Shown here in pieces: positions 1-64,000 of a stretch of 64,000 bases of DNA. A program made the translations under genes and the position numbers. This DNA is from an uncultured Thiotrichaceae bacterium (GTDB taxonomy: Bacteria > Pseudomonadota > Gammaproteobacteria > SZUA-229). How positions within the stretch are numbered: the stretch's first letter is position 1; each line of letters starts with the position of its first letter. The stretch is taken from NCBI GenBank assembly GCA_964466455.1, contig CAYXNL010000002.1:9964-73963 (forward strand), in the 5' to 3' direction. The notes under the pieces are model-generated. The model saw nothing but the letters and a program-made list of their open reading frames with translations. It did not search any database and was not told where the DNA came from.

Positions 1-15
1 TCGGTTACTATTAAT

Positions 16-1371
16 TTATAGCAGAAACAGGGTTGCCAGGCCTAGAAAAACGAACAAACCGACATTGTCAGTAATGGTGGTTAATACCACACCCCCGGCA
101 ATGGCCGGGTCAATATTCAGTTTTTGCATAACTATTGGAATTAAAACACCCGAAAAAGCGGCTACACATAGGTTAATAATAATAGCTGCCGCAATAACAA
201 TACCAATATGAACATTATGGAACCAGAATATGGTAATAGCAGCAATCACTATCGCCCAGCCGATACCGTTTAGCAGGCCGACGATAATTTCCTTGCCGAT
301 TAACCAGTTGCGATTACTTTTGCTTATCTGATCCAGCGCCAGACCACGAATAACCAGAGTGAGAGTCTGGGTGCCTGCTATGCCTCCCATGCTGGCAACG
401 ACATTCATTAAAACAGCGACTGTAACAACTTTTTGCAGGGTGTGTTCGAAATTGGACACTACCCATGATGCCATGAAGGCGGTGAGTAAATTAATACCCA
501 GCCAGATAGCGCGGCGTTTGCTACTGGGAATAATGGGTGCAAATAAATCCTCTTCCTCGGTTAAACCTGCCATACCCAGAACAGAGTGATCGGCTTCATC
601 ACGGATAACATCGACAACATCGTCAATGGTAATACGCCCCAGTAGTCTGATTTTTTCATCAACTACCGGTGCTGAAATCAGGTCATGGGTCTCGAAAGTT
701 TTGGCAACTTCATTGCTGGGTGTGCTGGCTTTGATGACCTCAGTATCACGGTTCATAACTTCAGCAACGGTCATTTCCAGATCGTGAGTGAGGATAGTGG
801 ACAATGGCAGGGTGCCGACAAAAAGATTATTGCGTGTGGTTACAAACAGGCTATCGGTGTTGTCCGGTATTTCACCAAGCAGACGCAGGTAGCGCAATAC
901 AACATCAAGTGTTACCTCGGTACGTACCGTAATAGTGTCGGTATTCATCATACCGCCAGCACAGTCTTCCGGATAGGAAAGCACCGCTTCCAGACGTTCG
1001 CGGTGTTGCGTATCAAGTGAAGTGATTACCTGTGTGGTAACACGATCGGGTAATGACTGAATAAAATCGGCCAGGTCATCGACATCCATGCCCTCAGTTG
1101 CACTCACCAGGTCATTTAAGGACATACCGTTAATCAGGGTAGAGCGGATTTCTTCCCCCAGTTGAATCAGTACTTCACCTTCTTTTTCGGGGTTGACCAG
1201 TTCCCAGATAATATTGCGTTCATTGTGTGGCAGGGATTCAAGCAAGTGGGCAATTTCAGCCGGATGTAACTCATTGAGCATGCCGCGCGCATGCTGCATG
1301 GTACCGCTATCGAGTGCCTGGGTTAGCACCTGAAGTTGTATTTCGGTTTTTTGTGAGCGATCGGGTTTCAT
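16..1371 (-). CDS. mgtE: Magnesium transporter MgtE
   Basis: 451-aa ORF. The N-terminal soluble region resembles MgtE-N/CBS and the C-terminal domain is hydrophobic with about 5 TM segments and a MgtE-like ending (GGxV...TDxxGF). Confidence 0.8.
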   Translation of the reverse strand: MKPDRSQKTEIQLQVLTQALDSGTMQHARGMLNELHPAEIAHLLESLPHNERNIIWELVNPEKEGEVLIQLGEEIRSTLINGMSLNDLVSATEGMDVDDLADFIQSLPDRVTTQVITSLDTQHRERLEAVLSYPEDCAGGMMNTDTITVRTEVTLDVVLRYLRLLGEIPDNTDSLFVTTRNNLFVGTLPLSTILTHDLEMTVAEVMNRDTEVIKASTPSNEVAKTFETHDLISAPVVDEKIRLLGRITIDDVVDVIRDEADHSVLGMAGLTEEEDLFAPIIPSSKRRAIWLGINLLTAFMASWVVSNFEHTLQKVVTVAVLMNVVASMGGIAGTQTLTLVIRGLALDQISKSNRNWLIGKEIIVGLLNGIGWAIVIAAITIFWFHNVHIGIVIAAAIIINLCVAAFSGVLIPIVMQKLNIDPAIAGGVVLTTITDNVGLFVFLGLATLFLL

Positions 1372-1437
1372 GACGGCGCTGAATCAGTTTATTTTATTTT
1401 TGCGGAGTCTATCATGTCATTATCCGCATGTTGTGAC

Positions 1438-1578
1438 TTATTACTGAAACGGATAAAAAGATGCTTATTGTTCAAAACACGCGGTGAATACCTCCATGTA
1501 AGTTCGATACCCGCATCCCTGCGGCTGACGGTCTTGAACAATAAGTATCCTTTTCATCCATCCTGTTAGTAATTATGG
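1438..1578 (+). repeat. ~140-bp imperfect palindromic intergenic repeat (MITE/ERIC/Correia-like), copy 1, more degenerate
   Basis: About 85-90% identical to 27771-27910 by eye. Shares the core cccgcatccctgcggctgacggtcttgaacaataagtatcctttt, and its arms (gataaaaagatgcttattgttca / tgaacaataagtatcctttt) form a long stem. It lies between the ptsI stop and the mgtE start. Confidence 0.7.
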
Positions 1579-1596
1579 CAGATAAAGGCTGGATAA

Positions 1597-3372
1597 TCAG
1601 TGGCTGATATTTAATTGACTGTTAAACTTCTCAATTTCTGTATCTTCATACAAGGTTAGAATAGTGCTGGTTTTCTGTTTTAATGTCTTTACATTACTTT
1701 GTAGAATAATGTTTTTTATTTCCAGCAGGGAATTTGCCTGTACACTGAAGTATTTCAGTCCCATACCCAGAAGCAGTCGTGTATATTGGGTGTCACTGGC
1801 CATTTCACCGCACATGGAAACAGGAATATTTGCTTTGTCACCTGCCTGAATGACTAGTTGAATAAGCTTTAGAACCGCTGGATTTAATGGGTTATAAAGA
1901 TAATTAACTTCCTCATCAATGCGGTCGATTGCTAATGTGTACTGGATTAGATCGTTAGTACCAATGGAGAGAAAATCCATATGTCTGGCAAAGGCATCAA
2001 TAGACAGGGCGGCAGCGGGTACTTCTATCATTGCACCGATGGGCATATTTTTATCAAAAGCCTGTTTGCGTTGTTTGAGGATGGTTTTTGCTTCATCAAT
2101 CAGGTTCAGTGTCTGATGGATTTCTTCAACATTGGTTAACATAGGAATCATCAGTCGCACCGGGCCCAGTGCCGAAACGCGCAATATAGCCAGTATCTGT
2201 GGTAAAAAGGCCTGTGGTTCTTTCAGACAGCGACGGATGGCACGCAGACCCATGGCCGGGTTGTGTGCCATAGGACCCTGATTAATGGTGTCCTGAATTT
2301 CCTTGTCAGCACCTAAATCCATGGTGCGAATAGTAATCGGTTTCCCTTTCAGTGCGGTAACCGCGCGCCTGTAGGTTTTAAAATGGGTGTTTTCATCAGG
2401 CCATGTATTGAGTTCAATAAACAGCATTTCTGTACGGTAAAGTCCGACCCCGGTATCATCATATTTTTTAATGATCTTAATATCACTCGGTCGGTCGATA
2501 TTTCCATGCAGGGTAACATTAACTTTATCCAGTGTTGTTGCTGGCTTGCCAGCCAGGTTATTGAGCAGTTTACGCTGTGTAAGTTGATTGCGGCGCAGGC
2601 GCTTATAGTGTTTAAGTGATGCCTCATCAGGGGTGTTGATTACCACACCTTTGGAGCCATCCATGATGATTTCTTCATCCTGATGAATTAATTGCCGGGC
2701 GTGGTGCAGGCCAACGATTGCGGGGATCCCCAGGTTCCTTGCCAGAATAGCAGTGTGGGACAGGGGACCACCATATTCAGTAATAAACCCGGCAATCCGC
2801 TGATGCTGAAACATAATGGTATCAGCCGGTGTCAGGTCGTCAGCAACGATAATCTTACCTTTTAGTTCGTCTGTTTTATGCGGTTGGCTAATATTGTAGT
2901 CATTTTCAACCAGGCACTTCTGAATGCGGTTAACAACATGCAGAACATCATCCTTACGAGTTTTTAGATAAGGGTCTTCCATCTCATCGAAGACCTGTAT
3001 CAGGCGTTCGGACTGTAGATGTAAGGCCCATTCAGCATTGCATGAGTTTTGCCTGATATTGGCAATGGTTCCTTCGTTGAAGGCCGGATCTTCCAGCATC
3101 AGCAGGTGGGTATCGATGAAGACAACAATATCTTCCGGTGTATTACTGGATATCTGTTTTTTGATAGCATGTAGTTGCCGACTGGCATTGGTCAATGCTT
3201 TTTTAAAGCGGGCTATTTCGGCATTAATCTGTGACTTGTCGAGTGTTTTTTGTGTGACATTAATCTGTTCGCGCGCAATGATATAGGCACGCCCGGTGGT
3301 TATGCCTTTTGAAACACCTAATCCGCTTATATATATACTCAAATGAATACTCTTTAACCTGAATTTTAGCAA
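1597..3372 (-). CDS. ptsI: Phosphoenolpyruvate-protein phosphotransferase (PTS enzyme I, no GAF domain)
   Basis: 591 aa. N-terminal phosphohistidine region (GLHARPA-like ...GGxxSHTAIxAR), PEP-utilizing TIM-barrel C-terminus (IGTNDLxQYTLAxDR, CGEMA). It sits immediately downstream of an HPr gene. Confidence 0.8.
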   Translation of the reverse strand: MLKFRLKSIHLSIYISGLGVSKGITTGRAYIIAREQINVTQKTLDKSQINAEIARFKKALTNASRQLHAIKKQISSNTPEDIVVFIDTHLLMLEDPAFNEGTIANIRQNSCNAEWALHLQSERLIQVFDEMEDPYLKTRKDDVLHVVNRIQKCLVENDYNISQPHKTDELKGKIIVADDLTPADTIMFQHQRIAGFITEYGGPLSHTAILARNLGIPAIVGLHHARQLIHQDEEIIMDGSKGVVINTPDEASLKHYKRLRRNQLTQRKLLNNLAGKPATTLDKVNVTLHGNIDRPSDIKIIKKYDDTGVGLYRTEMLFIELNTWPDENTHFKTYRRAVTALKGKPITIRTMDLGADKEIQDTINQGPMAHNPAMGLRAIRRCLKEPQAFLPQILAILRVSALGPVRLMIPMLTNVEEIHQTLNLIDEAKTILKQRKQAFDKNMPIGAMIEVPAAALSIDAFARHMDFLSIGTNDLIQYTLAIDRIDEEVNYLYNPLNPAVLKLIQLVIQAGDKANIPVSMCGEMASDTQYTRLLLGMGLKYFSVQANSLLEIKNIILQSNVKTLKQKTSTILTLYEDTEIEKFNSQLNISH

Positions 3373-3448
3373 GTCTGTTGTTTTAAAATACTACACGCTG
3401 GCTTTTTATTGCCTGCAAATAATCGGTATTTCCTCCGTGTGGTCCGCA

Positions 3449-3721
3449 TTATTCCTCCTCATTAAACCGATTGTTTATCAGGGTAACAAGAGCTTCAATG
3501 CTTTTCTCTGCATCATTGCCTTCCGCGTAAAGTGTAATTTCACTACCTTTTGCTGCGGCCAGCATCATTACTCCCATAATGCTTTTTCCATTGACCCGAC
3601 GATGGTTTTTTTCAATTTCAATATGAGACTGAAAAGATGAAGCGGTCTGCACCAGCTGTGCTGCTGCGCGTGCATGTAAACCGAGTTTGTTGACAATTTC
3701 CAGAGTACGGCTGCAAGTCAT
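3449..3721 (-). CDS. ptsH: Phosphocarrier protein HPr/NPr
   Basis: 90 aa with a GLHARAAA active-site His motif and an HPr fold signature. It lies between the EIIA-Man and EI genes. It could equally be NPr (ptsO) of the nitrogen PTS. Confidence 0.7.
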   Translation of the reverse strand: MTCSRTLEIVNKLGLHARAAAQLVQTASSFQSHIEIEKNHRRVNGKSIMGVMMLAAAKGSEITLYAEGNDAEKSIEALVTLINNRFNEEE

Positions 3722-3733
3722 ATTTTCTTCCCG

Positions 3734-4117
3734 TTAGTATTGTTGTATGCCACTTTTTCCACCTGTCATTGCTTTTGTAATTAATTGAGGAAGTTTTTCA
3801 TTACGGTAATTTAGCAGACGCAGCAGCATGGGTAAATTTAAACCGCTAATTAAGGTTGCCTGAAATTCATCCGTAAGTGTCTGGGCGATGTTCGAGGGTG
3901 TGGCACCATAAATATCGGTAATGATGATCAGCCCGGAAGCGGTATCGAGTTGTGAAATGGCTTTTACAGACTGACGGGTATAGCTTTCAACGTCAGCATC
4001 TAGCGGAATTTCCATATAGGCAATATTTTCTACCGGTTTGCGTACAATGGAGCAGGCGACTTTCAGTAGCTGTGAGACAATGCCTTCGTGGGTGATGAAA
4101 TATAATGCAACATTCAT
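3734..4117 (-). CDS. PTS EIIA component, mannose/fructose/sorbose family (regulatory, no cognate permease nearby)
   Basis: 127 aa with the EIIA-Man fold pattern (IxTHxxxxxxLL...IITDIYGATPSN). The order rapZ-EIIAMan-HPr-EI matches beta-proteobacterial ptsM-ptsH-ptsI. Confidence 0.65.
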   Translation of the reverse strand: MNVALYFITHEGIVSQLLKVACSIVRKPVENIAYMEIPLDADVESYTRQSVKAISQLDTASGLIIITDIYGATPSNIAQTLTDEFQATLISGLNLPMLLRLLNYRNEKLPQLITKAMTGGKSGIQQY

Positions 4118-4122
4118 TATGG

Positions 4123-4980
4123 TTAAGCTAATTCTCGGTGGTGCAGGGAAACATTGGACAGTATCGCTTTAAAATCATCATGTAATTGTTCAGCGATATA
4201 TACCGAACGGTGTTGGCCGCCGGTGCAACCAATGGAAACGGTCAGGTAATAACGATTTTGCCGGGCAAATTTAGGAATCAGAAAATGAAGGTAGTCACGA
4301 ATATAGTTCAGCATTTCCTGCACATCCTCCTGTGCCTGCAGAAATGCAATGACTTCCTGATCTTGACCGGTGAGGTGGCGTAGCTCTGGGATCCAGTGTG
4401 GATTAGGCAGACAGCGGACATCAAAAACAAAATCGGAATCGATGGGCGCACCATTTTTAAAGCCAAATGACTGAAACAGAATTGCCATGCCGGCATTTTC
4501 ACGATGAGCAACGAGGTCTTTGATATGGTCACGTAACTGATGAACATTAGTGAAAGTGGTATCAATGTACAGGTCGGCAGACAGTGAAACCTCTTTCAGT
4601 AGATTGCGTTCAATTTCTATGGCTTCGGACAGGGGTAGTCCTTTTCGCGTCAGTGGATGTTTTCGCCGGGTATCACTGAAGCGTTTGATTAATGTTTCAC
4701 GGTCAGCCTGGATATAAATAATTTCAATTTCAATATCATGGTGCTTTACTTTTTTTATAATTTGTCTGAATTCTCGTAGATCTTCGGCGTGGCTGCGCGC
4801 ATCAATACCTACAGCAATATTTTCGTATAAGCGTATTTTCTGGGTTAATAACTGGCTGACAAAATCAGGCAACAGACCAAGTGGCAGATTATCTACACAG
4901 TAATAATCTTCGTCTTCGAGTGTGTGTAAGGCAACCGTTTTTCCTGAACCTGATAAACCACTGATGATTATAAGTTTCAT
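4123..4980 (-). CDS. rapZ: RNase adapter protein RapZ (YhbJ)
   Basis: 285 aa. The N-terminal Walker A motif GLSGSGKT and the RapZ family pattern are conserved. It sits downstream of hprK/ptsN in the rpoN cluster. Confidence 0.85.
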   Translation of the reverse strand: MKLIIISGLSGSGKTVALHTLEDEDYYCVDNLPLGLLPDFVSQLLTQKIRLYENIAVGIDARSHAEDLREFRQIIKKVKHHDIEIEIIYIQADRETLIKRFSDTRRKHPLTRKGLPLSEAIEIERNLLKEVSLSADLYIDTTFTNVHQLRDHIKDLVAHRENAGMAILFQSFGFKNGAPIDSDFVFDVRCLPNPHWIPELRHLTGQDQEVIAFLQAQEDVQEMLNYIRDYLHFLIPKFARQNRYYLTVSIGCTGGQHRSVYIAEQLHDDFKAILSNVSLHHRELA

Positions 4981-5087
4981 GGTGGAATACTAACGAATCA
5001 TTGTCTTGAATTCTACCTGCTGATTCGTACACAGCAGGATTGTTAGATATATAGCGGTGATCATCGGTGGGGAATATATCGGACAGG

Positions 5088-6050
5088 TCAGGAGGATGTT
5101 TGTATGTCAGCGCGGGTGTTTTCTATTGCCTGTTGTTGCAGATCAATTAACTGCTGACCGGCATTGCGACCGCTGGCATGCAAAATATAGTTATGAACCG
5201 CAGCTTCAGCCAGAACAGCCAGGTTCCGACCCGGTGCAACCGGTAGCAGTGTTTCGGGGGTATCAATACCCAGAATGGTGCGGTGCCGGGTATGCCCCTG
5301 CAGACGATCCATATTACTTCGGTCTTTTATACTCATGCGTTCAAGGTGCAGGATCAGGCGCAGGTTCTTATGTAGTTTTAATGCGTTTTCACCGTACATT
5401 TCACGTATATTTAATACCCCCAGGCCACGTACTTCGAGGAAGTCTCTGAGAATGCCAGGACTTTTCCCATTAAGAATATCCGGGCCGATAACGGTAAATT
5501 CGGGGGCGTCATCAGCAATCAGTCGATGGCCGCGGGTTATCAGTTCCAGCGCCAGTTCGCTTTTACCAACACTGCTTTGTCCGGTGACCAGAACGCCTAT
5601 CCCCATGACTTCCATAAAAACACCGTGAATAATTTCTTTTTTTGAAAACATGGCATTTAAAAAATAGCGGGCGGTATCAACGACTTCGTCACTCGGCGCT
5701 TTTGTATTGAGCAGCGGGATGTTAGATGCGTTAGCGAAATTTGACAGGATATCAGGTACGGGTAGACCGTCGGCAAGAATGACGGCGACGGTTTCTCCGG
5801 AAAAGATCTGAGTAAGCGTATTTTTCCGGTATGTGTCTTCCAGACCCTGCAGGTAGTCACATTCGGTTGTACCGATTACCTGAATAATATTTTTATGAAT
5901 CAGATTCAGGTGACCAATTAAGGTGGCGTGTTCGGTTGCATTAACCTCATGCAGCGGCAGACCCGGATCTTCTGCGCCCGCTATCCATTGCAGATCTATC
6001 TTGCTGGCAAGATTAACGATAATAGATTCTGCGGAGAGGATTTCTTTCAT
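5088..6050 (-). CDS. hprK: HPr kinase/phosphorylase
   Basis: Walker A GQSSVGKSE, HprK C-terminal domain signatures (LEVRGLGV, LxAxD). The track ORF extends to 6176, but the plausible start is the Met of MKEILS at 6050, just after the ptsN stop. Confidence 0.85.
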   Translation of the reverse strand: MKEILSAESIIVNLASKIDLQWIAGAEDPGLPLHEVNATEHATLIGHLNLIHKNIIQVIGTTECDYLQGLEDTYRKNTLTQIFSGETVAVILADGLPVPDILSNFANASNIPLLNTKAPSDEVVDTARYFLNAMFSKKEIIHGVFMEVMGIGVLVTGQSSVGKSELALELITRGHRLIADDAPEFTVIGPDILNGKSPGILRDFLEVRGLGVLNIREMYGENALKLHKNLRLILHLERMSIKDRSNMDRLQGHTRHRTILGIDTPETLLPVAPGRNLAVLAEAAVHNYILHASGRNAGQQLIDLQQQAIENTRADIQTSS

Positions 6051-6060
6051 AAAGTAGCCA

Positions 6061-6546
6061 TTATGAAGCCTGCAGGTTACTGAGTGAATTGCGAGTGAGA
6101 ATACTATAGCATTCATCTGCCGTGTTTGCATTGCGCAGGGCATTGCACAATCCTGTATCGCTGAATAGAGAAGCAAGATGGGCGAGTATCTGTAGATGTT
6201 GTTCAGTGCAGCGTTCTGGAACCATTAGCCCGAAGATTAAATCGGTTGGTTTTTTATCCGGGCTGTCAAAATCAATCGCCTGTTTTAACTTGATAAAGGC
6301 ACCGATTGCCTGAGGGGTCAGGTCGGTTCTGGCATGGGGCAGGGCAACGCCCTGACCCATGCCAGTTGAACCAAGCTTTTCTCTTTCAATAAGCAGGTGA
6401 AAGATATGATTAGCATTTTTTTTCTGCTTTTCCTCAACAATATTCAGTGATAGCAGTTCTGCCATCACTTCCAACACACGTTTTTTACTGTTAACTTCAA
6501 TATTACAGATGACTGCATCGGGGAAAATCAGGCTGGATAAGTTCAT
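6061..6546 (-). CDS. ptsN: Nitrogen-regulatory PTS EIIA-Ntr
   Basis: 161 aa. Fructose/mannitol-type EIIA with the active-site region GVALPHAR, in the conserved position after hpf. Confidence 0.8.
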   Translation of the reverse strand: MNLSSLIFPDAVICNIEVNSKKRVLEVMAELLSLNIVEEKQKKNANHIFHLLIEREKLGSTGMGQGVALPHARTDLTPQAIGAFIKLKQAIDFDSPDKKPTDLIFGLMVPERCTEQHLQILAHLASLFSDTGLCNALRNANTADECYSILTRNSLSNLQAS

Positions 6547-6585
6547 CTGTTTATCTATAAGTTGCTGGTTAATAACAGGATTTAT

Positions 6586-6921
6586 TTATATTTCTTCTAC
6601 CGGATAATCACTACTGTGTTTATTGTGTAGATGATTGGTTACTTTTTCCTTATATTTCTTTACCTGGCGGTCGAGTTTGTCAGCAAGTGCGTCAATGGCT
6701 GCATACATATTTTCATCCGTATCGGTTGCATCTGCAAATATATCGTGGCCACTCACATGTAGTGTTGCTTCCGCCCGATGGCGGACATTTTCCACAGTGA
6801 GAATGACATTGATATTACCCACTTTGTCAAAATGCTTTTCCAGTCGGGATAGTTTCTCATTAACATAGTTTCTTATTGCGTCGGTAATTTCAACGTGGTG
6901 ACCACTTAGATTAATTTGCAT
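6586..6921 (-). CDS. hpf: Ribosome hibernation promoting factor (sigma54 modulation protein)
   Basis: 111 aa, S30AE/YfiA family, immediately downstream of rpoN. Confidence 0.85.
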   Translation of the reverse strand: MQINLSGHHVEITDAIRNYVNEKLSRLEKHFDKVGNINVILTVENVRHRAEATLHVSGHDIFADATDTDENMYAAIDALADKLDRQVKKYKEKVTNHLHNKHSSDYPVEEI

Positions 6922-6993
6922 AACAGGTTCTCCGTAGTTTATTAAGGATATCCAGAAATATCGCTTTCTGTTTATGGTAAATATACCAGCTTT

Positions 6994-8490
6994 CTAGGAA
7001 AGCCGTTTACGTTCATTTGAAGGCGGTATCATCATAGATTCTCTGTATTTTGCCACAGTCCGGCGGGCGATATTAATACCTTCCTTGACCAAAAAAGATG
7101 AAATTTTATTATCACTCATCGGTTTTTTAGGGTTTTCACTTTCAATTAGTTTTTTTACCATAGAGCGTATGGCAGTGGCGGAGCATTCCCCGCCATCGGC
7201 TGTGCTGACATGGCTGGAAAAGAAAAATTTAAATTCATAAATACCATTGGGCGTGTGCATATATTTGTTTGTGGTAACACGTGAAATGGTCGATTCGTGC
7301 ATTTCCAGCTCTTCGGCGATGTCGCGTAACACCATGGGTTTCATGCCTTCATCGCCATATTCAAGAAACAGTCGTTGACGTTTGACAATCGCTTCGCCAA
7401 CTCGTTGCAGTGTATCGCTACGACTTTGCAGGCTTTTCAGGAACCAGCGGGCTTCCTGCAGGCTGTTGCGTAAATAGACGGTGTCCTGTCCACGACCGGC
7501 ATTTTTTAGATGACCTTCGTATAGCTGGTTGATTTTTAACTTTGGGGCCGCTTCCGGATTAAGGCTAACGCGCCAGTTCCCATTAATCTTATGGACAAAT
7601 ATATCGGGAATAACATACTGTGCTTTGCTGCTGGAAATACTGGCACCTGGTTTTGGGTTTAGCGTTTGAATAAAGGTAACTAGCTGTTGTAGCTGATTTT
7701 CATCACAGTGTATTTTTTTTTGCAGGCGGGCATAATCGTGGCTGCCAAGTAAATCCAGATGATGGCTGATAATGGTTTGTGCGTCATCCAGCCCTTCGGT
7801 TTTTTCATCGAATTGCTCAATTTGTAATAACAGACATTCACGTAAATTACGGGCAGCAATACCAATGGGATCAAAATGTTGAATACGGTGTAATACCGCT
7901 TCTACTTCGTCTTCTTCAATATCCAGTTCGTCAATTAGGCTCTGATGGATATCTTCAACCGATTCAGTAAGATAACCATCATCATTGATCGCATCAATGA
8001 TAGCAATAGCGATCACCATGTCGGTATCACTGACCTGTGAGTTCTGCAACTGCCAGAGCAGGTGTTCATACAGGGTGTTCCCCTCAATGCTCTGGTTTTC
8101 AAGAAAATCGTTGCTATTACCATCAGTTGCGTTATTTGATGATGGGGTGGCTGTGGAGATATCGTAGGTGTCTTCCCAGTTAGCATCTACCGTCAGGTCT
8201 TCCGGTAATGACTGATTATTTTCCATATCAAGGTGTGGGTCATCCGTCTGGGTTGACGCATCATCCATACTATCACTACCGCTTTTGTCTGCATTGGTAT
8301 TATCAAGCCTGTCTTCAACACTGTTCTGGTACAGCTCTTCATCCTGCTCCAGCATTGGGTTTTCTTCCAGTGCCTGCTGGATTTCGGCCTGTAATTCAAT
8401 GGTTGATAGTTGTAACAGACGAATTGCCTGTTGCAACTGTGGTGTCATGGTAAGGCTCTGACTAAGTTTTATCTGAAGTGATGGCTTCAT
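6994..8490 (-). CDS. rpoN: RNA polymerase sigma-54 factor
   Basis: 498 aa. Gln-rich N-terminus, acidic region, and a C-terminal RpoN box (ARRTVAKYRE) with an HTH. Confidence 0.9.
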   Translation of the reverse strand: MKPSLQIKLSQSLTMTPQLQQAIRLLQLSTIELQAEIQQALEENPMLEQDEELYQNSVEDRLDNTNADKSGSDSMDDASTQTDDPHLDMENNQSLPEDLTVDANWEDTYDISTATPSSNNATDGNSNDFLENQSIEGNTLYEHLLWQLQNSQVSDTDMVIAIAIIDAINDDGYLTESVEDIHQSLIDELDIEEDEVEAVLHRIQHFDPIGIAARNLRECLLLQIEQFDEKTEGLDDAQTIISHHLDLLGSHDYARLQKKIHCDENQLQQLVTFIQTLNPKPGASISSSKAQYVIPDIFVHKINGNWRVSLNPEAAPKLKINQLYEGHLKNAGRGQDTVYLRNSLQEARWFLKSLQSRSDTLQRVGEAIVKRQRLFLEYGDEGMKPMVLRDIAEELEMHESTISRVTTNKYMHTPNGIYEFKFFFSSHVSTADGGECSATAIRSMVKKLIESENPKKPMSDNKISSFLVKEGINIARRTVAKYRESMMIPPSNERKRLS

Positions 8491-8621
8491 GCGTTACTTA
8501 CATTCCATAGATTCAGGGGTATGGCATACAGGTAGAACCGGATATGCGTTAGGGGGTGCAATGTCATTGTGTTTAATACCTGAGTCTCCATTGGTTTAAT
8601 TTACTCGAAACTTATCCTTAT

Positions 8622-9368
8622 TTATAGTCGAAAATCACGACCAAGGTAAACATCGCGCACTTCCTGGTTAGAAAGAACTTCATCTGGCTGTCCCTGGGCG
8701 ATGATTTTGCCATTACTTAATATATAAGCCCGGTTACAGATGCCAAGGGTTTCCCGTACATTATGGTCGGTAATCAGTACACCTATATTGCGTTCGATCA
8801 AATGGGTGACGATTTTCTGAATTTCAATCACCGAGATAGGATCGACACCGGCAAAGGGTTCGTCGAGCAGGATAAAGGCGGGGCGGGTCGCCAGTGCACG
8901 GGCAATTTCTACCCGTCTGCGTTCACCCCCGGACAGGCTCATGCCGGTATTATTACGAATATGACTAATTTGCAGGTCATCAAGCAGTGATTCGAGTTGC
9001 TGAGTTCGCTGTTTTTTATCAAGCTCTTTTTTAACTTCCAGTACCGCAAGAATATTTTCTTCGACAGTGAGTTTGCGAAAAACGGAAGCTTCCTGAGGTA
9101 AATATCCTATGCCACGCTGTGCCCGGGCATGCATGGGCAGGCGGGTAATATCATTCTGGTTAAGATAGATACTGCCTTTATCTGCCATTATCAGCCCTAC
9201 CATCATATAAAAACTGGTGGTCTTACCAGCGCCATTCGGACCGAGCAGTCCCACTACCTCACCGCTACTCACTTCGAGGGAAACATCGTTAACAACGTTA
9301 CGTGACTTATAAGCTTTGACCAGGTTGTGAGCGCTTAGTTTTGACAAATTACTTATCCAGATTCTCAT
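8622..9368 (-). CDS. lptB: LPS export ABC transporter ATP-binding protein LptB
   Basis: ABC ATPase motifs ([33 protein letters not shown]) and the position upstream of rpoN. The true start may be a TTG about 20 nt inside the ORF. Confidence 0.85.
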
Positions 9369-9423
9369 CTCACCCTGTGTTTATTTAAGTAGGGCAAGCG
9401 GTTATTGTGTGATTATTAGGGTG

Positions 9424-10035
9424 CTATTTATGTCTGCTGGAATTTTTCCGGGGTGGCCGGGTCAGTGGTTCTGTTTTCGGAATCAATATGATATTGACGC
9501 GATCACCCGGTGCCACTGGTATATTACTGCCCTGTTTCTGGCTGCCGGCTATTACAATTTTACGTACAGTATCATACACGATTTTCTGGCTTTTAACGGT
9601 ATGCGTAGGCTGACTTAACCTGGCATTACCGGTTAATACCAGAAGATGATTAGCGGTAGTGTAGACCATCTGTTTACTGGTGGCGTGTATGGTTTCATTT
9701 TTATCGGTAACGTGTGTATAGGTTGCCGGTTTGCCATGGACTTGAATACGCTCTACCTGATTGTTCTGCTGGATGACGATCACCGTGTCACCAGTGAGAA
9801 TCCGTTGGCCCTGGCGGACAGTAACATGGCCGTTATAAGTACTATCGCCGGTTTCAGTATTTAGCCGCAGATGATCGGCGTTAATATAAATTTTTTCAGC
9901 GGGTGGTGTTTTTTCCGCTGCTGCTGCGTTAGCACCTGCCAGTAGTACAAGAAAAAAAGTTAGTAGCAGTCGAAACACTGGCTGGCTGGGGTGTGTTGCG
10001 CTATTTCTGGCTGCTTTATTCATTATTTTATTCAT
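9424..10035 (-). CDS. lptA: LPS transport periplasmic protein LptA
   Basis: 203 aa with a signal peptide and an OstA-like beta-jellyroll region, in the lptC-lptA-lptB order. Confidence 0.75.
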   Translation of the reverse strand: MNKIMNKAARNSATHPSQPVFRLLLTFFLVLLAGANAAAAEKTPPAEKIYINADHLRLNTETGDSTYNGHVTVRQGQRILTGDTVIVIQQNNQVERIQVHGKPATYTHVTDKNETIHATSKQMVYTTANHLLVLTGNARLSQPTHTVKSQKIVYDTVRKIVIAGSQKQGSNIPVAPGDRVNIILIPKTEPLTRPPRKNSSRHK

Positions 10036-10616
10036 TATTTCTGGCGGACTTTATTTTCCGGAGATGGATTGACGACATAATAACCGTTCACCTTCGATTG
10101 TAGCTCCAGTATATGTTTGCGGTTGTAAAAAATCATCCCAATAGAATGTACGGTTGAGAGTCCCTGTGTAATCTGCACCGGGTCGCGGGTACGAATAATT
10201 TGTTTTCCGGTATTAATCTGCATCCGCTGACTGGTTACTTTTATTGTCTGTGGTGTGTTTTTCTGCTGCATTACAACATTGTCCTGCAGGGTAATCAGGG
10301 TATTTTGCTGATTGATAATAGCTGTGTCGGCAGTAATTCGCCATTGATTACCGGTTTGTAGAAGGTTAAATACTGGCTGCGTAAGATTAGCGTTATCTGA
10401 ATTATTGTAGCGCTCAAGGCGGGTGCCGGTCAGTGTATAGTCTGTTTTTCCGCTTATATCTATTGAGGTAAGTTTAAAGTTGTTCATAAATGCCTGTAGA
10501 TATGGCTGGTTGGTAACGCTCTGTAGTTTTTTGTCCTGTCTGGTTTTTTCTGAAACCGACCACCATGCAATGATGGCGACAATAATAAAAATGCTCAGAC
10601 CGAAAAATGTCTTCAT
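10035..10616 (-). CDS. lptC: LPS export system protein LptC
   Basis: 193 aa with an N-terminal TM anchor, sitting between kdsC and lptA. The call rests mainly on synteny. Confidence 0.6.
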   Translation of the reverse strand: MKTFFGLSIFIIVAIIAWWSVSEKTRQDKKLQSVTNQPYLQAFMNNFKLTSIDISGKTDYTLTGTRLERYNNSDNANLTQPVFNLLQTGNQWRITADTAIINQQNTLITLQDNVVMQQKNTPQTIKVTSQRMQINTGKQIIRTRDPVQITQGLSTVHSIGMIFYNRKHILELQSKVNGYYVVNPSPENKVRQK

Positions 10617-10630
10617 AAGTACAAAGGCAT

Positions 10631-11161
10631 TCAGCCCCGGTATAGATAGCTGTGCAGCTTGTCAGCAAGCAGGCCTTTGGCTTCGAGGATAAATTCACAA
10701 ACATCACGGACTGCACCATGACCGCCACAGTGCTCGGTGGTCCAGTGTGCATGTTGTTTTACAAAGGGATGTGCATTCTGTACGGCAATGGCAAAATCGA
10801 GTCGTGACATAATTGGCAGGTCAACAACATCATCACCTACATAAGCAATCTGGCTGGTACTGAGATTAACTTCTTCGAGCAGGGCCTCAAATGCTGGTGT
10901 TTTATCCCGGTAGCCCTGATACAGCAGGGTGACACCAAGGTCGGCCATACGGTGCGCCACAACATTTGATTTGCGCCCGGTGATGATGGCTACTTTTACC
11001 CCGCATTCCTGCAACATGCGCAGTCCGTGGCCGTCCAATGAATTAAAGGCTTTATATTCTTCGCCGTTATCCCCAAAAAACAGGCTGCCGTCGGTCATCA
11101 CGCCATCTATATCAAAAATGACCAGCTTAATATTTTTTGCTTTTTCGATAATGTCCTGCAT
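10631..11161 (-). CDS. kdsC: 3-deoxy-D-manno-octulosonate 8-phosphate phosphatase
   Basis: 176 aa, HAD phosphatase with the motif VIFDIDGVMTDG, in the kdsD-kdsC-lptC order. Confidence 0.8.
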   Translation of the reverse strand: MQDIIEKAKNIKLVIFDIDGVMTDGSLFFGDNGEEYKAFNSLDGHGLRMLQECGVKVAIITGRKSNVVAHRMADLGVTLLYQGYRDKTPAFEALLEEVNLSTSQIAYVGDDVVDLPIMSRLDFAIAVQNAHPFVKQHAHWTTEHCGGHGAVRDVCEFILEAKGLLADKLHSYLYRG

Positions 11162-11173
11162 AATAATAGTCTT

Positions 11174-12187
11174 TTAGATAATTCCGGCGCGTAATACATC
11201 GTGCATATTAAAGGCACCAATCAGAATATTGTTCTCGTCTGTAACCAGTAGTCCGTTGATGCCGCGATCTTCTATTATCTTTACAGCGCTTGCTGCCAGT
11301 GTATCTGCGGTAGTTGTGCGGCAGTTAGCTGTCATAACCTCTTCTACCAGGGTGGTACGTACGTCGATATCATTATCCAGTGAACGGCGTAAATCACCAT
11401 CAGTATAGATACCGATAACTTTATTATCACTATCGACAATGGCGGTCATTCCCAGACCTTTCTTGCTCATTTCCAGCAGAGCCTGTGATACGGTCGCATT
11501 TTTATTTACCTGCGGAACGTGTTCATGTTGATGCATAATATCGGCAACATGCAGTAATAAGCGTCTGCCCAGGCTGCCACCGGGGTGGGATAAGGCAAAA
11601 TCGTCGGCAGTAAAGCCTTTTGCCTGTAACAGGGTAACAGCTAGTGCATCGCCCATTACCAGGGCAACCGTTGTGCTGGATGTGGGGGCAAGATCATGCG
11701 GGCAGGCTTCTTTGGAGACGCTAACATCCAGATTAACATCCGCCTGGATAGCCAGTGTTGAGGCGGGGTCTCCGGTCATACTGATCAGCGGTACGCCAAA
11801 ACGTTTTAGCACCGGAATGATAATCGTTATTTCAGCTGTGTTGCCAGAGTTGGATAAAGCCAGTACAACATCTTTGCGGGTGATCATACCAAGGTCACCA
11901 TGACTGGCTTCGCCGGGGTGAACAAAAAAAGCTGGCGTACCGGTGCTGGCCAGCGTAGCGGCTATTTTACCGCCAATATGACCGGATTTACCCATGCCGG
12001 TTACTACGATCCGGCCTTCGCAAGCCAGTATAATGTTGCAGGCGTGCGCAAAATCTTCATTAATCCGCGAACGTAATGCTGCCACTTCATTGTGTTCAAT
12101 ATCAATAACTTGCCTACCAAGACGCAGGTAATCGTCCTTACTGAATACTCCGGCAGGAACAGAGTACTGGTTCTTGTCGGTAGTCAT
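11174..12187 (-). CDS. kdsD: Arabinose-5-phosphate isomerase
   Basis: 337 aa with a SIS domain (GMGKSGHIG) plus tandem CBS domains. Confidence 0.85.
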   Translation of the reverse strand: MTTDKNQYSVPAGVFSKDDYLRLGRQVIDIEHNEVAALRSRINEDFAHACNIILACEGRIVVTGMGKSGHIGGKIAATLASTGTPAFFVHPGEASHGDLGMITRKDVVLALSNSGNTAEITIIIPVLKRFGVPLISMTGDPASTLAIQADVNLDVSVSKEACPHDLAPTSSTTVALVMGDALAVTLLQAKGFTADDFALSHPGGSLGRRLLLHVADIMHQHEHVPQVNKNATVSQALLEMSKKGLGMTAIVDSDNKVIGIYTDGDLRRSLDNDIDVRTTLVEEVMTANCRTTTADTLAASAVKIIEDRGINGLLVTDENNILIGAFNMHDVLRAGII

Positions 12188-12233
12188 CGGTTGTTCTCGT
12201 TAATGGAGGGTGAAGTGTTTTTTATCATAGGGT

Positions 12234-13202
12234 CTATTTTATTACAGTAAAAAATAACAGGCACTGGTAACCGATAAAAGCGGCGAGCAGGATACCACCT
12301 TCAATGCGATTAATACGGCCAGGGCCACGAAAGCCATAGGCCATGATAAACAGTGCAATGGTGAGGATAAATAAAATGGGCATATCACGCTGCATAATGC
12401 CATGTGCCAGTCTGGACGGTGCGATTATACCGGGTACTGCCAGAACACCCAGTGTATTGAACAGGTTTGAACCAACGACATTGCCAATGACAATATCGTG
12501 TTCTTTTCTTAGTGAACCGGTAATCGAGGTTGCCAGTTCTGGCAGGCTGGTACCAACGGCAATAATTGTCAGGCCGATAGCCAGATCGCTGATGCCAAAG
12601 GCAACCGCAATATTTACCGCACCCCAGACCAGTATTTTAGAACTGATTGTTAGTAAAATCAGGCCGCCTATGAGCCAGAACAGGGCGGTGGGGGTAGACA
12701 TGGGTTTTGGTGGTTCACCCATAATTTCTTCTGACAGCATATCTTCTGTAGGATTTTGAATGCCTTCGCGAGTCATCCACCACATCAGTAAAAACAGCAT
12801 ACTGAGTAGAATAAAACCATCAAAACGGCTTAATGTCATATCTTGCATCAGTATTAGAGCCAGCAGCATGGCACCAAGTAATACAGGAAGTTCTCTTTTA
12901 ATAATGCGTGAATGGACATCCAGCGGCGCAATCAGGGCGGCAACCCCCAGCACCAGAGTAATATTGGTAATATTGGAACCAATCGCATTGCCGATGGCCA
13001 TTGCCGGGCTGCCATCGTATGCGGCAAAAATGGCAACCATAATTTCCGGTACTGAGGTGCCGAAACCAACAATGGTCAGACCGATAATGAGAGGGGGAAC
13101 ATTAAAATTACGTGCGGTGGCCACCGCACCACAGATAAACCGGTCGGCGCTCCAGATAAGCAGGATAAAACCACCGATGATAGCGATACAATCTGATAGC
13201 AT
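12234..13202 (-). CDS. yrbG: Ca2+/Na+ antiporter family inner-membrane protein YrbG
   Basis: CaCA-type duplicated alpha-repeats (GTSxPE twice). The start was moved to the Met of MLSDCIAI at 13202, because the track ORF extends to 13289. Confidence 0.7.
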   Translation of the reverse strand: MLSDCIAIIGGFILLIWSADRFICGAVATARNFNVPPLIIGLTIVGFGTSVPEIMVAIFAAYDGSPAMAIGNAIGSNITNITLVLGVAALIAPLDVHSRIIKRELPVLLGAMLLALILMQDMTLSRFDGFILLSMLFLLMWWMTREGIQNPTEDMLSEEIMGEPPKPMSTPTALFWLIGGLILLTISSKILVWGAVNIAVAFGISDLAIGLTIIAVGTSLPELATSITGSLRKEHDIVIGNVVGSNLFNTLGVLAVPGIIAPSRLAHGIMQRDMPILFILTIALFIMAYGFRGPGRINRIEGGILLAAFIGYQCLLFFTVIK

Positions 13203-13336
13203 GGTACCTTTGTTACAGTTACAGTAAAATGCGAAGATTACGCTATGCAGTAGGTTTAGGGAACCTCTGTTTACCGGGTTGCTGCGCAAGGGTGGAGAAC
13301 ACCCGGATAATAACTGCGGGGTTTGTATGCGGATTT

Positions 13337-13364
13337 AAATATATTACTTAAAATATATTACTTA
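13337..13364. repeat. Perfect tandem direct repeat, 2 x 14 bp (AAATATATTACTTA), in the yrbG/mlaF divergent promoter region
   Basis: Read directly from the sequence: aaatatattactta aaatatattactta. Confidence 0.6.
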
Positions 13365-13427
13365 CGCCCGTGTCTGTTCAGATGATAGAATCCGCAAAAT
13401 TTATTAATAACTTCAGGGGCTGGTTTT

Positions 13428-14237
13428 TTGCATAGTGATATTCTGGTTAAGATCTCAGATCTGCATTTTAGCCACGGTGAACATAATATTTTTAATGGCC
13501 TGACACTGGATATTCCGCGTCAGGGTATTACTGCGATAATGGGCCCTAGTGGTACGGGAAAAACCACTCTGCTTAAACTTATCGGCGGGCAGTTAATTCC
13601 CGACTCCGGTGAAGTTACTGTTAACGGTTTACCGGTTCATCGTCTTAAAACCCGCGAATTATATGCTTTGCGCAAACGCATGGGGATGTTATTTCAGTCC
13701 GGCGCGTTGCTTACCGACCTGAGTGTGTTTGAAAATGTAGCTTATCCGGTAAGGGAACATACTGCGTTAAGTGAAACCATGATCCGTGAATTAGTCCTGA
13801 TGAAGCTGAATGCGGTTGGCTTACGGGGAGCCGCACAGTTAATGCCGTCCGAGCTATCCGGTGGTATGGCCAGACGTGTGGCCCTGGCAAGAGCAATGGC
13901 TCTGGACCCGATGATGATTATGTATGATGAGCCATTTACCGGGCAGGATCCTATTTCCATGGGGGTGCTGGTGCGCCTGATCCGTGAATTAAACTCAGCG
14001 CTGGATATCTGTAGCATTGTGGTGTCGCATGATGTCCCGGAAACACTGTCAATTGCTGATTATGTACATATTATTTCAGCGGGTAAGGTGGTTGAAAGTG
14101 GCACGCCGGATGCGTTGGCTAGTAGCACATCGACATGGACAAGGCAGTTTATTGATGGTCTGCCCGATGGTCCGGTTCCGTTTCATTATCCTGCGCAGGA
14201 CTTGCTGGATGATCTTTATCATTTGGCCGGGTCATAA
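13428..14237 (+). CDS. mlaF: Phospholipid ABC transporter ATP-binding protein MlaF
   Basis: 269 aa with ABC motifs (GPSGTGKTT, LSGGMARRVALARA) and a C-terminal MlaF extension, first gene of a mlaFEDCB run. Confidence 0.85.
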   Translation: MHSDILVKISDLHFSHGEHNIFNGLTLDIPRQGITAIMGPSGTGKTTLLKLIGGQLIPDSGEVTVNGLPVHRLKTRELYALRKRMGMLFQSGALLTDLSVFENVAYPVREHTALSETMIRELVLMKLNAVGLRGAAQLMPSELSGGMARRVALARAMALDPMMIMYDEPFTGQDPISMGVLVRLIRELNSALDICSIVVSHDVPETLSIADYVHIISAGKVVESGTPDALASSTSTWTRQFIDGLPDGPVPFHYPAQDLLDDLYHLAGS

Positions 14238-15022
14238 TGTTGCTGAATTTTTTACAGAAAATTGGGTATACGACGCTTTCGTTCTTCCAGCGTCTGGGGC
14301 GCGGTAGTGTCTTCTTTGTTCGGGTACTGTTCAGCAGTTTCAGCGTACTGGTGCGCCCGAATCTGCTGATTCAACAGATGTACTCGGTAGGGGTGCGGAC
14401 ATTAATTATTATTGTGGTTGCCGGTTTATTTGTGGGCATGGTGATGGCGCTGCAATCGTATTACGTACTGGTGGATTTTGGTGCAGAGAATTCGGTAGGC
14501 GTTATGGTGGCATTGTCATTATTACGTGAGCTGGGGCCAGTGGTTACTGCGCTTTTGTTTGCTGGCCGTGCCGGTTCGGCATTAACAGCTGAAATCGGCC
14601 TGATGAAAGCAACGGATCAGCTTTCGGGAATGGAAATGATGGCAGTTAATCCGATGCAACGGGTAATTGCCCCGCGCTTTTTTGCCGGGATGTTATCCAT
14701 GCCTATGCTGGCAATAATATTCAGCGCGATGGGTATGCTGGGTGCCTATATGGTTGCTGTCGGCTTATTGGGTCTGGATTATGGTGTATTCTGGTCGCAG
14801 GCTCAGGCCAAAGTGGATTTGTATCTGGATATTTATAATGGCATTATAAAAAGTTGTATTTTCGGGGTGGTTGTCACCTGGATTGCGGTTTTTGAAGGCT
14901 ATGACTGCGTGCCTACTTCGGAAGGTCTGGGACAGGCGACAACTCGCACTGTTGTACATAGTTCACTGGCTATTCTGTTTCTGGATTTTGTGCTAACGGC
15001 AATTATGTTTAGTAGTAATTAA
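14237..15022 (+). CDS. mlaE: Phospholipid ABC transporter permease MlaE
   Basis: 261-aa polytopic membrane protein of the MlaE/Ttg2B family, overlapping the mlaF stop. Confidence 0.85.
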   Translation: MLLNFLQKIGYTTLSFFQRLGRGSVFFVRVLFSSFSVLVRPNLLIQQMYSVGVRTLIIIVVAGLFVGMVMALQSYYVLVDFGAENSVGVMVALSLLRELGPVVTALLFAGRAGSALTAEIGLMKATDQLSGMEMMAVNPMQRVIAPRFFAGMLSMPMLAIIFSAMGMLGAYMVAVGLLGLDYGVFWSQAQAKVDLYLDIYNGIIKSCIFGVVVTWIAVFEGYDCVPTSEGLGQATTRTVVHSSLAILFLDFVLTAIMFSSN

Positions 15023-15066
15023 TGGAAACTGAGAAGTTGTTGTATTTGATGACACGAGAATAAGTA

Positions 15067-15537
15067 ATGAGTACACGAAAATTTGAAATTATGGTAGGCC
15101 TGTTTGTGGCGGCTGCTATTGCCGCCTTCTTTATGCTGGCGATGAATGTCAGTAATATGAGCACCTATAGTGACCATAAAGGTTATGAGTTAACCGCGAG
15201 TTTCGACAATATCGGTGGCCTGAAAGTGCGCGCTCCGGTTTCTGCCAGTGGGGTTGTGGTTGGCCGTGTAACGGCAATTGGCTACGATAGTAATAGCTAT
15301 GAAGCCGTGGTACATATGAAGATAAATTCAAAATATAATAAATTTCCGCTAGATACGGCAGCCAGTGTATTGACCTCCGGGTTACTGGGGGAACAGTATA
15401 TTGGGTTTGCTCCGGGTGCAGATGATAAATATCTGAAACAGGGAGATAGCATTGAACTGACGCAGTCGGCTATTGTCCTTGAACAGATAATAGGCCAGTT
15501 TCTTTATGGCAAGTCTGGTGAAGGCAAGAATAAATAG
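15067..15537 (+). CDS. mlaD: MCE-domain protein MlaD
   Basis: 156 aa with an N-terminal TM segment and an MCE domain. Confidence 0.8.
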   Translation: MSTRKFEIMVGLFVAAAIAAFFMLAMNVSNMSTYSDHKGYELTASFDNIGGLKVRAPVSASGVVVGRVTAIGYDSNSYEAVVHMKINSKYNKFPLDTAASVLTSGLLGEQYIGFAPGADDKYLKQGDSIELTQSAIVLEQIIGQFLYGKSGEGKNK

Positions 15538-15558
15538 GTCTGGCTAAGGTAAGGAACT

Positions 15559-16194
15559 ATGCAAAAAATGAAATCTATACTACGGCAACTAACTGTTTTT
15601 ACTGTGGTTGCTGTGATTTATTGTGGTAATGCTTATGCGGTAGATACTGAATCACCTGTGGCATTATTGAAACGTACATCGGAACAGGTTATTAAAATTC
15701 TGGTTGATGAACAACAAGAGCTAAAACACAACCCTGATCGGGTTTATGAAATTGTCGATAAATATATTCTGCCAAACCTTGATGATATCACTATGGCGAA
15801 GCTGGCATTAGGGAAAAACTGGCGGATAGCAACCCGGCAACAAAAGATAGCTTTTGTTAAAGCATTCAGAAATCTCCTGGTGCGAACATACAGCAAGTCC
15901 CTGCTTCAATTTAAAGACCGGAAAATTAAGTTTTTTCCGGTAAATATTACAAAAGAAACAACAATAATATCGGTAAGAGCTGAAGTTATTCAACCCGGCG
16001 GTCCGCCAGTTCCGCTGTCCTATCGTATGCGAAAAAAAGATAATGTATGGAAAGTTTATGACATTAGTGTTGATGGTATCAGTCTGGTTACCAGCTACCG
16101 TGGTACCTTTACCCAGCAGGTTCGGGAAAGTGGTATTGATGGTCTGCTGAAATACCTGCATGAGAAAGATGGCCAGTTAAATGCCGAAAAGTAG
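15559..16194 (+). CDS. mlaC: Periplasmic phospholipid-binding protein MlaC (Ttg2D)
   Basis: 211 aa with a signal peptide and Tgt2/MlaC family features, in conserved order. Confidence 0.75.
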   Translation: MQKMKSILRQLTVFTVVAVIYCGNAYAVDTESPVALLKRTSEQVIKILVDEQQELKHNPDRVYEIVDKYILPNLDDITMAKLALGKNWRIATRQQKIAFVKAFRNLLVRTYSKSLLQFKDRKIKFFPVNITKETTIISVRAEVIQPGGPPVPLSYRMRKKDNVWKVYDISVDGISLVTSYRGTFTQQVRESGIDGLLKYLHEKDGQLNAEK

Positions 16195-16244
16195 CAGTTA
16201 ATTATGTTTCCGTTTATTATTTCATTCCGGTTTTATCCCTTTCA

Positions 16245-16583
16245 ATGATGAAAAAAAGGGAGAACGCATCACAGGCAAGCGTTACGCTGGTTGATAACCG
16301 CTGTTTTCAACTGCAGGGGAAACTGAATTTTGCCACGGTTCCGCTACTGGTTCGCACGATGATGAAGGACATACGTGGCGCTACACTGGATAAACAGTTT
16401 GAACTGGACCTGAGTAAAGTTACCTATGGAGACAGTGCCAGTGTTGCGATGCTGCTGGAAGTAAACCGTATGGGTTTATTGGTTAAGCGGAAAATGCAAA
16501 TCAGGGATATGCCGCAGCAGATGGAAATCATTGCCCGCGCCCACGGAGTAGATGGACTGCTGGATGTCATGTTAATACACTGA
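16245..16583 (+). CDS. mlaB: STAS-domain protein MlaB
   Basis: 112-aa STAS/anti-sigma-antagonist-like protein after mlaC. The start is uncertain. Confidence 0.6.
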   Translation: MMKKRENASQASVTLVDNRCFQLQGKLNFATVPLLVRTMMKDIRGATLDKQFELDLSKVTYGDSASVAMLLEVNRMGLLVKRKMQIRDMPQQMEIIARAHGVDGLLDVMLIH

Positions 16584-17933
<1,350 letters not shown>

Positions 17934-17976
17934 AGCCGCATTCAATTTTAACAAATATAACAGTGAAAACGAACGA

Positions 17977-18645
17977 GTGAAATATTCAGACGCAGATAAT
18001 GGTGACCCTGCTCAATACACAAAGGGTATTACCATTGCCTTATCCAAAGGGCGTATTTTTAAGGAAACCCTGCCTTTGCTGGCGGCGGCGGATATCATCC
18101 CGCTGGATGATCCTGAAAAAAGCCGTAAGTTAATTCTCGATACCAATCATAACGATGTCAAATTACTAATTATCCGTGCAACCGATGTGCCGACATACGT
18201 ACAGTTTGGTGCGGCAGACCTTGGCGTGGCCGGTAAAGATGTATTAATGGAACATGGTGGTGAAGGCTTATATGAGCCGCTGGATCTGAAAATTGCCTGC
18301 TGCCGATTGATGACGGCCGGTCTGATAGAGCCGAAACCACGACGTAACGGAAATTTGCGCGTAGCGACTAAATTTACCAATGTGGCAAAACGTTATTTTG
18401 AGTCGCGTGGAGAGCAGGTTGAATTAATTAAATTGTATGGTTCGATGGAACTGGGGCCGGTTGTTGGTTTGTCTGATTTAATTGTTGATGTGGTGGATAC
18501 CGGTAATACCTTAAAAGCTAATGGATTAAAGCCGGTGGATCATATTGCTGATATCAGCTCGCGACTGGTGGTTAACCGTGCAGCAATGAAGATGAAATAT
18601 AAAAGAATAACAGATATTATTGAACAGATTCGACAGGTGGTATAA
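17977..18645 (+). CDS. hisG: ATP phosphoribosyltransferase, short (HisZ-dependent) form
   Basis: The conserved region starts at [10 protein letters not shown] and there is no C-terminal regulatory domain. The track ORF overlaps murA, so I placed the start at GTG 17977. The exact start is uncertain. Confidence 0.7.
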
Positions 18646-18649
18646 CGCT

Positions 18650-19951
18650 ATGTTAAAGATAAAACAACTGTCATTCCGGGAGGAAAATTTCTGGTCAAAA
18701 CTGGATACCTGCCTTGCCTGGGAGATGAATATTGGTGGTAATGTATCACAGGTTGTGGCTAAAATTCTGGCGGATGTAAAAGAACGCGGTAATCAGGCAT
18801 TGCTTGAATACACGAACCGTTTTGACCGTATGCAATTAAGTTCGGCGCAGGCGCTGGAACTGAGTGCAGAGCATTTACATCGGGCACTGGCGAAAATTGA
18901 TGATGTACAACGTGAGGCGCTGGAAAAATCTGCGAGCCGCATTGGTCAATATGCCGAGCATCAGAAGATAGAATCATGGTCCTATACCGAGGAAGACGGT
19001 ACCGTACTGGGACAGAAAGTCACCGCGATGGATCGTGTGGGTCTGTATGTGCCAGGTGGTAAAGCCGCTTATCCATCATCGGTTTTAATGAATGCCATTC
19101 CAGCTAAAGTTGCCGGGGTGCCGGAACTGATTATGGTAGTGCCAACGCCGGATGGTGAAAAAAATAATCTGGTGCTGGCTGCGGCTGCAATTGCCGGGGT
19201 TGACCGGGTGTTTACTATTGGTGGAGCGCAGGCAATTGCGGCGCTGGCTTACGGTACGGAAACCATCCCTAAGGTGGACAAAATTACCGGCCCGGGGAAC
19301 TCGTATGTGGCTACTGCAAAACGTATGGTGTACGGGGTGGTCGGGATTGATATGATTGCCGGGCCATCGGAAATTCTGGTCGTCTGTGATGGTAAAACCC
19401 GTGCCGACTGGATTGCGATGGATCTGTTTTCACAGGCGGAACACGATGAAGAAGCACAGTCAATTCTGGTTTGTAGCGATGATGATTTTATTGAACAGGT
19501 AAAAAACAGTATAGAAAAACTGCTGGCAGAAATGCCGCGTAAGGCAATTATTCAGGCTTCACTGGAAAACCGTGCGGTTATCATTAAAGCCGAAGGTATG
19601 GAATCTGCAATAGAAATTGCCAACCATATTGCTCCTGAACATCTTGAATTGTCAGTCGATAATGCCGAGCAATGGGCGCAGAAGATTCACCATGCCGGGG
19701 CTATTTTTATGGGGCGTTACACGGCAGAAGCACTGGGCGATTATTGTGCCGGGCCTAACCATGTGCTCCCTACCTCGGGTACCGCACGTTTTTCCTCACC
19801 GTTGGGGGTGTACGATTTTCAAAAACGTTCCAGCCTGATTGGTTGCTCTGTACAGGGTGCGTCGGAGTTAGGTAAGGTTGCATCAACACTGGCGCATGGA
19901 GAAGGCCTGTACGCACATGCACGTTCGGCTGAATACCGGGTTAAGACGTAG
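18650..19951 (+). CDS. hisD: Histidinol dehydrogenase
   Basis: 433 aa from ATG 18650, HisD family (GPGNxYV, AGPSE, HGEGL motifs). Confidence 0.9.
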
Positions 19952-19957
19952 CTCCCC

Positions 19958-19990
19958 GAAAAAAGGGCGTGGAGATTGCTCTCCACGCCC
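19958..19990. terminator. Hairpin terminator between convergent hisD and hsp20 (T-run on the minus-strand side)
   Basis: aaaaaa GGGCGTGGAG attgct CTCCACGCCC: a 10-bp GC-rich stem. On the minus strand it is followed by TTTTTT. Confidence 0.6.
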
Positions 19991-20034
19991 TGCCTGAGTG
20001 CCAATGGGTCTGGCAAGGTTCTACATCCGCCTGA

Positions 20035-20472
20035 TTAATGCTGTACTTCTATACGCCGAGACAGCGCAACTTCCTGTTTAGGGATGGTAATGGTTAATAC
20101 GCCATGTTCTGATTTTGCAGCAATTTTATCGGCATCAGCACTGTCCGGTAGCGTGAAACGGCGGTAGAAAGTGCCGCTCTGGCGTTCAACACGGCGGAAG
20201 TTTTCCTTCTCTTCAACTGTTTCAGTATTACGCTCACCCTTAATGGTTAAGACTCCTTTTTCCATTGAAATATCAATATTATCAGGGTTGACGCCGGGAA
20301 TATCTGCGACCAGTTTAAATTCTGCGTCATTCTCACTGATGTCAACAGATGGTGCCCAGCTCGCGGTTGCGACATTTTCATCATCATTCAATTTGGCCAG
20401 TTCTGGATTGATTAGTTCACGCTGAAGCTGATTAAACAAATTCCAGGGGTTGTTGTATCGTACTAAGCTCAT
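20035..20472 (-). CDS. Small heat-shock protein, Hsp20/alpha-crystallin family (IbpA-like)
   Basis: 145 aa with an alpha-crystallin domain pattern (FKLVADIPG...GVLTI), a strong GAGGAG RBS and a sigma32-like promoter upstream. Confidence 0.8.
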   Translation of the reverse strand: MSLVRYNNPWNLFNQLQRELINPELAKLNDDENVATASWAPSVDISENDAEFKLVADIPGVNPDNIDISMEKGVLTIKGERNTETVEEKENFRRVERQSGTFYRRFTLPDSADADKIAAKSEHGVLTITIPKQEVALSRRIEVQH

Positions 20473-20510
20473 GGTTTGTACTCCTCATAGTAATTCATTG
20501 CTGTAAAATA

Positions 20511-20539
20511 ATTTAGGGGCGATTTTTTTTATTTCAAGG
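20511..20539 (-). promoter_or_regulatory. Putative sigma32-type heat-shock promoter of the hsp20 gene
   Basis: The minus strand reads CCTTGAAA-12nt-CCCCTAAAT, close to the E. coli sigma32 consensus CTTGAAA ... CCCCATNT. Confidence 0.45.
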
Positions 20540-20603
20540 CCTTTTTTTATTTTTTTATTAACCACGTATAATGTCCGCCATAACCTAACTAGTCGAGAGT
20601 GTT

Positions 20604-21680
20604 GTGCCTGAAAAATTATTACGCTGGATACGCCCCGAAATTCAGAATTTATCTGCCTATCATGTCGCTAATGCAGATGGCCTGATTAAGCTGGACGCGA
20701 TGGAAAATCCTTATTTGCTACCGGAAAATATACGCCGTGATTTGCAGCATGCGCTGGCTGCTACTGCATTAAATCGCTATCCTGATCCACATGCAAAAGC
20801 ATTAACCGCCGCGTTGCATACATACATGCAAATACCTTCCGATCGGGCGATTATTTTAGGCAATGGCTCAGATGAATTAATTCAGATACTGGCAATGTCG
20901 ATACTGAAGAAAAATACCTGCCTGATGGCTTTTGAGCCGGGTTTTGTTATGTACCGAATGATTGCTGAGTTTGCCGGTATTGACTATGTGGGAGTGCCGC
21001 TGGATGTGAACTTTAATCTGGATATAGGGTTAACCCTTGATGCAATAGAAAAACATCAGCCAGCAATAATTTTTATTGCCTATCCGAATAACCCCAGTGC
21101 CAATCTATTCGATGCTTCCATGATTGAAACCATTATCAGGCTGGCGCCAGGGCTGGTTGTTGTGGATGAAGCCTATCATCCGTTCGCACAAAAAACTTTT
21201 CTGCCTGCGTTATCTGAATTTGAAAACCTGATGGTGATGCGTACCGTATCTAAACTTGGTCTGGCGGGATTGCGTCTGGGTTTTTTATGTGGCTCGCCAG
21301 TAATTGTTAATGAAATTGACAAACTTCGTTTGCCCTATAATATTAATGTTTTAACACAAACGGCAGCTCTTTTTATGCTGGAGAATATGGCTGTACTTGA
21401 GCAACAGGCCGGGTTTATTTGCGAGCAGCGTACAGGTGTTTTTGCTGCAATGAATAAATATGATGGCATAGAGGTTTTTCCCAGCCAGGCTAACTTTATT
21501 TTATTTAGAGTACGGTATAAAAGTAGCGATGAGGTTTTTGATATTATAAAAGATAATGGCGTGTTAATTAAGAATATGAAAGCGACACATGGACCGCTGC
21601 GAAACTGTCTGCGGGTGACAATTGGTACTGCGGAAGAGAATAAATTTTTTCTGCAGGCACTGGAAAAAGCATTACGTTAA
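20604..21680 (+). CDS. hisC: Histidinol-phosphate aminotransferase
   Basis: 358 aa with a GTG start. Class-II aminotransferase with a PLP lysine region (SKLGLAGLRLG). Confidence 0.85.
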   Translation: MPEKLLRWIRPEIQNLSAYHVANADGLIKLDAMENPYLLPENIRRDLQHALAATALNRYPDPHAKALTAALHTYMQIPSDRAIILGNGSDELIQILAMSILKKNTCLMAFEPGFVMYRMIAEFAGIDYVGVPLDVNFNLDIGLTLDAIEKHQPAIIFIAYPNNPSANLFDASMIETIIRLAPGLVVVDEAYHPFAQKTFLPALSEFENLMVMRTVSKLGLAGLRLGFLCGSPVIVNEIDKLRLPYNINVLTQTAALFMLENMAVLEQQAGFICEQRTGVFAAMNKYDGIEVFPSQANFILFRVRYKSSDEVFDIIKDNGVLIKNMKATHGPLRNCLRVTIGTAEENKFFLQALEKALR

Positions 21681-21740
21681 TGACATACTAATTACCGTTC
21701 TCATTAGTAATACCCCGTCTGCTTGCGGCGGGGTAGTTTA

Positions 21741-22877
21741 TTAGCGGCTCATTAGTGGTCGTTGCCCCAGTGTAGCACGGATAACAAAACTCTGGCGTTT
21801 GCGAAAACCTTCGATACGAAAAACATCACCAGGTTTCCCGGCTGCAATCTGTTTTAGAATATCCTGAGTGGTATAAATTTTCCTGTTATTAATCCCGGTA
21901 ATGATATCACCGATTTTAATACCGGCGAGGTAACCGGGACCATCAATATCAACCCCGGTAATTAAAATACCATGCGTTGGCTCCAGGTTGGCAGAATGGA
22001 TAATACCGGGTGTTAACTGCTGACCCTCAACGCCCAGCCAGCCACGTACCACATAGCCATTGGTGACAATTTGATTAAACACATGTTTTGCCATGTTAAC
22101 GGGAATAGCGAAACTGATCCCCTGATAACTGCCGGTGCTGGAATAGATGTTTGAATTAATGCCGATGATTTCACCCGCAGTATTAATTAATGCGCCACCT
22201 GAATTACCCGGATTAATGGCAGCATCTGTCTGTAAAAAATTTTCATAGGTATTGCGAGTAACACGAGTACGACCCGTTGCACTGATAATTCCCTGGGTGA
22301 CCGTCTGACCGATAGCATAGGGGTCACCAATAGCCAGTACAATATCACCGACCTTTAGTTTGTTGCTGTTACCGATAATAGCAACCGGTAGATTTTTCAG
22401 GTTAATTTTTAAAACAGCAAGGTCAGTATCCGGATCGGAGCCGAGAATTTTTGCTGCAACCGTTCTGCCATCTTTCAGATGTACCTGAATTTCATCATGA
22501 TGTTCAATAACGTGATAATTCGTCAGAATGTGGCCGTGTTTATCGAAAATAATACCTGAGCCAGCAGAGTCTTCATGTAAAACGGGGGTATGGGGTGATC
22601 CCTTTGCAAGAAACTGCTGTAACAGGGGCTTTCTGTTAAGGATATTTGTAGATATGTTTTTGACGTAGGAATAGGTTGATATGCTGACCACTGCCGGTGC
22701 AGCTTTACTGATGGCAGAAGAAAAACTGTGTATCAAAAAAGGGGGGGGTGCGGCTCGATTTTTTGCCCTGGGTAATGTTTTTATATCGCCATTCCAGAGC
22801 AGAAAAATAGCACCTGCCATCAGCCCGAAAACCAGCCAGGCAAAATAATACCCTACTTTTATGTTGTTTTTCTTCAT
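21741..22877 (-). CDS. DegS/AlgW-like periplasmic serine endoprotease (HtrA family, single PDZ)
   Basis: 378 aa with an N-terminal TM anchor, a trypsin domain carrying GNSGGAL, and one C-terminal PDZ. Its position after hisC mirrors Pseudomonas algW. Confidence 0.75.
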   Translation of the reverse strand: MKKNNIKVGYYFAWLVFGLMAGAIFLLWNGDIKTLPRAKNRAAPPPFLIHSFSSAISKAAPAVVSISTYSYVKNISTNILNRKPLLQQFLAKGSPHTPVLHEDSAGSGIIFDKHGHILTNYHVIEHHDEIQVHLKDGRTVAAKILGSDPDTDLAVLKINLKNLPVAIIGNSNKLKVGDIVLAIGDPYAIGQTVTQGIISATGRTRVTRNTYENFLQTDAAINPGNSGGALINTAGEIIGINSNIYSSTGSYQGISFAIPVNMAKHVFNQIVTNGYVVRGWLGVEGQQLTPGIIHSANLEPTHGILITGVDIDGPGYLAGIKIGDIITGINNRKIYTTQDILKQIAAGKPGDVFRIEGFRKRQSFVIRATLGQRPLMSR

Positions 22878-23142
22878 TGTGATTTTGTATCTTATTGTTT
22901 TTATTATAATTGATTTATTAAGTTTGGCTAATTTGCTAATTTACGCTATTCTATGCGCGCTTTGCAAGCGATGTGATTAGGATTTCCAGTGAGATTTCGC
23001 TACTTTTAGACTGGTTAAAATAACAGTTTTTTGTTGTTCTTGCCTCAACGTAGTTGCCTATCCACTATGGGGTTGAAATTAACGCTTTGCAATCAGGATA
23101 GAGTTATTATTTTATTTTTTATCTTTTTTGGAGATAACCATA

Positions 23143-23754
23143 ATGTCTACTGCCGAAACGTCTGGTAAGAAGGTAGATACAGGTCGACGCCGATTTCTGG
23201 TTGCCGCTACTTCGGTAGTGGGGGCTGTTGGTGCCGGGTTTGTTGCGGTACCTTTTCTTGAAAGTTGGGAACCGAGTGCACGTGCCCTAAATGCGGGTGC
23301 GCCTGTAGAAGTAAATATTAGTAAGCTTGTTGAAGGTCGACTATTAACGGTTGGCTGGCAAAGTAAACCGGTGTGGTTTCTTCGACGGTCGAAGATAACA
23401 CTGGCCAATCTGCCAAAGAATGATGATCGTCTACTGGATCCTCATTCTGATGCTGTATCACAGCAACCACCCTATGCGAAAAATGAGTATCGATCACGTA
23501 TAGCAGAAATGTTTGTGGTGGTTGGTATCTGTACTCATCTGGGATGTATTCCAACCTATCGTCCAGATATTGGGCCAGAGGATCTGGGTGCCAACTGGCT
23601 GGGTGGTTTCTACTGTCCCTGTCATGGTTCTCGCTATGATCTGGCTGGTCGGGTGTTTAAAGATGTGCCAGCACCACTTAACCTGCTGGTTCCTGATTAT
23701 TATTATGTCAATAATGATGTCATCCTTGTTGGTGAATCTGGAGGTAAAGCATAA
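23143..23754 (+). CDS. petA: Ubiquinol-cytochrome c reductase Rieske iron-sulfur subunit
   Basis: Tat signal RRRFLVAAT. Rieske boxes CTHLGC and CPCHGS. The start was placed at ATG 23143. Confidence 0.85.
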   Translation: MSTAETSGKKVDTGRRRFLVAATSVVGAVGAGFVAVPFLESWEPSARALNAGAPVEVNISKLVEGRLLTVGWQSKPVWFLRRSKITLANLPKNDDRLLDPHSDAVSQQPPYAKNEYRSRIAEMFVVVGICTHLGCIPTYRPDIGPEDLGANWLGGFYCPCHGSRYDLAGRVFKDVPAPLNLLVPDYYYVNNDVILVGESGGKA

Positions 23755-24965
23755 TGAGTAGCTTACTAGGCTGGATAGATGATCGTTTTCCATTAACTAA
23801 AATGTGGAATGAGCATCTGGCGAAGTACTATGCGCCAAAAAACTTTAATTTCTGGTATTTTTTTGGTTCCTTAGCACTGATGGTGCTGGTTATTCAAATA
23901 ATTACTGGTATTTTTCTTACCATGCATTATAAACCTGATAGTCATCTGGCGTTTGGTTCAGTTGAATTTATCATGCGCGATGTAAAGTATGGCTGGTTGA
24001 TTCGCTATATTCATACCACGGGTGCAACTGCCTTTTTTATTGTGGTTTATTTGCATATGTTCCGTGCGTTATTGTATGGCTCATTCAAAAAACCACGTGA
24101 ATTGCTGTGGTTATTCGGGATGTTTATTTACGTGGCGTTAATGGCTGAAGCCTTTATGGGTTATCTGCTGCCATGGGGTCAGATGTCATACTGGGGAGCA
24201 CAGGTAATTACTTCTTTGTTTGGCGCAATTCCTGTTGTTGGTCATAGCCTGTTAATATGGATTCGTGGTGATTTCGTCATTGGTGATGCAACATTGAATC
24301 GTTTCTTTGCACTGCATGTGATCGCACTGCCGCTAGTACTGGTCTTCCTGGTTATTGCGCACGTTCTTGCGCTGCATGAAGTGGGTTCAAATAACCCGGA
24401 TGGTATTGAAATTAAGAAAAATAAAGATGCTAATGGTATCCCGTTAGACGGTATTCCGTTCCATCCTTATTACACGGTTAAAGATATCGTTGGGGTAGTC
24501 GTATTCCTGTTTTTCTTCTCCATTATCGTGTTTTATCTACCGGCTGGCGGTGGTTATTTGCTGGAAAGTAATAACTTTATTCCGGCTAATATCCTGAAAA
24601 CGCCGCCAGAGATTTCACCTCTATGGTATTTCACTCCCTTCTACGCGATATTACGGGCTGTGCCTGATAAGTTGATGGGCGTTGGGGCTATGGGTTCGTC
24701 CATTGTTGTGCTGTTCTTCCTGCCGTGGATTGATCGTTGTAAAGTTAAATCCATTCGCTATCGTTCAGTTATTTATAAAATAAATCTTGCTGTATTTGTA
24801 ATAAGTTTTTTCGTACTAGGTTATTTGGGGATGCATCCAGTATCATTAACTAATACCGTGTTATCGCGCGTCTTCGGCTTCCTGTATTTCGCTTTCTTTA
24901 TTGTATTGTTCATTACATCGAAAAATGAAAGTACTAAACCTGTACCGGATAGGGTGACATCATGA
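23754..24965 (+). CDS. petB: Cytochrome b of the bc1 complex
   Basis: 403-aa polytopic membrane protein of the cytochrome b family with conserved His ligand regions. Confidence 0.9.
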   Translation: MSSLLGWIDDRFPLTKMWNEHLAKYYAPKNFNFWYFFGSLALMVLVIQIITGIFLTMHYKPDSHLAFGSVEFIMRDVKYGWLIRYIHTTGATAFFIVVYLHMFRALLYGSFKKPRELLWLFGMFIYVALMAEAFMGYLLPWGQMSYWGAQVITSLFGAIPVVGHSLLIWIRGDFVIGDATLNRFFALHVIALPLVLVFLVIAHVLALHEVGSNNPDGIEIKKNKDANGIPLDGIPFHPYYTVKDIVGVVVFLFFFSIIVFYLPAGGGYLLESNNFIPANILKTPPEISPLWYFTPFYAILRAVPDKLMGVGAMGSSIVVLFFLPWIDRCKVKSIRYRSVIYKINLAVFVISFFVLGYLGMHPVSLTNTVLSRVFGFLYFAFFIVLFITSKNESTKPVPDRVTS

Positions 24966-25741
24966 AAAAGACTTTATTGACTCTATTAACGTCCAGTTTG
25001 CTGGCTGTCTTCTGGTTGGCGAACCCGGTGATTGCCTCCGCTGATGAAGGGGTTCATCTGGATAAGGCTCCTATCAATATTAGTGATAAGGCCTCACTGC
25101 GGCGAGGTGCGAAGATATTCGCGGAGAACTGTTACAGTTGTCATTCAGCGAAATATATGCGCTTTAATCGTATTGCCAAAGATCTTGATATGAGCAACAA
25201 GGATGTACGCGATATGATGATCTTTACCCGCGATGCCAAGGGTGCACCAACAAAAATTGGTGCTCTGATGAAAGTTGCCATGACACCCGCTTACGCGAAA
25301 AGAGCATTTGGTATAGCAGTGCCAGATCTTACAGTAGAAGCGCGTGCCCGGGGTGCTGACTGGTTATATACCTATCTGCGTAGTTTCTATCTGGATTCCA
25401 GCCGTCCGAGCGGTGTGAATAATGTGGTATTCCCCAAGGTTGGGATGCCGGATATTCTCTGGAAGCAGCAGGGCCTGAAAAAAGCCGTGTATAAAACTAT
25501 TGTACAGGGCGATGGCGTGAAGGCGCAGGTAATTGACCACATGATTACAGTCGTTCCTGGAACCATGAGTACTGCCCAGTTCAACAAGTATACGGCTGAC
25601 CTGGTCAACTTTATGGTTTACATTGCTGAACCAATACAAAATACACGACGTGCCATGGGCTGGAAAGTGCTTGGCTTCCTGGTTATCTTTTTCGTCTTCG
25701 CTTATATGTTGAAGAAAGAGTACTGGAAAGACGTGCATTAG
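24962..25741 (+). CDS. petC: Cytochrome c1
   Basis: 259 aa with a signal peptide, CYSCHS heme-binding motif and a C-terminal TM anchor. Confidence 0.85.
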   Translation: MKKTLLTLLTSSLLAVFWLANPVIASADEGVHLDKAPINISDKASLRRGAKIFAENCYSCHSAKYMRFNRIAKDLDMSNKDVRDMMIFTRDAKGAPTKIGALMKVAMTPAYAKRAFGIAVPDLTVEARARGADWLYTYLRSFYLDSSRPSGVNNVVFPKVGMPDILWKQQGLKKAVYKTIVQGDGVKAQVIDHMITVVPGTMSTAQFNKYTADLVNFMVYIAEPIQNTRRAMGWKVLGFLVIFFVFAYMLKKEYWKDVH

Positions 25742-25764
25742 ATATTGGTATATTAAGTAACGGT

Positions 25765-25811
25765 AGTCGGTACAATAATCATTGTATAATGATTGTTGTA
25801 CCGACTTTTCT
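25765..25811 (+). terminator. Rho-independent terminator after petC
   Basis: AGTCGGTACAATAATCATT gtata ATGATTGTTGTACCGACT, a 19-bp stem, followed by TTTT. Confidence 0.7.
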
Positions 25812-25831
25812 GTTCCCATACTGGAAGATAA

Positions 25832-26428
25832 ATGAATTTATATACAACGGCTAACTCAATTGAGTGTCATCGTACCCGTATTGTTTTAACTGAAAAAGAC
25901 ATTACACATGAAATTATTCAGGTTGATCTGAAAAAATTACCGGAAGATTTAATTGATTTAAATCCGTATGGTAGTGTGCCGACCCTGGTTGACCGTGAGC
26001 TGGTGTTATATAACTCACGGGTTATTATGGAGTATCTGGAAGAGCGTTTTCCTCATCCGCCATTAATGCCGGTAGGGCCTGTGCAGCGTGCACAAACACG
26101 CCTGGCACTATTTCGGGTTGAACATGACTGGTACCCGCTGATAGAAGTTATTGAAACTAAAGCCGAAAAGGCAGTGGTTAAAGCCAAAAAGGAACTAACA
26201 GAAAGTATCGCTTCTATTGCAGAAATTTTTACGGTAATGCCGTTTTTTCTCAGTGAAGATTTCAGTCTGGTTGATGCCAGTATTGCACCAATTTTATGGC
26301 GTCTGCCTCATTATGGTATTGAGTTACCTAAAGAGGCCAAAGCAGTTAATGACTATGCACAGCGCCTGTTCGATCGTGAAGGTTTTCAATTAAGCCTGAC
26401 CGAATCGGAGCGTGAGTTACGTCTGTAG
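25832..26428 (+). CDS. sspA: Stringent starvation protein A
   Basis: 198 aa, GST-like, followed by sspB, as in E. coli and Pseudomonas. Confidence 0.85.
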   Translation: MNLYTTANSIECHRTRIVLTEKDITHEIIQVDLKKLPEDLIDLNPYGSVPTLVDRELVLYNSRVIMEYLEERFPHPPLMPVGPVQRAQTRLALFRVEHDWYPLIEVIETKAEKAVVKAKKELTESIASIAEIFTVMPFFLSEDFSLVDASIAPILWRLPHYGIELPKEAKAVNDYAQRLFDREGFQLSLTESERELRL

Positions 26429-26574
26429 TTTGAGTAGCCTGAAATAATAATTGTCTGGACTATCATATTGACTGAACGAATAAAGCACGTCAGGCAGAAT
26501 GGAATCTGTTAATTTTCTGTTTCAGGTGTTACTCTATTCATCATATTTCAGGATAAAAAAATAGTGCTGATATT

Positions 26575-27048
26575 ATGCCCATGACATCCAGTCATCCCTA
26601 TCTTGTTCGAGCCATGTATCAGTGGATTAGTGATAATGGCTTAACTCCCTATCTGCTGGTTGATGCAACCATTGAAGATTGCATGGTTCCTGTTCAGCAT
26701 ATCCGTGATGGTAAAATTATTCTGAATATTGCACCAATGGCCGTTAATGGTCTGGTTCTTGGTGATGAAACGGTTACCTTCAGTGCCAAATTTTCAGGTA
26801 AATCTGAATCTATCTACATACCAGTTGAAGCGGTGCTGGCTATTTATGCCAGAGAAAACGGTCAGGGTATGATGTTTGCTGAAGAGGAAAACAGGCTAAG
26901 TGCGGTAGATGAAAATCAGGGAAAGATAAAAGAAGGCAAAAATATCGTATCGGTTAATCCAGAAGGCAGCAAATCAGGTTCCGACCCGGATAAACCCAAA
27001 CCACCGAGTTCAGGGCCACCACGACCTAATCTGCATGTTGTTAAATAG
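26575..27048 (+). CDS. sspB: ClpXP adaptor stringent starvation protein B
   Basis: 157 aa with an SspB N-domain (PYLVRAMYQWISDN) and a disordered C-terminal tail. Confidence 0.8.
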   Translation: MPMTSSHPYLVRAMYQWISDNGLTPYLLVDATIEDCMVPVQHIRDGKIILNIAPMAVNGLVLGDETVTFSAKFSGKSESIYIPVEAVLAIYARENGQGMMFAEEENRLSAVDENQGKIKEGKNIVSVNPEGSKSGSDPDKPKPPSSGPPRPNLHVVK

Positions 27049-27148
27049 TATGTTGTTAAACATGCCATTAAATAAGCATGTCGTCATATAGAACCATTGT
27101 GTCATAGAATCGTGCCATAGATGTTTGTGGTTGACAGGAAGTTGATAT

Positions 27149-27745
<597 letters not shown>

Positions 27746-27770
27746 TTACCTGTAATGGCTGGTGAATTAA

Positions 27771-27910
27771 TTATTACTGAAACAGATAAAAAGGATACTT
27801 ATTGTTCAGGACACGCTGTTAATACATCCATGTAAACTCGACACCCGCATCCCTGCGGCTGACGGTCTTGAACAATAAGTATCCTTTTTATCTATCCTGT
27901 TAGTATGTGG
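27771..27910 (+). repeat. ~140-bp imperfect palindromic intergenic repeat (MITE/ERIC/Correia-like), copy 2, best preserved
   Basis: Arms gataaaaaggatacttattgttcagg and cttgaacaataagtatcctttttatc pair over about 24-25 bp. The internal mini-hairpin is CCGCAtcccTGCGG. It is A-rich before and T-rich after the stem on both strands. It lies between the yraN stop and the diaA start. Confidence 0.7.
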
Positions 27911-27913
27911 CTA

Positions 27914-28294
27914 TTAAAACGCATTTTTTATCCAGTTGAAAGTGTAGTTTACATTGTCCGGATGGAACTGACTGCGTTCTGCTGAAGGCGACATGGCGAC
28001 AACATCGAACCGGGCAACTGGGAATTGTGTATGCTGTTGCAGGTATAACTCGGCCGTGCGTCTAATTTTCTGCTGCTTTTGCAGGGTAATGCTTGCTTCA
28101 GCCCCACCGAATGTATCATTTTTACGAAAACGCACTTCAATAAAAACCAGATTTTTTTGATCCAGCATAATAATATCTATTTCACCCAGGCGACAAAGGA
28201 AGTTTTTTTCCACCAGCTTCAGACCCTGTTCTTTCAAATAGAGATAGCAGGCCTGCTCTGCCTGTTCTCCCTGTTGTAGATGCTGCGCTTTCAA
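27914..28294 (-). CDS. yraN: UPF0102 family protein YraN (predicted endonuclease fold)
   Basis: 126 aa with the motif GEIDIIM...LVFIEVRFR, in the conserved position between lpoA and diaA. Confidence 0.75.
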   Translation of the reverse strand: MKAQHLQQGEQAEQACYLYLKEQGLKLVEKNFLCRLGEIDIIMLDQKNLVFIEVRFRKNDTFGGAEASITLQKQQKIRRTAELYLQQHTQFPVARFDVVAMSPSAERSQFHPDNVNYTFNWIKNAF

Positions 28295-30264
28295 TGCTGC
28301 ATGGGGGCTGGCTGTACAGATTTGATTACAGGTGTAACGGTATTGTCTGTACTGGAAATTATTCCGTCTTTCTGCGTGGGCAGGGCTTCAATTTTAATTT
28401 CAGGTTTTATATAGACGGCACGTCCGTTAATAAATCTGGCCCATAACAGGTGGCGTATAATTCGCCCATTTTTATCCAGCTGGATATTACCGGTTGCTCC
28501 GGAAAAACGCGCAAAATTATTTTCATGCAGGTATTGAAGATTAAACAGTAGATGGTAAGCATCAACTCCCAGTGCAAACAGACGGGTATAACGTTGTTGA
28601 TCGGGCCAGTTTGTTTTGAATATCTGTTTTAGTCGGTTCATGTTTTCTGCCATCTTACTATCAGATTTTGAGTTTTCCAGTACCCAGGGCATGTCACAGA
28701 ATAACAGACCGTCCAGATCGTTATCACGGCTAACATCTGGGGTTCCGGTATAAACGCTTGATGTAGCGTATACCGGCAGGGCACCTGCATGATGAAATCT
28801 TAATGAAGGAACAATACCGCGGGCAGATCGGGGAGTGGCTGCGATAAAAATCATATCTACATCATGTCTGCGATAAGGCATAAATTTTAATTTTTCACCC
28901 AATGTATCTTGAATTCTATGGTATCGCATTGTACTCTGGTCGAGATTAAACAGCCGTCGTATGGGGCGGGAAAAATCGGCACTGGTGCTGGAATAGTCCT
29001 GTGTTGCAATAACATTGCCGCCAAGTTGTTCAAAATAGGCAGAAAATGCATTTTGAATACGTCGTCCCCAGTTATTGTCCGGTGCCAGTATTACCACTTT
29101 CTGCTTACCCTGGCGTATTGCCAGTTCTGCTACTTGCCGGGCTTCATCTTCCGGAGACAGGCCAAACTGAAAAAGATTATTCGTTTGCATCTGAGGGTTG
29201 TTACTATAATTTAAGGTCAGCACCGGTATGGGTAAATCATGTTGTTGCTCAAGTTTGCTGATAAGTGTTTTATCAAGTGGCCCGATAATATTCGTTGCAC
29301 CATCATCAATAGCCTGCTGGAGGAGTTGGCTAAAGGAGACATTTGGGTCGGCTGTATCATAAAACTTGAGGGTCGGTCGTGTTGTTGCATCGTCATCCGT
29401 ATAGTAAGCACTTAATAGACCATTTTGGATGGTTACTGCGGCACCAGCAAATTTGCCCTGCTGGGGCAGTAGTACAGCAATGCGTTTCACTTTTATTGCG
29501 GTGGCGGTGTAGTCATCAATCAGGTGTGATAAAAATATATTGCTGACTGGCTGTTGTGGATGGCGAGTGCCCCAGTCCAGTACTGCATTTTCAACTTTAT
29601 TGATATTACGCTGTCCCTGTGAACTGAAGTTGCGCATAATACGTGCTAGATCTAGCCAGGCCAGGATTCCTGGATCCGTTGAAGTCTCCTGTTCTAAAGC
29701 AGTCGCAGACATACTCGATAAAACCGTCCAGATCTGTTCGTTATTTTTGAGCCTGGCATCGGCAGTGTCGAATTGTGTTTCAAGTTCCACTCGTGTTTTC
29801 ACTGCACGCATTGAATAACCAAGGGCTGCATCAATATCGGCGAGTAGTATTTTTGCCTGTAATTGACGTGATTGACGTAGACTACCTGTTGGTGGTAACA
29901 GGGTAATTGCCTTTTCCGGATTATTTTCTGCAAGAGCTACTCTGGCCGCCAGCAGACGTGTTTCGCCCATAATTGCGGCATCGGGTTTCATGCTATCGAG
30001 TATTTTGCCAGCGGATTTCAGATCGTGTTTATAGTAAAACAGCCGGGCAGACCTGAGAAGTAGTCTCTGGCGTTGTTCACCGCGAATTTCATTTGCCTGT
30101 GCTAAAGCCTGATTAGCCATATCACCCAGTTCGGCGGGGGTCATTTTAGACAGCGTTTCAGTATCCAGCGGTGTTGTGTTAATTTTTTTTAACGGGGAGA
30201 TGCTGCAGGCGGACAGAAAAATACAGCAACAGAAAATGAGACGTTTTAAAGTTTGTATATTCAA
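28291..30264 (-). CDS. lpoA: Penicillin-binding protein activator LpoA (outer-membrane lipoprotein)
   Basis: Large TPR-like N-domain plus a periplasmic-binding-protein-like C-domain. Divergent from rsmI as in E. coli. Putative TTG start at 30264 gives the lipoprotein signal MNIQTLKRLIFCCCIFLSAC. The track ORF (to 30600) overlaps rsmI and is over-extended. Confidence 0.7.
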   Translation of the reverse strand: MNIQTLKRLIFCCCIFLSACSISPLKKINTTPLDTETLSKMTPAELGDMANQALAQANEIRGEQRQRLLLRSARLFYYKHDLKSAGKILDSMKPDAAIMGETRLLAARVALAENNPEKAITLLPPTGSLRQSRQLQAKILLADIDAALGYSMRAVKTRVELETQFDTADARLKNNEQIWTVLSSMSATALEQETSTDPGILAWLDLARIMRNFSSQGQRNINKVENAVLDWGTRHPQQPVSNIFLSHLIDDYTATAIKVKRIAVLLPQQGKFAGAAVTIQNGLLSAYYTDDDATTRPTLKFYDTADPNVSFSQLLQQAIDDGATNIIGPLDKTLISKLEQQHDLPIPVLTLNYSNNPQMQTNNLFQFGLSPEDEARQVAELAIRQGKQKVVILAPDNNWGRRIQNAFSAYFEQLGGNVIATQDYSSTSADFSRPIRRLFNLDQSTMRYHRIQDTLGEKLKFMPYRRHDVDMIFIAATPRSARGIVPSLRFHHAGALPVYATSSVYTGTPDVSRDNDLDGLLFCDMPWVLENSKSDSKMAENMNRLKQIFKTNWPDQQRYTRLFALGVDAYHLLFNLQYLHENNFARFSGATGNIQLDKNGRIIRHLLWARFINGRAVYIKPEIKIEALPTQKDGIISSTDNTVTPVIKSVQPAPMQH

Positions 30265-30323
30265 GATACTATGTATATTGTAATTAATGTCAGGAAGGTG
30301 AAGTATGTTTTGTAGGGCTGATT

Positions 30324-31178
30324 GTGTCAATTGAAATCTTACCGGGAAAGCTTTATCTGGTGGCAACACCGATAGGAAATCTGGGTGATATAAGTCGTCG
30401 AGCCATTGAGATATTAACAGAAGTTGACATCGTTGCTGCTGAGGATACTCGCCATAGTCAGAAACTGTTATCCTACCTTGGTATATCGCCCCGCATGATA
30501 GCCTGTCATGAACATAATGAAGATCAGCTTGGTCCAAAATTAATTGGCTGGTTGCAGCAGGGTAAGTCGATAGCGCTAATCTCCGATGCCGGTACACCAC
30601 TGGTTAGTGACCCTGGTTACCGGCTGGTAAAGCTGGCGCATCATCATGATATTCAGGTTGTGCCGGTACCGGGAGCCTGTGCTGCGATTGCAGCATTAAG
30701 TGGTGCTGGGCAGGCAACCGACCATTTCTGTTTTGAAGGTTTCGTACCGGCAAAGTCAGCGGCACGGGTGCAGGTTTTTGCAGCACTGAAGTACGAAAGG
30801 CGTACGATGATATTCTACGTATCCTGCCATCGTATCAGAGAAACACTGGATGATATGGTCGCCGTACTGGGTGAAAACAGAAATATTACCTTTGCTCGTG
30901 AAATAACAAAAACATTTGAAACAATTCGGTGTACAACGCTGGCGGCGTTACGCCAGTTTGTTGCCGCAGATGAAAACCAGCGCAAAGGTGAGATCGTGCT
31001 GGTGCTTGAGGGTTGTCAGCAGCCACCGGATAATAACACCCAGACAACAAATTTTCTGAAAATCCTGTTGCAGGAGCTGCCGGTTAAGCAGGCGGTTTCT
31101 TTTGTAGTAAAAATGACCGGTGCCAATAAAAATGAAGTATATAAAAAAGCGCTCGCCTTAAAACAGGAACATGAATAG
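30324..31178 (+). CDS. rsmI: 16S rRNA 2'-O-ribose C1402 methyltransferase RsmI
   Basis: 284 aa, tetrapyrrole-methylase fold (LYLVATPIGNLGDIS, AAEDTRHS), with a GTG start. Confidence 0.85.
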   Translation: MSIEILPGKLYLVATPIGNLGDISRRAIEILTEVDIVAAEDTRHSQKLLSYLGISPRMIACHEHNEDQLGPKLIGWLQQGKSIALISDAGTPLVSDPGYRLVKLAHHHDIQVVPVPGACAAIAALSGAGQATDHFCFEGFVPAKSAARVQVFAALKYERRTMIFYVSCHRIRETLDDMVAVLGENRNITFAREITKTFETIRCTTLAALRQFVAADENQRKGEIVLVLEGCQQPPDNNTQTTNFLKILLQELPVKQAVSFVVKMTGANKNEVYKKALALKQEHE

Positions 31179-31206
31179 GAATGCCGGTCATGTCTGCTGT
31201 GATTAT

Positions 31207-32547
31207 TTATATCCCCAGTTTTTTTTCAAGGTAGTGAATATTAGTGCCACCGGCCTGGAAATTAGCATCATTCAGGATATCTTTATGCAGTTCAATGTTA
31301 GTACGAATGCCAGTGATGTTGATCTCATCCAGCGCGCCCCGCATTCTGGCAATAGCAACATCACGAGAACTGCCATAAGCAATTAATTTACCAATCATGG
31401 AATCGTAGTTAGGCGGTACGGTGTAGCCACCATAAATATGGGTATCAACACGAATACCGGGCCCGCCTGGTGGATGGTAACGTTCGATTTTCCCCGGTGA
31501 TGGCATAAACGTGCGTGCATCTTCTGCGTTGAGGCGGCATTCAATGGCATGCCCGCGAATTTCAATATCGCTTTGTTTGTAACGTAGTTTTTCCCCGGAG
31601 GCAATGTAGAGTTGCTCTTTAATAATATCAACACCGGTAATCATTTCAGTAACAGGGTGTTCAACCTGTATCCGGGTGTTCATTTCAATAAAGTAAAACT
31701 CATTGTCCTGGTAGAGAAATTCAAAAGTGCCAACACCTCGGTAACGCATTTTATTGCAGGCATCAACACAGCGCTGACCAATTTTTTTACGCTGTTTGGG
31801 AGTAATGCCGGGGGCGGGTGCTTCCTCCAGTACTTTCTGGTTGCGGCGTTGCATCGAACAATCACGCTCGCCCAGGTGAATAGCATTGCCCTGACCATCA
31901 GATAATATCTGAATTTCTATATGACGGGGCATCTGTAGATATTTTTCCATATAAACCGTACTGTTGCCAAAAAAGCTACCCGCTTCCTGTCTGGTAAGAT
32001 TTATTGAACTTTGCAAAGTGGCATCGGAGTGTACGACACGCATACCGCGTCCACCACCACCGCCAGCGGCTTTAATAATGATGGGGTAGCCAATTTTATT
32101 TGCCAGCGCCAGATTAATATCAGAATCATTACCCAGCGGGCCGTCTGAACCGGGTACACAGGGCACCCCGGCGCTTTTCATGGTTTCAATGGCGGCGACT
32201 TTATCTCCCATGGTTCGAATAGATTCCGGTGTCGGTCCGATAAAAATAAAACCACTATCTTCAACGCGCTCGGCGAAATCAGCATTTTCAGATAAAAAAC
32301 CATAGCCGGGATGGATGCCCATGGCATCGGTCACTTCTGCGGCACTGATGATTGCCGGTATATTCAGGTAACTCTGGTCGGATGGTGCAGGGCCAATACA
32401 GACTGTTTCGTCCGCCAGACGAACATGCTTTAAATCACGATCGACATCGGAATGTACTGCAACCGTCTTAATACCCAGTTCACGGCAGGCACGCAATATA
32501 CGTAATGCTATTTCGCCGCGGTTAGCGATAACAACTTTGGATAACAT
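31207..32547 (-). CDS. accC: Biotin carboxylase subunit of acetyl-CoA carboxylase
   Basis: 446 aa with an ATP-grasp fold and biotin carboxylase signatures, directly downstream of accB. Confidence 0.9.
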
Positions 32548-32556
32548 AATAGTGCC

Positions 32557-33003
32557 TTACTCAATAACAATGAGTGGTTGGCCGAATTCAACTGGCTGTG
32601 TGTTTTCAACTAGAACTTCCTTGACTGTACCGGACTTGTCCGCTTCAATCTGGTTGAGAATTTTCATTGCTTCAATAATACAGATGGTATCGCCCTCATT
32701 CACACTATCGCCGATCTTGACAAAATCGGGTGCTCCTGGGGAAGGAGCGCTGTAAAAAGTACCCACCATGGGTGCGTTTACTGTGTGGCCGCTTATTTCA
32801 TCGGTTGCATCGTTGCTCTCCGATTTTGTTTCCATACTGGCATTATCGGGTGGTGGGGCAACCGCATACTGTTGTACGGGCATGGGCGCTGGTGCAGCGT
32901 AGCGGGAGATGCGTATAGATTCTTCGCCCTCATTTATTTCGATTTCGGCAATACCGGATTCTTCCAGTAGTTCAATGAGTTTTTTAACTTTGCGTATATC
33001 CAT
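32557..33003 (-). CDS. accB: Biotin carboxyl carrier protein
   Basis: 148 aa with a Pro/Ala linker and a C-terminal biotinyl domain (EAMKxxNQIEAD). Confidence 0.85.
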
Positions 33004-33008
33004 CAGGA

Positions 33009-33452
33009 TTACCCTTTGTTTAAATAAGTAAATGCAGCTCGTAAAGCAAGTTCGTAGCCCTGTGTACCAAGGCCAGAAATAACACCCACTGCAATATCAG
33101 AAAAATAGGAATGTTCACGAAAGGCTTCGCGCGCATGAACGTTGGATAAATGAATTTCAATAAACGGAATTTGTACCGCACTTATTGCATCACGTAGTGC
33201 AATGCTGGTGTGCGTGAAGGCCGCAGGATTGATAATAATAAAACGTGTTTTATCTGTTTGTGCCTGATGAATACGGGCGATCAGTTCCGCTTCGGCATTG
33301 CTCTGGTAACTGTCAATACTCAGTTTGTAGCGTTGTGCCAGGTTTTGCAACCGGGTGGTAATGGATTCGAGTGTATCAAAGCCATAGTGTTCGGGTTCGC
33401 GGGTGCCTAGCAGGTTTAAGTTGGGGCCGTTTAGTACAAGCAGGTCAGGCAT
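33009..33452 (-). CDS. aroQ: 3-dehydroquinate dehydratase, type II
   Basis: 147 aa, type II DHQase family ([18 protein letters not shown], HLSN). Confidence 0.85.
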
Positions 33453-33567
33453 GAAGGTGTATTGGTGAAAATATTAAAAGATATTAGTAATTGTGCATAA
33501 CTGTAGAGAAAAAGTCCACTATTTCGTCGAATTTGTGGCGAAATTAATTGGTAATAAAGAAATTATA

Positions 33568-34104
33568 TCAGTTACTACCGATGCCAAGCCGCTTTAATAT
33601 TGATATTGCACGGTTTTTGCTGAGTTCTCCAGTGAATGTGGCGCTAATTTTACCTTTCCTGTCTATAAATACTGAGTAAGGAAGACTGTCAGTTCTGTTT
33701 CCATAACGTTTTGCCAGGCCCATAGCTTCTTCCTGAGCGGCCATGATCGGGTAGTTTATCTTCATTTTCTTTGCAAATTTACGTACGTTTGGTTCGTTAT
33801 CAACGGCAATGCCGATTATCTGGAAGTTCTGCCCGCCATATTTTTTCTGTAGCTGGATAAATTCAGGCGTTTCACGTCGGCAGGGCGGGCACCAGGTCGC
33901 CCAGAAATTTAACAGTATGACTTTATTATTCCATTCCCGGATAGAGCGCATTTTGCCATGCAGGTCTTCAATCGCAAATTCCGGTCGCATCTGTCCGATA
34001 ATCGGCCTGTGATCCGGTTTGTTAAGGCCTCTATAGGTTTGAAATACGTAGTAGCTGCCGCCACTAATCACCATGATAGTGATAAAAATAAATATATTTT
34101 TCAT
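33568..34104 (-). CDS. TlpA/ResA/DsbE-like periplasmic thiol:disulfide oxidoreductase
   Basis: 178 aa with an N-terminal TM/signal and a thioredoxin fold with the active site WATWCPPCR. Confidence 0.7.
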   Translation of the reverse strand: MKNIFIFITIMVISGGSYYVFQTYRGLNKPDHRPIIGQMRPEFAIEDLHGKMRSIREWNNKVILLNFWATWCPPCRRETPEFIQLQKKYGGQNFQIIGIAVDNEPNVRKFAKKMKINYPIMAAQEEAMGLAKRYGNRTDSLPYSVFIDRKGKISATFTGELSKNRAISILKRLGIGSN

Positions 34105-34151
34105 CTTACCTGGATAATTAGAGAAATAGATTTCTTCAGAGGTTCCCTAAT

Positions 34152-36017
34152 TTAAATATCCGCTTTCAGCGCGCGCCTGATGTGTGCAGCAAACTGTCTG
34201 GCCTTCATATAACCGACTACACGATAGTTTCTATGCTCCTTACCTTTGGTATCAAAAAACATAATGGATGGTGGTCCGATGATGCCAAAGTGTTTGTATA
34301 ACTGAACGTCCTGTTTATCGTTAGCAGTAACGTTGGCCTGTAATAAAACCACACCTCGCAGCGCGCTCTTTACGCTGGGGTTGGTAAAAGTAAACACTTC
34401 CATTTCCTTGCAGGATACACACCAGTCAGCATAAAAATCCAGCATAACCGGTTTACCGGCTGCTTTTGCCTCTGCCAGTGCAGCGTTTAAGCCTTTAATT
34501 CCTTTAATCTGTTTAAACGTTAATGCTGAGTGTTGCTGTTGTGAAGAAGATGAAGTAATCGTTTCCAGACCTTCCAGTGGCTGGAGAACGTTACGATTTC
34601 CACCCGCCAGACCAAGCAGAATAATAATGCCGTAGATCAGAAATACGATCCCAAAACCTTTCCATAACCTTTTCCAGCCATTGCTGCCGCTGGGTAAACT
34701 GTCTATTGCGCCCATATAAATGGCAGAGACGATAATCAGTATTGCCCATAATGACATGGTTAAAGTAACCGGTGCTACTCTTTCCAGTAACCAGATGGCG
34801 AGAGCCAGCAGAAGTACACCGAATACTGCTTTCACAGCATCCATCCATTTGCCCGCTTTGGGTAACAGTTTGCCAGCAGAAGCACCAATTAATAATAGAG
34901 GTGTACCCATCCCCATGCTTAATGCAAACAGTGCCATTCCTCCAAGCAAGGCATCACCGGTGTTGGCAATATACAGTAATGCACCAACCAGTGGAGCGGT
35001 AACACAGGGGCCGACAATCAGTGCGGACAGAAAGCCCATGATGGCGACACCAATTAACGTGCCACCATGCTGACTATTGCTTGCACTAGTTAATTTGTTT
35101 TGAATACTGGCGGGCATTTGCAGTTCGTAGAAGCCGAACATGGAAAAGGCGAGTGCGACAAAAATAGCTGAAAAGCCACTAATAATCCACGGATTCTGGA
35201 ACCATGCCTGGATGTTTTCACCTGATAGACCAACCAGGACACCAACAATAGTGTAGGTGGCGGCCATTGCCAGCACATAGACCGCAGATAGTAACAGTGC
35301 CTTGCGGGTAGAAATATCCTTCCCCTGACCAACAATAATGCCTGATAGAATCGGGATCATTGGAAATACGCAGGGAGTAAAAGCAAGTAGCAGGCCGGCA
35401 CCAAAAAATATCAGCAGGGTTAATAGAGTATTGCCATTTTTCAATGTGTCAGCAATTTTATCCTGCGCCGAAAGGGGTGCCGTACTAGCGCTTGACTGGG
35501 CAGGGGTGGATGTGGCTGATTGTGCGGCAGCAGCAGTGGATATCGGGGAGAGCTTTATTTTAAATGTACGTATTTGTGGCGGGTAGCAAATTCCGGATAT
35601 TTCAGAGCAGCCCTGATAACGAACCTTGAAACTGACTTCTTTGCCCGCATTACCTGTATAGTGGTAGGGTAATGTGGCGGTGGCAAAATGGTGGTAGACG
35701 TGCAGGGTTTTATTAAACACGGGGTCTGCTTTCGGTTCCCCTTTGGGCATGATCAGTGGCTGGGTTTGTACCGATGAATCATCTATGGTGATCTTCATTT
35801 GGTCACGATACAGGTAGTGGCCTTTGGCAATCACCCATTTGGCGGTAAATTGTCCAGGTTTGGGTTGTATAGTTAGCTGGAAAGCCTGATCGGGATCCAG
35901 AATCTTATCCTGCCCGCTGAGTCCATCAAGAAGATTTAAGTTGTTGCCTGCGAAAAGTGGCAGGCTCACGCTGAGCAATAACAGTGTGGAAAATAAGCGG
36001 GATAAAAAATTATTCAT
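34152..36017 (-). CDS. dsbD: Thiol:disulfide interchange protein DsbD
   Basis: 621 aa: signal peptide, N-terminal Ig-like domain, central multi-TM domain with a Cys pair, and a C-terminal thioredoxin domain (WCVSC). Confidence 0.85.
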   Translation of the reverse strand: MNNFLSRLFSTLLLLSVSLPLFAGNNLNLLDGLSGQDKILDPDQAFQLTIQPKPGQFTAKWVIAKGHYLYRDQMKITIDDSSVQTQPLIMPKGEPKADPVFNKTLHVYHHFATATLPYHYTGNAGKEVSFKVRYQGCSEISGICYPPQIRTFKIKLSPISTAAAAQSATSTPAQSSASTAPLSAQDKIADTLKNGNTLLTLLIFFGAGLLLAFTPCVFPMIPILSGIIVGQGKDISTRKALLLSAVYVLAMAATYTIVGVLVGLSGENIQAWFQNPWIISGFSAIFVALAFSMFGFYELQMPASIQNKLTSASNSQHGGTLIGVAIMGFLSALIVGPCVTAPLVGALLYIANTGDALLGGMALFALSMGMGTPLLLIGASAGKLLPKAGKWMDAVKAVFGVLLLALAIWLLERVAPVTLTMSLWAILIIVSAIYMGAIDSLPSGSNGWKRLWKGFGIVFLIYGIIILLGLAGGNRNVLQPLEGLETITSSSSQQQHSALTFKQIKGIKGLNAALAEAKAAGKPVMLDFYADWCVSCKEMEVFTFTNPSVKSALRGVVLLQANVTANDKQDVQLYKHFGIIGPPSIMFFDTKGKEHRNYRVVGYMKARQFAAHIRRALKADI

Positions 36018-36222
36018 ATTAGATTCCAGGGTAATATATATTGGCGTGGTGTATGGGGATATGGGGTAATTTTAGCGTATTATTGACGTTCAAATTTAGA
36101 CACAAAAAGTTAACAGGGTTCATTTCAGGGTTGGTTTATTCGCGTTTTATACCTGTTTAATCCAGTTATCTCTTCACAAAACCGGTCGTTAGAGAGAAGA
36201 TATCACATAAATTATACTCTAC

Positions 36223-36272
36223 CTGATTGTTCAGGCCGATTATTCAGGCCGATTATTCAGCCGATTGCTCAG
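36223..36272. repeat. Short tandem repeat, about 4 units of 12-13 bp (CCGATTATTCAGG-like), upstream of fxsA
   Basis: Read directly from the sequence: ctgattgttcagg ccgattattcagg ccgattattcag ccgattgctcag. Confidence 0.55.
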
Positions 36273-36371
36273 AAATTTCTGTTGCATGGCGAAGTGGATG
36301 CCCGTGCAGGGAATTATTTAAATCATAGCGTATCCATAGTATATTCACTAATGTTTTCGGGTAAAAACCTA

Positions 36372-36878
36372 ATGTTAAGAAACTGGCCATTATTATTTAT
36401 TGTTATTCCGCTGATGGAACTGTACTTTATGATTAAAGTTGGTGAATATATTGGTGCTTTCTGGACGATTGCACTGGTACTGATTACCGCTTTTATTGGG
36501 GTAAATATGTTGCGTTACCAGGGTATGAATATGCTGACACGGGCGCAACGCAGTCTGTCGCAGGGCACCTTGCCAGCAATGGAAATGATGGAAGGAATGG
36601 TGCTTGCGGTGGGTGGTGTGTTATTAATTACCCCTGGTTTTATTACTGATATTCTGGGGTTTTTATGTATGATTCCAGTAACGCGCCGTATCATTATCCG
36701 GGTAATTATTTCACGCGGGGGTATTCATCAAAGTCATTTTGGTGCAGGCGATTTTTATGAACAGCCTCATAAAGATGAATTTATTGATGGGTTTCAGCGC
36801 GGGCATGAGCAAAAAGAGCCTGCTGAACCCGTTCGTAAAGGCCGTATCATTGAAGGTGAATGCCATCACGAAGACTAA
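36372..36878 (+). CDS. fxsA: FxsA family inner-membrane protein
   Basis: The start was placed at ATG 36372 (MLRNWPLLFIV...). Two TM segments plus an FxsA/UPF0716 pattern. It lies directly upstream of groES, as in E. coli. Confidence 0.75.
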   Translation: MLRNWPLLFIVIPLMELYFMIKVGEYIGAFWTIALVLITAFIGVNMLRYQGMNMLTRAQRSLSQGTLPAMEMMEGMVLAVGGVLLITPGFITDILGFLCMIPVTRRIIIRVIISRGGIHQSHFGAGDFYEQPHKDEFIDGFQRGHEQKEPAEPVRKGRIIEGECHHED

Positions 36879-36933
36879 CCAGACGGTTCCCCGGTATAAT
36901 TACTTTTTATAGTCGGATTCTTTATTTCCTGCC

Positions 36934-36961
36934 CTTGAAATTCCCATTATCACCCACATTT
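36934..36961 (+). promoter_or_regulatory. Putative sigma32-type promoter upstream of groESL
   Basis: CTTGAAA-12nt-CCCACATTT, close to the sigma32 consensus CTTGAAA/CCCCATNT. Confidence 0.45.
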
Positions 36962-37004
36962 AACCTTTTAACATAAATAGGACGAGTTTTCGGTGTTGAT
37001 TTGC

Positions 37005-37032
37005 TTGACTCTGATAGATTCGTCATTATGAT
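37005..37032 (+). promoter_or_regulatory. Putative sigma70 promoter of groESL, overlapping the CIRCE operator
   Basis: TTGACT-16nt-TATGAT. The -10 element runs directly into CIRCE. Confidence 0.4.
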
Positions 37033-37058
37033 TAGCACTCATAGCAAGAGAGTGCTAA
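37032..37058 (+). promoter_or_regulatory. CIRCE inverted repeat (HrcA operator)
   Basis: TTAGCACTC-atagcaaga-GAGTGCTAA, a perfect match to the CIRCE consensus TTAGCACTC-N9-GAGTGCTAA, 52 nt upstream of the groES start. Confidence 0.85.
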
Positions 37059-37109
37059 AAACAGTGATCTCATTCGTCAATTAATTATCTTAAAAGAGGG
37101 TTATAAAAA

Positions 37110-37400
37110 ATGAAAATACGTCCGTTACACGACCGTGTTGTTGTTAAACGTATGGAAGAAGAACGCACCAGTGCTGGTGGCATCGTAATTCCTGATTCGG
37201 CAGCAGAAAAACCGGTCAAAGGTGAAGTGCTGGCTGTCGGCAACGGTAAAATTGCTGATTCAGGTGAAGTTCATGCACTGGATGTAAAAGTCGGTGATCA
37301 GGTACTGTTTGGTAAATATTCCGGTACTGAGCTTAAAGTGGATGGCGAAGAAGTTCTGATTATGCGTGAAGAAGACATACTGGGTGTGTTTGCAGCATAA
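37110..37400 (+). CDS. groES: Co-chaperonin GroES
   Basis: 96 aa with canonical GroES sequence ([14 protein letters not shown]...). Confidence 0.95.
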
Positions 37401-37503
37401 GTGATTGACCACGCAGTCATCATGCAGAGTAATCAGACATAAGTAATCAGACACTAAGTAATCAGAAACAGTAGTCAGATTTAATTATTTAATAGTATTC
37501 TAA

Positions 37504-39159
<1,656 letters not shown>

Positions 39160-39212
39160 TAGCCGTTGTGCGTTAAATCCATATACTCTGGAAATCAGTG
39201 TATTCTGGTTTA

Positions 39213-39247
39213 TAAAAAGCCCCGTTGCTAATAACGGGGCTTTTTTG
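39213..39247 (+). terminator. Rho-independent terminator after groEL
   Basis: aaaaaGCCCCGTTgctaatAACGGGGCtttttt. Confidence 0.75.
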
Positions 39248-39306
39248 TTGGGAAAATCATTGGGAAAACGCACCGTGTAATGCACTCTCATGGTATAGTT
39301 AGCTCT

Positions 39307-39686
39307 GGAGCTGGCCAGGCAATCGCGCCTGTTAGTTGTACCGGTTTATCCGGTATCAATGATGCAGGGGAGGAAAGTCCGGGCTCCGCAGGACAGAGTG
39401 CCAGGTAACGCCTGGGAGGTGAAAACCTACGGAAAGTGCCGCAGAAAATATACCGCCTGCTGTCTCATCGTAAATGGCAGGTAAGGGTGAAATGGTGTGG
39501 TAAGAGCGCACCGCGCCATTGGCAACAATGGTGGCAGGGTAAACCCCACTCGGAGCAAGACCAAATAGGGGAACATAATGCGTGGTCCGCGCTGTTCCCG
39601 GGTAGGTTGCTTGAGGTGCATGGTGACATGTTATCCAGATGAATGATTGCCCTGGACAGAACCCGGCTTATCGGCCAGCTCCTTCT
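39307..39686 (+). ncRNA. rnpB: RNase P RNA, bacterial type A
   Basis: Near-identical universal blocks to E. coli M1 RNA: GGAGGAAAGTCCGGGCTCC, CAGGGTGCCAGGTAACGCCTGGG-like, GGTAAGGGTGAAA, GTAAGAGCGCACC, CGGAGCAAGaCCAAATAGGGG, GAACCCGGCTTATCGG. P1 pairs 5' GGAGCTGGCC with 3' GGCCAGCTCC. The spurious ORF 39436..39642 lies inside it. Confidence 0.85.
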
Positions 39687-40100
39687 TTTTTCTGTCCCTT
39701 GACTTCTGAGGTGAGGTTCTACGTTGCCAAAGAAATTTATCCTGCCGGATTGATCCGGTAACTCCTGTTTTCTATTCCTTACTATGGTTTTCTGTAACGT
39801 ACTGTAAACTATCTATTTTCTTCGTTTTCCATATCAGAGTGTGGCGGTCAGCATAGTGTTTTGCATCCGATATATTCATTAATTGGTAATTCCCTGTCTT
39901 CTGGAAGATGTTTCGCTGCTGATATCAGTTCCTATACTACCGTTAACTAAGCGCTAAGACTTAAAGTAAATTATTAGCTTTAATAATCAACTTTATGATT
40001 TGAAAAATAACTTTAACTTTAGTTCCTTCTACTTTCCTTAAATACTGGCTAAGTCGCTGTCGGCATTGTAGTTTTTTGCCCGTTTCAGGCATAAAAATAC

Positions 40101-40130
40101 TTGACATTGAGGGGTGAGACTACCTATAGT
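40101..40130 (+). promoter_or_regulatory. Putative Pmra promoter of the dcw cluster
   Basis: TTGACA-18nt-TATAGT, immediately upstream of the MraZ-box repeats. The 18-nt spacer is slightly long. Confidence 0.45.
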
Positions 40131-40138
40131 GTGAATAT

Positions 40139-40163
40139 GTGGGAAGAAGTGGCGTAAAGTGGG
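40139..40163 (+). promoter_or_regulatory. MraZ operator: three direct GTGGG/GTGGC repeats at 10-bp periodicity
   Basis: GTGGGaagaaGTGGCgtaaaGTGGG has the same architecture as the E. coli MraZ binding site (TGGGN x3 with 5-nt spacers), about 50 nt upstream of the mraZ ATG. Confidence 0.6.
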
Positions 40164-40214
40164 TTTTTATGGTTTTTTGTTACAACATTATTATCACCAA
40201 TATAACAATAACAA

Positions 40215-40673
40215 ATGAATTTTCGTGGGATCAACAATGTTTCTCTTGATGTCAAAGGCAGAATGGCTATGCCTGCGCGTTATCGTGAGCGTTTGCTTGA
40301 GCGTTGTGGCGGTCGCTTAGTTGTTACCATCGATCGTGACCATTGTCTGCTTGTTTACCCGCTTCCCGAATGGGAAATTATTGAAGCTAAATTAAATCAA
40401 CTACCAAGTCTGAACAGACAGGCGCGTTTATTGCAGCGTCTTTATATCGGTCATGCAACCGAACTGGATATGGATGCTCAGGGCAGAATTTTATTACCAC
40501 CTATGTTACGCGAATATGCCGGTCTTGGTAAAAAAATCGTATTAATCGGCCAGGGTCGTAAGTTTGAAATCTGGGATGAAACACTCTGGAATGAAAGTCA
40601 GGAGGCGTGGGTAGAGGCGGTGCAATCCAGTGAAGGTGAGCTTCCTGCCTCACTGGAAGAACTCTCTTTATAG
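40215..40673 (+). CDS. mraZ: Transcriptional regulator MraZ
   Basis: 152 aa with duplicated MraZ/SpoVT-AbrB-like domains (DxKGRxxxP twice). Confidence 0.9.
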   Translation: MNFRGINNVSLDVKGRMAMPARYRERLLERCGGRLVVTIDRDHCLLVYPLPEWEIIEAKLNQLPSLNRQARLLQRLYIGHATELDMDAQGRILLPPMLREYAGLGKKIVLIGQGRKFEIWDETLWNESQEAWVEAVQSSEGELPASLEELSL

Positions 40674-40675
40674 AC

Positions 40676-41608
40676 ATGGAAGTATTTGCTCATCAGCCAG
40701 TGTTGCTTGAGGAATCACTGGTGGCGCTGGCTATTCGCTCTGATGGTGTCTATGTAGATGCAACATTCGGTCGTGGTGGGCACAGCCGGGCAATACTGGA
40801 CAGGTTGAATACATCAGCCTGTCTGCTGGCATTAGATCAGGACTTGCAGGCAATTGCCTATGGGCAGAAGTATTTTGCTGAGGCGTCACAATTAAGGCTG
40901 GAACACTGTAATTTTAATCAACTTAAAAGCCGGGTTGAAAAATACGGTCTGACAGGAAAAGTGAACGGTATTCTGATGGATTTAGGCGTGTCATCACCGC
41001 AGCTGGATGATGCTAGCCGTGGATTTAGTTTTGTACGTTCCGGACCGCTGGATATGCGGATGGATACCAGCCGTGGTGAATCGGCGGCCCAGTGGCTGGC
41101 ACGAGTCGAAGCGGATGATCTTGTCAGGGTATTAAGACGTTATGGGGAAGAACGCTTTGCCCGACGAATTGCTAGCGCAATTGTGGTAGTACGCGATAAG
41201 CAGGCAATTACAACCACCGATCAACTGGCGCAAATTGTAACCGATGCCATACCGGTAAAAGAAAAGCATAAACATCCGGCGACCCGTAGTTTTCAGGCAA
41301 TTCGGATTTATGTTAATCAGGAATTAGACGCGCTGGAACAGGGGCTGGAGAACGCTATTTCCGTACTGGCTCCGGGTGGAAGGCTGGTTGTTATCAGCTT
41401 TCATTCACTGGAAGACCGTATTGTAAAACGGTTTATGCGTGATAAATCGAGTCGGCCCAGATTACCGCCGGGTCTACCGGTTATGGATGCAGATATTGAT
41501 GTACCTTATCAGTTGGTGGGTAAACCGGTAGTGGCCGGTGAGCGGGAATTGTCAGGGAATCCCAGAGCCAGAAGTGCACGCCTGCGTGTGCTGGAGAAAA
41601 AAGCATGA
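40676..41608 (+). CDS. rsmH: 16S rRNA m4C1402 methyltransferase RsmH (MraW)
   Basis: 310 aa with a SAM-MTase fold (DATFGRGGHS, GILMDLGVSSPQLD). Confidence 0.9.
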   Translation: MEVFAHQPVLLEESLVALAIRSDGVYVDATFGRGGHSRAILDRLNTSACLLALDQDLQAIAYGQKYFAEASQLRLEHCNFNQLKSRVEKYGLTGKVNGILMDLGVSSPQLDDASRGFSFVRSGPLDMRMDTSRGESAAQWLARVEADDLVRVLRRYGEERFARRIASAIVVVRDKQAITTTDQLAQIVTDAIPVKEKHKHPATRSFQAIRIYVNQELDALEQGLENAISVLAPGGRLVVISFHSLEDRIVKRFMRDKSSRPRLPPGLPVMDADIDVPYQLVGKPVVAGERELSGNPRARSARLRVLEKKA

Positions 41609-41886
41609 TGAGCAGACAGAGAATACTTGTTGTCGTAACAATATTGTTTATGATGGTACAGGCATCGGCGTTATTGCTTATTTATAGCAAACATCAGTCT
41701 CGAAAGCTATTTTCCGAATTGCAGCAGTTGAATCACGAGGTTGACGCACTCAATACGCAATGGGGGCAATTACAACTGGAACAGAGTGCCTGGTCAGGTC
41801 GCGGGCGTATTGAACGCAAGGCACGTACAGAATTATCTATGGTATTACCTGAGTCGGATAAAGTAATTTTTGTGGAATTAAAATGA
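41605..41886 (+). CDS. ftsL: Cell division protein FtsL
   Basis: 93 aa, single-TM plus coiled-coil, between rsmH and ftsI. Confidence 0.7.
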   Translation: MMSRQRILVVVTILFMMVQASALLLIYSKHQSRKLFSELQQLNHEVDALNTQWGQLQLEQSAWSGRGRIERKARTELSMVLPESDKVIFVELK

Positions 41887-43715
41887 AGCCAGAAAAATCT
41901 TTATCGCGTTCTCGTCAATCGGCTTCTCGTAAACGGGGGCAACAGCATAGAGTTAAAAAGACCCTGATGCCATGGCGGCGTTTTTCAGTCCTTGTTGTTT
42001 TTGTTGCGCTGGTGCTGGTGCTGGTGGGCAGAGCGTTGGATATACAGGTTTTGCGTAGTCAGTTTTATCAGCAACAGGGCGAGGCCAGACAGGTTCGTAC
42101 GATATCAATTCCTGCGCATCGTGGTGATATCATCGACCGAAATGGTCAACCACTTGCAATTAGTGCACCGGTAAAAAGTATCTGGATTAATCCGCGGAAA
42201 GTACAGGGTACTCATCTCGCACTGGCTCCACTGGCGAAATTACTGTCGCTGAATCCTGTGCATTTGCGAAAAAGAATTAAACGTAATGCCAGGCGTGAGT
42301 TTATGTATATTAAACGTCATATATCCCCACAACTTGCCAGTCAGGTGATGGCTTTATCCATACCGAGTGTTGCTGCGCAGAATGAATATCAACGTTATTA
42401 CCCCAGTGGTGAGGTGAGTGCGAATGTGGTGGGGTTTACTGATATTGATGACAATGGTCAGGAAGGTATAGAACGCGCATACAACAAAACCCTTAGAGGG
42501 GTGCCGGGTAAAGAGCGGGTAATACGAGATCGACTGGGCAGAGTCATTGATGATATTGAGCGTATTACACCGGTGCGACCGGGACAGGCTATTCAGCTAA
42601 GTCTGGATAAGCGCTTGCAGTATCTGACTTACCGTACTTTAAAAGCTGCGGTGATTAAAAATAATGCGGTGTCCGGATCAGCGGTAGTGCTTAATGCAAA
42701 AACTGGCGAAGTGCTGGCGATGGCTAACATGCCCTCATTTAATGTCAATGATAGAAAACAATTGACCCTGCAGGTAATGCGTAATCGGGCGGTAACCGAT
42801 GTGTTCGAACCGGGTTCAACCATGAAACCGATTAGTATTGCTGCTGCTCTGGAAAGTGGGCACTGGAAACCTTCCACTAAAATAAACACGTCGCCAGGCT
42901 ATTTAAGGCTGGGTAGAAATATTATTCGTGACGAAGGTAACTATGGGGTCCTGGATGTTGGCGGAGTGATTGAAAAATCCAGTAATGTTGGTGTAAGCAA
43001 AATTATGCTATCAATAAATAGTGATCTGCAATGGGATATGTATAAAAAGATAGGTTTTGGCATGAGTACCGGTAGTGGCTTTCCTGGCGAAGCGAGTGGA
43101 CATCTTTCACATAACGCAATGAAAAATGATTTTGCCCGAGCAACCATGGCATATGGTTACGGTATTTCGGTAACCCCTTTACAGCTTGCCCGTGCCTATG
43201 CGGCCATTGCCAATGACGGGGTGATGCCACCGATACGTTTTCTCTACGATAATCACACCGATGGTCTTGTTGGTAAACGGGTTATGTCGGCGCATATAGC
43301 CAGAGAGCTTAGAAAAATGATGCGACGTGTGGTGAACCCCGGGGGAACCGGAACACGGGCGCGTGTGGCTAATTATTCTGTTGCTGGCAAAACCGGTACG
43401 GTGCATAAATTTATTGCTGGAGGCTATGCCAAAGATCGTTATATTGCTATTTTCGCCGGGATGATTCCGGCAGGACAGCCACGGTTGGTGATGGTCGTTG
43501 TTATTGATGAGCCACGCAATGGTGAACACTATGGTGGGCAGGTGGCTGCACCGGTATTTAGTCAGGTTATGACTGGTGCTGTGCGTTTAATGAATATTGC
43601 ACCGGATAAGGTTTCACCGCAACGATTACTGACAGCAAAATGTAAAGTTCCGCTAGCTACTCATCATTTTCCTGCCGGGCGGCAAGTTAATCAGCTATCA
43701 GGCAGGAAGGTGTAA
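41883..43715 (+). CDS. ftsI: Peptidoglycan D,D-transpeptidase FtsI (PBP3)
   Basis: 610 aa with a TM anchor, PBP dimerisation domain, and transpeptidase motifs STMK, SSN, KTGT. Confidence 0.9.
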   Translation: MKPEKSLSRSRQSASRKRGQQHRVKKTLMPWRRFSVLVVFVALVLVLVGRALDIQVLRSQFYQQQGEARQVRTISIPAHRGDIIDRNGQPLAISAPVKSIWINPRKVQGTHLALAPLAKLLSLNPVHLRKRIKRNARREFMYIKRHISPQLASQVMALSIPSVAAQNEYQRYYPSGEVSANVVGFTDIDDNGQEGIERAYNKTLRGVPGKERVIRDRLGRVIDDIERITPVRPGQAIQLSLDKRLQYLTYRTLKAAVIKNNAVSGSAVVLNAKTGEVLAMANMPSFNVNDRKQLTLQVMRNRAVTDVFEPGSTMKPISIAAALESGHWKPSTKINTSPGYLRLGRNIIRDEGNYGVLDVGGVIEKSSNVGVSKIMLSINSDLQWDMYKKIGFGMSTGSGFPGEASGHLSHNAMKNDFARATMAYGYGISVTPLQLARAYAAIANDGVMPPIRFLYDNHTDGLVGKRVMSAHIARELRKMMRRVVNPGGTGTRARVANYSVAGKTGTVHKFIAGGYAKDRYIAIFAGMIPAGQPRLVMVVVIDEPRNGEHYGGQVAAPVFSQVMTGAVRLMNIAPDKVSPQRLLTAKCKVPLATHHFPAGRQVNQLSGRKV

Positions 43716-43719
43716 TGGT

Positions 43720-45258
43720 ATGAAAACGTCTATGCCACTGGATTTTTTGCTTGAAGGTTTTATCGACGATAGCATGATTGAGCAGTGTAAAAATATTGAA
43801 ATCAATGTGCTGGTGCAGGATAACCGCAAAGTAAGAAAGGGCAACCTGTTTATCGCTTATCAGGGCTTGAATACACACGGTCTGTTGTATGCGCAGGATG
43901 CGGTTGCCAAAGGGGCAAGCGTTGTGCTGTGGGATGGCGATATTGCTAATCGTGATGAAATATTAACCTCTATTTCCAGCAAGGCACTATGTCTTCACTG
44001 TAAAAATTTAAAATATAAAGTGGGTGAAATCGCTTCACGATTTTATGAACAGCCATCCTTATCACTGAATATGATTGGTGTAACTGGTACGGATGGTAAA
44101 ACCACTATCGCGCATTTTATTGCCCAGTGCCTGGATGCCTATGATGTCCATTGCGGCATACTGGGCACACTGGGAAATGGTTTTATTAATGATTTACATC
44201 CTACCGGATTAACTACCGTTGATGCCTTGCAGGTGCAGAAAACTCTGAGTGATATTAAAAATTCTGGTGCCAGACACGCGGTGATGGAAGTATCTTCTCA
44301 TGGACTGGAGCAGGGTCGGGTGAGCGGTGTGGCATTTACCACCGCAGTATTCAGTAACCTTGCTTCGGATCACATGGACTATCACAAATCTATGGATAAC
44401 TATATTGAAGCAAAACGAAAACTTTTCTATACGCCGGGTTTAAAAGCGGCTGTTATTAATCTCGATGACAAGTTTGGTCGTGTGCTGGCAAAAGAATGTC
44501 GACAGCATGTTTGTGTCTGGGGGTATAGTCAGCAGAAAAATACTCATCTATACGACGATTGTGCTGATTATCTGGTTCATGCTACTGAAATAGAACCGTA
44601 TAAACATGGTTTTCAGCTTGCTGTTACGACTCCCGTAGGTGCTGGACATTTCGATATACCAGTACTGGGACGTTTTAATGTATCAAATGTACTTGCAGTG
44701 CTGGCAACACTGCTGATTAGTCAATCGAGTTTTGATGATGCAATAAAAAGTCTGCGTAATATTCATCCGGTTGACGGTCGGGTGGAATTAATTGCTGAAG
44801 AAGGTAAACCAGTGGTGGTGGTGGATTATGCACATACCGAACAGGGGCTGGCTGCAGTCTGTCAGTCGGTTCGTGAGCATTTTAGCGGTGATCTGTGGTG
44901 CGTGTTCGGCTGTGGCGGTGATCGTGACCGCAGTAAACGTCCATTGATGGCAAAAGTGGTGGAAAAATATGCAGATAAAATTATTGTAACCACCGATAAC
45001 CCGCGGCATGAGGATCCATCAAAAATTATTGATGAAATTATGGCGGGTTTCGTCCAGACAGATAATGTGGAGCGCATCGTTGATCGGCGTGAAGCCATAG
45101 AAATAGCAATAGCTAATGCGAAAAGTAATGATGTGGTATTGCTTGCAGGTAAGGGGCATGAAACCAGTCAGATTGTCGATGATATCCATATTGCCTTTGA
45201 TGATCGTCGGGTAGCTCGTGAATTTCTTGCCATAAGAGAAAGCGGAGAGGTTTTGTGA
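43720..45258 (+). CDS. murE: UDP-MurNAc-L-Ala-D-Glu:meso-DAP ligase
   Basis: 512 aa, Mur ligase with GVTGTDGKTT P-loop and the DNPR motif typical of meso-DAP-adding MurE. Confidence 0.9.
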   Translation: MKTSMPLDFLLEGFIDDSMIEQCKNIEINVLVQDNRKVRKGNLFIAYQGLNTHGLLYAQDAVAKGASVVLWDGDIANRDEILTSISSKALCLHCKNLKYKVGEIASRFYEQPSLSLNMIGVTGTDGKTTIAHFIAQCLDAYDVHCGILGTLGNGFINDLHPTGLTTVDALQVQKTLSDIKNSGARHAVMEVSSHGLEQGRVSGVAFTTAVFSNLASDHMDYHKSMDNYIEAKRKLFYTPGLKAAVINLDDKFGRVLAKECRQHVCVWGYSQQKNTHLYDDCADYLVHATEIEPYKHGFQLAVTTPVGAGHFDIPVLGRFNVSNVLAVLATLLISQSSFDDAIKSLRNIHPVDGRVELIAEEGKPVVVVDYAHTEQGLAAVCQSVREHFSGDLWCVFGCGGDRDRSKRPLMAKVVEKYADKIIVTTDNPRHEDPSKIIDEIMAGFVQTDNVERIVDRREAIEIAIANAKSNDVVLLAGKGHETSQIVDDIHIAFDDRRVAREFLAIRESGEVL

Positions 45259-46646
45259 TGCATTTATCTCAGGCCGCTAATGCCATACATGCCAGCCTGT
45301 ATGGTGATGATGTGTTGTTTACATCGGTATCAAAGGATAGCCGAAATATACATCGGGGTGATATATATATTGCGATTAAAGGAGACCACTTTGATGGTCA
45401 TAACTTTATTGAGCAGGCAGAGAAAGCCGGTGCAGTGGCCGCACTGGTCAGTGAAAAACAGCGTAGTGAATTACCCCAGCTTTGTGTGCGTGATACTCGT
45501 TTGGCGCTTGGTCAACTGGCGGCATACTGGACACAGCAATGGCATCAAATGGACGCCCATATGCTGGTAGGCATTACCGGTAGTAACGGGAAAACCACCG
45601 TCAAAGAAATGTGTCGAAGTATTTTCTCACAGGCGGTTGGTAGTGGAAGTATCCTATGTACACAGGGTAACCTGAATAATGATATTGGTATGCCGTTAAC
45701 ACTGCTGGGTTTACGTGGTAACCATCGGTATGCAGTGATAGAAATGGGTGCGAATCACAGTGAAGAAATTAATTACCTGAGTGATATTGCAAAACCGGAT
45801 ATTGCTGTAATTACCAATGTTGGTTCAGCGCATTTGGAGGGTTTTGGTTCAGAAGAAAACATTGCTGTTGCCAAAGCGGAAATATTTAATGGCTTGAACA
45901 GTCGGGGAATTGCGGTGATAAATGCCGATGACAGGTTTGCTGGGAAATGGTTACAACAAATATCAGCGCATTCTCATCTGTTATTTTCCATGAAAAATAA
46001 AAAGGCAGATATCTATGCCTGGCCGATGGAAAACGGGAAATATGGCGTTACGACTCCACAGGGAGAAACGATTATTCAATTACCGGTACCGGGTAAGCAC
46101 AATATGATGAATGCATTAGCAGCAACGGCGGTTGCCTGTGCAGCGGATATAAATTTACAGGCAATTACTGAAGGCCTGCAAACATTTGAAAATATTAGCG
46201 GAAGGTTGAAATATACAGTACTGAAAAATGGCAGTGTAATAATTGATGATAGCTATAATGCCAACCCCTTATCCGTACGAGCTGCAATTGATGTGTTAGT
46301 AGAACAGTGCGGGTACTCTGGTTCACAATTAGCAAAACGTATACTGGTGCTGGGTGATATGGCTGAGCTGGGTGATGATGCCGCACAGTTACATGCTGAA
46401 ACAGGAACGTATGCCAGAACCACTGGCGTTGATATTGTTTATACAAGCGGACAATATGGAAAGAACACGGTTGATGCATTTGGACAGGCAGGTGTGTATT
46501 TTGTGACACAGGAGGATGTAATCAATCATCTGCTGACCACCCTGCAGGGTGGTGAAATTATTTTAATCAAAGGTTCACGCAGTGCGCGTATGGATAAAGT
46601 TGTTAGCGCATTACTGGATCAATATCCTGTGCGGAGAATGCACTGA
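45255..46646 (+). CDS. murF: UDP-MurNAc-tripeptide:D-Ala-D-Ala ligase
   Basis: 463 aa, Mur ligase ([10 protein letters not shown]), after murE. Confidence 0.9.
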
Positions 46647-47728
46647 TGTTTCTTATTCTGAGCGAGTATTTGCAACAATATGAAAGCGGGTTCTCCGTCT
46701 TCCATTACATTACCCTGCGTGCCATTCTTGCTACCATAACCGCGCTGTTTTTATCCCTGCTAGTTGGCCCCGCAATGATTCGCAAACTGTCAAGTTACAA
46801 CATTGGTCAGCAGATCAGGGATGATGGTCCGCAATCACATTTATCCAAAGCCGGAACGCCAACGATGGGCGGCGCGCTGATTCTGGTTTCAATCGCATTA
46901 AGCACCCTGCTGTGGAGTGATCTGAGCAGTCTGAAAGTCTGGGTGGTATTGGGCGTTACGCTATCATTCGGATTTATCGGCGGTGTTGATGACTACAAAA
47001 AACTGGTTTATGGCAATTCAAAAGGCCTGTCTGCCAAAACCAAGTATTTCTGGCAGACGGTATTCGGTTTACTGGCGGCCAGTATTATTTATAGTTATGC
47101 GACAACGCCGGTAGAAACTACATTAATTTTCCCTTTTCTGAAACATGTTTATCTGCCGATGGGAGCCTTTTTTATTATATTTGCCTATCTGGTTATTGTC
47201 GGTACAAGTAATGCAGTAAATCTGACGGATGGTCTGGACGGGCTGGCAATTATGCCAACGGTGATGGTTGCTGCGGCGCTGGGTATTTTTGCCTATGTTA
47301 CCGGGCACACTACCTTTGCAAATTATCTGGGAATTCCCTATGTGGCCGGTGTTGGTGAGCTGGCTATTTTCTGCGGCACGATGGTTGGTGCCGGGCTGGG
47401 TTTCCTCTGGTTTAATACTTACCCTGCACAGGTTTTTATGGGCGATGTGGGTGCGCTGGCATTGGGGGCGGCGCTGGGCGTTGTCGCCGTATATGTTCGT
47501 CAGGAGTTGGTGCTGGTTATTATGGGAGGTGTCTTTGTGATGGAAACATTTTCCGTCATTATGCAGGTGGCATCATTCAAGTTAACCGGTAAACGTATTT
47601 TTAAAATGGCACCAATACACCATCATTTTGAATTAAAAGGCTGGCCGGAACCGCGGGTTATTGTTCGTTTCTGGATCATTACTGTGATACTGGTACTGAT
47701 TGGTCTGTCATCACTGAAGATTCGTTAA
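46646..47728 (+). CDS. mraY: Phospho-MurNAc-pentapeptide translocase
   Basis: 360-aa polytopic membrane protein with MraY motifs ([18 protein letters not shown]). Confidence 0.9.
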
Positions 47729-47734
47729 AAAATT

Positions 47735-49162
47735 ATGATTGCAACCGTGATAACACAGAAAAAACAGACAGCTTATACCCTGGTCGTAGGCCTGGGGAAA
47801 ACTGGCTTGTCAGTGGTGTCCTATTTATCCGCATTGGGTGAAAAAGTTATTGTGGTGGATAGCCGTGATATTCCTCCCGGTCTGTCGGTGTTAAAACAGC
47901 AGTATCCTGATGTATCAATTATTACCGGTAGTTTTAAAGAAGAATTGTTTACTCATGCACATCGCATTATTGTGAGTCCGGGAGTGCCATGTACCACTCC
48001 GGCCATACAGCATGCCAGAAGCAAAGCAATAGAAGTTTGTGGTGATATTGATTTATTTGCACATGAAGTAACCGCCCCGGTGGTAGGAATTACCGGTTCT
48101 AACGGTAAAACTACCGTGACCAGTTTGTTAACGCAGATGGCAAAAAATGCCGGTCTGGATGCGATGGCTGGCGGCAATATTGGTATGCCAGTGCTTGATA
48201 TGCTAAATGCAGAAGAAATGTCGGAAAATACGGCGGAGAAAAAACTCTATGTGCTGGAGCTGTCCAGTTTTCAATTGGAGACCTTACATTATTTGCCGGT
48301 GAAAACAGCAGTGGTATTAAATATCAGTGCTGATCATATGGATCGTTATGAAAATATGGCCGCCTACGCCTACAGCAAACAGAGTATTTATGATAATGCA
48401 GAGACGCTGGTTATCAATGCCGATGACGTACTTGCTGTGCCGCTATCGGTGGGGAACAGGAGAGTCATCGAATTTACCCTGTCAGTACCGCAGGATAATC
48501 AGTTTGGTCTGGTTGAAAATAATGCTGGATTATTTCTTTATTATGGTCAGCAGTGTTTGATTTGCGCACAGGAGATTAAGCTCAGAGGTCGACATAATTT
48601 ACAAAATGCACTGGCTTCCCTGGCAATGGGAACAGCAATCGGTCTGCCTCTGGATATCATGCTGGAGACTTTAAAAACATTTTCCGGTCTGCCACACCGT
48701 ACCCAGTGGGTGACACAAATAAACGGTGTGCAGTGGTTTAATGATTCAAAAGCAACCAATGCAGGCGCAGCTATTGCAGCGATAAAAGGTTTACCGGGCA
48801 GGCATGTTCTGATTGCTGGCGGCGAAGCAAAAGGAGCGGATTTTTCCGGGCTGGCTTCAGTTATTATTGAATATTGTAATGCAGTTATCCTGCTCGGCAG
48901 GGATGCAGGCAAATTAGCCAGGAATATTGAACTGGCGTTAGCAACAGAAAATAAACGCACTGGCAAGACGTTAACGTTGCCTGTTAAACGTGTTAATGAT
49001 ATGCAGACGGCAGTACTGACTGCTTATGAGCTGGCAGAGAATGGTGATAACGTTCTACTGGCGCCTGCCTGTGCGAGTTTTGATATGTTTGATAATTTTG
49101 AACATCGTGGCAATGTTTATATGCAATTTGTCAGAGCGTTAGCCGGAGAGTCGTTGACGTGA
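47735..49162 (+). CDS. murD: UDP-MurNAc-L-Ala:D-Glu ligase
   Basis: 475 aa with an N-terminal Rossmann-like domain and a [11 protein letters not shown]-loop. Confidence 0.9.
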   Translation: MIATVITQKKQTAYTLVVGLGKTGLSVVSYLSALGEKVIVVDSRDIPPGLSVLKQQYPDVSIITGSFKEELFTHAHRIIVSPGVPCTTPAIQHARSKAIEVCGDIDLFAHEVTAPVVGITGSNGKTTVTSLLTQMAKNAGLDAMAGGNIGMPVLDMLNAEEMSENTAEKKLYVLELSSFQLETLHYLPVKTAVVLNISADHMDRYENMAAYAYSKQSIYDNAETLVINADDVLAVPLSVGNRRVIEFTLSVPQDNQFGLVENNAGLFLYYGQQCLICAQEIKLRGRHNLQNALASLAMGTAIGLPLDIMLETLKTFSGLPHRTQWVTQINGVQWFNDSKATNAGAAIAAIKGLPGRHVLIAGGEAKGADFSGLASVIIEYCNAVILLGRDAGKLARNIELALATENKRTGKTLTLPVKRVNDMQTAVLTAYELAENGDNVLLAPACASFDMFDNFEHRGNVYMQFVRALAGESLT

Positions 49163-50397
49163 GTATTAACACTTCCCTATCTGGCTTTATCAATCCTTTC
49201 GGTGGTCTGCAAAACTATGATCCAGAAGATATGGATATGGTCTTGCTGCTTGCTGCCATTACCCTGCTCAGTCTTGGTGTCATAATGGTGGCATCGGCAT
49301 CTATCAGTGTGGCGGACAGAAATTTTTCAAATCCATTTTACTATCTGGAGCACCAGCTTGCTTTTGTTGCGGTGGGTGTGGTTGCCGCCTTGCTTGTCTT
49401 TAAAATACGACTGGTGCAGTGGGAAAAATCAGGTATGGCGTTATTAATTTTTGCCCTGTTTCTGCTGCTGCTGGTTTTAATTCCGGGTATTGGTAAAACC
49501 GTTAATGGCAGTACCCGCTGGTTGCCCATTGGTATCTTTAATTTACAGGTATCCGAACTGGTTAAGCTGTTTTTGATTATCTATGTAGCCGGTTATCTGG
49601 TACGTCATGGTGAAGATGTGCGGACAACCATGTGGGGGTTTTTAAAACCGATGATAATGGTCGGTCTGGCCGGCCTGCTATTATTACTTGAACCGGATTT
49701 CGGCGCTACCGTTGTATTGATGGCAACGGTACTGGGTATGACTTATTTATGCGGTGTGCGTTTTACCCAGTTTTTTTCTTTTGTTATCCTGTTCGGTGGT
49801 GCTGCACTATTACTGGTTGTTACTTCCCCTTATCGCATGCAACGCCTGGTTTCATTTACCAATCCCTGGGCGGATCCATTCAATAGTGGTTTCCAGCTAA
49901 CACAGTCATTAATAGCCATTGGAACCGGTGGCTGGTTTGGCACAGGACTCGGTGGCAGTATACAGAAATTATTTTATCTTCCAGAAGCACATACCGATTT
50001 TCTATTTGCCATCTTATCGGAAGAGCTAGGTTTTGCCGGTGTAATGCTGGTGATCGTCCTCTATAGCATTGTCTTTTTCCGCGCTTTTCGCATTGCCGTA
50101 CGGGCAGAACTGGCTGGCAATTTTTTTGCCTCGTATCTGGCTTACGGTATCGGTATCTGGTTGGCAATTCAGGCAATAATTAATATCGGTGTCAATATGG
50201 GCTTGCTGCCAACCAAAGGGCTAACCTTACCATTGATGAGTTATGGCGGTAGCAGTCTAGTCGTGTCCTGTATAGCCATTGGTTTGTTAATGCGAATTCA
50301 TTATGAAAGTGTCACGATATCGAAGCAGGCGGTGACGCGGTCAGGTAAAAAGAAGCGACAGAAAAAATACCGGGCACTGGAGGCGCGACATGCTTGA
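49159..50397 (+). CDS. ftsW: Peptidoglycan glycosyltransferase FtsW (SEDS family)
   Basis: 412-aa polytopic SEDS protein with a GTG start, between murD and murG. Confidence 0.85.
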   Translation: MSINTSLSGFINPFGGLQNYDPEDMDMVLLLAAITLLSLGVIMVASASISVADRNFSNPFYYLEHQLAFVAVGVVAALLVFKIRLVQWEKSGMALLIFALFLLLLVLIPGIGKTVNGSTRWLPIGIFNLQVSELVKLFLIIYVAGYLVRHGEDVRTTMWGFLKPMIMVGLAGLLLLLEPDFGATVVLMATVLGMTYLCGVRFTQFFSFVILFGGAALLLVVTSPYRMQRLVSFTNPWADPFNSGFQLTQSLIAIGTGGWFGTGLGGSIQKLFYLPEAHTDFLFAILSEELGFAGVMLVIVLYSIVFFRAFRIAVRAELAGNFFASYLAYGIGIWLAIQAIINIGVNMGLLPTKGLTLPLMSYGGSSLVVSCIAIGLLMRIHYESVTISKQAVTRSGKKKRQKKYRALEARHA

Positions 50398-51472
50398 TGT
50401 GCGTCCGGTTTTAATTATGGCAGGTGGTACCGGTGGTCATGTCTTTCCGGCACTCGCTGTCGCAGATGAGTTGCGCCAGCGAGGCGTTCCGGTGGTCTGG
50501 CTGGGAACACGCGCCGGAATAGAAGCCAGGCTGGTTGTGCAGGCCGGTTATCCGATTGAATGGTTAAGTGTTACCGGCTTACGCGGTAAGAAGCTGTCCA
50601 CACTTATACTGGCACCATTAACGTTGACTCGAGCCTGCTGGCAGGCACTGATGATTATACGTAAACGTCGTCCCTGTGCAGTACTTGGTATGGGTGGTTT
50701 TGCCTCCGGGCCAGGTGGTTTTATGGCATGGTTAAGTCATACCCCATTATTGATTCATGAGCAAAATGCTATTCCGGGTTTAACTAACCGCTTATTATCA
50801 AAAATTTCAGGGACCGTTATGCAGGCATTTCCTTCAGCATTTGGAAGCAGGGCAAAAACACTGGGTAATCCGGTAAGAAAAACAATTTGTGACCTGCCTT
50901 TACCTGGAAAGCGTCTGCCATTACATCAGGGACGGTTACGTTTGCTGGTCGTTGGTGGCAGCCTGGGTGCGGTAAAACTAAACGAATTATTGCCACAGGC
51001 ACTGGCAAAAATAGACCCGCAGGTGCGTCCTGAAGTGATACATCAGACAGGAATAAAAAATCTGGATACGGCTCGCAGAACCTACCATCAATATTGTGTT
51101 GAAGCAAAGGTTAATGCCTTTATTGATGATATGGCAGCAGCGTATGCGTGGGCAGATCTGGTTATCTGCCGGGCCGGTGCGATGACGGTATTTGAACTGG
51201 CGGCTGTTGGTATTGCCTCTATACTGGTGCCATATCCTTATGCGGTAGATGACCATCAAAGTGCAAATGCGGCTTTTCTGGAGGCAGCTGGTGGCGCTAT
51301 TGTGAAGCAGCAGAAAGTGCTGGATAGTAACTGGTTGACTGCGATAATTATTGATTTAATGCAGCATCGTGAACGTCTGTTGCAAATGGCCAATGCAGCG
51401 CGTGTACTGGCAATGCCTGAGTCTGCAAAGCAGATTGCCGACCTGTGCATGAATGCGGGTGAGATACTATGA
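50390..51472 (+). CDS. murG: Lipid II synthase (UDP-GlcNAc:MurNAc-pentapeptide GlcNAc transferase)
   Basis: 360 aa, GT-B fold, G-loop GGTGGHVFPALA. Confidence 0.9.
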   Translation: MLDVRPVLIMAGGTGGHVFPALAVADELRQRGVPVVWLGTRAGIEARLVVQAGYPIEWLSVTGLRGKKLSTLILAPLTLTRACWQALMIIRKRRPCAVLGMGGFASGPGGFMAWLSHTPLLIHEQNAIPGLTNRLLSKISGTVMQAFPSAFGSRAKTLGNPVRKTICDLPLPGKRLPLHQGRLRLLVVGGSLGAVKLNELLPQALAKIDPQVRPEVIHQTGIKNLDTARRTYHQYCVEAKVNAFIDDMAAAYAWADLVICRAGAMTVFELAAVGIASILVPYPYAVDDHQSANAAFLEAAGGAIVKQQKVLDSNWLTAIIIDLMQHRERLLQMANAARVLAMPESAKQIADLCMNAGEIL

Positions 51473-52905
51473 TGCAACAGATTAAACCAATAGACTCATT
51501 TATGCGTCGTATTCAAAAAGTGCATTTTGTGGGTATTGGTGGTGCCGGGATGAGTGGTATTGCCGATGTTATGCATGATCTGGGTTATGTAATAAGCGGC
51601 TCGGATATTGCTGAAAATTCAGCAATCAGGCATCTGAAAAAACAGGGTGTCAGGGTATATATGTCGCATTGTGCAGAGAATGTAGCGAATGTTGATGTGG
51701 TGGTAACCTCTACAGCGATTGACAAAAATAATGTAGAGGTGCTGGCGGCGCAGGTACAACGTATTCCCGTTGTCCCACGTGCGCAGATGCTGGCAGAAAT
51801 TATGCGTTTCAGTCATGGTATTGCGGTAGCTGGCACTCATGGCAAGACCACGACGACTTCACTGATTGCGAGTATTCTGGCCGAAGGTGGGCTTGACCCC
51901 ACCTATGTTATTGGTGGGAAATTAAACAGTTCGGCAAAACATGCACGTCTGGGCAAAAGTAAATATCTGGTTGCCGAAGCGGATGAAAGTGATGCTTCAT
52001 TTTTATGTTTACAACCGATTCTTGCAGTGGTTACAAATATTGATGCCGATCACCTGCCAACCTATGATGGTGATTTTAATAAACTAAAAAAAACATTTGT
52101 CGAATTTCTACACCACCTGCCTTTTTACGGGCTGGCTGTATTGTGTGTTGACGATGATGAAGTGCGAAGTCTTCTACCTGAAATTAATCGACCAGTAATT
52201 CGTTATGGTATCGAACAGGATGCCGATGTGTGTGCATCCGGTATTAAATTTAACGGGGCCAGAACTGAGTTTAACGTGATGTTGCCAGATTCAGATCAGG
52301 TATTGCCTGTCACCTTGAATATGCCGGGAAGACATAATGTTCTAAATGCCCTGGCAGCAATCAGTGTGGCAAATGAACTGGGTGTGGAGCGCGAAGCAAT
52401 ACAGCGTGCCTTATCTATTTTTGCAGGCATTGGCCGCCGTATGCATCGTTATGGTGACGTTACACTTTCAGATAGTGTAAGCGCCAGAATTCCTTTACTG
52501 GACGACTACGCCCATCATCCTACCGAAATCACGGCAACGCTTGATGCGGTAAGAAAAGGCTGGCCTGATAAACGACTGGTAGTCGTGTTTCAGCCACACC
52601 GTTATACCCGAACACGCGATCTGTTTGAAGATTTTTCCCAGATACTGGCAGATGTGGATGTACTGATTTTGAGTGAAGTATATGCCGCCGGTGAAAAGGT
52701 TATTTCTGGTGCAGACGGACGTTCATTATGTGCGGCTATTCGGGCGCGGGGGAAGGTTAATCCAATTTTTATAGATGATATTCAAAGTCTGCATGAAACG
52801 CTTAAAACTATTATAAAGAAAGATGATCTTGTCTTAACCATGGGAGCTGGCAGTATTGGTCGGGTAGCATCAGCGCTCAGGGAACAACTACAGGCGGTGC
52901 TATGA
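51469..52905 (+). CDS. murC: UDP-MurNAc:L-Ala ligase
   Basis: 478 aa, Mur ligase (GTHGKTTTTS). Confidence 0.9.
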   Translation: MMQQIKPIDSFMRRIQKVHFVGIGGAGMSGIADVMHDLGYVISGSDIAENSAIRHLKKQGVRVYMSHCAENVANVDVVVTSTAIDKNNVEVLAAQVQRIPVVPRAQMLAEIMRFSHGIAVAGTHGKTTTTSLIASILAEGGLDPTYVIGGKLNSSAKHARLGKSKYLVAEADESDASFLCLQPILAVVTNIDADHLPTYDGDFNKLKKTFVEFLHHLPFYGLAVLCVDDDEVRSLLPEINRPVIRYGIEQDADVCASGIKFNGARTEFNVMLPDSDQVLPVTLNMPGRHNVLNALAAISVANELGVEREAIQRALSIFAGIGRRMHRYGDVTLSDSVSARIPLLDDYAHHPTEITATLDAVRKGWPDKRLVVVFQPHRYTRTRDLFEDFSQILADVDVLILSEVYAAGEKVISGADGRSLCAAIRARGKVNPIFIDDIQSLHETLKTIIKKDDLVLTMGAGSIGRVASALREQLQAVL

Positions 52906-52906
52906 A

Positions 52907-53815
52907 ATGTCGGGTATGGCAACAATGATACAGTCTGAACAGATTTGTGAAGTGATTGAAAATGAACCGATGTCACGCCATACAAGCTGGCGGGCAGGAG
53001 GCTGCGCACGACATTATGCGATTCCCCGTACGCTGGAACAGTTACAGCAGTTAATGGTTTTATTACCCGCGTCAGAAAAAATTGAATGGATGGGTCTAGG
53101 TAGTAATACGCTGGTACGTGACGGTGGCTTCAATGGCACTATTGTAGCCACACAGCATATGATGAATAAAATAAAACAGCTTAACTCGCAGACACTTTAT
53201 ATTGGAGCCGGTGTGCCTGATGCAAAGCTGGCGCGCTTTTGTACACAACGGGGTATGCATGAAGCTGCGTTTTTTGCTGGTATTCCAGGGTTGTTTGGTG
53301 GTGCGCTGGCAATGAATGCGGGTGCGTGGGGAGGGGAGACCTGGACGCATGTTATCAGTGTAGAAACAATGAACCGAAAAGGAGAAATTCAGCAACGCCA
53401 GCGTGATGAATTTGATATTTCCTACCGGCAGGTAGGTAAACATCATGGAGAATGGTTTGTGGGTGCAATAATGCATTTTAAAGTTAGTGATAACAGTCAG
53501 GGCGTGATTAATAGTAAACAGTTATTAGCCGAACGTGCCCGCTTACAACCAACCGGAGTAGCCAGTTGTGGCTCGGTTTTTCGTAATCCTGAAGCTGATT
53601 ATGCCGCCAGATTAATTGAACAATGTGGTCTGAAAGGCACGCGCATTGGTGGAGCCGTTGTCTCCGGGAAACATGCAAATTTTATTATCAATGACAATAA
53701 CGCCAGTGCCAGTGATATTGAACTGTTAATTGAACAGATACGGCAAATGGTTAAACAGCAGCGAGGTATTTTACTGCAACCGGAAGTAAAAATTATTGGA
53801 GAAAAGAACTGGTGA
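52907..53815 (+). CDS. murB: UDP-N-acetylenolpyruvoylglucosamine reductase
   Basis: 302 aa with an FAD-binding PCMH domain and a MurB C-terminal domain. Confidence 0.85.
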   Translation: MSGMATMIQSEQICEVIENEPMSRHTSWRAGGCARHYAIPRTLEQLQQLMVLLPASEKIEWMGLGSNTLVRDGGFNGTIVATQHMMNKIKQLNSQTLYIGAGVPDAKLARFCTQRGMHEAAFFAGIPGLFGGALAMNAGAWGGETWTHVISVETMNRKGEIQQRQRDEFDISYRQVGKHHGEWFVGAIMHFKVSDNSQGVINSKQLLAERARLQPTGVASCGSVFRNPEADYAARLIEQCGLKGTRIGGAVVSGKHANFIINDNNASASDIELLIEQIRQMVKQQRGILLQPEVKIIGEKNW

Positions 53816-54771
53816 GTAGCGTAACACAAACATCAACACGACTGACCTCCACATCAGCGGGTAAAGTTGTTGTATTGATGGGTGGTAGCTCGGCAGAACG
53901 TAATATTTCTCTACAAAGTGGTGCCGCCGTACTCGATGCGCTAAAGCATAACGGTATTGATGCGTATGGCGTGGATATGGATAAAAATATAGCACGGGTT
54001 TTAATGGAAGATAATTTTCAACGTGTTTTTATTATGTTACACGGTCGTGGTGGTGAGGATGGTACGATTCAGGGTTTACTGGAAGTCATGCAAATACCCT
54101 ATACCGGTTCCGGAGTCATGGCCTCAGCGCTGGCTATGGATAAATTACGTACCAAACAGATCTGGCAGGCAGCCGGTTTGCCGACACCGGCATATGTCGT
54201 GCTTGATACGGCACTTGACTGTGAACAGGCAATACAGTCTATCGGTTTACCAATGATTGTTAAGCCAGTACTGGAAGGTTCAAGTATTGGTATGAGTAAA
54301 GTTGAGCGGGCAGATGAATTAATTTATGCCTGGCAAAAGGCCAGCCAGTGTGGCGGTAGTGTTATTGCTGAAGAATGGGTAACAGGAAAAGAATATACCG
54401 CAGCCGTACTGGGTAATCAGGTGTTGCCCATGATTCATCTAAAAACATCTCATAAATTTTATGATTACGATGCAAAGTATGAAGCGCTGGATACGCAGTA
54501 TATCTGCCCCTGTAATCTAGGTGAAAAAGATGAACAGATACTTGCAGAGCTGATTATGCAGGCGTTTAAAACTGTTGGCGCAAGTGGCTGGGGTCGCGTG
54601 GATTTTATTGTAGATAATGAAGGCCAACCCTGGTTGATTGAAGTCAATACAGTACCGGGGATGACCGGGCACTCGCTGGTGCCGATGGCAGCAAAACAGG
54701 CCGGTATAGACTTTGATGAGCTGGCATTAAGAATTCTGCAAACATCATGGACAGGTAATAAAGGTAGATAA
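53812..54771 (+). CDS. ddl: D-alanine-D-alanine ligase
   Basis: 319 aa with an ATP-grasp fold, in the dcw-cluster position (ddlB-type). Confidence 0.9.
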   Translation: MSSVTQTSTRLTSTSAGKVVVLMGGSSAERNISLQSGAAVLDALKHNGIDAYGVDMDKNIARVLMEDNFQRVFIMLHGRGGEDGTIQGLLEVMQIPYTGSGVMASALAMDKLRTKQIWQAAGLPTPAYVVLDTALDCEQAIQSIGLPMIVKPVLEGSSIGMSKVERADELIYAWQKASQCGGSVIAEEWVTGKEYTAAVLGNQVLPMIHLKTSHKFYDYDAKYEALDTQYICPCNLGEKDEQILAELIMQAFKTVGASGWGRVDFIVDNEGQPWLIEVNTVPGMTGHSLVPMAAKQAGIDFDELALRILQTSWTGNKGR

Positions 54772-54773
54772 TA

Positions 54774-55712
54774 ATGCGACGCAAAAAAATATCACTGTAT
54801 ACCCGTCTGGCCGATACATGGCACTTTACTATCAGACATCTATTTGTCCTGGGTATTGTTGCTGGCGTAATAGTGGTGGCTATCTATACAAAAGAAAAAC
54901 AGTTTAAAACAGTGTTACCAATAAAGAATGTAAGTGTGGAAGGTCGTCTGATTCATCTTGATAGATCACAACTGGAAGCGAGTATTCTGCATACAGTTAA
55001 AGGGGGTTATTTCACACTGGACTTAAACCGGATTCGTAAACGTTTACTGGTAAATCCGTGGATAAGACGTGTATCGGTAAGACGGCACTGGCCGGCACAG
55101 TTGATTGTTACTATTGCAGAAAAAAAACCGGTCGCATACTGGAATCATAATGCTTTTATTAGTGCAGAAGGCGATGTGTTCAAACCAGCATCAATAGATA
55201 ATACGCTATTGTTGCCACAGATGTTTGGGCCGCAGGGGCAGTATAGAAAAGTGTGGATGTTTATGAATAAAATATATCAGCCACTGGCTTCAATGGCATT
55301 ACGGGTTAAGGTACTGTCACTTGATGACCGGCGGGCATGGAAACTGGTATTAACCAGTTTGTCAGATGAAAAGAGATATACAAAAAATAAATTTGAACAG
55401 AATAAAGATACGGTAGTTGTGCGGCTTGGCCGTAATGATACGCAGCGGCGTTTTGATCGTTTTGTACGGGTTTTTTCCAGTATCGGTAGCCTGGATTTAA
55501 GACAGATAAAATCGGTTGATATGCGTTATCCAAACGGGTTTGCTGTGTTAAAAAAAACAGTATTGAATAACGAAAACAGGATAAGTATGAAAAATAGGTT
55601 TTTTCATCCATCTGGTCTACATCAGCATAATAAAAAATATATAGCAATGATTAATGATAGCTTTAATACGCTGCTTAATTCAATACTGCCCGACAGTATT
55701 CAGAGGGTTTAA
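54774..55712 (+). CDS. ftsQ: Cell division protein FtsQ
   Basis: 312 aa with a single N-terminal TM, a POTRA domain and an FtsQ beta-domain, preceding ftsA. Confidence 0.8.
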   Translation: MRRKKISLYTRLADTWHFTIRHLFVLGIVAGVIVVAIYTKEKQFKTVLPIKNVSVEGRLIHLDRSQLEASILHTVKGGYFTLDLNRIRKRLLVNPWIRRVSVRRHWPAQLIVTIAEKKPVAYWNHNAFISAEGDVFKPASIDNTLLLPQMFGPQGQYRKVWMFMNKIYQPLASMALRVKVLSLDDRRAWKLVLTSLSDEKRYTKNKFEQNKDTVVVRLGRNDTQRRFDRFVRVFSSIGSLDLRQIKSVDMRYPNGFAVLKKTVLNNENRISMKNRFFHPSGLHQHNKKYIAMINDSFNTLLNSILPDSIQRV

Positions 55713-55716
55713 CAGT

Positions 55717-56952
55717 ATGAGTAAAAAGTTTGATAAAAAAATGTTAATTGGTCTGGATATTGGCACCTCAAAAGTTGTTGCCATCGTCGGTGAAGTGAAT
55801 GATGAAGGTGAAATCGAAATTATCGGTATTGGTTCACACGCCTCACACGGGTTAAAAAAGGGAGTGGTGGTTAATATCGAATCGACAGTTCAGTCTATTC
55901 AGCGTGCCGTTGAAGAGGCTGAGTTAATGGCAGGGTGTGAAATTCGTTCAGTTTATACAGGTATTGCCGGTAGCCATATTCGCAGTTTAAATTCACATGG
56001 CATTGTTGCGATTCGTGAACGTGAAGTGATGGAAGGGGATCTTGAGCGGGTAATTGATGCCGCACGGGCTGTTGCAATTCCGGCGGATCAGCGTGTACTA
56101 CATATCCTGCCACAGGAATTTATTATTGACGATCAGGAAGGTATTCGTGAACCGGTGGGTATGTCCGGTGTGCGGCTGGAAGCAAAAGTGCATCTGGTAA
56201 CCGGCGCTGTTGGTGCCGCACAGAATATTATTAAGTGTGTGCGTCGCTGTGGGCTGGAAGTAGATGACATAATTCTTGAACAACTGGCATCCAGTTATGC
56301 GGTACTTACGGAAGATGAAAAAGAACTGGGCGTTTGCCTGGTCGATATTGGTGGTGGTACTACCGATATTGCTGTTTTTTCAGATGGTGCTATTCGCCAT
56401 ACTGCAGTAATTCCCATTGCAGGCGATCAGGTAACCAATGATATCGCTGTGGCGTTACGTACGCCAACTCAGTATGCCAATGAAATAAAAATAAAATACG
56501 CCTGTGCTTTGCGCCAGTTGGCTAACCCGGAAGAAACAATTGAAGTACCCAGTGTGGGTGATCGCCCACCACGAAAATTGTCGCGGCAAACACTGGCCGA
56601 AGTGGTCGAGCCACGCTATGAAGAGCTACTAACACTGGTTCATGCCGAGTTGCAACGTAGTGGTTTTGAAGAAATTATCGCTGCTGGTGTGGTCCTTACG
56701 GGTGGCAGTTCAAAAATGGAAGGGGTTATTGATCTGGCTGAAGAGATTTTTCATGCACCGGTAAGGTTAGGCATGCCGCAGTATGTGTCTGGTCTTTCCG
56801 ATGTAGTAAAAAATCCAATTTATGCAACGGGTGTCGGTTTATTGCTGTTTGGTAACAAACATCGGGAATCAGGCACCAGTCATATAATGGGGGAAGGCGG
56901 AGTAAAGGGTATTCTGGAACGAATGAAGAGCTGGTTTCAGGGTAATTTTTAA
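55717..56952 (+). CDS. ftsA: Cell division protein FtsA
   Basis: 411 aa from ATG 55717 (MSKKFDKKMLIGLDIGTSK...). Actin-like ATPase. The track ORF start at 55654 overlaps ftsQ. Confidence 0.9.
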   Translation: MSKKFDKKMLIGLDIGTSKVVAIVGEVNDEGEIEIIGIGSHASHGLKKGVVVNIESTVQSIQRAVEEAELMAGCEIRSVYTGIAGSHIRSLNSHGIVAIREREVMEGDLERVIDAARAVAIPADQRVLHILPQEFIIDDQEGIREPVGMSGVRLEAKVHLVTGAVGAAQNIIKCVRRCGLEVDDIILEQLASSYAVLTEDEKELGVCLVDIGGGTTDIAVFSDGAIRHTAVIPIAGDQVTNDIAVALRTPTQYANEIKIKYACALRQLANPEETIEVPSVGDRPPRKLSRQTLAEVVEPRYEELLTLVHAELQRSGFEEIIAAGVVLTGGSSKMEGVIDLAEEIFHAPVRLGMPQYVSGLSDVVKNPIYATGVGLLLFGNKHRESGTSHIMGEGGVKGILERMKSWFQGNF

Positions 56953-57091
56953 GGTGAAAAATGGTTTTGTAATCGGCAGGAAAACAAGAGGAAAACGGCA
57001 ATAGAAAGCAGGTGTGGTGGAAAATATATAGCGGTGGAAAAAATAAATAGTAATTAGTGAATAACTGGTTGGTAAAACCTGTTATTCAGGT

Positions 57092-57130
57092 ATTTCTGAT
57101 CCGGTTCGCACTGGCGAATAGATCAGAAAT
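57092..57130 (+). promoter_or_regulatory. Perfect 10-bp inverted repeat hairpin in the ftsA-ftsZ spacer
   Basis: ATTTCTGATC-19 nt loop-GATCAGAAAT, inside an unusually long 230-bp ftsA-ftsZ intergenic region. Confidence 0.45.
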
Positions 57131-57183
57131 TTCCTAAATAAATAGATGATTAAAATATAATGTATTAATGGTGGAGAATAATT

Positions 57184-58359
57184 ATGCCTATGTTTGAATT
57201 GATGGACTCAGGTGCACAAGATGCAGTAATAAAAGTACTTGGCGTTGGTGGCGGTGGTGGTAACGCGGTACAGCATATGGTTAAAAGTGGTATTGATGGT
57301 GTTGAATTTATCTGTACTAATACCGATGCGCAGGCGCTGAGCAGGGTGGAAGGTGCAAGGTCATTACAGATTGGCAGCAACATAACAAAAGGTCTGGGAG
57401 CCGGAGCAACGCCAGAAGTTGGACAACAGGCGGCACTGGAAGATCGTGAATTAATCCAGGAGGCTATCATTGGTACCGATATGCTGTTTGTAACAGCCGG
57501 AATGGGTGGCGGTACGGGTACCGGTGCAGCACCAGTAGTAGCGCAGGTGGCCAGAGAAATGGGCATACTGGTTGTGGGTGTGGTTACCAAGCCGTTTGGT
57601 TTTGAAGGCCCGGCAAGGATGAAAATCGCCTTGCAGGGAATTAAAGAATTAAGTGTTCATGTCGATTCGCTGATTACCATTCCCAATGACAAACTGATGG
57701 ATGTTTATGGACGCGATTTTGATCTGATGAATGCTTTTAGTGGTGCCAATGACGTTCTTTGCGGAGCAGTGCAGGGTATTACTGAGTTGATTACCAATCC
57801 CGGTGTAATTAATGTTGACTTTGCTGACGTACGTACGGTGATGTCGAAGATGGGAATGGGAATGATGGGGTCTGGTAAGGCATGCGGTGAAATGCGTGCC
57901 CAGGAAGCGGCTGAAGCGGCCATTGCCAGCCCGCTTCTGGAAGATGTTAATTTGCATGGTGCACAGGGCATACTGGTGAATGTAACTGGTGCCAATATGA
58001 CTCTCGGTGAATTTCAGGATATCGGTTCGGTCATTAATGGTTTTGCTTCTGAGGATGCAACCGTGGTTATGGGTACGGCCATTGATGAATCACTGGAAGG
58101 TGAAATTCGCGTCACCGTCGTTGCGACTGGGTTAGGTCATTGTGCTGCGGCCTATCAAGCTGCACCGACTGCGTCTTCGCAGACACCGGCAAAGATAAAA
58201 GTGGTTAAACCGGAACCGGCGGAAACTGAAGTGCCAGATGAAATATTACCCCCCCTGGCACCCGCTCGTAAACAGGTCAGAGAAGCCGTTACAGCTGACG
58301 GGGCGTATGATGAAAAACTTCTGGATATTCCGGCATTTTTACGTCGTCAGGCGGACTAA
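57184..58359 (+). CDS. ftsZ: Cell division GTPase FtsZ
   Basis: 391 aa with the tubulin signature GGGTGTG and a conserved C-terminal peptide ([11 protein letters not shown]). Confidence 0.95.
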
Positions 58360-58660
58360 TTCTGGATGAAAACAGGCAATAGTACCAGTTCGATACAGTT
58401 GTTCGTCGATGGGCAGGGTCTTATCTGCGGGAGGCGGGATGATACTCGCTCAGATAATGCTATACTCGGGTACAAAAGGGAAATTTACATGTTAAGAATG
58501 TGGATTTAAATATTCGGCTTTTAATTTACCGGTTAAATGTGTGATAATACCGTGAGTTATACTCGTAAGGATGTCGCTATTGATTGTAGCGCAGTACACA
58601 TCGTTGTGCGAGATGCCGAGCTTATTTTTATAAACTATTGATTTTACTAGGTTTTGACTA

Positions 58661-59575
58661 TTGATTAAGCAGAGAACATTAAAAAATGTAATTCGTGCCA
58701 CAGGTGTTGGCCTGCACTCCGGCGAGAAGGTCTATCTGACTTTGCGTCCTGCACAGCCCGACACAGGTGTCGTTTTTCGGCGTATTGACTTAAACGAGCC
58801 GGTCGAAATCAGAGCGAATGCGCAAAATGTAGGTGCTACCATGCTATCCACTACACTTGAGCAGGATGGTGTCAGTGTTTCTACGGTGGAGCATTTACTC
58901 TCGGCTATGGCAGGTCTGGGTATTGATAATGTATATGTAGATGTCAGTGCTGGCGAAGTACCAATTATGGATGGTAGCTCGGGGCCCTTTGTTTTTCTGA
59001 TACAGTCTGCCGGTATTGTTGAACAGGACGTGCCCAAGCGATTTATTCGCATCAAAAAATCTATTATTGTTGAAGAAGAGGGTAAATGGGCACGGTTTGA
59101 TCCTTTTGATGGATTTAAGGTCAGCTTTGCCATTGACTTTGATCATCCGGCTTTTAAAGATGCTCCCTGCACCGCAGAAATTGATTTTTCAACCACTTCC
59201 TTTGTAAAAGAAGTGAGTCGGGCGCGTACGTTTGGTTTTATGAGTGATATTGAAGCGCTACGAAAAAATAACCTGGCGCTAGGTGGCAGTATCGAAAATG
59301 CCGTGGTGGTAGACGAGTACCGGGTGCTGAATGAAGACGGCTTACGTTATGAAGATGAGTTTGTCAAACACAAGATACTTGATGCTATAGGCGATCTTTA
59401 CCTGCTTGGGCATAGCTCTATTGGCGCTTTTTCCGGTTACCGTTCTGGTCATGCGCTAAATAATAAGTTGTTAAAAGCATTATGTACCGACCTGGATGCC
59501 TGGGAAGAAGTTACCTTTGAAGATGAGAAAGCCTCTTCACCGATATCCTACACACAACCCCTGCAAACTTTTTAG
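58661..59575 (+). CDS. lpxC: UDP-3-O-acyl-GlcNAc deacetylase
   Basis: 304 aa, LpxC family ([21 protein letters not shown], HxxxxGDL), following ftsZ. Confidence 0.9.
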
Positions 59576-59730
59576 TAAAGTCTGACGCTACTTTTTCAAT
59601 CTCTTAGGGTTAATTCCCCGCAGTTTGCGACGGGTAGTTTATTGAGATGGCTGTGAGTTATACCGATAGTAGTGTTAGCGGTAAAAGTGGTACGGGGTCT
59701 GTAAATAATAAATGTGCAGGAAAAATGACA

Positions 59731-60198
59731 TTAGTGAATGTGTCTGGAAAGCCGTTTTAACACATCGCTGAGTTTATCGTCGTTTATAAAACTAGCGGTC
59801 TGAGTAAGTAGTGATGCCGTTTTTTTGCTTATATGTCGTTGAAATTCAGGTGTTTTTTCGGCTCTCGTGGGTGCTTGTGCTGATATCTGAACAGGTCTCG
59901 TTAGTACCTGAATATGCTTAAGGCTGGCAGGGATAACTGTATTTAGCCGGGCTTTATAGGTATTAGCCAGCCTTTCTGCATGTAACGACCTGATCATCTG
60001 TGGTGCCAGCTGGCGCAGTTTTGTTGCCCAGACAGGTGAGTCGGTGAGAACAGACAAAGTCTGTTGAGAAACCTTTACCACATGAAAATGCAGGTGTATC
60101 GATGCCGGCATTGTCTGTCGCAAAATATGTGTAATAAGAGACAGATTTTTTACCCTGCGGAGCATATCAGGGTCTAATTGTTCAAAAATTGACTTCAT
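59731..60198 (-). CDS. DUF721-family protein (DciA-like candidate)
   Basis: 155 aa. The central pattern TLSVLTDSPVWATKLRQLAPQMIRSL fits DUF721. Its position between lpxC and an M23 peptidase/secA mirrors Pseudomonas. Confidence 0.55.
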   Translation of the reverse strand: MKSIFEQLDPDMLRRVKNLSLITHILRQTMPASIHLHFHVVKVSQQTLSVLTDSPVWATKLRQLAPQMIRSLHAERLANTYKARLNTVIPASLKHIQVLTRPVQISAQAPTRAEKTPEFQRHISKKTASLLTQTASFINDDKLSDVLKRLSRHIH

Positions 60199-60262
60199 TG
60201 TAAAAAAATAACGGATACATTGTCTATACTTAAGCTAATCATTTCATCAGAACTTAACACAT

Positions 60263-61174
60263 ATGAATATTATTTTCGTTGGTAAATTCAGAGGCAAGCC
60301 ACTTTGTTGCCAGATAGATAACACAAGGCAGATGTTTCTCTATTTTGGTCTAATCGGTATAATTGCTATTTCACTAGTTTTTAGCGGCTACTGGTTTGGC
60401 GCTCGGCGTACTTCAACAAAGAATCTGGCCGCACTAAAAAACGATATTTCTGTTCAGAAGGATATGATCAAACAGGCACGGTTGAATGCTAAGACAGATC
60501 TTGATGCACTGGCCATGCGAATTGGTAAGATGCAGGCGAATGTTATTCGTTTGAACGCATTGGGCAAACGCCTGATCAAGGTTGCCAAACTGGATAAAAA
60601 AGAATTTAACTTTGATAAGCCGCCAGCATACGGTGGTCCGGCAGAACCTGAAAGCCAGGTTCCTGTTAACTTTACTAATGTTGTCAGTACGTTGAATACT
60701 GAACTTAATAGTCGTGAGTCACAACTTACGATACTGGAAAATATTCTGCTTAATCGCCAGGTAGTGGCTGAAACCACGCCCAGTGGACGTCCCATTCTCA
60801 AAGGCAAAGGCTGGACTTCTTCCTACTTTGGTATGCGTATTGATCCATTTACCGGTAAGCTGGCGATGCATAAGGGGATGGATTTTGCGGGCAAGGAAGG
60901 TAGCAAGGTAATTGCTGCGGCCAGTGGTATTGTTACCTGGGCCGGCCCCAGATCTGGCTATGGTAATCTGATCGAAATTGACCACGGTAACGGCTATGCC
61001 ACACGCTATGGTCATAATGAGAAGGTGCTGGTAAAGGTAGGAGAAAAGGTTAATAAAGGTCAGGTTATTTCACTAATGGGGTCAACTGGGCGTTCCACAG
61101 GACCTCATGTTCATTTTGAAGTCCTGAAAAATAACCGCCAGATCAATCCTGCCAGATTTGTTGCAGCAAAATAG
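60263..61174 (+). CDS. M23-family metallopeptidase with N-terminal TM and coiled-coil region (EnvC/NlpD-like)
   Basis: C-terminal LytM domain (HKGMDFAG, IDHGNGYATRYGHN, GSTGRSTGPHVHFEV). The start may instead be at ATG 60332 (MFLYFGLIG...). Confidence 0.8.
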   Translation: MNIIFVGKFRGKPLCCQIDNTRQMFLYFGLIGIIAISLVFSGYWFGARRTSTKNLAALKNDISVQKDMIKQARLNAKTDLDALAMRIGKMQANVIRLNALGKRLIKVAKLDKKEFNFDKPPAYGGPAEPESQVPVNFTNVVSTLNTELNSRESQLTILENILLNRQVVAETTPSGRPILKGKGWTSSYFGMRIDPFTGKLAMHKGMDFAGKEGSKVIAAASGIVTWAGPRSGYGNLIEIDHGNGYATRYGHNEKVLVKVGEKVNKGQVISLMGSTGRSTGPHVHFEVLKNNRQINPARFVAAK

Positions 61175-61260
61175 ATCATATCGTCTTCATAATGACAAAC
61201 AGACGGCCAGAAGATAGACCGACCGTCAGAGATTAAATTTTATTCAGGTTATAGAATTAA

Positions 61261-63981
61261 ATGTTAGTAAATGCAGTACGTAAGGTTTTTGGCAGTCGTA
61301 ATGACCGGGTTATCAGTAAGCATCTGAAAGTAGTTAGTCGGATTAACGCACTGGAGCCTGAATTTGAGAGTTTGAGTGATGAGCAGCTAGCGGCCAAAAC
61401 ACTTGAATTCCGTCAGCGTTATGAGGCAGGAGAAACGCTGGATCAGTTACTGCCTGAAGCCTTTGCAACGGTAAGGGAATCGGGTCGGCGGGTTCTGGGT
61501 ATGCGTCATTTTGATGTCCAGCTTGTTGGTGGTATGGTGTTGCATAGTGGCAAAATTGCTGAAATGCGTACGGGTGAAGGGAAAACACTGGTGGCAACAC
61601 TGGCCTGCTATCTAAATGCATTATCCTGTAAAGGCGTGCATGTTGTTACGGTTAATGACTATCTTGCCAAACGGGATGCAGAATGGATGAGTCGGCTATA
61701 CAACTTTCTTGGTCTGACTACCGGTGTCAGTATCTCCGGCATGGATCCAGTGGCTAAAAAGCAGGCATACGAAGCAGATATTACCTATGGCACCAACAAC
61801 GAGTTTGGTTTTGATTATCTGCGCGATAATATGACCTTTACTGCCGAAGAAAAAGTACAGCGTGAGCTTAACTTTGCCATTGTTGATGAGGTTGATTCAA
61901 TTTTAATTGATGAAGCTCGGACACCGCTCATTATTTCTGGCGCCGTGAGTGATAGCAATGATTTTCACGTACACTTCAAGGATATTGTCACAAGACTTGA
62001 GCAGGGCAGGAAGACAGAAAAAGATGAGCCGGAAGAAGGCGATTTTTCTGTGGATGAAAAAGATCGCAATGTCCATATTACTGAACAGGGACATCAGAAA
62101 ATAGAGCGTATTCTGGTTGATGAAGGTATTCTTGGTGAGAATGACAGCCTCTATAGTGCGACCAATATTAATCTTTTACATTACCTTAATGCCGCCCTGC
62201 GTGCGCTGGTACTGTATCAGGATAATGTACATTATATCGTACGTGATAATCAGGTTATTATCGTCGATGAATTTACCGGACGAACCATGGAAGGACGACG
62301 CTGGTCTGATGGCCTGCATCAGGCTGTCGAAGCAAAAGAAGGCGTGGATATTCAGCAGGAGAACCAGACGCTTGCCTCCATTACCTTTCAGAACTATTTT
62401 CGTCTCTACGACAAATTATCGGGGATGACCGGTACGGCTGATACGGAAGCGGAAGAGCTGTTACAGATCTACAGCCTTGAGGTTGTTATTATCCCGACCA
62501 ACAAACCGATGGCTCGCACCGATCATACTGATCAGGTGTTCCTCACTACGGAGGAAAAATTCGAGGCGATTATTGCCGATATCAAAAACTGCGTTGAAAA
62601 AAATCAGCCAGTGCTGGTTGGTACTGCCTCGATTGATGTTTCTGAATTGCTTTCAAAAAAGCTTAACGCAGCAAAAATTACACACAATGTGTTAAATGCA
62701 AAACAGCATGAAAATGAAGCCCATATTATTGAAAACGCCGGTTGCTCCAGTACGGTAACTATTGCAACAAATATGGCGGGTCGTGGTACTGATATTGTAC
62801 TGGGCGGTAATCTTGAGGCATCATTGGTGGCACAACCCGATGCAGGCGAAGAAGCACAGCAGCAGATTCGCGAACAGTGGGAAATAAGCCATCAGAAAGT
62901 GCTGGACGCTGGTGGTCTGCATGTTATCGGTAGTGAACGTCATGAATCAAGGCGGATTGACAATCAGCTTCGTGGACGTTCGGGTCGTCAGGGTGATCCA
63001 GGTTCAAGTCGTTTTTATCTTTCCCTACAAGATGATCTGATGCGTATTTTTGCATCGGATAAGGTTAGTGGGCTGATGAAAAAACTAGGGATGGAACAGG
63101 GTGAAGCAATTGAACACCCGTGGGTGAACCGGGCTATTGAAAATGCACAGCGTAAGGTAGAGGGGCATAACTACGATATTCGTAAACAGCTCCTGGAATA
63201 TGACAATGTTGCTAATGACCAGCGGCGTGTTATTTATAAGCAACGCAATGAAATGATGGCTGAAGCTGATCTGTCCGCAACCGTTGAAGTGATTCGTGAG
63301 GAGATGATAAATAATGCCATTACGCAATATATTCCGCCTGGCAGTCTGGATGAGCAATGGAATATCCCGGGGCTGGAAAATGTATTTGAGGAAGAATTTG
63401 GTCTGAAAATGCCGTTGGCAGACTGGTTGGATCAGGATAATATGCTAAGTGAAAGTGGTCTGCGTAAACGTATTTTACAGACTCTGGTCGATGACTATAA
63501 AACGAAGGAACAGATTGTTGGTGAAGAGGGCATGCGTGCCTATGAAAAGCATGTTATGTTGAATGTACTGGATCGTCTATGGAAAGAACACCTGGCAGCA
63601 ATGGATTATTTGCGGCAGAGCATTGGTCTGCGTGGTTATGCCCAGAAAGACCCGAAACAGGAATATAAACTTGAATCGTTTGAAATGTTTACGGAAATGC
63701 TGGAACAGATAAAGTACGAAGTAGTCACTATTCTTTCGAAAGTAAAAATTCAGGATAGTGAAGAAGTAGAGCAGCTGGAAGCGAATGAAAATCCACAGGT
63801 GCAGAATATAAATTACCAGCATGCAGATAGTGCGCCCATCGGCCAGGAGAGCGCGGTTGATGAAAACGTTGCCCCACCAGCACAGCCATATCAGCGTAGT
63901 GGGAGAAAAATTGGTCGCAATGAACCCTGTCACTGCGGTTCAGGAAAGAAATACAAACACTGTCACGGTAAACTGAAGTAG
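61261..63981 (+). CDS. secA: Preprotein translocase ATPase SecA
   Basis: 906 aa with DEAD-like motor domains and a C-terminal zinc-binding tail [14 protein letters not shown]. Confidence 0.95.
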
Positions 63982-64000
63982 TCATATCTTATGTCAGTAG

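Follow-up and report, generated by a model that had tools for sequence, protein, structure and literature searches.

The gene mgtE of an uncultured Thiotrichaceae bacterium (16-1371, minus strand; 451 aa, with MgtE_N, CBS and MgtE domains) is preceded by a large palindromic structure, which raises the question of whether this structure controls the gene, as a preliminary description had proposed, or came to lie there for reasons of its own. The window, i.e., the whole stretch of DNA that was analysed, is 64 kb long, and it was compared with 0.87 Mb of fetched DNA. Our results indicate that the structured element before mgtE is a copy of a mobile palindromic repeat, without sign of Mg2+ sensing. 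Very probably, this copy (copy A) is a MITE-type repeat, non-coding and non-autonomous, that inserts at TA and represents one branch of a superfamily that includes the Yersinia palindrome YPAL. Its interest therefore lies less in mgtE than in an apex that is conserved and covaries.

Copy A is situated 25 nt from the stop codon of a ptsI-like gene for a PEP-protein phosphotransferase (1597-3372, minus strand), which is itself preceded by genes for rapZ, EIIA(Man) and HPr, and 67 nt from the ATG of mgtE. The gene context had thus been described correctly, with the element between two co-directional genes, and both the Rfam scan and folding agree that it is the only large structured element between ptsI and mgtE. 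The exact limits of copy A and of a second copy in the window (copy B) were set by comparison with empty sites in relatives. Copy A is an imperfect palindrome of 129 bp (1441-1569) flanked by TA on either side, the left copy of the duplicated target dinucleotide being at 1439-1440 (from the empty site in the relative L017) and the right copy at 1570-1571 (from the empty site and the count of TA flanks). The span initially given, 1438-1578, does hold the palindrome, but by the empty-site comparison its right end reaches 7 nt too far. We define the plus strand of copy A as the strand with the CNTCCNTG loops, and a transcript of mgtE and ptsI would bear the complementary CANGGANG loops. The left arm (1441-1476), with the TTACTGAAAC end, has a sequence common to the family and pairs with the right arm (1531-1569), which has the CCTGTTAG end. 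Between them lies the conserved apex, or core, which together with the innermost arm pairs extends from 1467 to 1548 and carries two small hairpins: hairpin 1 at 1489-1500 (TACCTCCATGTA, with the family consensus TACATCCATGTA and the minus-strand sequence UACAUGGAGGUA) and hairpin 2 at 1511-1524 (CCGCA-TCCC-TGCGG in the minimum free energy fold, which reads CCGCAGGGAUGCGG on the minus strand, with the loop GGGA). The minus-strand RNA of copy A has a folding energy of -49.6 kcal/mol (z -5.5), a value that was matched by none of 200 shuffles.

Copy B, of 130 bp (27774-27903, plus strand), lies between yraN-like and diaA/gmhA-like genes and is flanked by TA at 27772-27773 and 27904-27905, as determined by empty-site comparison. 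Its minus-strand RNA folds at -59.5 kcal/mol (z -8.7), again matched by 0/200 shuffles. That the two are copies of the same palindromic repeat holds true, as they are about 90% identical (88-90%) with one internal indel. The view that copy A is the more degenerate of the two holds in direction, with arms paired in 29 of 40 aligned columns against 31 of 40 in copy B, but this difference makes it only modestly more degenerate.

Comparisons with relatives reveal both copies as insertions. The spacer between yraN and diaA measures 177 bp in the window, as opposed to 45 bp in L137 and L138 and 49 bp in L139, whose DiaA proteins are 97%, 95% and 85% identical, respectively, to that of the window. 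All three are clean empty sites for copy B, and the window without positions 27774-27905 aligns with L137 and L138 without a gap. Copy A is present in L016 (MgtE 97% identical) and absent from L017 (a 96% relative) and L014 (an 89% species), and the window without 1441-1571 aligns with the unoccupied site of L017 (..GCAATTAAAGTAC..), where the target reads ..AATTAA... In L017, a separate and unrelated 26-nt indel lies a few bases from this target; the idea that L017 holds a remnant of the element was rejected, as the ACAGGAT heptamer that it shares with the element is at chance level and its site is empty. Both copies were thus inserted at a TA that afterwards stands on each side of the element. 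The same is seen throughout the family, in which 23 of 31 copies have TA on both sides, compared with a TA frequency of 6.7%, and most copies, like the empty sites, have TTA as the left flank. We also observed that the target-site duplication is invisible from the flanks alone and becomes clear only from the empty sites.

The two copies belong to a family of many members. A scan with the arm pattern, covering one genome per species, found the repeat in a single species, the uncultured Thiotrichaceae MAG CAYTUK01, to which the organism of the window is related but from which it is distinct (MgtE 89% identical). In eight 8-kb loci of this MAG, 16 copies or fragments were found, which fall into two arm subfamilies. 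Together with copies A and B, this gives 18 in the 128 kb made up of the window and one related genome, too many for the repeat to be a coincidental match; beyond the window, there are therefore at least 16 copies in the related Thiotrichaceae genome, and many more occur in metagenomes. Membership spans the window, MAG CAYTUK01 and VAOW/VAOX/VAOZ contigs. The element ends of the family are TTACTGAAAC and CTAACAGG, and its shared arms (TTACTGAAAC...GGATACTTATTGTTCAAGAC and the complement ending in CCTGTTAG) surround the core in copy A as well, which matches the family HMM with 127.9 bits and is 88-91% identical to other copies. All copies are intergenic, in co-directional, convergent and divergent gene contexts alike, and a BLAST search of the element against plasmids and E. 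coli genomes gave no match. Copy A thus shows the traits of a classical MITE, being small and non-coding, with terminal inverted repeats, a target-site duplication and many copies.

Copy A had been suggested to be the older insertion, and this is borne out by its distribution: the genome that shares it in L016 is empty at the locus of copy B (L137), which makes copy A older than copy B, the latter being unique to the lineage of the window. Since the two lineages diverged, copy A appears to have changed slowly. Between the window and L016 it is identical at 128 of 136 positions (94%), while 240 four-fold sites of ptsI show 84.6% identity (binomial p 0.0006) and the adjoining leader 83%. The arms contain one compensated double change. 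Judged from this alignment, the slow divergence points to the hairpin being constrained, or to repair or conversion templated by it.

What distinguishes the repeat is its centre. When metagenomes were scanned for the shared core with the pattern CATCCATGTANNCTCGAN{5,8}CATCC, it was found in at least 118 contigs, and the matches listed have dozens of arm sequences that are unrelated to each other. The arms are complementary within an element and unrelated between families, and they range from AT-rich to more than 70% G+C. In contrast, the apex of 80 nt is a covarying three-way junction formed by the arm stem and two small hairpins, both with CNTCCNTG in the loop. The conserved module reads GAC-ACGCYGTRAATA-CATCCATGTA-RGCTCGA-S-[stem]-CATCCMTG-[stem']-S-ACGGTC; it consists of the arm stem, a 3-bp helix P2, hairpin 1 (TACA-TCCA-TGTA), the linker GCTCGA and a hairpin 2 with a free stem and a CATCCMTG loop, an architecture that copy A shares. 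Among 91 distinct sequences, 87.6% of the apex pairing cells are paired, compared with 66% in shuffles and 30-39% in slid controls, and double-change cells number 573, compared with 178 in shuffles. Covariation is found mostly in the arm helix and in hairpin 2, whose stem covaries freely across families, and to some extent in the short helix P2, while hairpin 1, being fixed by the search pattern, is invariant in these sequences. An open frame has been noted for RU-2 (PMC2759123); a coding reading of the core was rejected here, as the stem of hairpin 2 changes by compensatory pairs and not by codon logic.

We define the superfamily by a covariance model of this core (R1), i.e., by the conserved apex of about 70-80 nt and not by the ends. 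R1 was trained on the 91 sequences, which comprise environmental copies and copies A and B and include no Yersinia sequence, and it finds 165 matches in the 0.87 Mb of fetched DNA. For copies A and B, the scores are 75.9 bits (E 2.7e-19) and 89.5 bits, respectively, values that are partly given by construction because both are training sequences. An independent test is provided by a Y. pseudotuberculosis record, in which R1 matches YPAL with 68.1 bits (E 8e-19). Moreover, the centre of the family consensus aligns with that of YPAL over 53 nt at about 75% identity, with a score of 49, whereas none of 1000 shuffles scores above 28. Not all of the superfamily has TA ends, as one member, the L066/L098 family, ends in CCCCACGCTTC and not in TA.

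The sole Rfam signal within the element likewise leads to YPAL. The consensus of the Yersinia small RNA Ysr224 (RF02770) is the reverse complement of the 168-bp RU-2/YPAL repeat (sequence from PMC2759123 Table 1b), and its model scores 17.0 bits with copy A and 20.7-23 bits with four other copies, in the same register and all below the gathering threshold of 70 bits. Ysr224 has been described as a multi-copy, temperature-responsive RNA that ranks with the commonest "small RNAs" of bacterial genomes (PMC9029176, PMC12112432). A BLAST search with YPAL returned only unannotated copies in Yersinia and in a few enterobacterial plasmids. The Thiotrichaceae family resembles YPAL/RU-2 in that both are imperfect palindromes of about 130-170 bp that occur in many intergenic copies and form a long hairpin when folded, with a core that matches R1 (68 bits for YPAL, and 76 and 90 bits for the window copies, which are in the training set). 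It differs in its host, a member of the Thiotrichaceae and not of the Enterobacterales, and in its arms, whose sequences are unrelated to those of YPAL. Furthermore, YPAL has no TA termini, generates duplications of 3-26 bp and targets sites at or near dyad symmetries (PMC2229807), whereas the Thiotrichaceae family has TA ends, duplicates the 2-bp TA and shows no enrichment of hairpins in its flanks, which fold like the controls. The family is therefore not YPAL in the strict sense, and YPAL, which is listed in Rfam as a Yersinia small RNA, appears to form one branch within a widespread class of palindromes that have a common covarying three-way-junction apex and freely differing arms and ends. 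In the literature searched, we found no description of this shared core outside Yersinia and Erwinia. Use of the core model would avoid the annotation of such repeats as species-specific small RNAs or gene-specific leaders.

Other small repeats offer parallels in lifestyle. ERIC/IRU, Correia/NEMIS and RUP elements insert at TA with duplication and are co-transcribed as stable RNA hairpins (PMC2229807 Table 1), and like the Thiotrichaceae repeat they are small and non-coding, have inverted-repeat arms and occur between genes in either orientation. They have no sequence similarity to it (no match in Rfam or by BLAST), and in them the ends or the whole element are conserved, whereas here it is the apex that is conserved across families. 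A transposase that reads the termini would be expected to leave the opposite of a conserved centre with free ends, so that the logic of classical MITE mobilisation is not matched. This arrangement points to movement that depends on structure or to a selected function of the apex. The apex may be conserved for the element's own propagation, with the hairpin being recognised in trans when the nucleic acid is single stranded, and the occurrence of copies in either orientation relative to genes fits such a trans-recognised single-strand hairpin.

The first alternative to be weighed assigns the apex a role in RNA. On the strand that would be transcribed with ptsI and mgtE, the apex could act as a portable double binding site for CsrA/RsmA, with two CANGGANG loops that a dimer might clamp. 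If this were true, the copies would be CsrA decoys, or they would bring neighbouring transcripts under Csr control; transposition would spread such responsive or titrating modules through intergenic regions, and the ptsI-mgtE and yraN-diaA transcripts would each hold one module. The SELEX consensus of CsrA is RUACARGGAUGU, in which ACA and GGA are invariant and GGA lies in a hairpin loop (PMC4347634), and the RsmE motif is (A/U)CANGGANG(U/A) (PMC6849547). The superfamily consensus on the GGA strand, UACAUGGAUGUA for hairpin 1 and N5-CA(G/U)GGAUG-N5' for hairpin 2, fits both, and on the minus strand of copy A the loops CCGCAGGGAUGCGG and UACAUGGAGGUA fit the (A/U)CANGGANG(U/A) motif with GGA in the hairpin loops. 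The GGA triplets of the apex are about 23 nt apart. In 32 copies that were not selected by the pattern, hairpin 1 changes at the two N positions (17 and 14 times) and at most five times at each of the others, and some families (L035, L041, L021, L061) have extra hairpins with GGA loops on the same strand. In addition, the Ysr224/YPAL transcripts are abundant small RNAs in Yersinia (PMC9029176, PMC12112432). The likeness to the CsrB/RsmY/RsmZ RNAs and to CsrA sites, with at least two CANGGANG hairpins on one strand, GGA in the loop and a spacing of about 23 nt, makes CsrA/Rsm binding a concrete candidate for the function of the apex.

Several observations make us doubt this proposal, which would require that one RNA strand be favoured. 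With co-directional flanking ORFs, the mRNA contains the GGA strand (the complement of CATCC) for 34 copies and the CATCC strand for 22, an excess in the expected direction that is not significant (p 0.14) and amounts to 14 vs 9 within the Thiotrichaceae family; for copies downstream of genes, the ratio is 62:39. No strand rule relative to flanking ORFs, for which the gene calls were crude longest-ORF calls that are noisy in GC-rich contigs, reached significance, nor did one relative to GC skew (59 vs 50). Stem mismatches of the G-U and A-C types are symmetric (44 vs 47) and thus give no sign of selection for one RNA strand, and the common hairpin-1 variant ACGTCC keeps a G-T (wobble) pair on the opposite strand only. 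The core is also able to flip relative to the arms: of 34 complete family copies, 8 have a core that is turned round with respect to the two unlike arm ends, and both orientations (flip/flop) are found on the single contigs L042 and L122, as recombination between the inverted arms would produce. In contrast to CsrB/RsmY/RsmZ, the Thiotrichaceae repeat is a mobile palindrome in both orientations relative to transcription and matches no Csr/Rsm family of Rfam. The match to the CsrA motif was noticed after the fact, and a literature search for CsrA with "miniature inverted-repeat", the scope of which did not extend to CsrA with YPAL or Ysr224, returned only the Rfam database paper. No csrA gene is present in the window or the fetched loci, which is uninformative as to the organism. 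On balance, we regard a double CsrA/RsmA site as an unlikely explanation of the apex.

A second alternative places the function of the apex in DNA, with the two hairpins serving as single-stranded sites for a trans-acting enzyme of the HUH type, comparable to the REP/RAYT and IS200/IS605 systems, and with TA representing a target preference together with the element end. Two like hairpins on one strand, whose loops are fixed and whose stems are free, would suit such an enzyme, as would an orientation that is independent of transcription and the TTA of the left flank in most copies and empty sites. It would also agree with the lack of a partner of the DDE type among the commonest neighbour families or between solo ends. 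The empty sites of copies A and B, however, fit a plain 2-bp TA duplication, and the GC-skew bias that would be expected from the strand-biased IS200/IS605 and REP systems is not seen. REP/BIME and REPIN sequences are likewise dispersed palindromic repeats in which the hairpin form matters, but the GTAG/CGTC tag is absent from the Thiotrichaceae repeat, no RAYT is found among the commonest neighbour families, and REPINs have conserved arms and a variable tip, the reverse of what we observe. Pfam analysis of 135 flanking ORFs returned housekeeping families, and the 25 commonest of the 223 families include no transposase (Y1 transposases among them), reverse transcriptase or HUH family. Neither an autonomous insertion sequence with the same ends nor solo ends bracketing a gene were found in the 0.87 Mb of fetched loci, which hold only part of the host genome; the only incomplete forms of this kind were two internally deleted remnants, in L071 and L010. 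We therefore consider an HUH-type mechanism improbable.

This leaves the role of the element at mgtE itself. The preliminary description had reasoned that the insertion rewired the control of mgtE, and a leader of this kind would be a functional structure that replaced Mg2+-responsive control by an M-box. In favour of this, no other large structure lies between ptsI and mgtE, both genes are transcribed in the orientation in which the element lies, and copy A evolves more slowly than four-fold sites. The likeness to an M-box (ykoK leader) is one of position only, that of a structured, RNA-capable element upstream of mgtE. When the leader (1300-1700) was scanned, neither the M-box (RF00380) nor any other riboswitch was matched at the gathering score or even at E<=10, where only sub-threshold matches, including that of Ysr224, appeared, and the whole window yields only RNase P at gathering scores. 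No riboswitch was detected in the mgtE loci of L014, L016 and L017, of which L014 and L017 are element-free; thus, no M-box turns up in these relatives, whether or not they carry the element, and there was no ancestral riboswitch for the insertion to displace. In contrast to an M-box, the same repeat is dispersed beside dozens of unrelated genes in every context. Moreover, the 96% relative that lacks the element (L017) has kept the proximal 67 nt. Rewired Mg2+ control of mgtE is accordingly unsupported, and we regard such a functional replacement as very improbable.

The region between copy A and the start codon (1372-1438, minus strand) is the proximal leader or promoter region of mgtE and is conserved with and without the element. 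It is 83% identical in L016 and 87% in L017, compared with 85% and 75-76%, respectively, at four-fold sites, i.e., in the element-free relative its identity exceeds that of four-fold sites. A sigma-70-like match downstream of copy A (ATGACA-18-TAAAAT, 1391-1420, minus strand; 10 of 12 hexamer positions) is the only such site in 1300-1700, which is no excess over the mean of 1.2 in shuffles. The L017 sequence is TGGACA..TAAAAT, and in L016 the site is degraded, which makes it weak evidence for an own promoter of mgtE; as it is a consensus match only, mgtE may depend on read-through across the element. The repeat as a passenger in the ptsI-mgtE spacer is the most economical reading. Copy A would be carried there passively, and mgtE would retain its own conserved 67-nt proximal control region. 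Read-through from ptsI, if any, would produce an RNA hairpin of about -50 kcal/mol, which might act on the processing or stability of the ptsI 3' end, in analogy to YPAL, ERIC and Correia elements; effects on RNA processing or stability have been reported for YPAL and ERIC (PMC2229807). For mgtE this outcome is deflationary, as its "structured leader" is a mobile repeat and a Mg2+ riboswitch is neither present nor displaced.

That copy A might instead be an intrinsic terminator or attenuator between ptsI and mgtE, or an independent small-RNA gene like Ysr224, is suggested by a very stable hairpin 25 nt past the ptsI stop codon, by cores that in family copies lie at a median of 63 nt from the upstream stop codon, as opposed to 97 nt from the downstream start, and by the listing of Ysr224 as a temperature-responsive sRNA (PMC9029176), but it is highly unlikely, as the GC-rich stem with a U-run that marks such terminators is not seen in copy A (the stem is not followed by a U-run on either strand, and there are 0 terminator-like sites in 1300-1700), no promoter-like site was found within the element, and copies also lie between divergent genes. 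The exact locus of the window is also present in two metagenome assemblies.

In 8 of the 34 complete copies of the Thiotrichaceae repeat family, the core, which is asymmetric, is inverted with respect to the two unlike arm ends, so that the repeat exists in flip and flop forms. Both forms can be found on a single contig, as in the related or metagenome loci L042 (100-175 and 687-761) and L122 (416-488 and 8867-8939, each locus being cited in its own coordinates), and flip/flop forms were also found in the further loci L048, L060, L064, L080, L107, and L128. In addition, internally deleted remnants of the repeat, in which the core is gone and the outer arm ends are fused with the TA flanks retained, lie in L071 (10666-10713) and L010 (7361-7404). 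The latter locus also carries a tandem pair, at 1965-2100 and 2165-2298 with 65 bp between the copies, which belong to different arm subfamilies and are placed between divergent genes.

Among all the repeats that share the core, a hairpin-1 variant, TACGTCC(C/A)TGTA, recurs in at least six families (L117 2870-2943, L036 5356-5429, L078 7284-7356, L073 1699-1767, L051 5498-5565, L025 183-244, L046 6157-6227, and L126 251-311). On the CATCC strand this variant still forms a G-T wobble, but on the opposite strand it has an A-C mismatch; its mirror form was seen once. Some members of this superfamily have 40 to 60 nt extra in the hairpin-2 loop or beside the core (L035 271-400, L041 8293-8372, L118 935-1067, L125 3957-4035, L021 about 2650-2761, and L061 about 790-928); these inserts contain additional small hairpins whose loops carry TCC, which is GGA on the opposite strand, for example GGCAATTGCTCCTGCATTGCC and GCCCATCCATGGGC.

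The Yersinia member of the superfamily, YPAL, has an unannotated counterpart with 75% identity on conjugative plasmids of E. coli, Klebsiella, and Citrobacter wastewater isolates (for example, NZ_CP058751.1 34719-34882). Apart from these plasmid copies, YPAL is almost missing among 5,426 E. coli genomes.

The ptsI-mgtE spacer also differs between relatives in ways that have no relation to the repeat. In L017, the 96% relative, a 26-nt stretch missing from the window, GACATCATGCCGACAGGATCCTGGTG (about 2893-2918), maps to window position about 1575, with the ptsI stop codon on one side and the insertion site on the other, a few bases off the TA target. The spacer of L014, from the 89% MAG species, holds a different hairpin, AAGCCAGGG...CCCTGGCTT (about 2840-2890), that is not followed by a T-run. 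Synteny downstream of mgtE in L014 is unlike that of the window's lineage; about 2.7 kb downstream of the gene, this relative has a 5S rRNA gene (7095-7210, minus strand, 99 bits).

In the window itself, the sole Rfam family at gathering score is bacterial RNase P RNA class A (39307-39686, plus strand, 331 bits). Moreover, GC skew is positive throughout 1-64000, with cumulative skew climbing all along; the plus strand is thus likely to be the leading one, with the rapZ-ptsI-mgtE and lpoA-yraN-diaA clusters transcribed against it.

Follow-up and report, generated by a model that had tools for sequence, protein, structure and literature searches.

The window analysed here is a stretch of 64,000 nucleotides from an uncultured Thiotrichaceae bacterium. 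Between a YraN/UPF0102-family gene and a SIS-domain DiaA/GmhA-like gene, and downstream of an LppC/LpoA-family ORF, it carries a short, non-coding repeat (copy B), of which a second copy (copy A) lies 26 kb away between a ptsP-like PEP-phosphotransferase gene and mgtE. The first-pass annotation had assigned the genes around copy B to the YraN, DiaA and LpoA families, and these assignments stand; the enterobacterial setting that it implied does not: among named sequences, a Thiotrichaceae MAG and proteins from Thiotrichales MAGs come closest to the window. The strand of copy B that displays GGA in its hairpin loops, which we call the sense strand, is the minus strand of the window and thus the strand of the flanking genes. 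The features are as follows; bit scores refer to the model R1, which was built from non-enterobacterial copies only.

1439-1440 and 1570-1571: TA flanks of copy A
1441..1569, minus strand: copy A, a 129-bp element, the older one (R1 match 96.9 bits)
27149..27736, minus strand: SIS-domain DiaA/GmhA-like gene, downstream; start codon 35 nt past the TA duplication
27772..27773, no strand: TA target-site duplication of copy B, diaA-proximal side (empty sites and flank counts)
27774..27903, minus strand: copy B, a complete 130-bp element (alignment of filled and empty sites; R1 match 124.2 bits)
27784..27812, no strand: left arm of the inverted pair that forms basal stem P1; its 29 nt are 97% complementary to 27865-27893
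27810..27867, minus strand: 58-bp core, GACCGUCAG-P2-GUGUCGAG-P3-...GCGUGUC, conserved across Gammaproteobacteria
27823..27834, minus strand: hairpin P3, UACA-UGGA-UGUA, with an AUGGAU loop of the AYGGAY type
27845..27858, minus strand: hairpin P2, CCGCA-GGGA-UGCGG, with a GGA tetraloop
27865..27893, no strand: right inverted arm of P1 (complementarity and covariation)
27904..27905, no strand: TA target-site duplication of copy B, yraN-proximal side (empty sites and flank counts)
27914..28294, minus strand: YraN/UPF0102-family gene, upstream; stop codon 8 nt away from the TA duplication

Copies A and B have the same orientation, each forms a long hairpin, and they are about 88-90% identical, with a mean column identity of 88% in a MAFFT alignment and 90% over an ungapped 117-nt family (1455-1571 / 27789-27905). 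The similarity stops precisely at the TA flanks, and we refined the copy boundaries by comparison with empty sites. The 41-mer motif put forward by the first-pass annotation occurs exactly twice in the window and in none of 100 shuffled sequences, many family copies are found in other genomes, and a covariance model of the family recovers only these two copies within the 64 kb. Much of what the first-pass annotation had described at this level is real: two segments of about 140 bp in the same orientation, arms that are reverse complements of each other, and a small internal hairpin (CCGCA-TCCC-TGCGG at 27845-27858). On both strands, the fold is far more stable than that of shuffled sequence (-54.9 and -59.5 kcal/mol, z = -8.6 and -9.3). 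Its claim that the outer ends mirror each other was too strong. With the duplication, the ends read TA-TTACTGAAAC...CCTGTTAG-TA, and the outermost 10 nt (TTACTGAAAC versus CTAACAGGAT) are weakly inverted, matching at about 3-4 of 10 positions.

Comparison with close relatives reveals how copy B arrived. In relatives with 95-97% identical DiaA, the yraN-diaA spacer is 45 nt long, as opposed to 177 nt in the window, and the gain with respect to the relatives at 97% and 95% DiaA identity is a precise 132 bp, i.e., the 130-bp element plus TA. The empty sites (loci L086 and L087) have a single TG/TA at the target position and no dyad symmetry. Family-wide, TA/TA flanks are present in 28 of 37 distinct copies, for an expected frequency of 0.0045. 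Empty-site alignment and flank counts thus bear out the TA target-site duplication at which the first-pass annotation had guessed. An IS200/IS605-type element, considered because of a TTAC at one end, was rejected: the empty sites lack TTAC, and it is TA that is duplicated.

The family is large. We find 235 distinct model matches in 162 loci from many genomes and metagenomes, with a median element length of 130 bp; in a related Thiotrichaceae genome, the sampled loci alone hold at least 41 copies (28 exact 21-mer matches and 13 further model matches). Decayed, truncated and core-less copies occur, including one core-less mini copy (a single case) that retains intact ends and TA flanks. Copy A is present in a 97% relative (L210) and absent from a 96% relative (L211). 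These observations dispose of the alternative that A and B are a local segmental duplication, or merely similar by chance, with no mobile family behind them. It is true that the window holds two copies only, but the number and spread of matches elsewhere, the limit of similarity exactly at the TA flanks, the presence and absence among close relatives, and a match that no shuffle reproduced leave that alternative with practically no probability; it is already refuted. We conclude, with good support, that the repeat is a 130-bp non-autonomous MITE that entered a TA in the 45-nt yraN-diaA spacer and duplicated it. The description as a dispersed, MITE-like mobile element is therefore upheld, by the precise insertion relative to empty sites and by the many copies per genome. 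Because close relatives lack it, the insertion at copy B is recent and probably near-neutral. A search of the sampled loci for a cognate transposase or full-length insertion sequence by way of solo ends returned only truncated or core-less derivatives, no candidate mobilising enzyme was found adjoining any copy, and BLAST of the window element against the PLSDB plasmids gave no match.

Across the family, the element consists of two modules: inverted arms that form a basal stem of about 30 bp and are specific to a lineage, and a 58-bp core with two hairpins that is near-constant between orders. The arm sequences differ completely between gammaproteobacterial lineages, while the core is conserved. 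Folds and pair counts agree on two hairpins in succession arising from one basal stem: 90.2% of cells are paired, compared with 68.6% after shuffling, and the share drops to 33-43% once the partner is displaced by 1-3 columns. Between lineages, P1 shows strong covariation; this is likewise expected for the inverted repeats of a transposon, so RNA structure is not proven by it. P2 presents NGGA in 101 of 103 independently ascertained copies on 22 different stem arms, its loops reading AUGGAY (45/103), AGGGAY (about 30) or AAGGAY (6). P3 presents GGA in 58 of 64 copies on a stem that also covaries (UA 39, CG 10; AU 44, CG 9). The junction nucleotides of the core are almost invariant, and some variants carry extra inserted hairpins that are again GGA-looped, e.g., GUACAGGGACGUAC. 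These patterns point to selection on the core. Two other likenesses were set aside. The CUGAUGA/GAAA core of a hammerhead is absent and no Rfam ribozyme matches, which speaks against this or another three-way-junction ribozyme; a 13-nt likeness to 16S rRNA (GCGGTGAATACGT) in some copies is missing from the family consensus and is taken as chance.

The first-pass annotation recognised no such family, and this is where it needs the greatest revision, since the 58-bp core is homologous to a described repeat, YPAL/RU-2 of Yersinia, whose opposite strand is Rfam Ysr224. YPAL, the Yersinia palindromic sequence, was reportedly the subject of work by De Gregorio et al. in 2006. It is also known as RU-2 (Delihas 2007, PMC2759123; Delihas 2008, PMC2229807). 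Canonical YPAL scores 133.9 bits with the Rfam family RF02770, Ysr224, on the opposite strand. Model R1, with no enterobacterial copy in it, scores 67.8 bits (E = 4e-18) with canonical YPAL and 49.4 bits with a copy from Pantoea. The homology is limited to the central ~58 nt, and the arms are dissimilar. The printed RU-2 aligns through the core, sharing a 28-nt stretch; some family copies, e.g., L036, match it exactly, and copy B departs from it at four positions. On this alignment, the RU-2 core reads ...CGUCCGCGCCA-AGGA-UGGCGCGGCUCGAGCCUACA-UGGA-UGUAUUUACGGCGUC... and the homologous window core ...CGUCAGCCGCA-GGGA-UGCGGGUGUCGAGUUUACA-UGGA-UGUAUUAACAGCGUGUC.... The Ysr224 gathering score of 70 bits is not reached by the window (19.8 bits, plus strand), and the best family member, L044, scores 31.8 bits. 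We therefore consider it well supported by sequence homology that the element belongs to a gammaproteobacterial superfamily that includes YPAL/RU-2, the repeat entered in Rfam as Ysr224; the statement that no family is recognisable falls with the match of the core to this described repeat. A full-text literature search with the core sequence matched no paper.

The two members of this superfamily are alike in being multi-copy, intergenic, non-coding, mobile and built as long hairpins, often placed directly after stop codons, with filled and empty sites in close relatives. They differ in length (130 bp versus 167-168 bp for YPAL), in arms and termini, which are unrelated in sequence, and in their hosts, a Thiotrichaceae-like bacterium here and Yersinia and Pectobacterium for YPAL. 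They differ also in their insertion: our element has a strict TA duplication, whereas YPAL has no terminal TA and makes 3-26-bp duplications near dyad symmetries (PMC2229807).

A looser resemblance ties the element to the TwoAYGGAY RNA motif, Rfam RF01731 (Weinberg et al. 2010, PMC2864571), whose loops have been proposed as CsrA sites (Gardner & Eldai 2015, PMC4333381; bioRxiv 10.64898/2026.09.22.753630). In the Rfam search that the first-pass annotation had suggested for excluding a known sRNA, the window yields only RNase P at gathering thresholds; below threshold, its minus strand gives a full-model match to TwoAYGGAY at 31.6 bits (E = 0.0017, gathering threshold 43). Family member L044 likewise stays under that threshold at 27.7 bits, the TwoAYGGAY gathering score is reached in none of 17 loci, Rfam at gathering thresholds reports nothing for the element in the 17 other loci, and canonical YPAL has no match to TwoAYGGAY at E <= 1. 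The P3 loop of the window is a literal AUGGAU, and AUGGAY is the P2 loop in about 45 of 103 family copies; unlike TwoAYGGAY, the window has AGGGAU as its P2 loop, whose second position is a purine, and the junction sequences depart from the Rfam consensus. The element and TwoAYGGAY share two successive hairpins on a single basal stem, a multi-copy distribution in Gammaproteobacteria, variants with additional GGA hairpins, and mostly divergent adjacent pairs. Among 28 adjacent element pairs, divergent arrangements (17) outnumber tandem (9) and convergent (2) ones, an excess that persists after duplicate removal (p = 4e-4; 15-17 of 26-28 pairs); the window copies, 26 kb apart, form no such pair. 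For Pseudomonas TwoAYGGAY, a recent preprint gives 68.4% of adjacent pairs as divergent (Li et al. 2026, bioRxiv 10.64898/2026.09.22.753630), and neither a target-site duplication nor an empty site is reported in the accessible parts of the TwoAYGGAY texts. We regard the resemblance to TwoAYGGAY, seen in sequence, as suggesting a weaker link than that to YPAL/Ysr224.

The comparison with better-known bacterial repeats is one of type. ERIC/IRU, Correia/NEMIS and RUP are TA-duplicating MITEs, thought to be mobilised by IS630/Tc1-type transposases. Our element resembles them in its small size, lack of coding capacity, long stem-loop and TA duplication, and in being intergenic, presumably co-transcribed with its neighbours and scattered in many copies, but it has no sequence similarity to ERIC, Correia or RUP and no Rfam match. 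E. coli genomes carry ERIC, and blastn (word size 11) against 5,426 complete E. coli genomes found no match to the element, so it is not ERIC-type by sequence. The element does share 10 nt with the ERIC1R primer (ATGTAAGCTC), but in a position that is not collinear with ERIC, and again there is no E. coli BLAST match. Classic MITEs conserve their terminal repeats while the interior drifts; here the interior is conserved and the arms drift.

What, then, is the core for? The bacterial regulator CsrA has the SELEX consensus RUACARGGAUGU, and RsmE the consensus A/UCANGGANGU/A. P3 (UUACAUGGAUGUA) and P2 (GCAGGGAUGC) fit both, the GGA strand showing CA-GGGA-UG and CA-UGGA-UG 20 nt apart. As in CsrB, RsmY and RsmZ, GGA stands in hairpin loops whose flanks fit the high-affinity consensus, and two sites about 20 nt apart would suit one CsrA dimer. 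The element departs from these RNAs in having two sites per unit only, in being a dispersed mobile repeat instead of one regulated gene, and in the strong conservation of its junctions; no promoter or terminator was recognised within the element. We infer from the sequence that the GGA hairpins have a CsrA-linked function, and the core is most likely kept as an RNA-level CsrA-type protein-binding module, a role already proposed for the similar TwoAYGGAY RNAs. The joint reading, namely a TA-inserting MITE of the YPAL/RU-2 superfamily whose core acts at the RNA level as a CsrA-type module, is the one we favour as probable, with real room for doubt. The doubt has specific sources. The junctions are conserved far beyond the needs of known CsrA sponges, and the one RNA of the superfamily that has been detected by experiment, Ysr224, carries its annotation on the strand with UCC loops. 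A tblastn search for csrA found none in 1.58 Mb of scattered loci, but this sample, in which only about 0.6 would be expected by chance, is too small to count either way.

An alternative that accommodates several of these points is that the core is a DNA signal for the element's own transposition, in which the mobilising enzyme or a host factor would recognise its hairpins in single-stranded or cruciform form; pairing would then be all that is required of the arms, and the likeness to CsrA sites a coincidence. Arms, ends and duplication type vary around a constant core (TA duplication here, 3-26 bp in YPAL, PMC2229807), and its junction nucleotides are nearly invariant. The common divergent pairs recall REP doublets, which are mobilised by hairpin-recognising transposases. 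Strand-specific evidence points the same way. Although P1 favours G-U over A-C on the GGA strand by 132 to 70 in a model-fitted alignment, the core hairpins have no such asymmetry (P2 31 to 27, P3 31 to 49), which makes a DNA-level role possible and singles out neither strand. We also looked for a bias toward the sense orientation relative to neighbouring genes and found none: between co-directional genes, the GGA strand is sense in 15 cases and antisense in 29 (p = 0.049), a count that rests on crude ORF predictions. Against a DNA signal, known TA-duplicating transposases work at the termini of an element, not at its centre, and the one core-less mini copy has intact ends and TA flanks. Moreover, no candidate enzyme adjoins any copy, and the variable number of extra GGA-loop hairpins fits multivalent RNA-protein binding better. 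We consider this alternative unlikely overall, though it retains appreciable weight.

The first-pass annotation had instead proposed an intrinsic terminator on either strand that insulates diaA. As a bidirectional terminator or insulator, the element would shield diaA from lpoA and yraN read-through, and its hairpin is indeed very stable on either strand, with a T-rich run (TTTTTATC) after the upper stem on each. Effects on termination or mRNA stability have been reported for Correia, ERIC and other bacterial MITEs. YPAL, too, is reportedly co-transcribed with upstream genes and may alter the stability of their transcripts (PMC2229807). Yet a consensus terminator scan of 27500-28100 and 1250-1750 detected no terminator-like site in either copy, because the apparent loop is a branched core of 52-58 nt; in the full hairpin enclosing it, the T-run is itself paired. 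Insulation fares no better: relatives free of the element have a terminator-free 45-nt yraN-diaA spacer, which means that the two genes are normally transcribed together and insulation is unneeded, and an insertion this recent is probably no evolved insulator. Nor would termination account for a core that is conserved across orders beside a stem whose sequence varies freely. We therefore judge a terminator or insulator role very unlikely.

Under the CsrA-type reading that we prefer, the element would move into TA sites with a transposase supplied in trans, and on the GGA strand the core hairpins would present CA-NGGA-YG loops 20 nt apart, the geometry of a CsrA/RsmA dimer. Copy B would sit in sense inside an lpoA-yraN-diaA transcription unit, whose mRNA would carry a 29-bp double-stranded stem, likely an RNase III substrate. 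The two GGA hairpins would lie about 70-95 nt before the start codon of diaA. One would expect the processing, stability or translation of the transcript to be affected, rather than classical termination to occur. A bolder proposal is that TwoAYGGAY RNAs, Ysr224 and YPAL/RU-2 form one ancient mobile superfamily whose cargo is a CsrA/RsmA double-hairpin decoy, in effect a dispersed mobile CsrA sponge. We regard this as speculative and on balance improbable; were it true, every new insertion would add a high-affinity CsrA site to another transcript, and the antisense excess would result from selection against having these sites within operon mRNAs.

Taken alone, copy B is one more bacterial MITE insertion, probably neutral. 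What is unusual is the pattern in which arms, ends and duplication type vary by lineage while a 58-bp GGA double hairpin remains nearly constant from Yersinia to sulfur-oxidiser-like and marine Gammaproteobacteria. The finding links three entries treated apart in the literature that we searched, namely YPAL/RU-2, Ysr224 and, more loosely, TwoAYGGAY. It also supplies direct evidence of transposition for the class, in the form of TA duplication and precise empty sites, evidence that the 2026 TwoAYGGAY preprint called unresolved (bioRxiv 10.64898/2026.09.22.753630). For annotation, genomic matches to the Ysr224 'sRNA' represent repeat copies, which should be borne in mind when they are interpreted. 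If the GGA hairpins bind CsrA, the family would offer a mobile means to rewire or titrate a global post-transcriptional regulator.

The observation that two similar palindromic segments lie about 26 kb apart in the window, made in the first-pass annotation, is confirmed. The segments, copy A (1441-1569) and copy B (27774-27903), align with 88% mean column identity and run in the same orientation (ungapped 117-nt stretch, 90% identical), and a 41-mer singled out by that annotation turns up just twice in the window and in none of 100 shuffles. Each copy contains a long hairpin, whose arms in copy B (27784-27812 and 27865-27893) measure 29 nt and are 97% complementary, and either strand folds much more stably than shuffled sequence (z = -8.6 and -9.3). 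Both copies sit in sense orientation inside minus-strand gene pairs:

Genes around the two copies
16-1371, minus strand, mgtE, on one side of copy A
1597-3372, minus strand, PEP-phosphotransferase gene, on the other side of copy A
27149-27736, minus strand, SIS-domain DiaA/GmhA-like ORF
27914-28294, minus strand, UPF0102/YraN-family ORF
28291-30600, minus strand, LppC/LpoA-family ORF

The mechanical call of the LpoA-like ORF gives 769 aa from a GTG start; gene calls in relatives give 611-617 aa, with single calls of 691 and 756 aa, and the true start probably lies further downstream than the longest ORF implies.

Comparison of the yraN-diaA spacer among relatives shows copy B to be an insertion:

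Length of the yraN-diaA spacer
Window, 177 nt
L086 (relative, DiaA 97% identical to the window's), 45 nt
L087 (relative, DiaA 95% identical), 45 nt
L088 (relative, DiaA 85% identical), 49 nt

On the minus strand, the filled site aligns as ...CCACA[TA]CTAACAGG...GTTTCAGTAA[TA]ATTAATTCACC, and the empty sites as ...CGGCA[TA]ATTTACCCACC in L087 and ...CCGCA[TG]ATCAATTCACC in L086, a precise gain of 132 bp, 130 bp of element plus the duplicated TA. In 37 related copies the ends could be placed with no prior assumption of TA; their median length is likewise 130 bp, and TA flanks both sides in 28 (expected frequency 0.0045, p ~3e-58). The element thus inserts into TA, has spread to many copies and has been recently active; the proposal of a miniature transposon (MITE) with a TA target site was correct. 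Copy A is present in a 97% relative and absent from a 96% relative, and is therefore the older of the two, which fits its lower score against the covariance model of the family (96.9 bits versus 124.2 bits for copy B). The corresponding site in the 96% relative (L211 2879-3000, against window 1372-1596) is not a clean empty site, because it holds ~30 nt (GACATCATGCCGACAGGATCCTGGTGCAAT) that are missing from the filled alleles. In another relative with an 85% identical DiaA (L089 9762-10000, GCA_054016175.1), the yraN-diaA spacer spans 239 nt of unrelated sequence with no model match and seems to have changed independently.

The element would be mobilised by a transposase supplied in trans. Enzymes of the IS630/Tc1 type typically duplicate TA; no mobilising transposase was found in the DNA examined. 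Truncated family copies exist; one core-less mini copy of 48 bp (L067 300-358) joins both element ends, which are intact, directly and is still flanked by TA. A subfamily of the HyVt-448 type (L002 7223-7380, L007, L062) has longer arms and ends in C-TA-AATACGTGTTCC...GGAACACGTATT-TA-G, which suggests insertion into CTAG, the target preference of IS630, with TA duplication.

A search with the central 21-mer in one genome per species returned 82 loci, none of them enterobacterial: one Thiotrichaceae MAG accounts for ~28, many come from other uncultured Gammaproteobacteria, and Chromatiales, Alteromonas, Aestuariibacter and Cellvibrionaceae contribute some. A single Acidovorax match, inside a coding region, looks like chance. 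Across these loci a core of ~58 nt is near-constant, while the arms are wholly different between lineages yet still complementary. In a 64-sequence alignment with the structure specified by hand, 90.2% of cells pair, compared with 68.6% in shuffles and 33-43% when the partner is slid by 1-3 columns, and 31 of 45 pairs show double changes. The inverted repeats of a transposon should covary just as well, and this pattern in the arms is not evidence for RNA. Family members often lie <=400 bp apart (e.g., L078 2269-2600, L082 5541-5887, L101 5771-6065 and L114 431-1231, the last with four copies in tandem); copies A and B of the window form no such pair.

On the window minus strand, the core (27810-27867) reads GACCGUCAG-CCGCA[GGGA]UGCGG-GUGUCGAGUU-UACA[UGGA]UGUA-UUAACAGCGUGUC, with two hairpins, P2 and P3. 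As the genome search had fixed P2 by design, a second, independent search of metagenomes was anchored on P3 and the 3' junction and followed by a model search. It recovered 103 distinct copies, 101 of which keep the NGGA loop of P2, on stems of 22 different sequences (e.g., CAGCCGCA/UGCGGCUG, CAAAAACA/UGUUUUUG, CACCCGCA/CGCGGGUG and CAGCGCCA/UGGCGCUG). In the set obtained without selection on P3, the P3 stem covaries (UACA/UGUA versus CCCC/GGGG) and 58 of 64 copies retain its GGA. Because the loops are kept while the stems vary, what selection preserves is the pair of hairpins showing CA-NGGA-YG (or, read on the opposite strand, its complement), set in junctions that are themselves highly conserved; purifying selection acts on the core as a double hairpin. 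Two enlarged members (L062 3360-3535, L004 3164-3336) carry ~55 nt inserted in P2, which form extra GGA-loop hairpins (GUACAGGGACGUAC and GGGCAGGAUGCCC).

The first-pass annotation had recognised no known family, and at Rfam gathering thresholds the element indeed has no match; the sole match in the window is a bacterial class A RNase P RNA (39307-39686, plus strand, 331 bits). Relaxed searches gave two recurrent matches. One, to TwoAYGGAY (RF01731), spans the full model on the minus strand (31.6 bits, E = 0.0017; gathering score 43); the other, to Ysr224 (RF02770), is on the plus strand and scores 19.8 bits in the window, with a maximum of 31.8 bits among other family members (gathering score 70). 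Ysr224 has been described as a multi-copy, temperature-responsive Yersinia sRNA (PMC9029176, PMC12112432), and its consensus holds the same core on the opposite strand. Delihas prints a 168-nt RU-2/YPAL repeat from Yersinia pestis (PMC2759123) that includes ...CGTCCGCGCCAAGGATGGCGCGGCTCGAGCCTACATGGATGTATTTACGGCGTC..., a stretch that aligns with the window core. A canonical YPAL copy (L213 1501-1668, Y. pseudotuberculosis pYPSE1-1) matches Ysr224 at 133.9 bits on the strand opposite the GGA loops and matches R1, our covariance model built from non-enterobacterial copies only, at 67.8 bits (E = 4e-18) on the GGA strand. From these comparisons, the closest known family is YPAL/RU-2, to which the core belongs; Ysr224 is this mobile repeat under another name. 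Since it represents the repeat's reverse strand, survey counts of the "sRNA" are repeat counts.

The window element is shorter than YPAL (130 versus 168 bp), has different arms and ends, and makes a strict TA duplication, where YPAL has 3-26-bp duplications beside dyad symmetries (PMC2229807). TwoAYGGAY is a structural look-alike for which the window element fails Rfam's own threshold, and canonical YPAL does not match it at E <= 1. The window element's family and TwoAYGGAY share many copies per genome and mostly divergent adjacent pairs: 17 of 28 here (9 tandem, 2 convergent) and 68.4% in Pseudomonas, according to a 2026 preprint (bioRxiv 10.64898/2026.09.22.753630), which contains no mention of MITEs, Yersinia or target sites. 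Our literature search found no paper naming TwoAYGGAY together with YPAL or Ysr224. Neither E. coli genomes nor the plasmids of PLSDB gave a BLAST match to the window element, so it is not ERIC. With the 168-nt YPAL query, plasmid matches H3-H17 (e.g., NZ_CP067312.1 71600-71763) are 75% identical over 98% of its length, with no annotated feature beneath them. The plasmids, most of them conjugative and many of wastewater origin, come from Escherichia, Klebsiella, Citrobacter and Shigella and may be a route by which the family spreads horizontally.

Nor is the host an enterobacterium, the setting that the gene names imply: the nearest named relatives are an uncultured Thiotrichaceae MAG and proteins of "Thiotrichales bacterium" MAGs. 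The window has a G+C content of 44.7%. The exact DiaA-like protein occurs only in metagenome-type or host-associated assemblies (GCA_006240755.1, GCA_006240895.1 and a Logan run), next to sspB, sspA and cytochrome bc1 genes. Contigs identical or near-identical to the window are found in GCA_006240755.1, GCA_006240895.1, GCA_054033155.1 and JGI 3300022695 (host-associated or metagenome); a literature search turned up no paper on these assemblies.

What the core does is a matter of weighing. We tentatively favor a role at the RNA level, as a putative binding module for a CsrA/RsmA-type protein. The SELEX consensus for CsrA is RUACARGGAUGU, and the RsmE consensus is A/UCANGGANGU/A; P3 (UUACAUGGAUGUA) agrees with the former at 11 of 12 positions, and the P2 and P3 loops both fit the latter. 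This role is favored on account of that fit, of the 20 nt between the two GGA motifs, a spacing that suits one dimer, of the repetition of the motif in the extra hairpins of variants, and of the CsrA-type role earlier proposed for TwoAYGGAY (PMC4333381; bioRxiv 10.64898/2026.09.22.753630). Real evidence also speaks against it and has to be taken into account: of the copies between co-directional genes, 29 have the GGA strand antisense and 15 have it sense (p = 0.049, with crude ORF calls), neither P2 nor P3 shows an asymmetry of G-U over A-C, a CsrA site would not need junctions as strongly conserved as these, and the only RNA detected in the superfamily is annotated on the strand opposite GGA. 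A role of the core at the DNA level, in transposition, is a serious alternative, if a somewhat unlikely one.

At the yraN-diaA locus, the insertion would add a 29-bp duplex and two GGA hairpins to the lpoA-yraN-diaA transcript. Between the end of the element and the diaA start codon downstream of it lie 37 nt (35 nt of original spacer plus TA), and the native diaA leader is kept downstream of the insertion. Effects on processing or stability would be expected rather than termination; consensus scans found no terminator-like and no promoter-like site in either copy, leaving the suggestion that the palindrome insulates diaA as a terminator without support. The insertion is probably near neutral, since close relatives do without it.

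Of the original interpretation, the MITE with TA duplication stands, while the family proves to be already described. The element belongs to the YPAL superfamily, and what is new is its arms, its insertion signature and its host group. The family-level picture is the more interesting one: a mobile element that keeps its center rather than its ends, in a family that ties YPAL to Ysr224 and, more loosely, to TwoAYGGAY.
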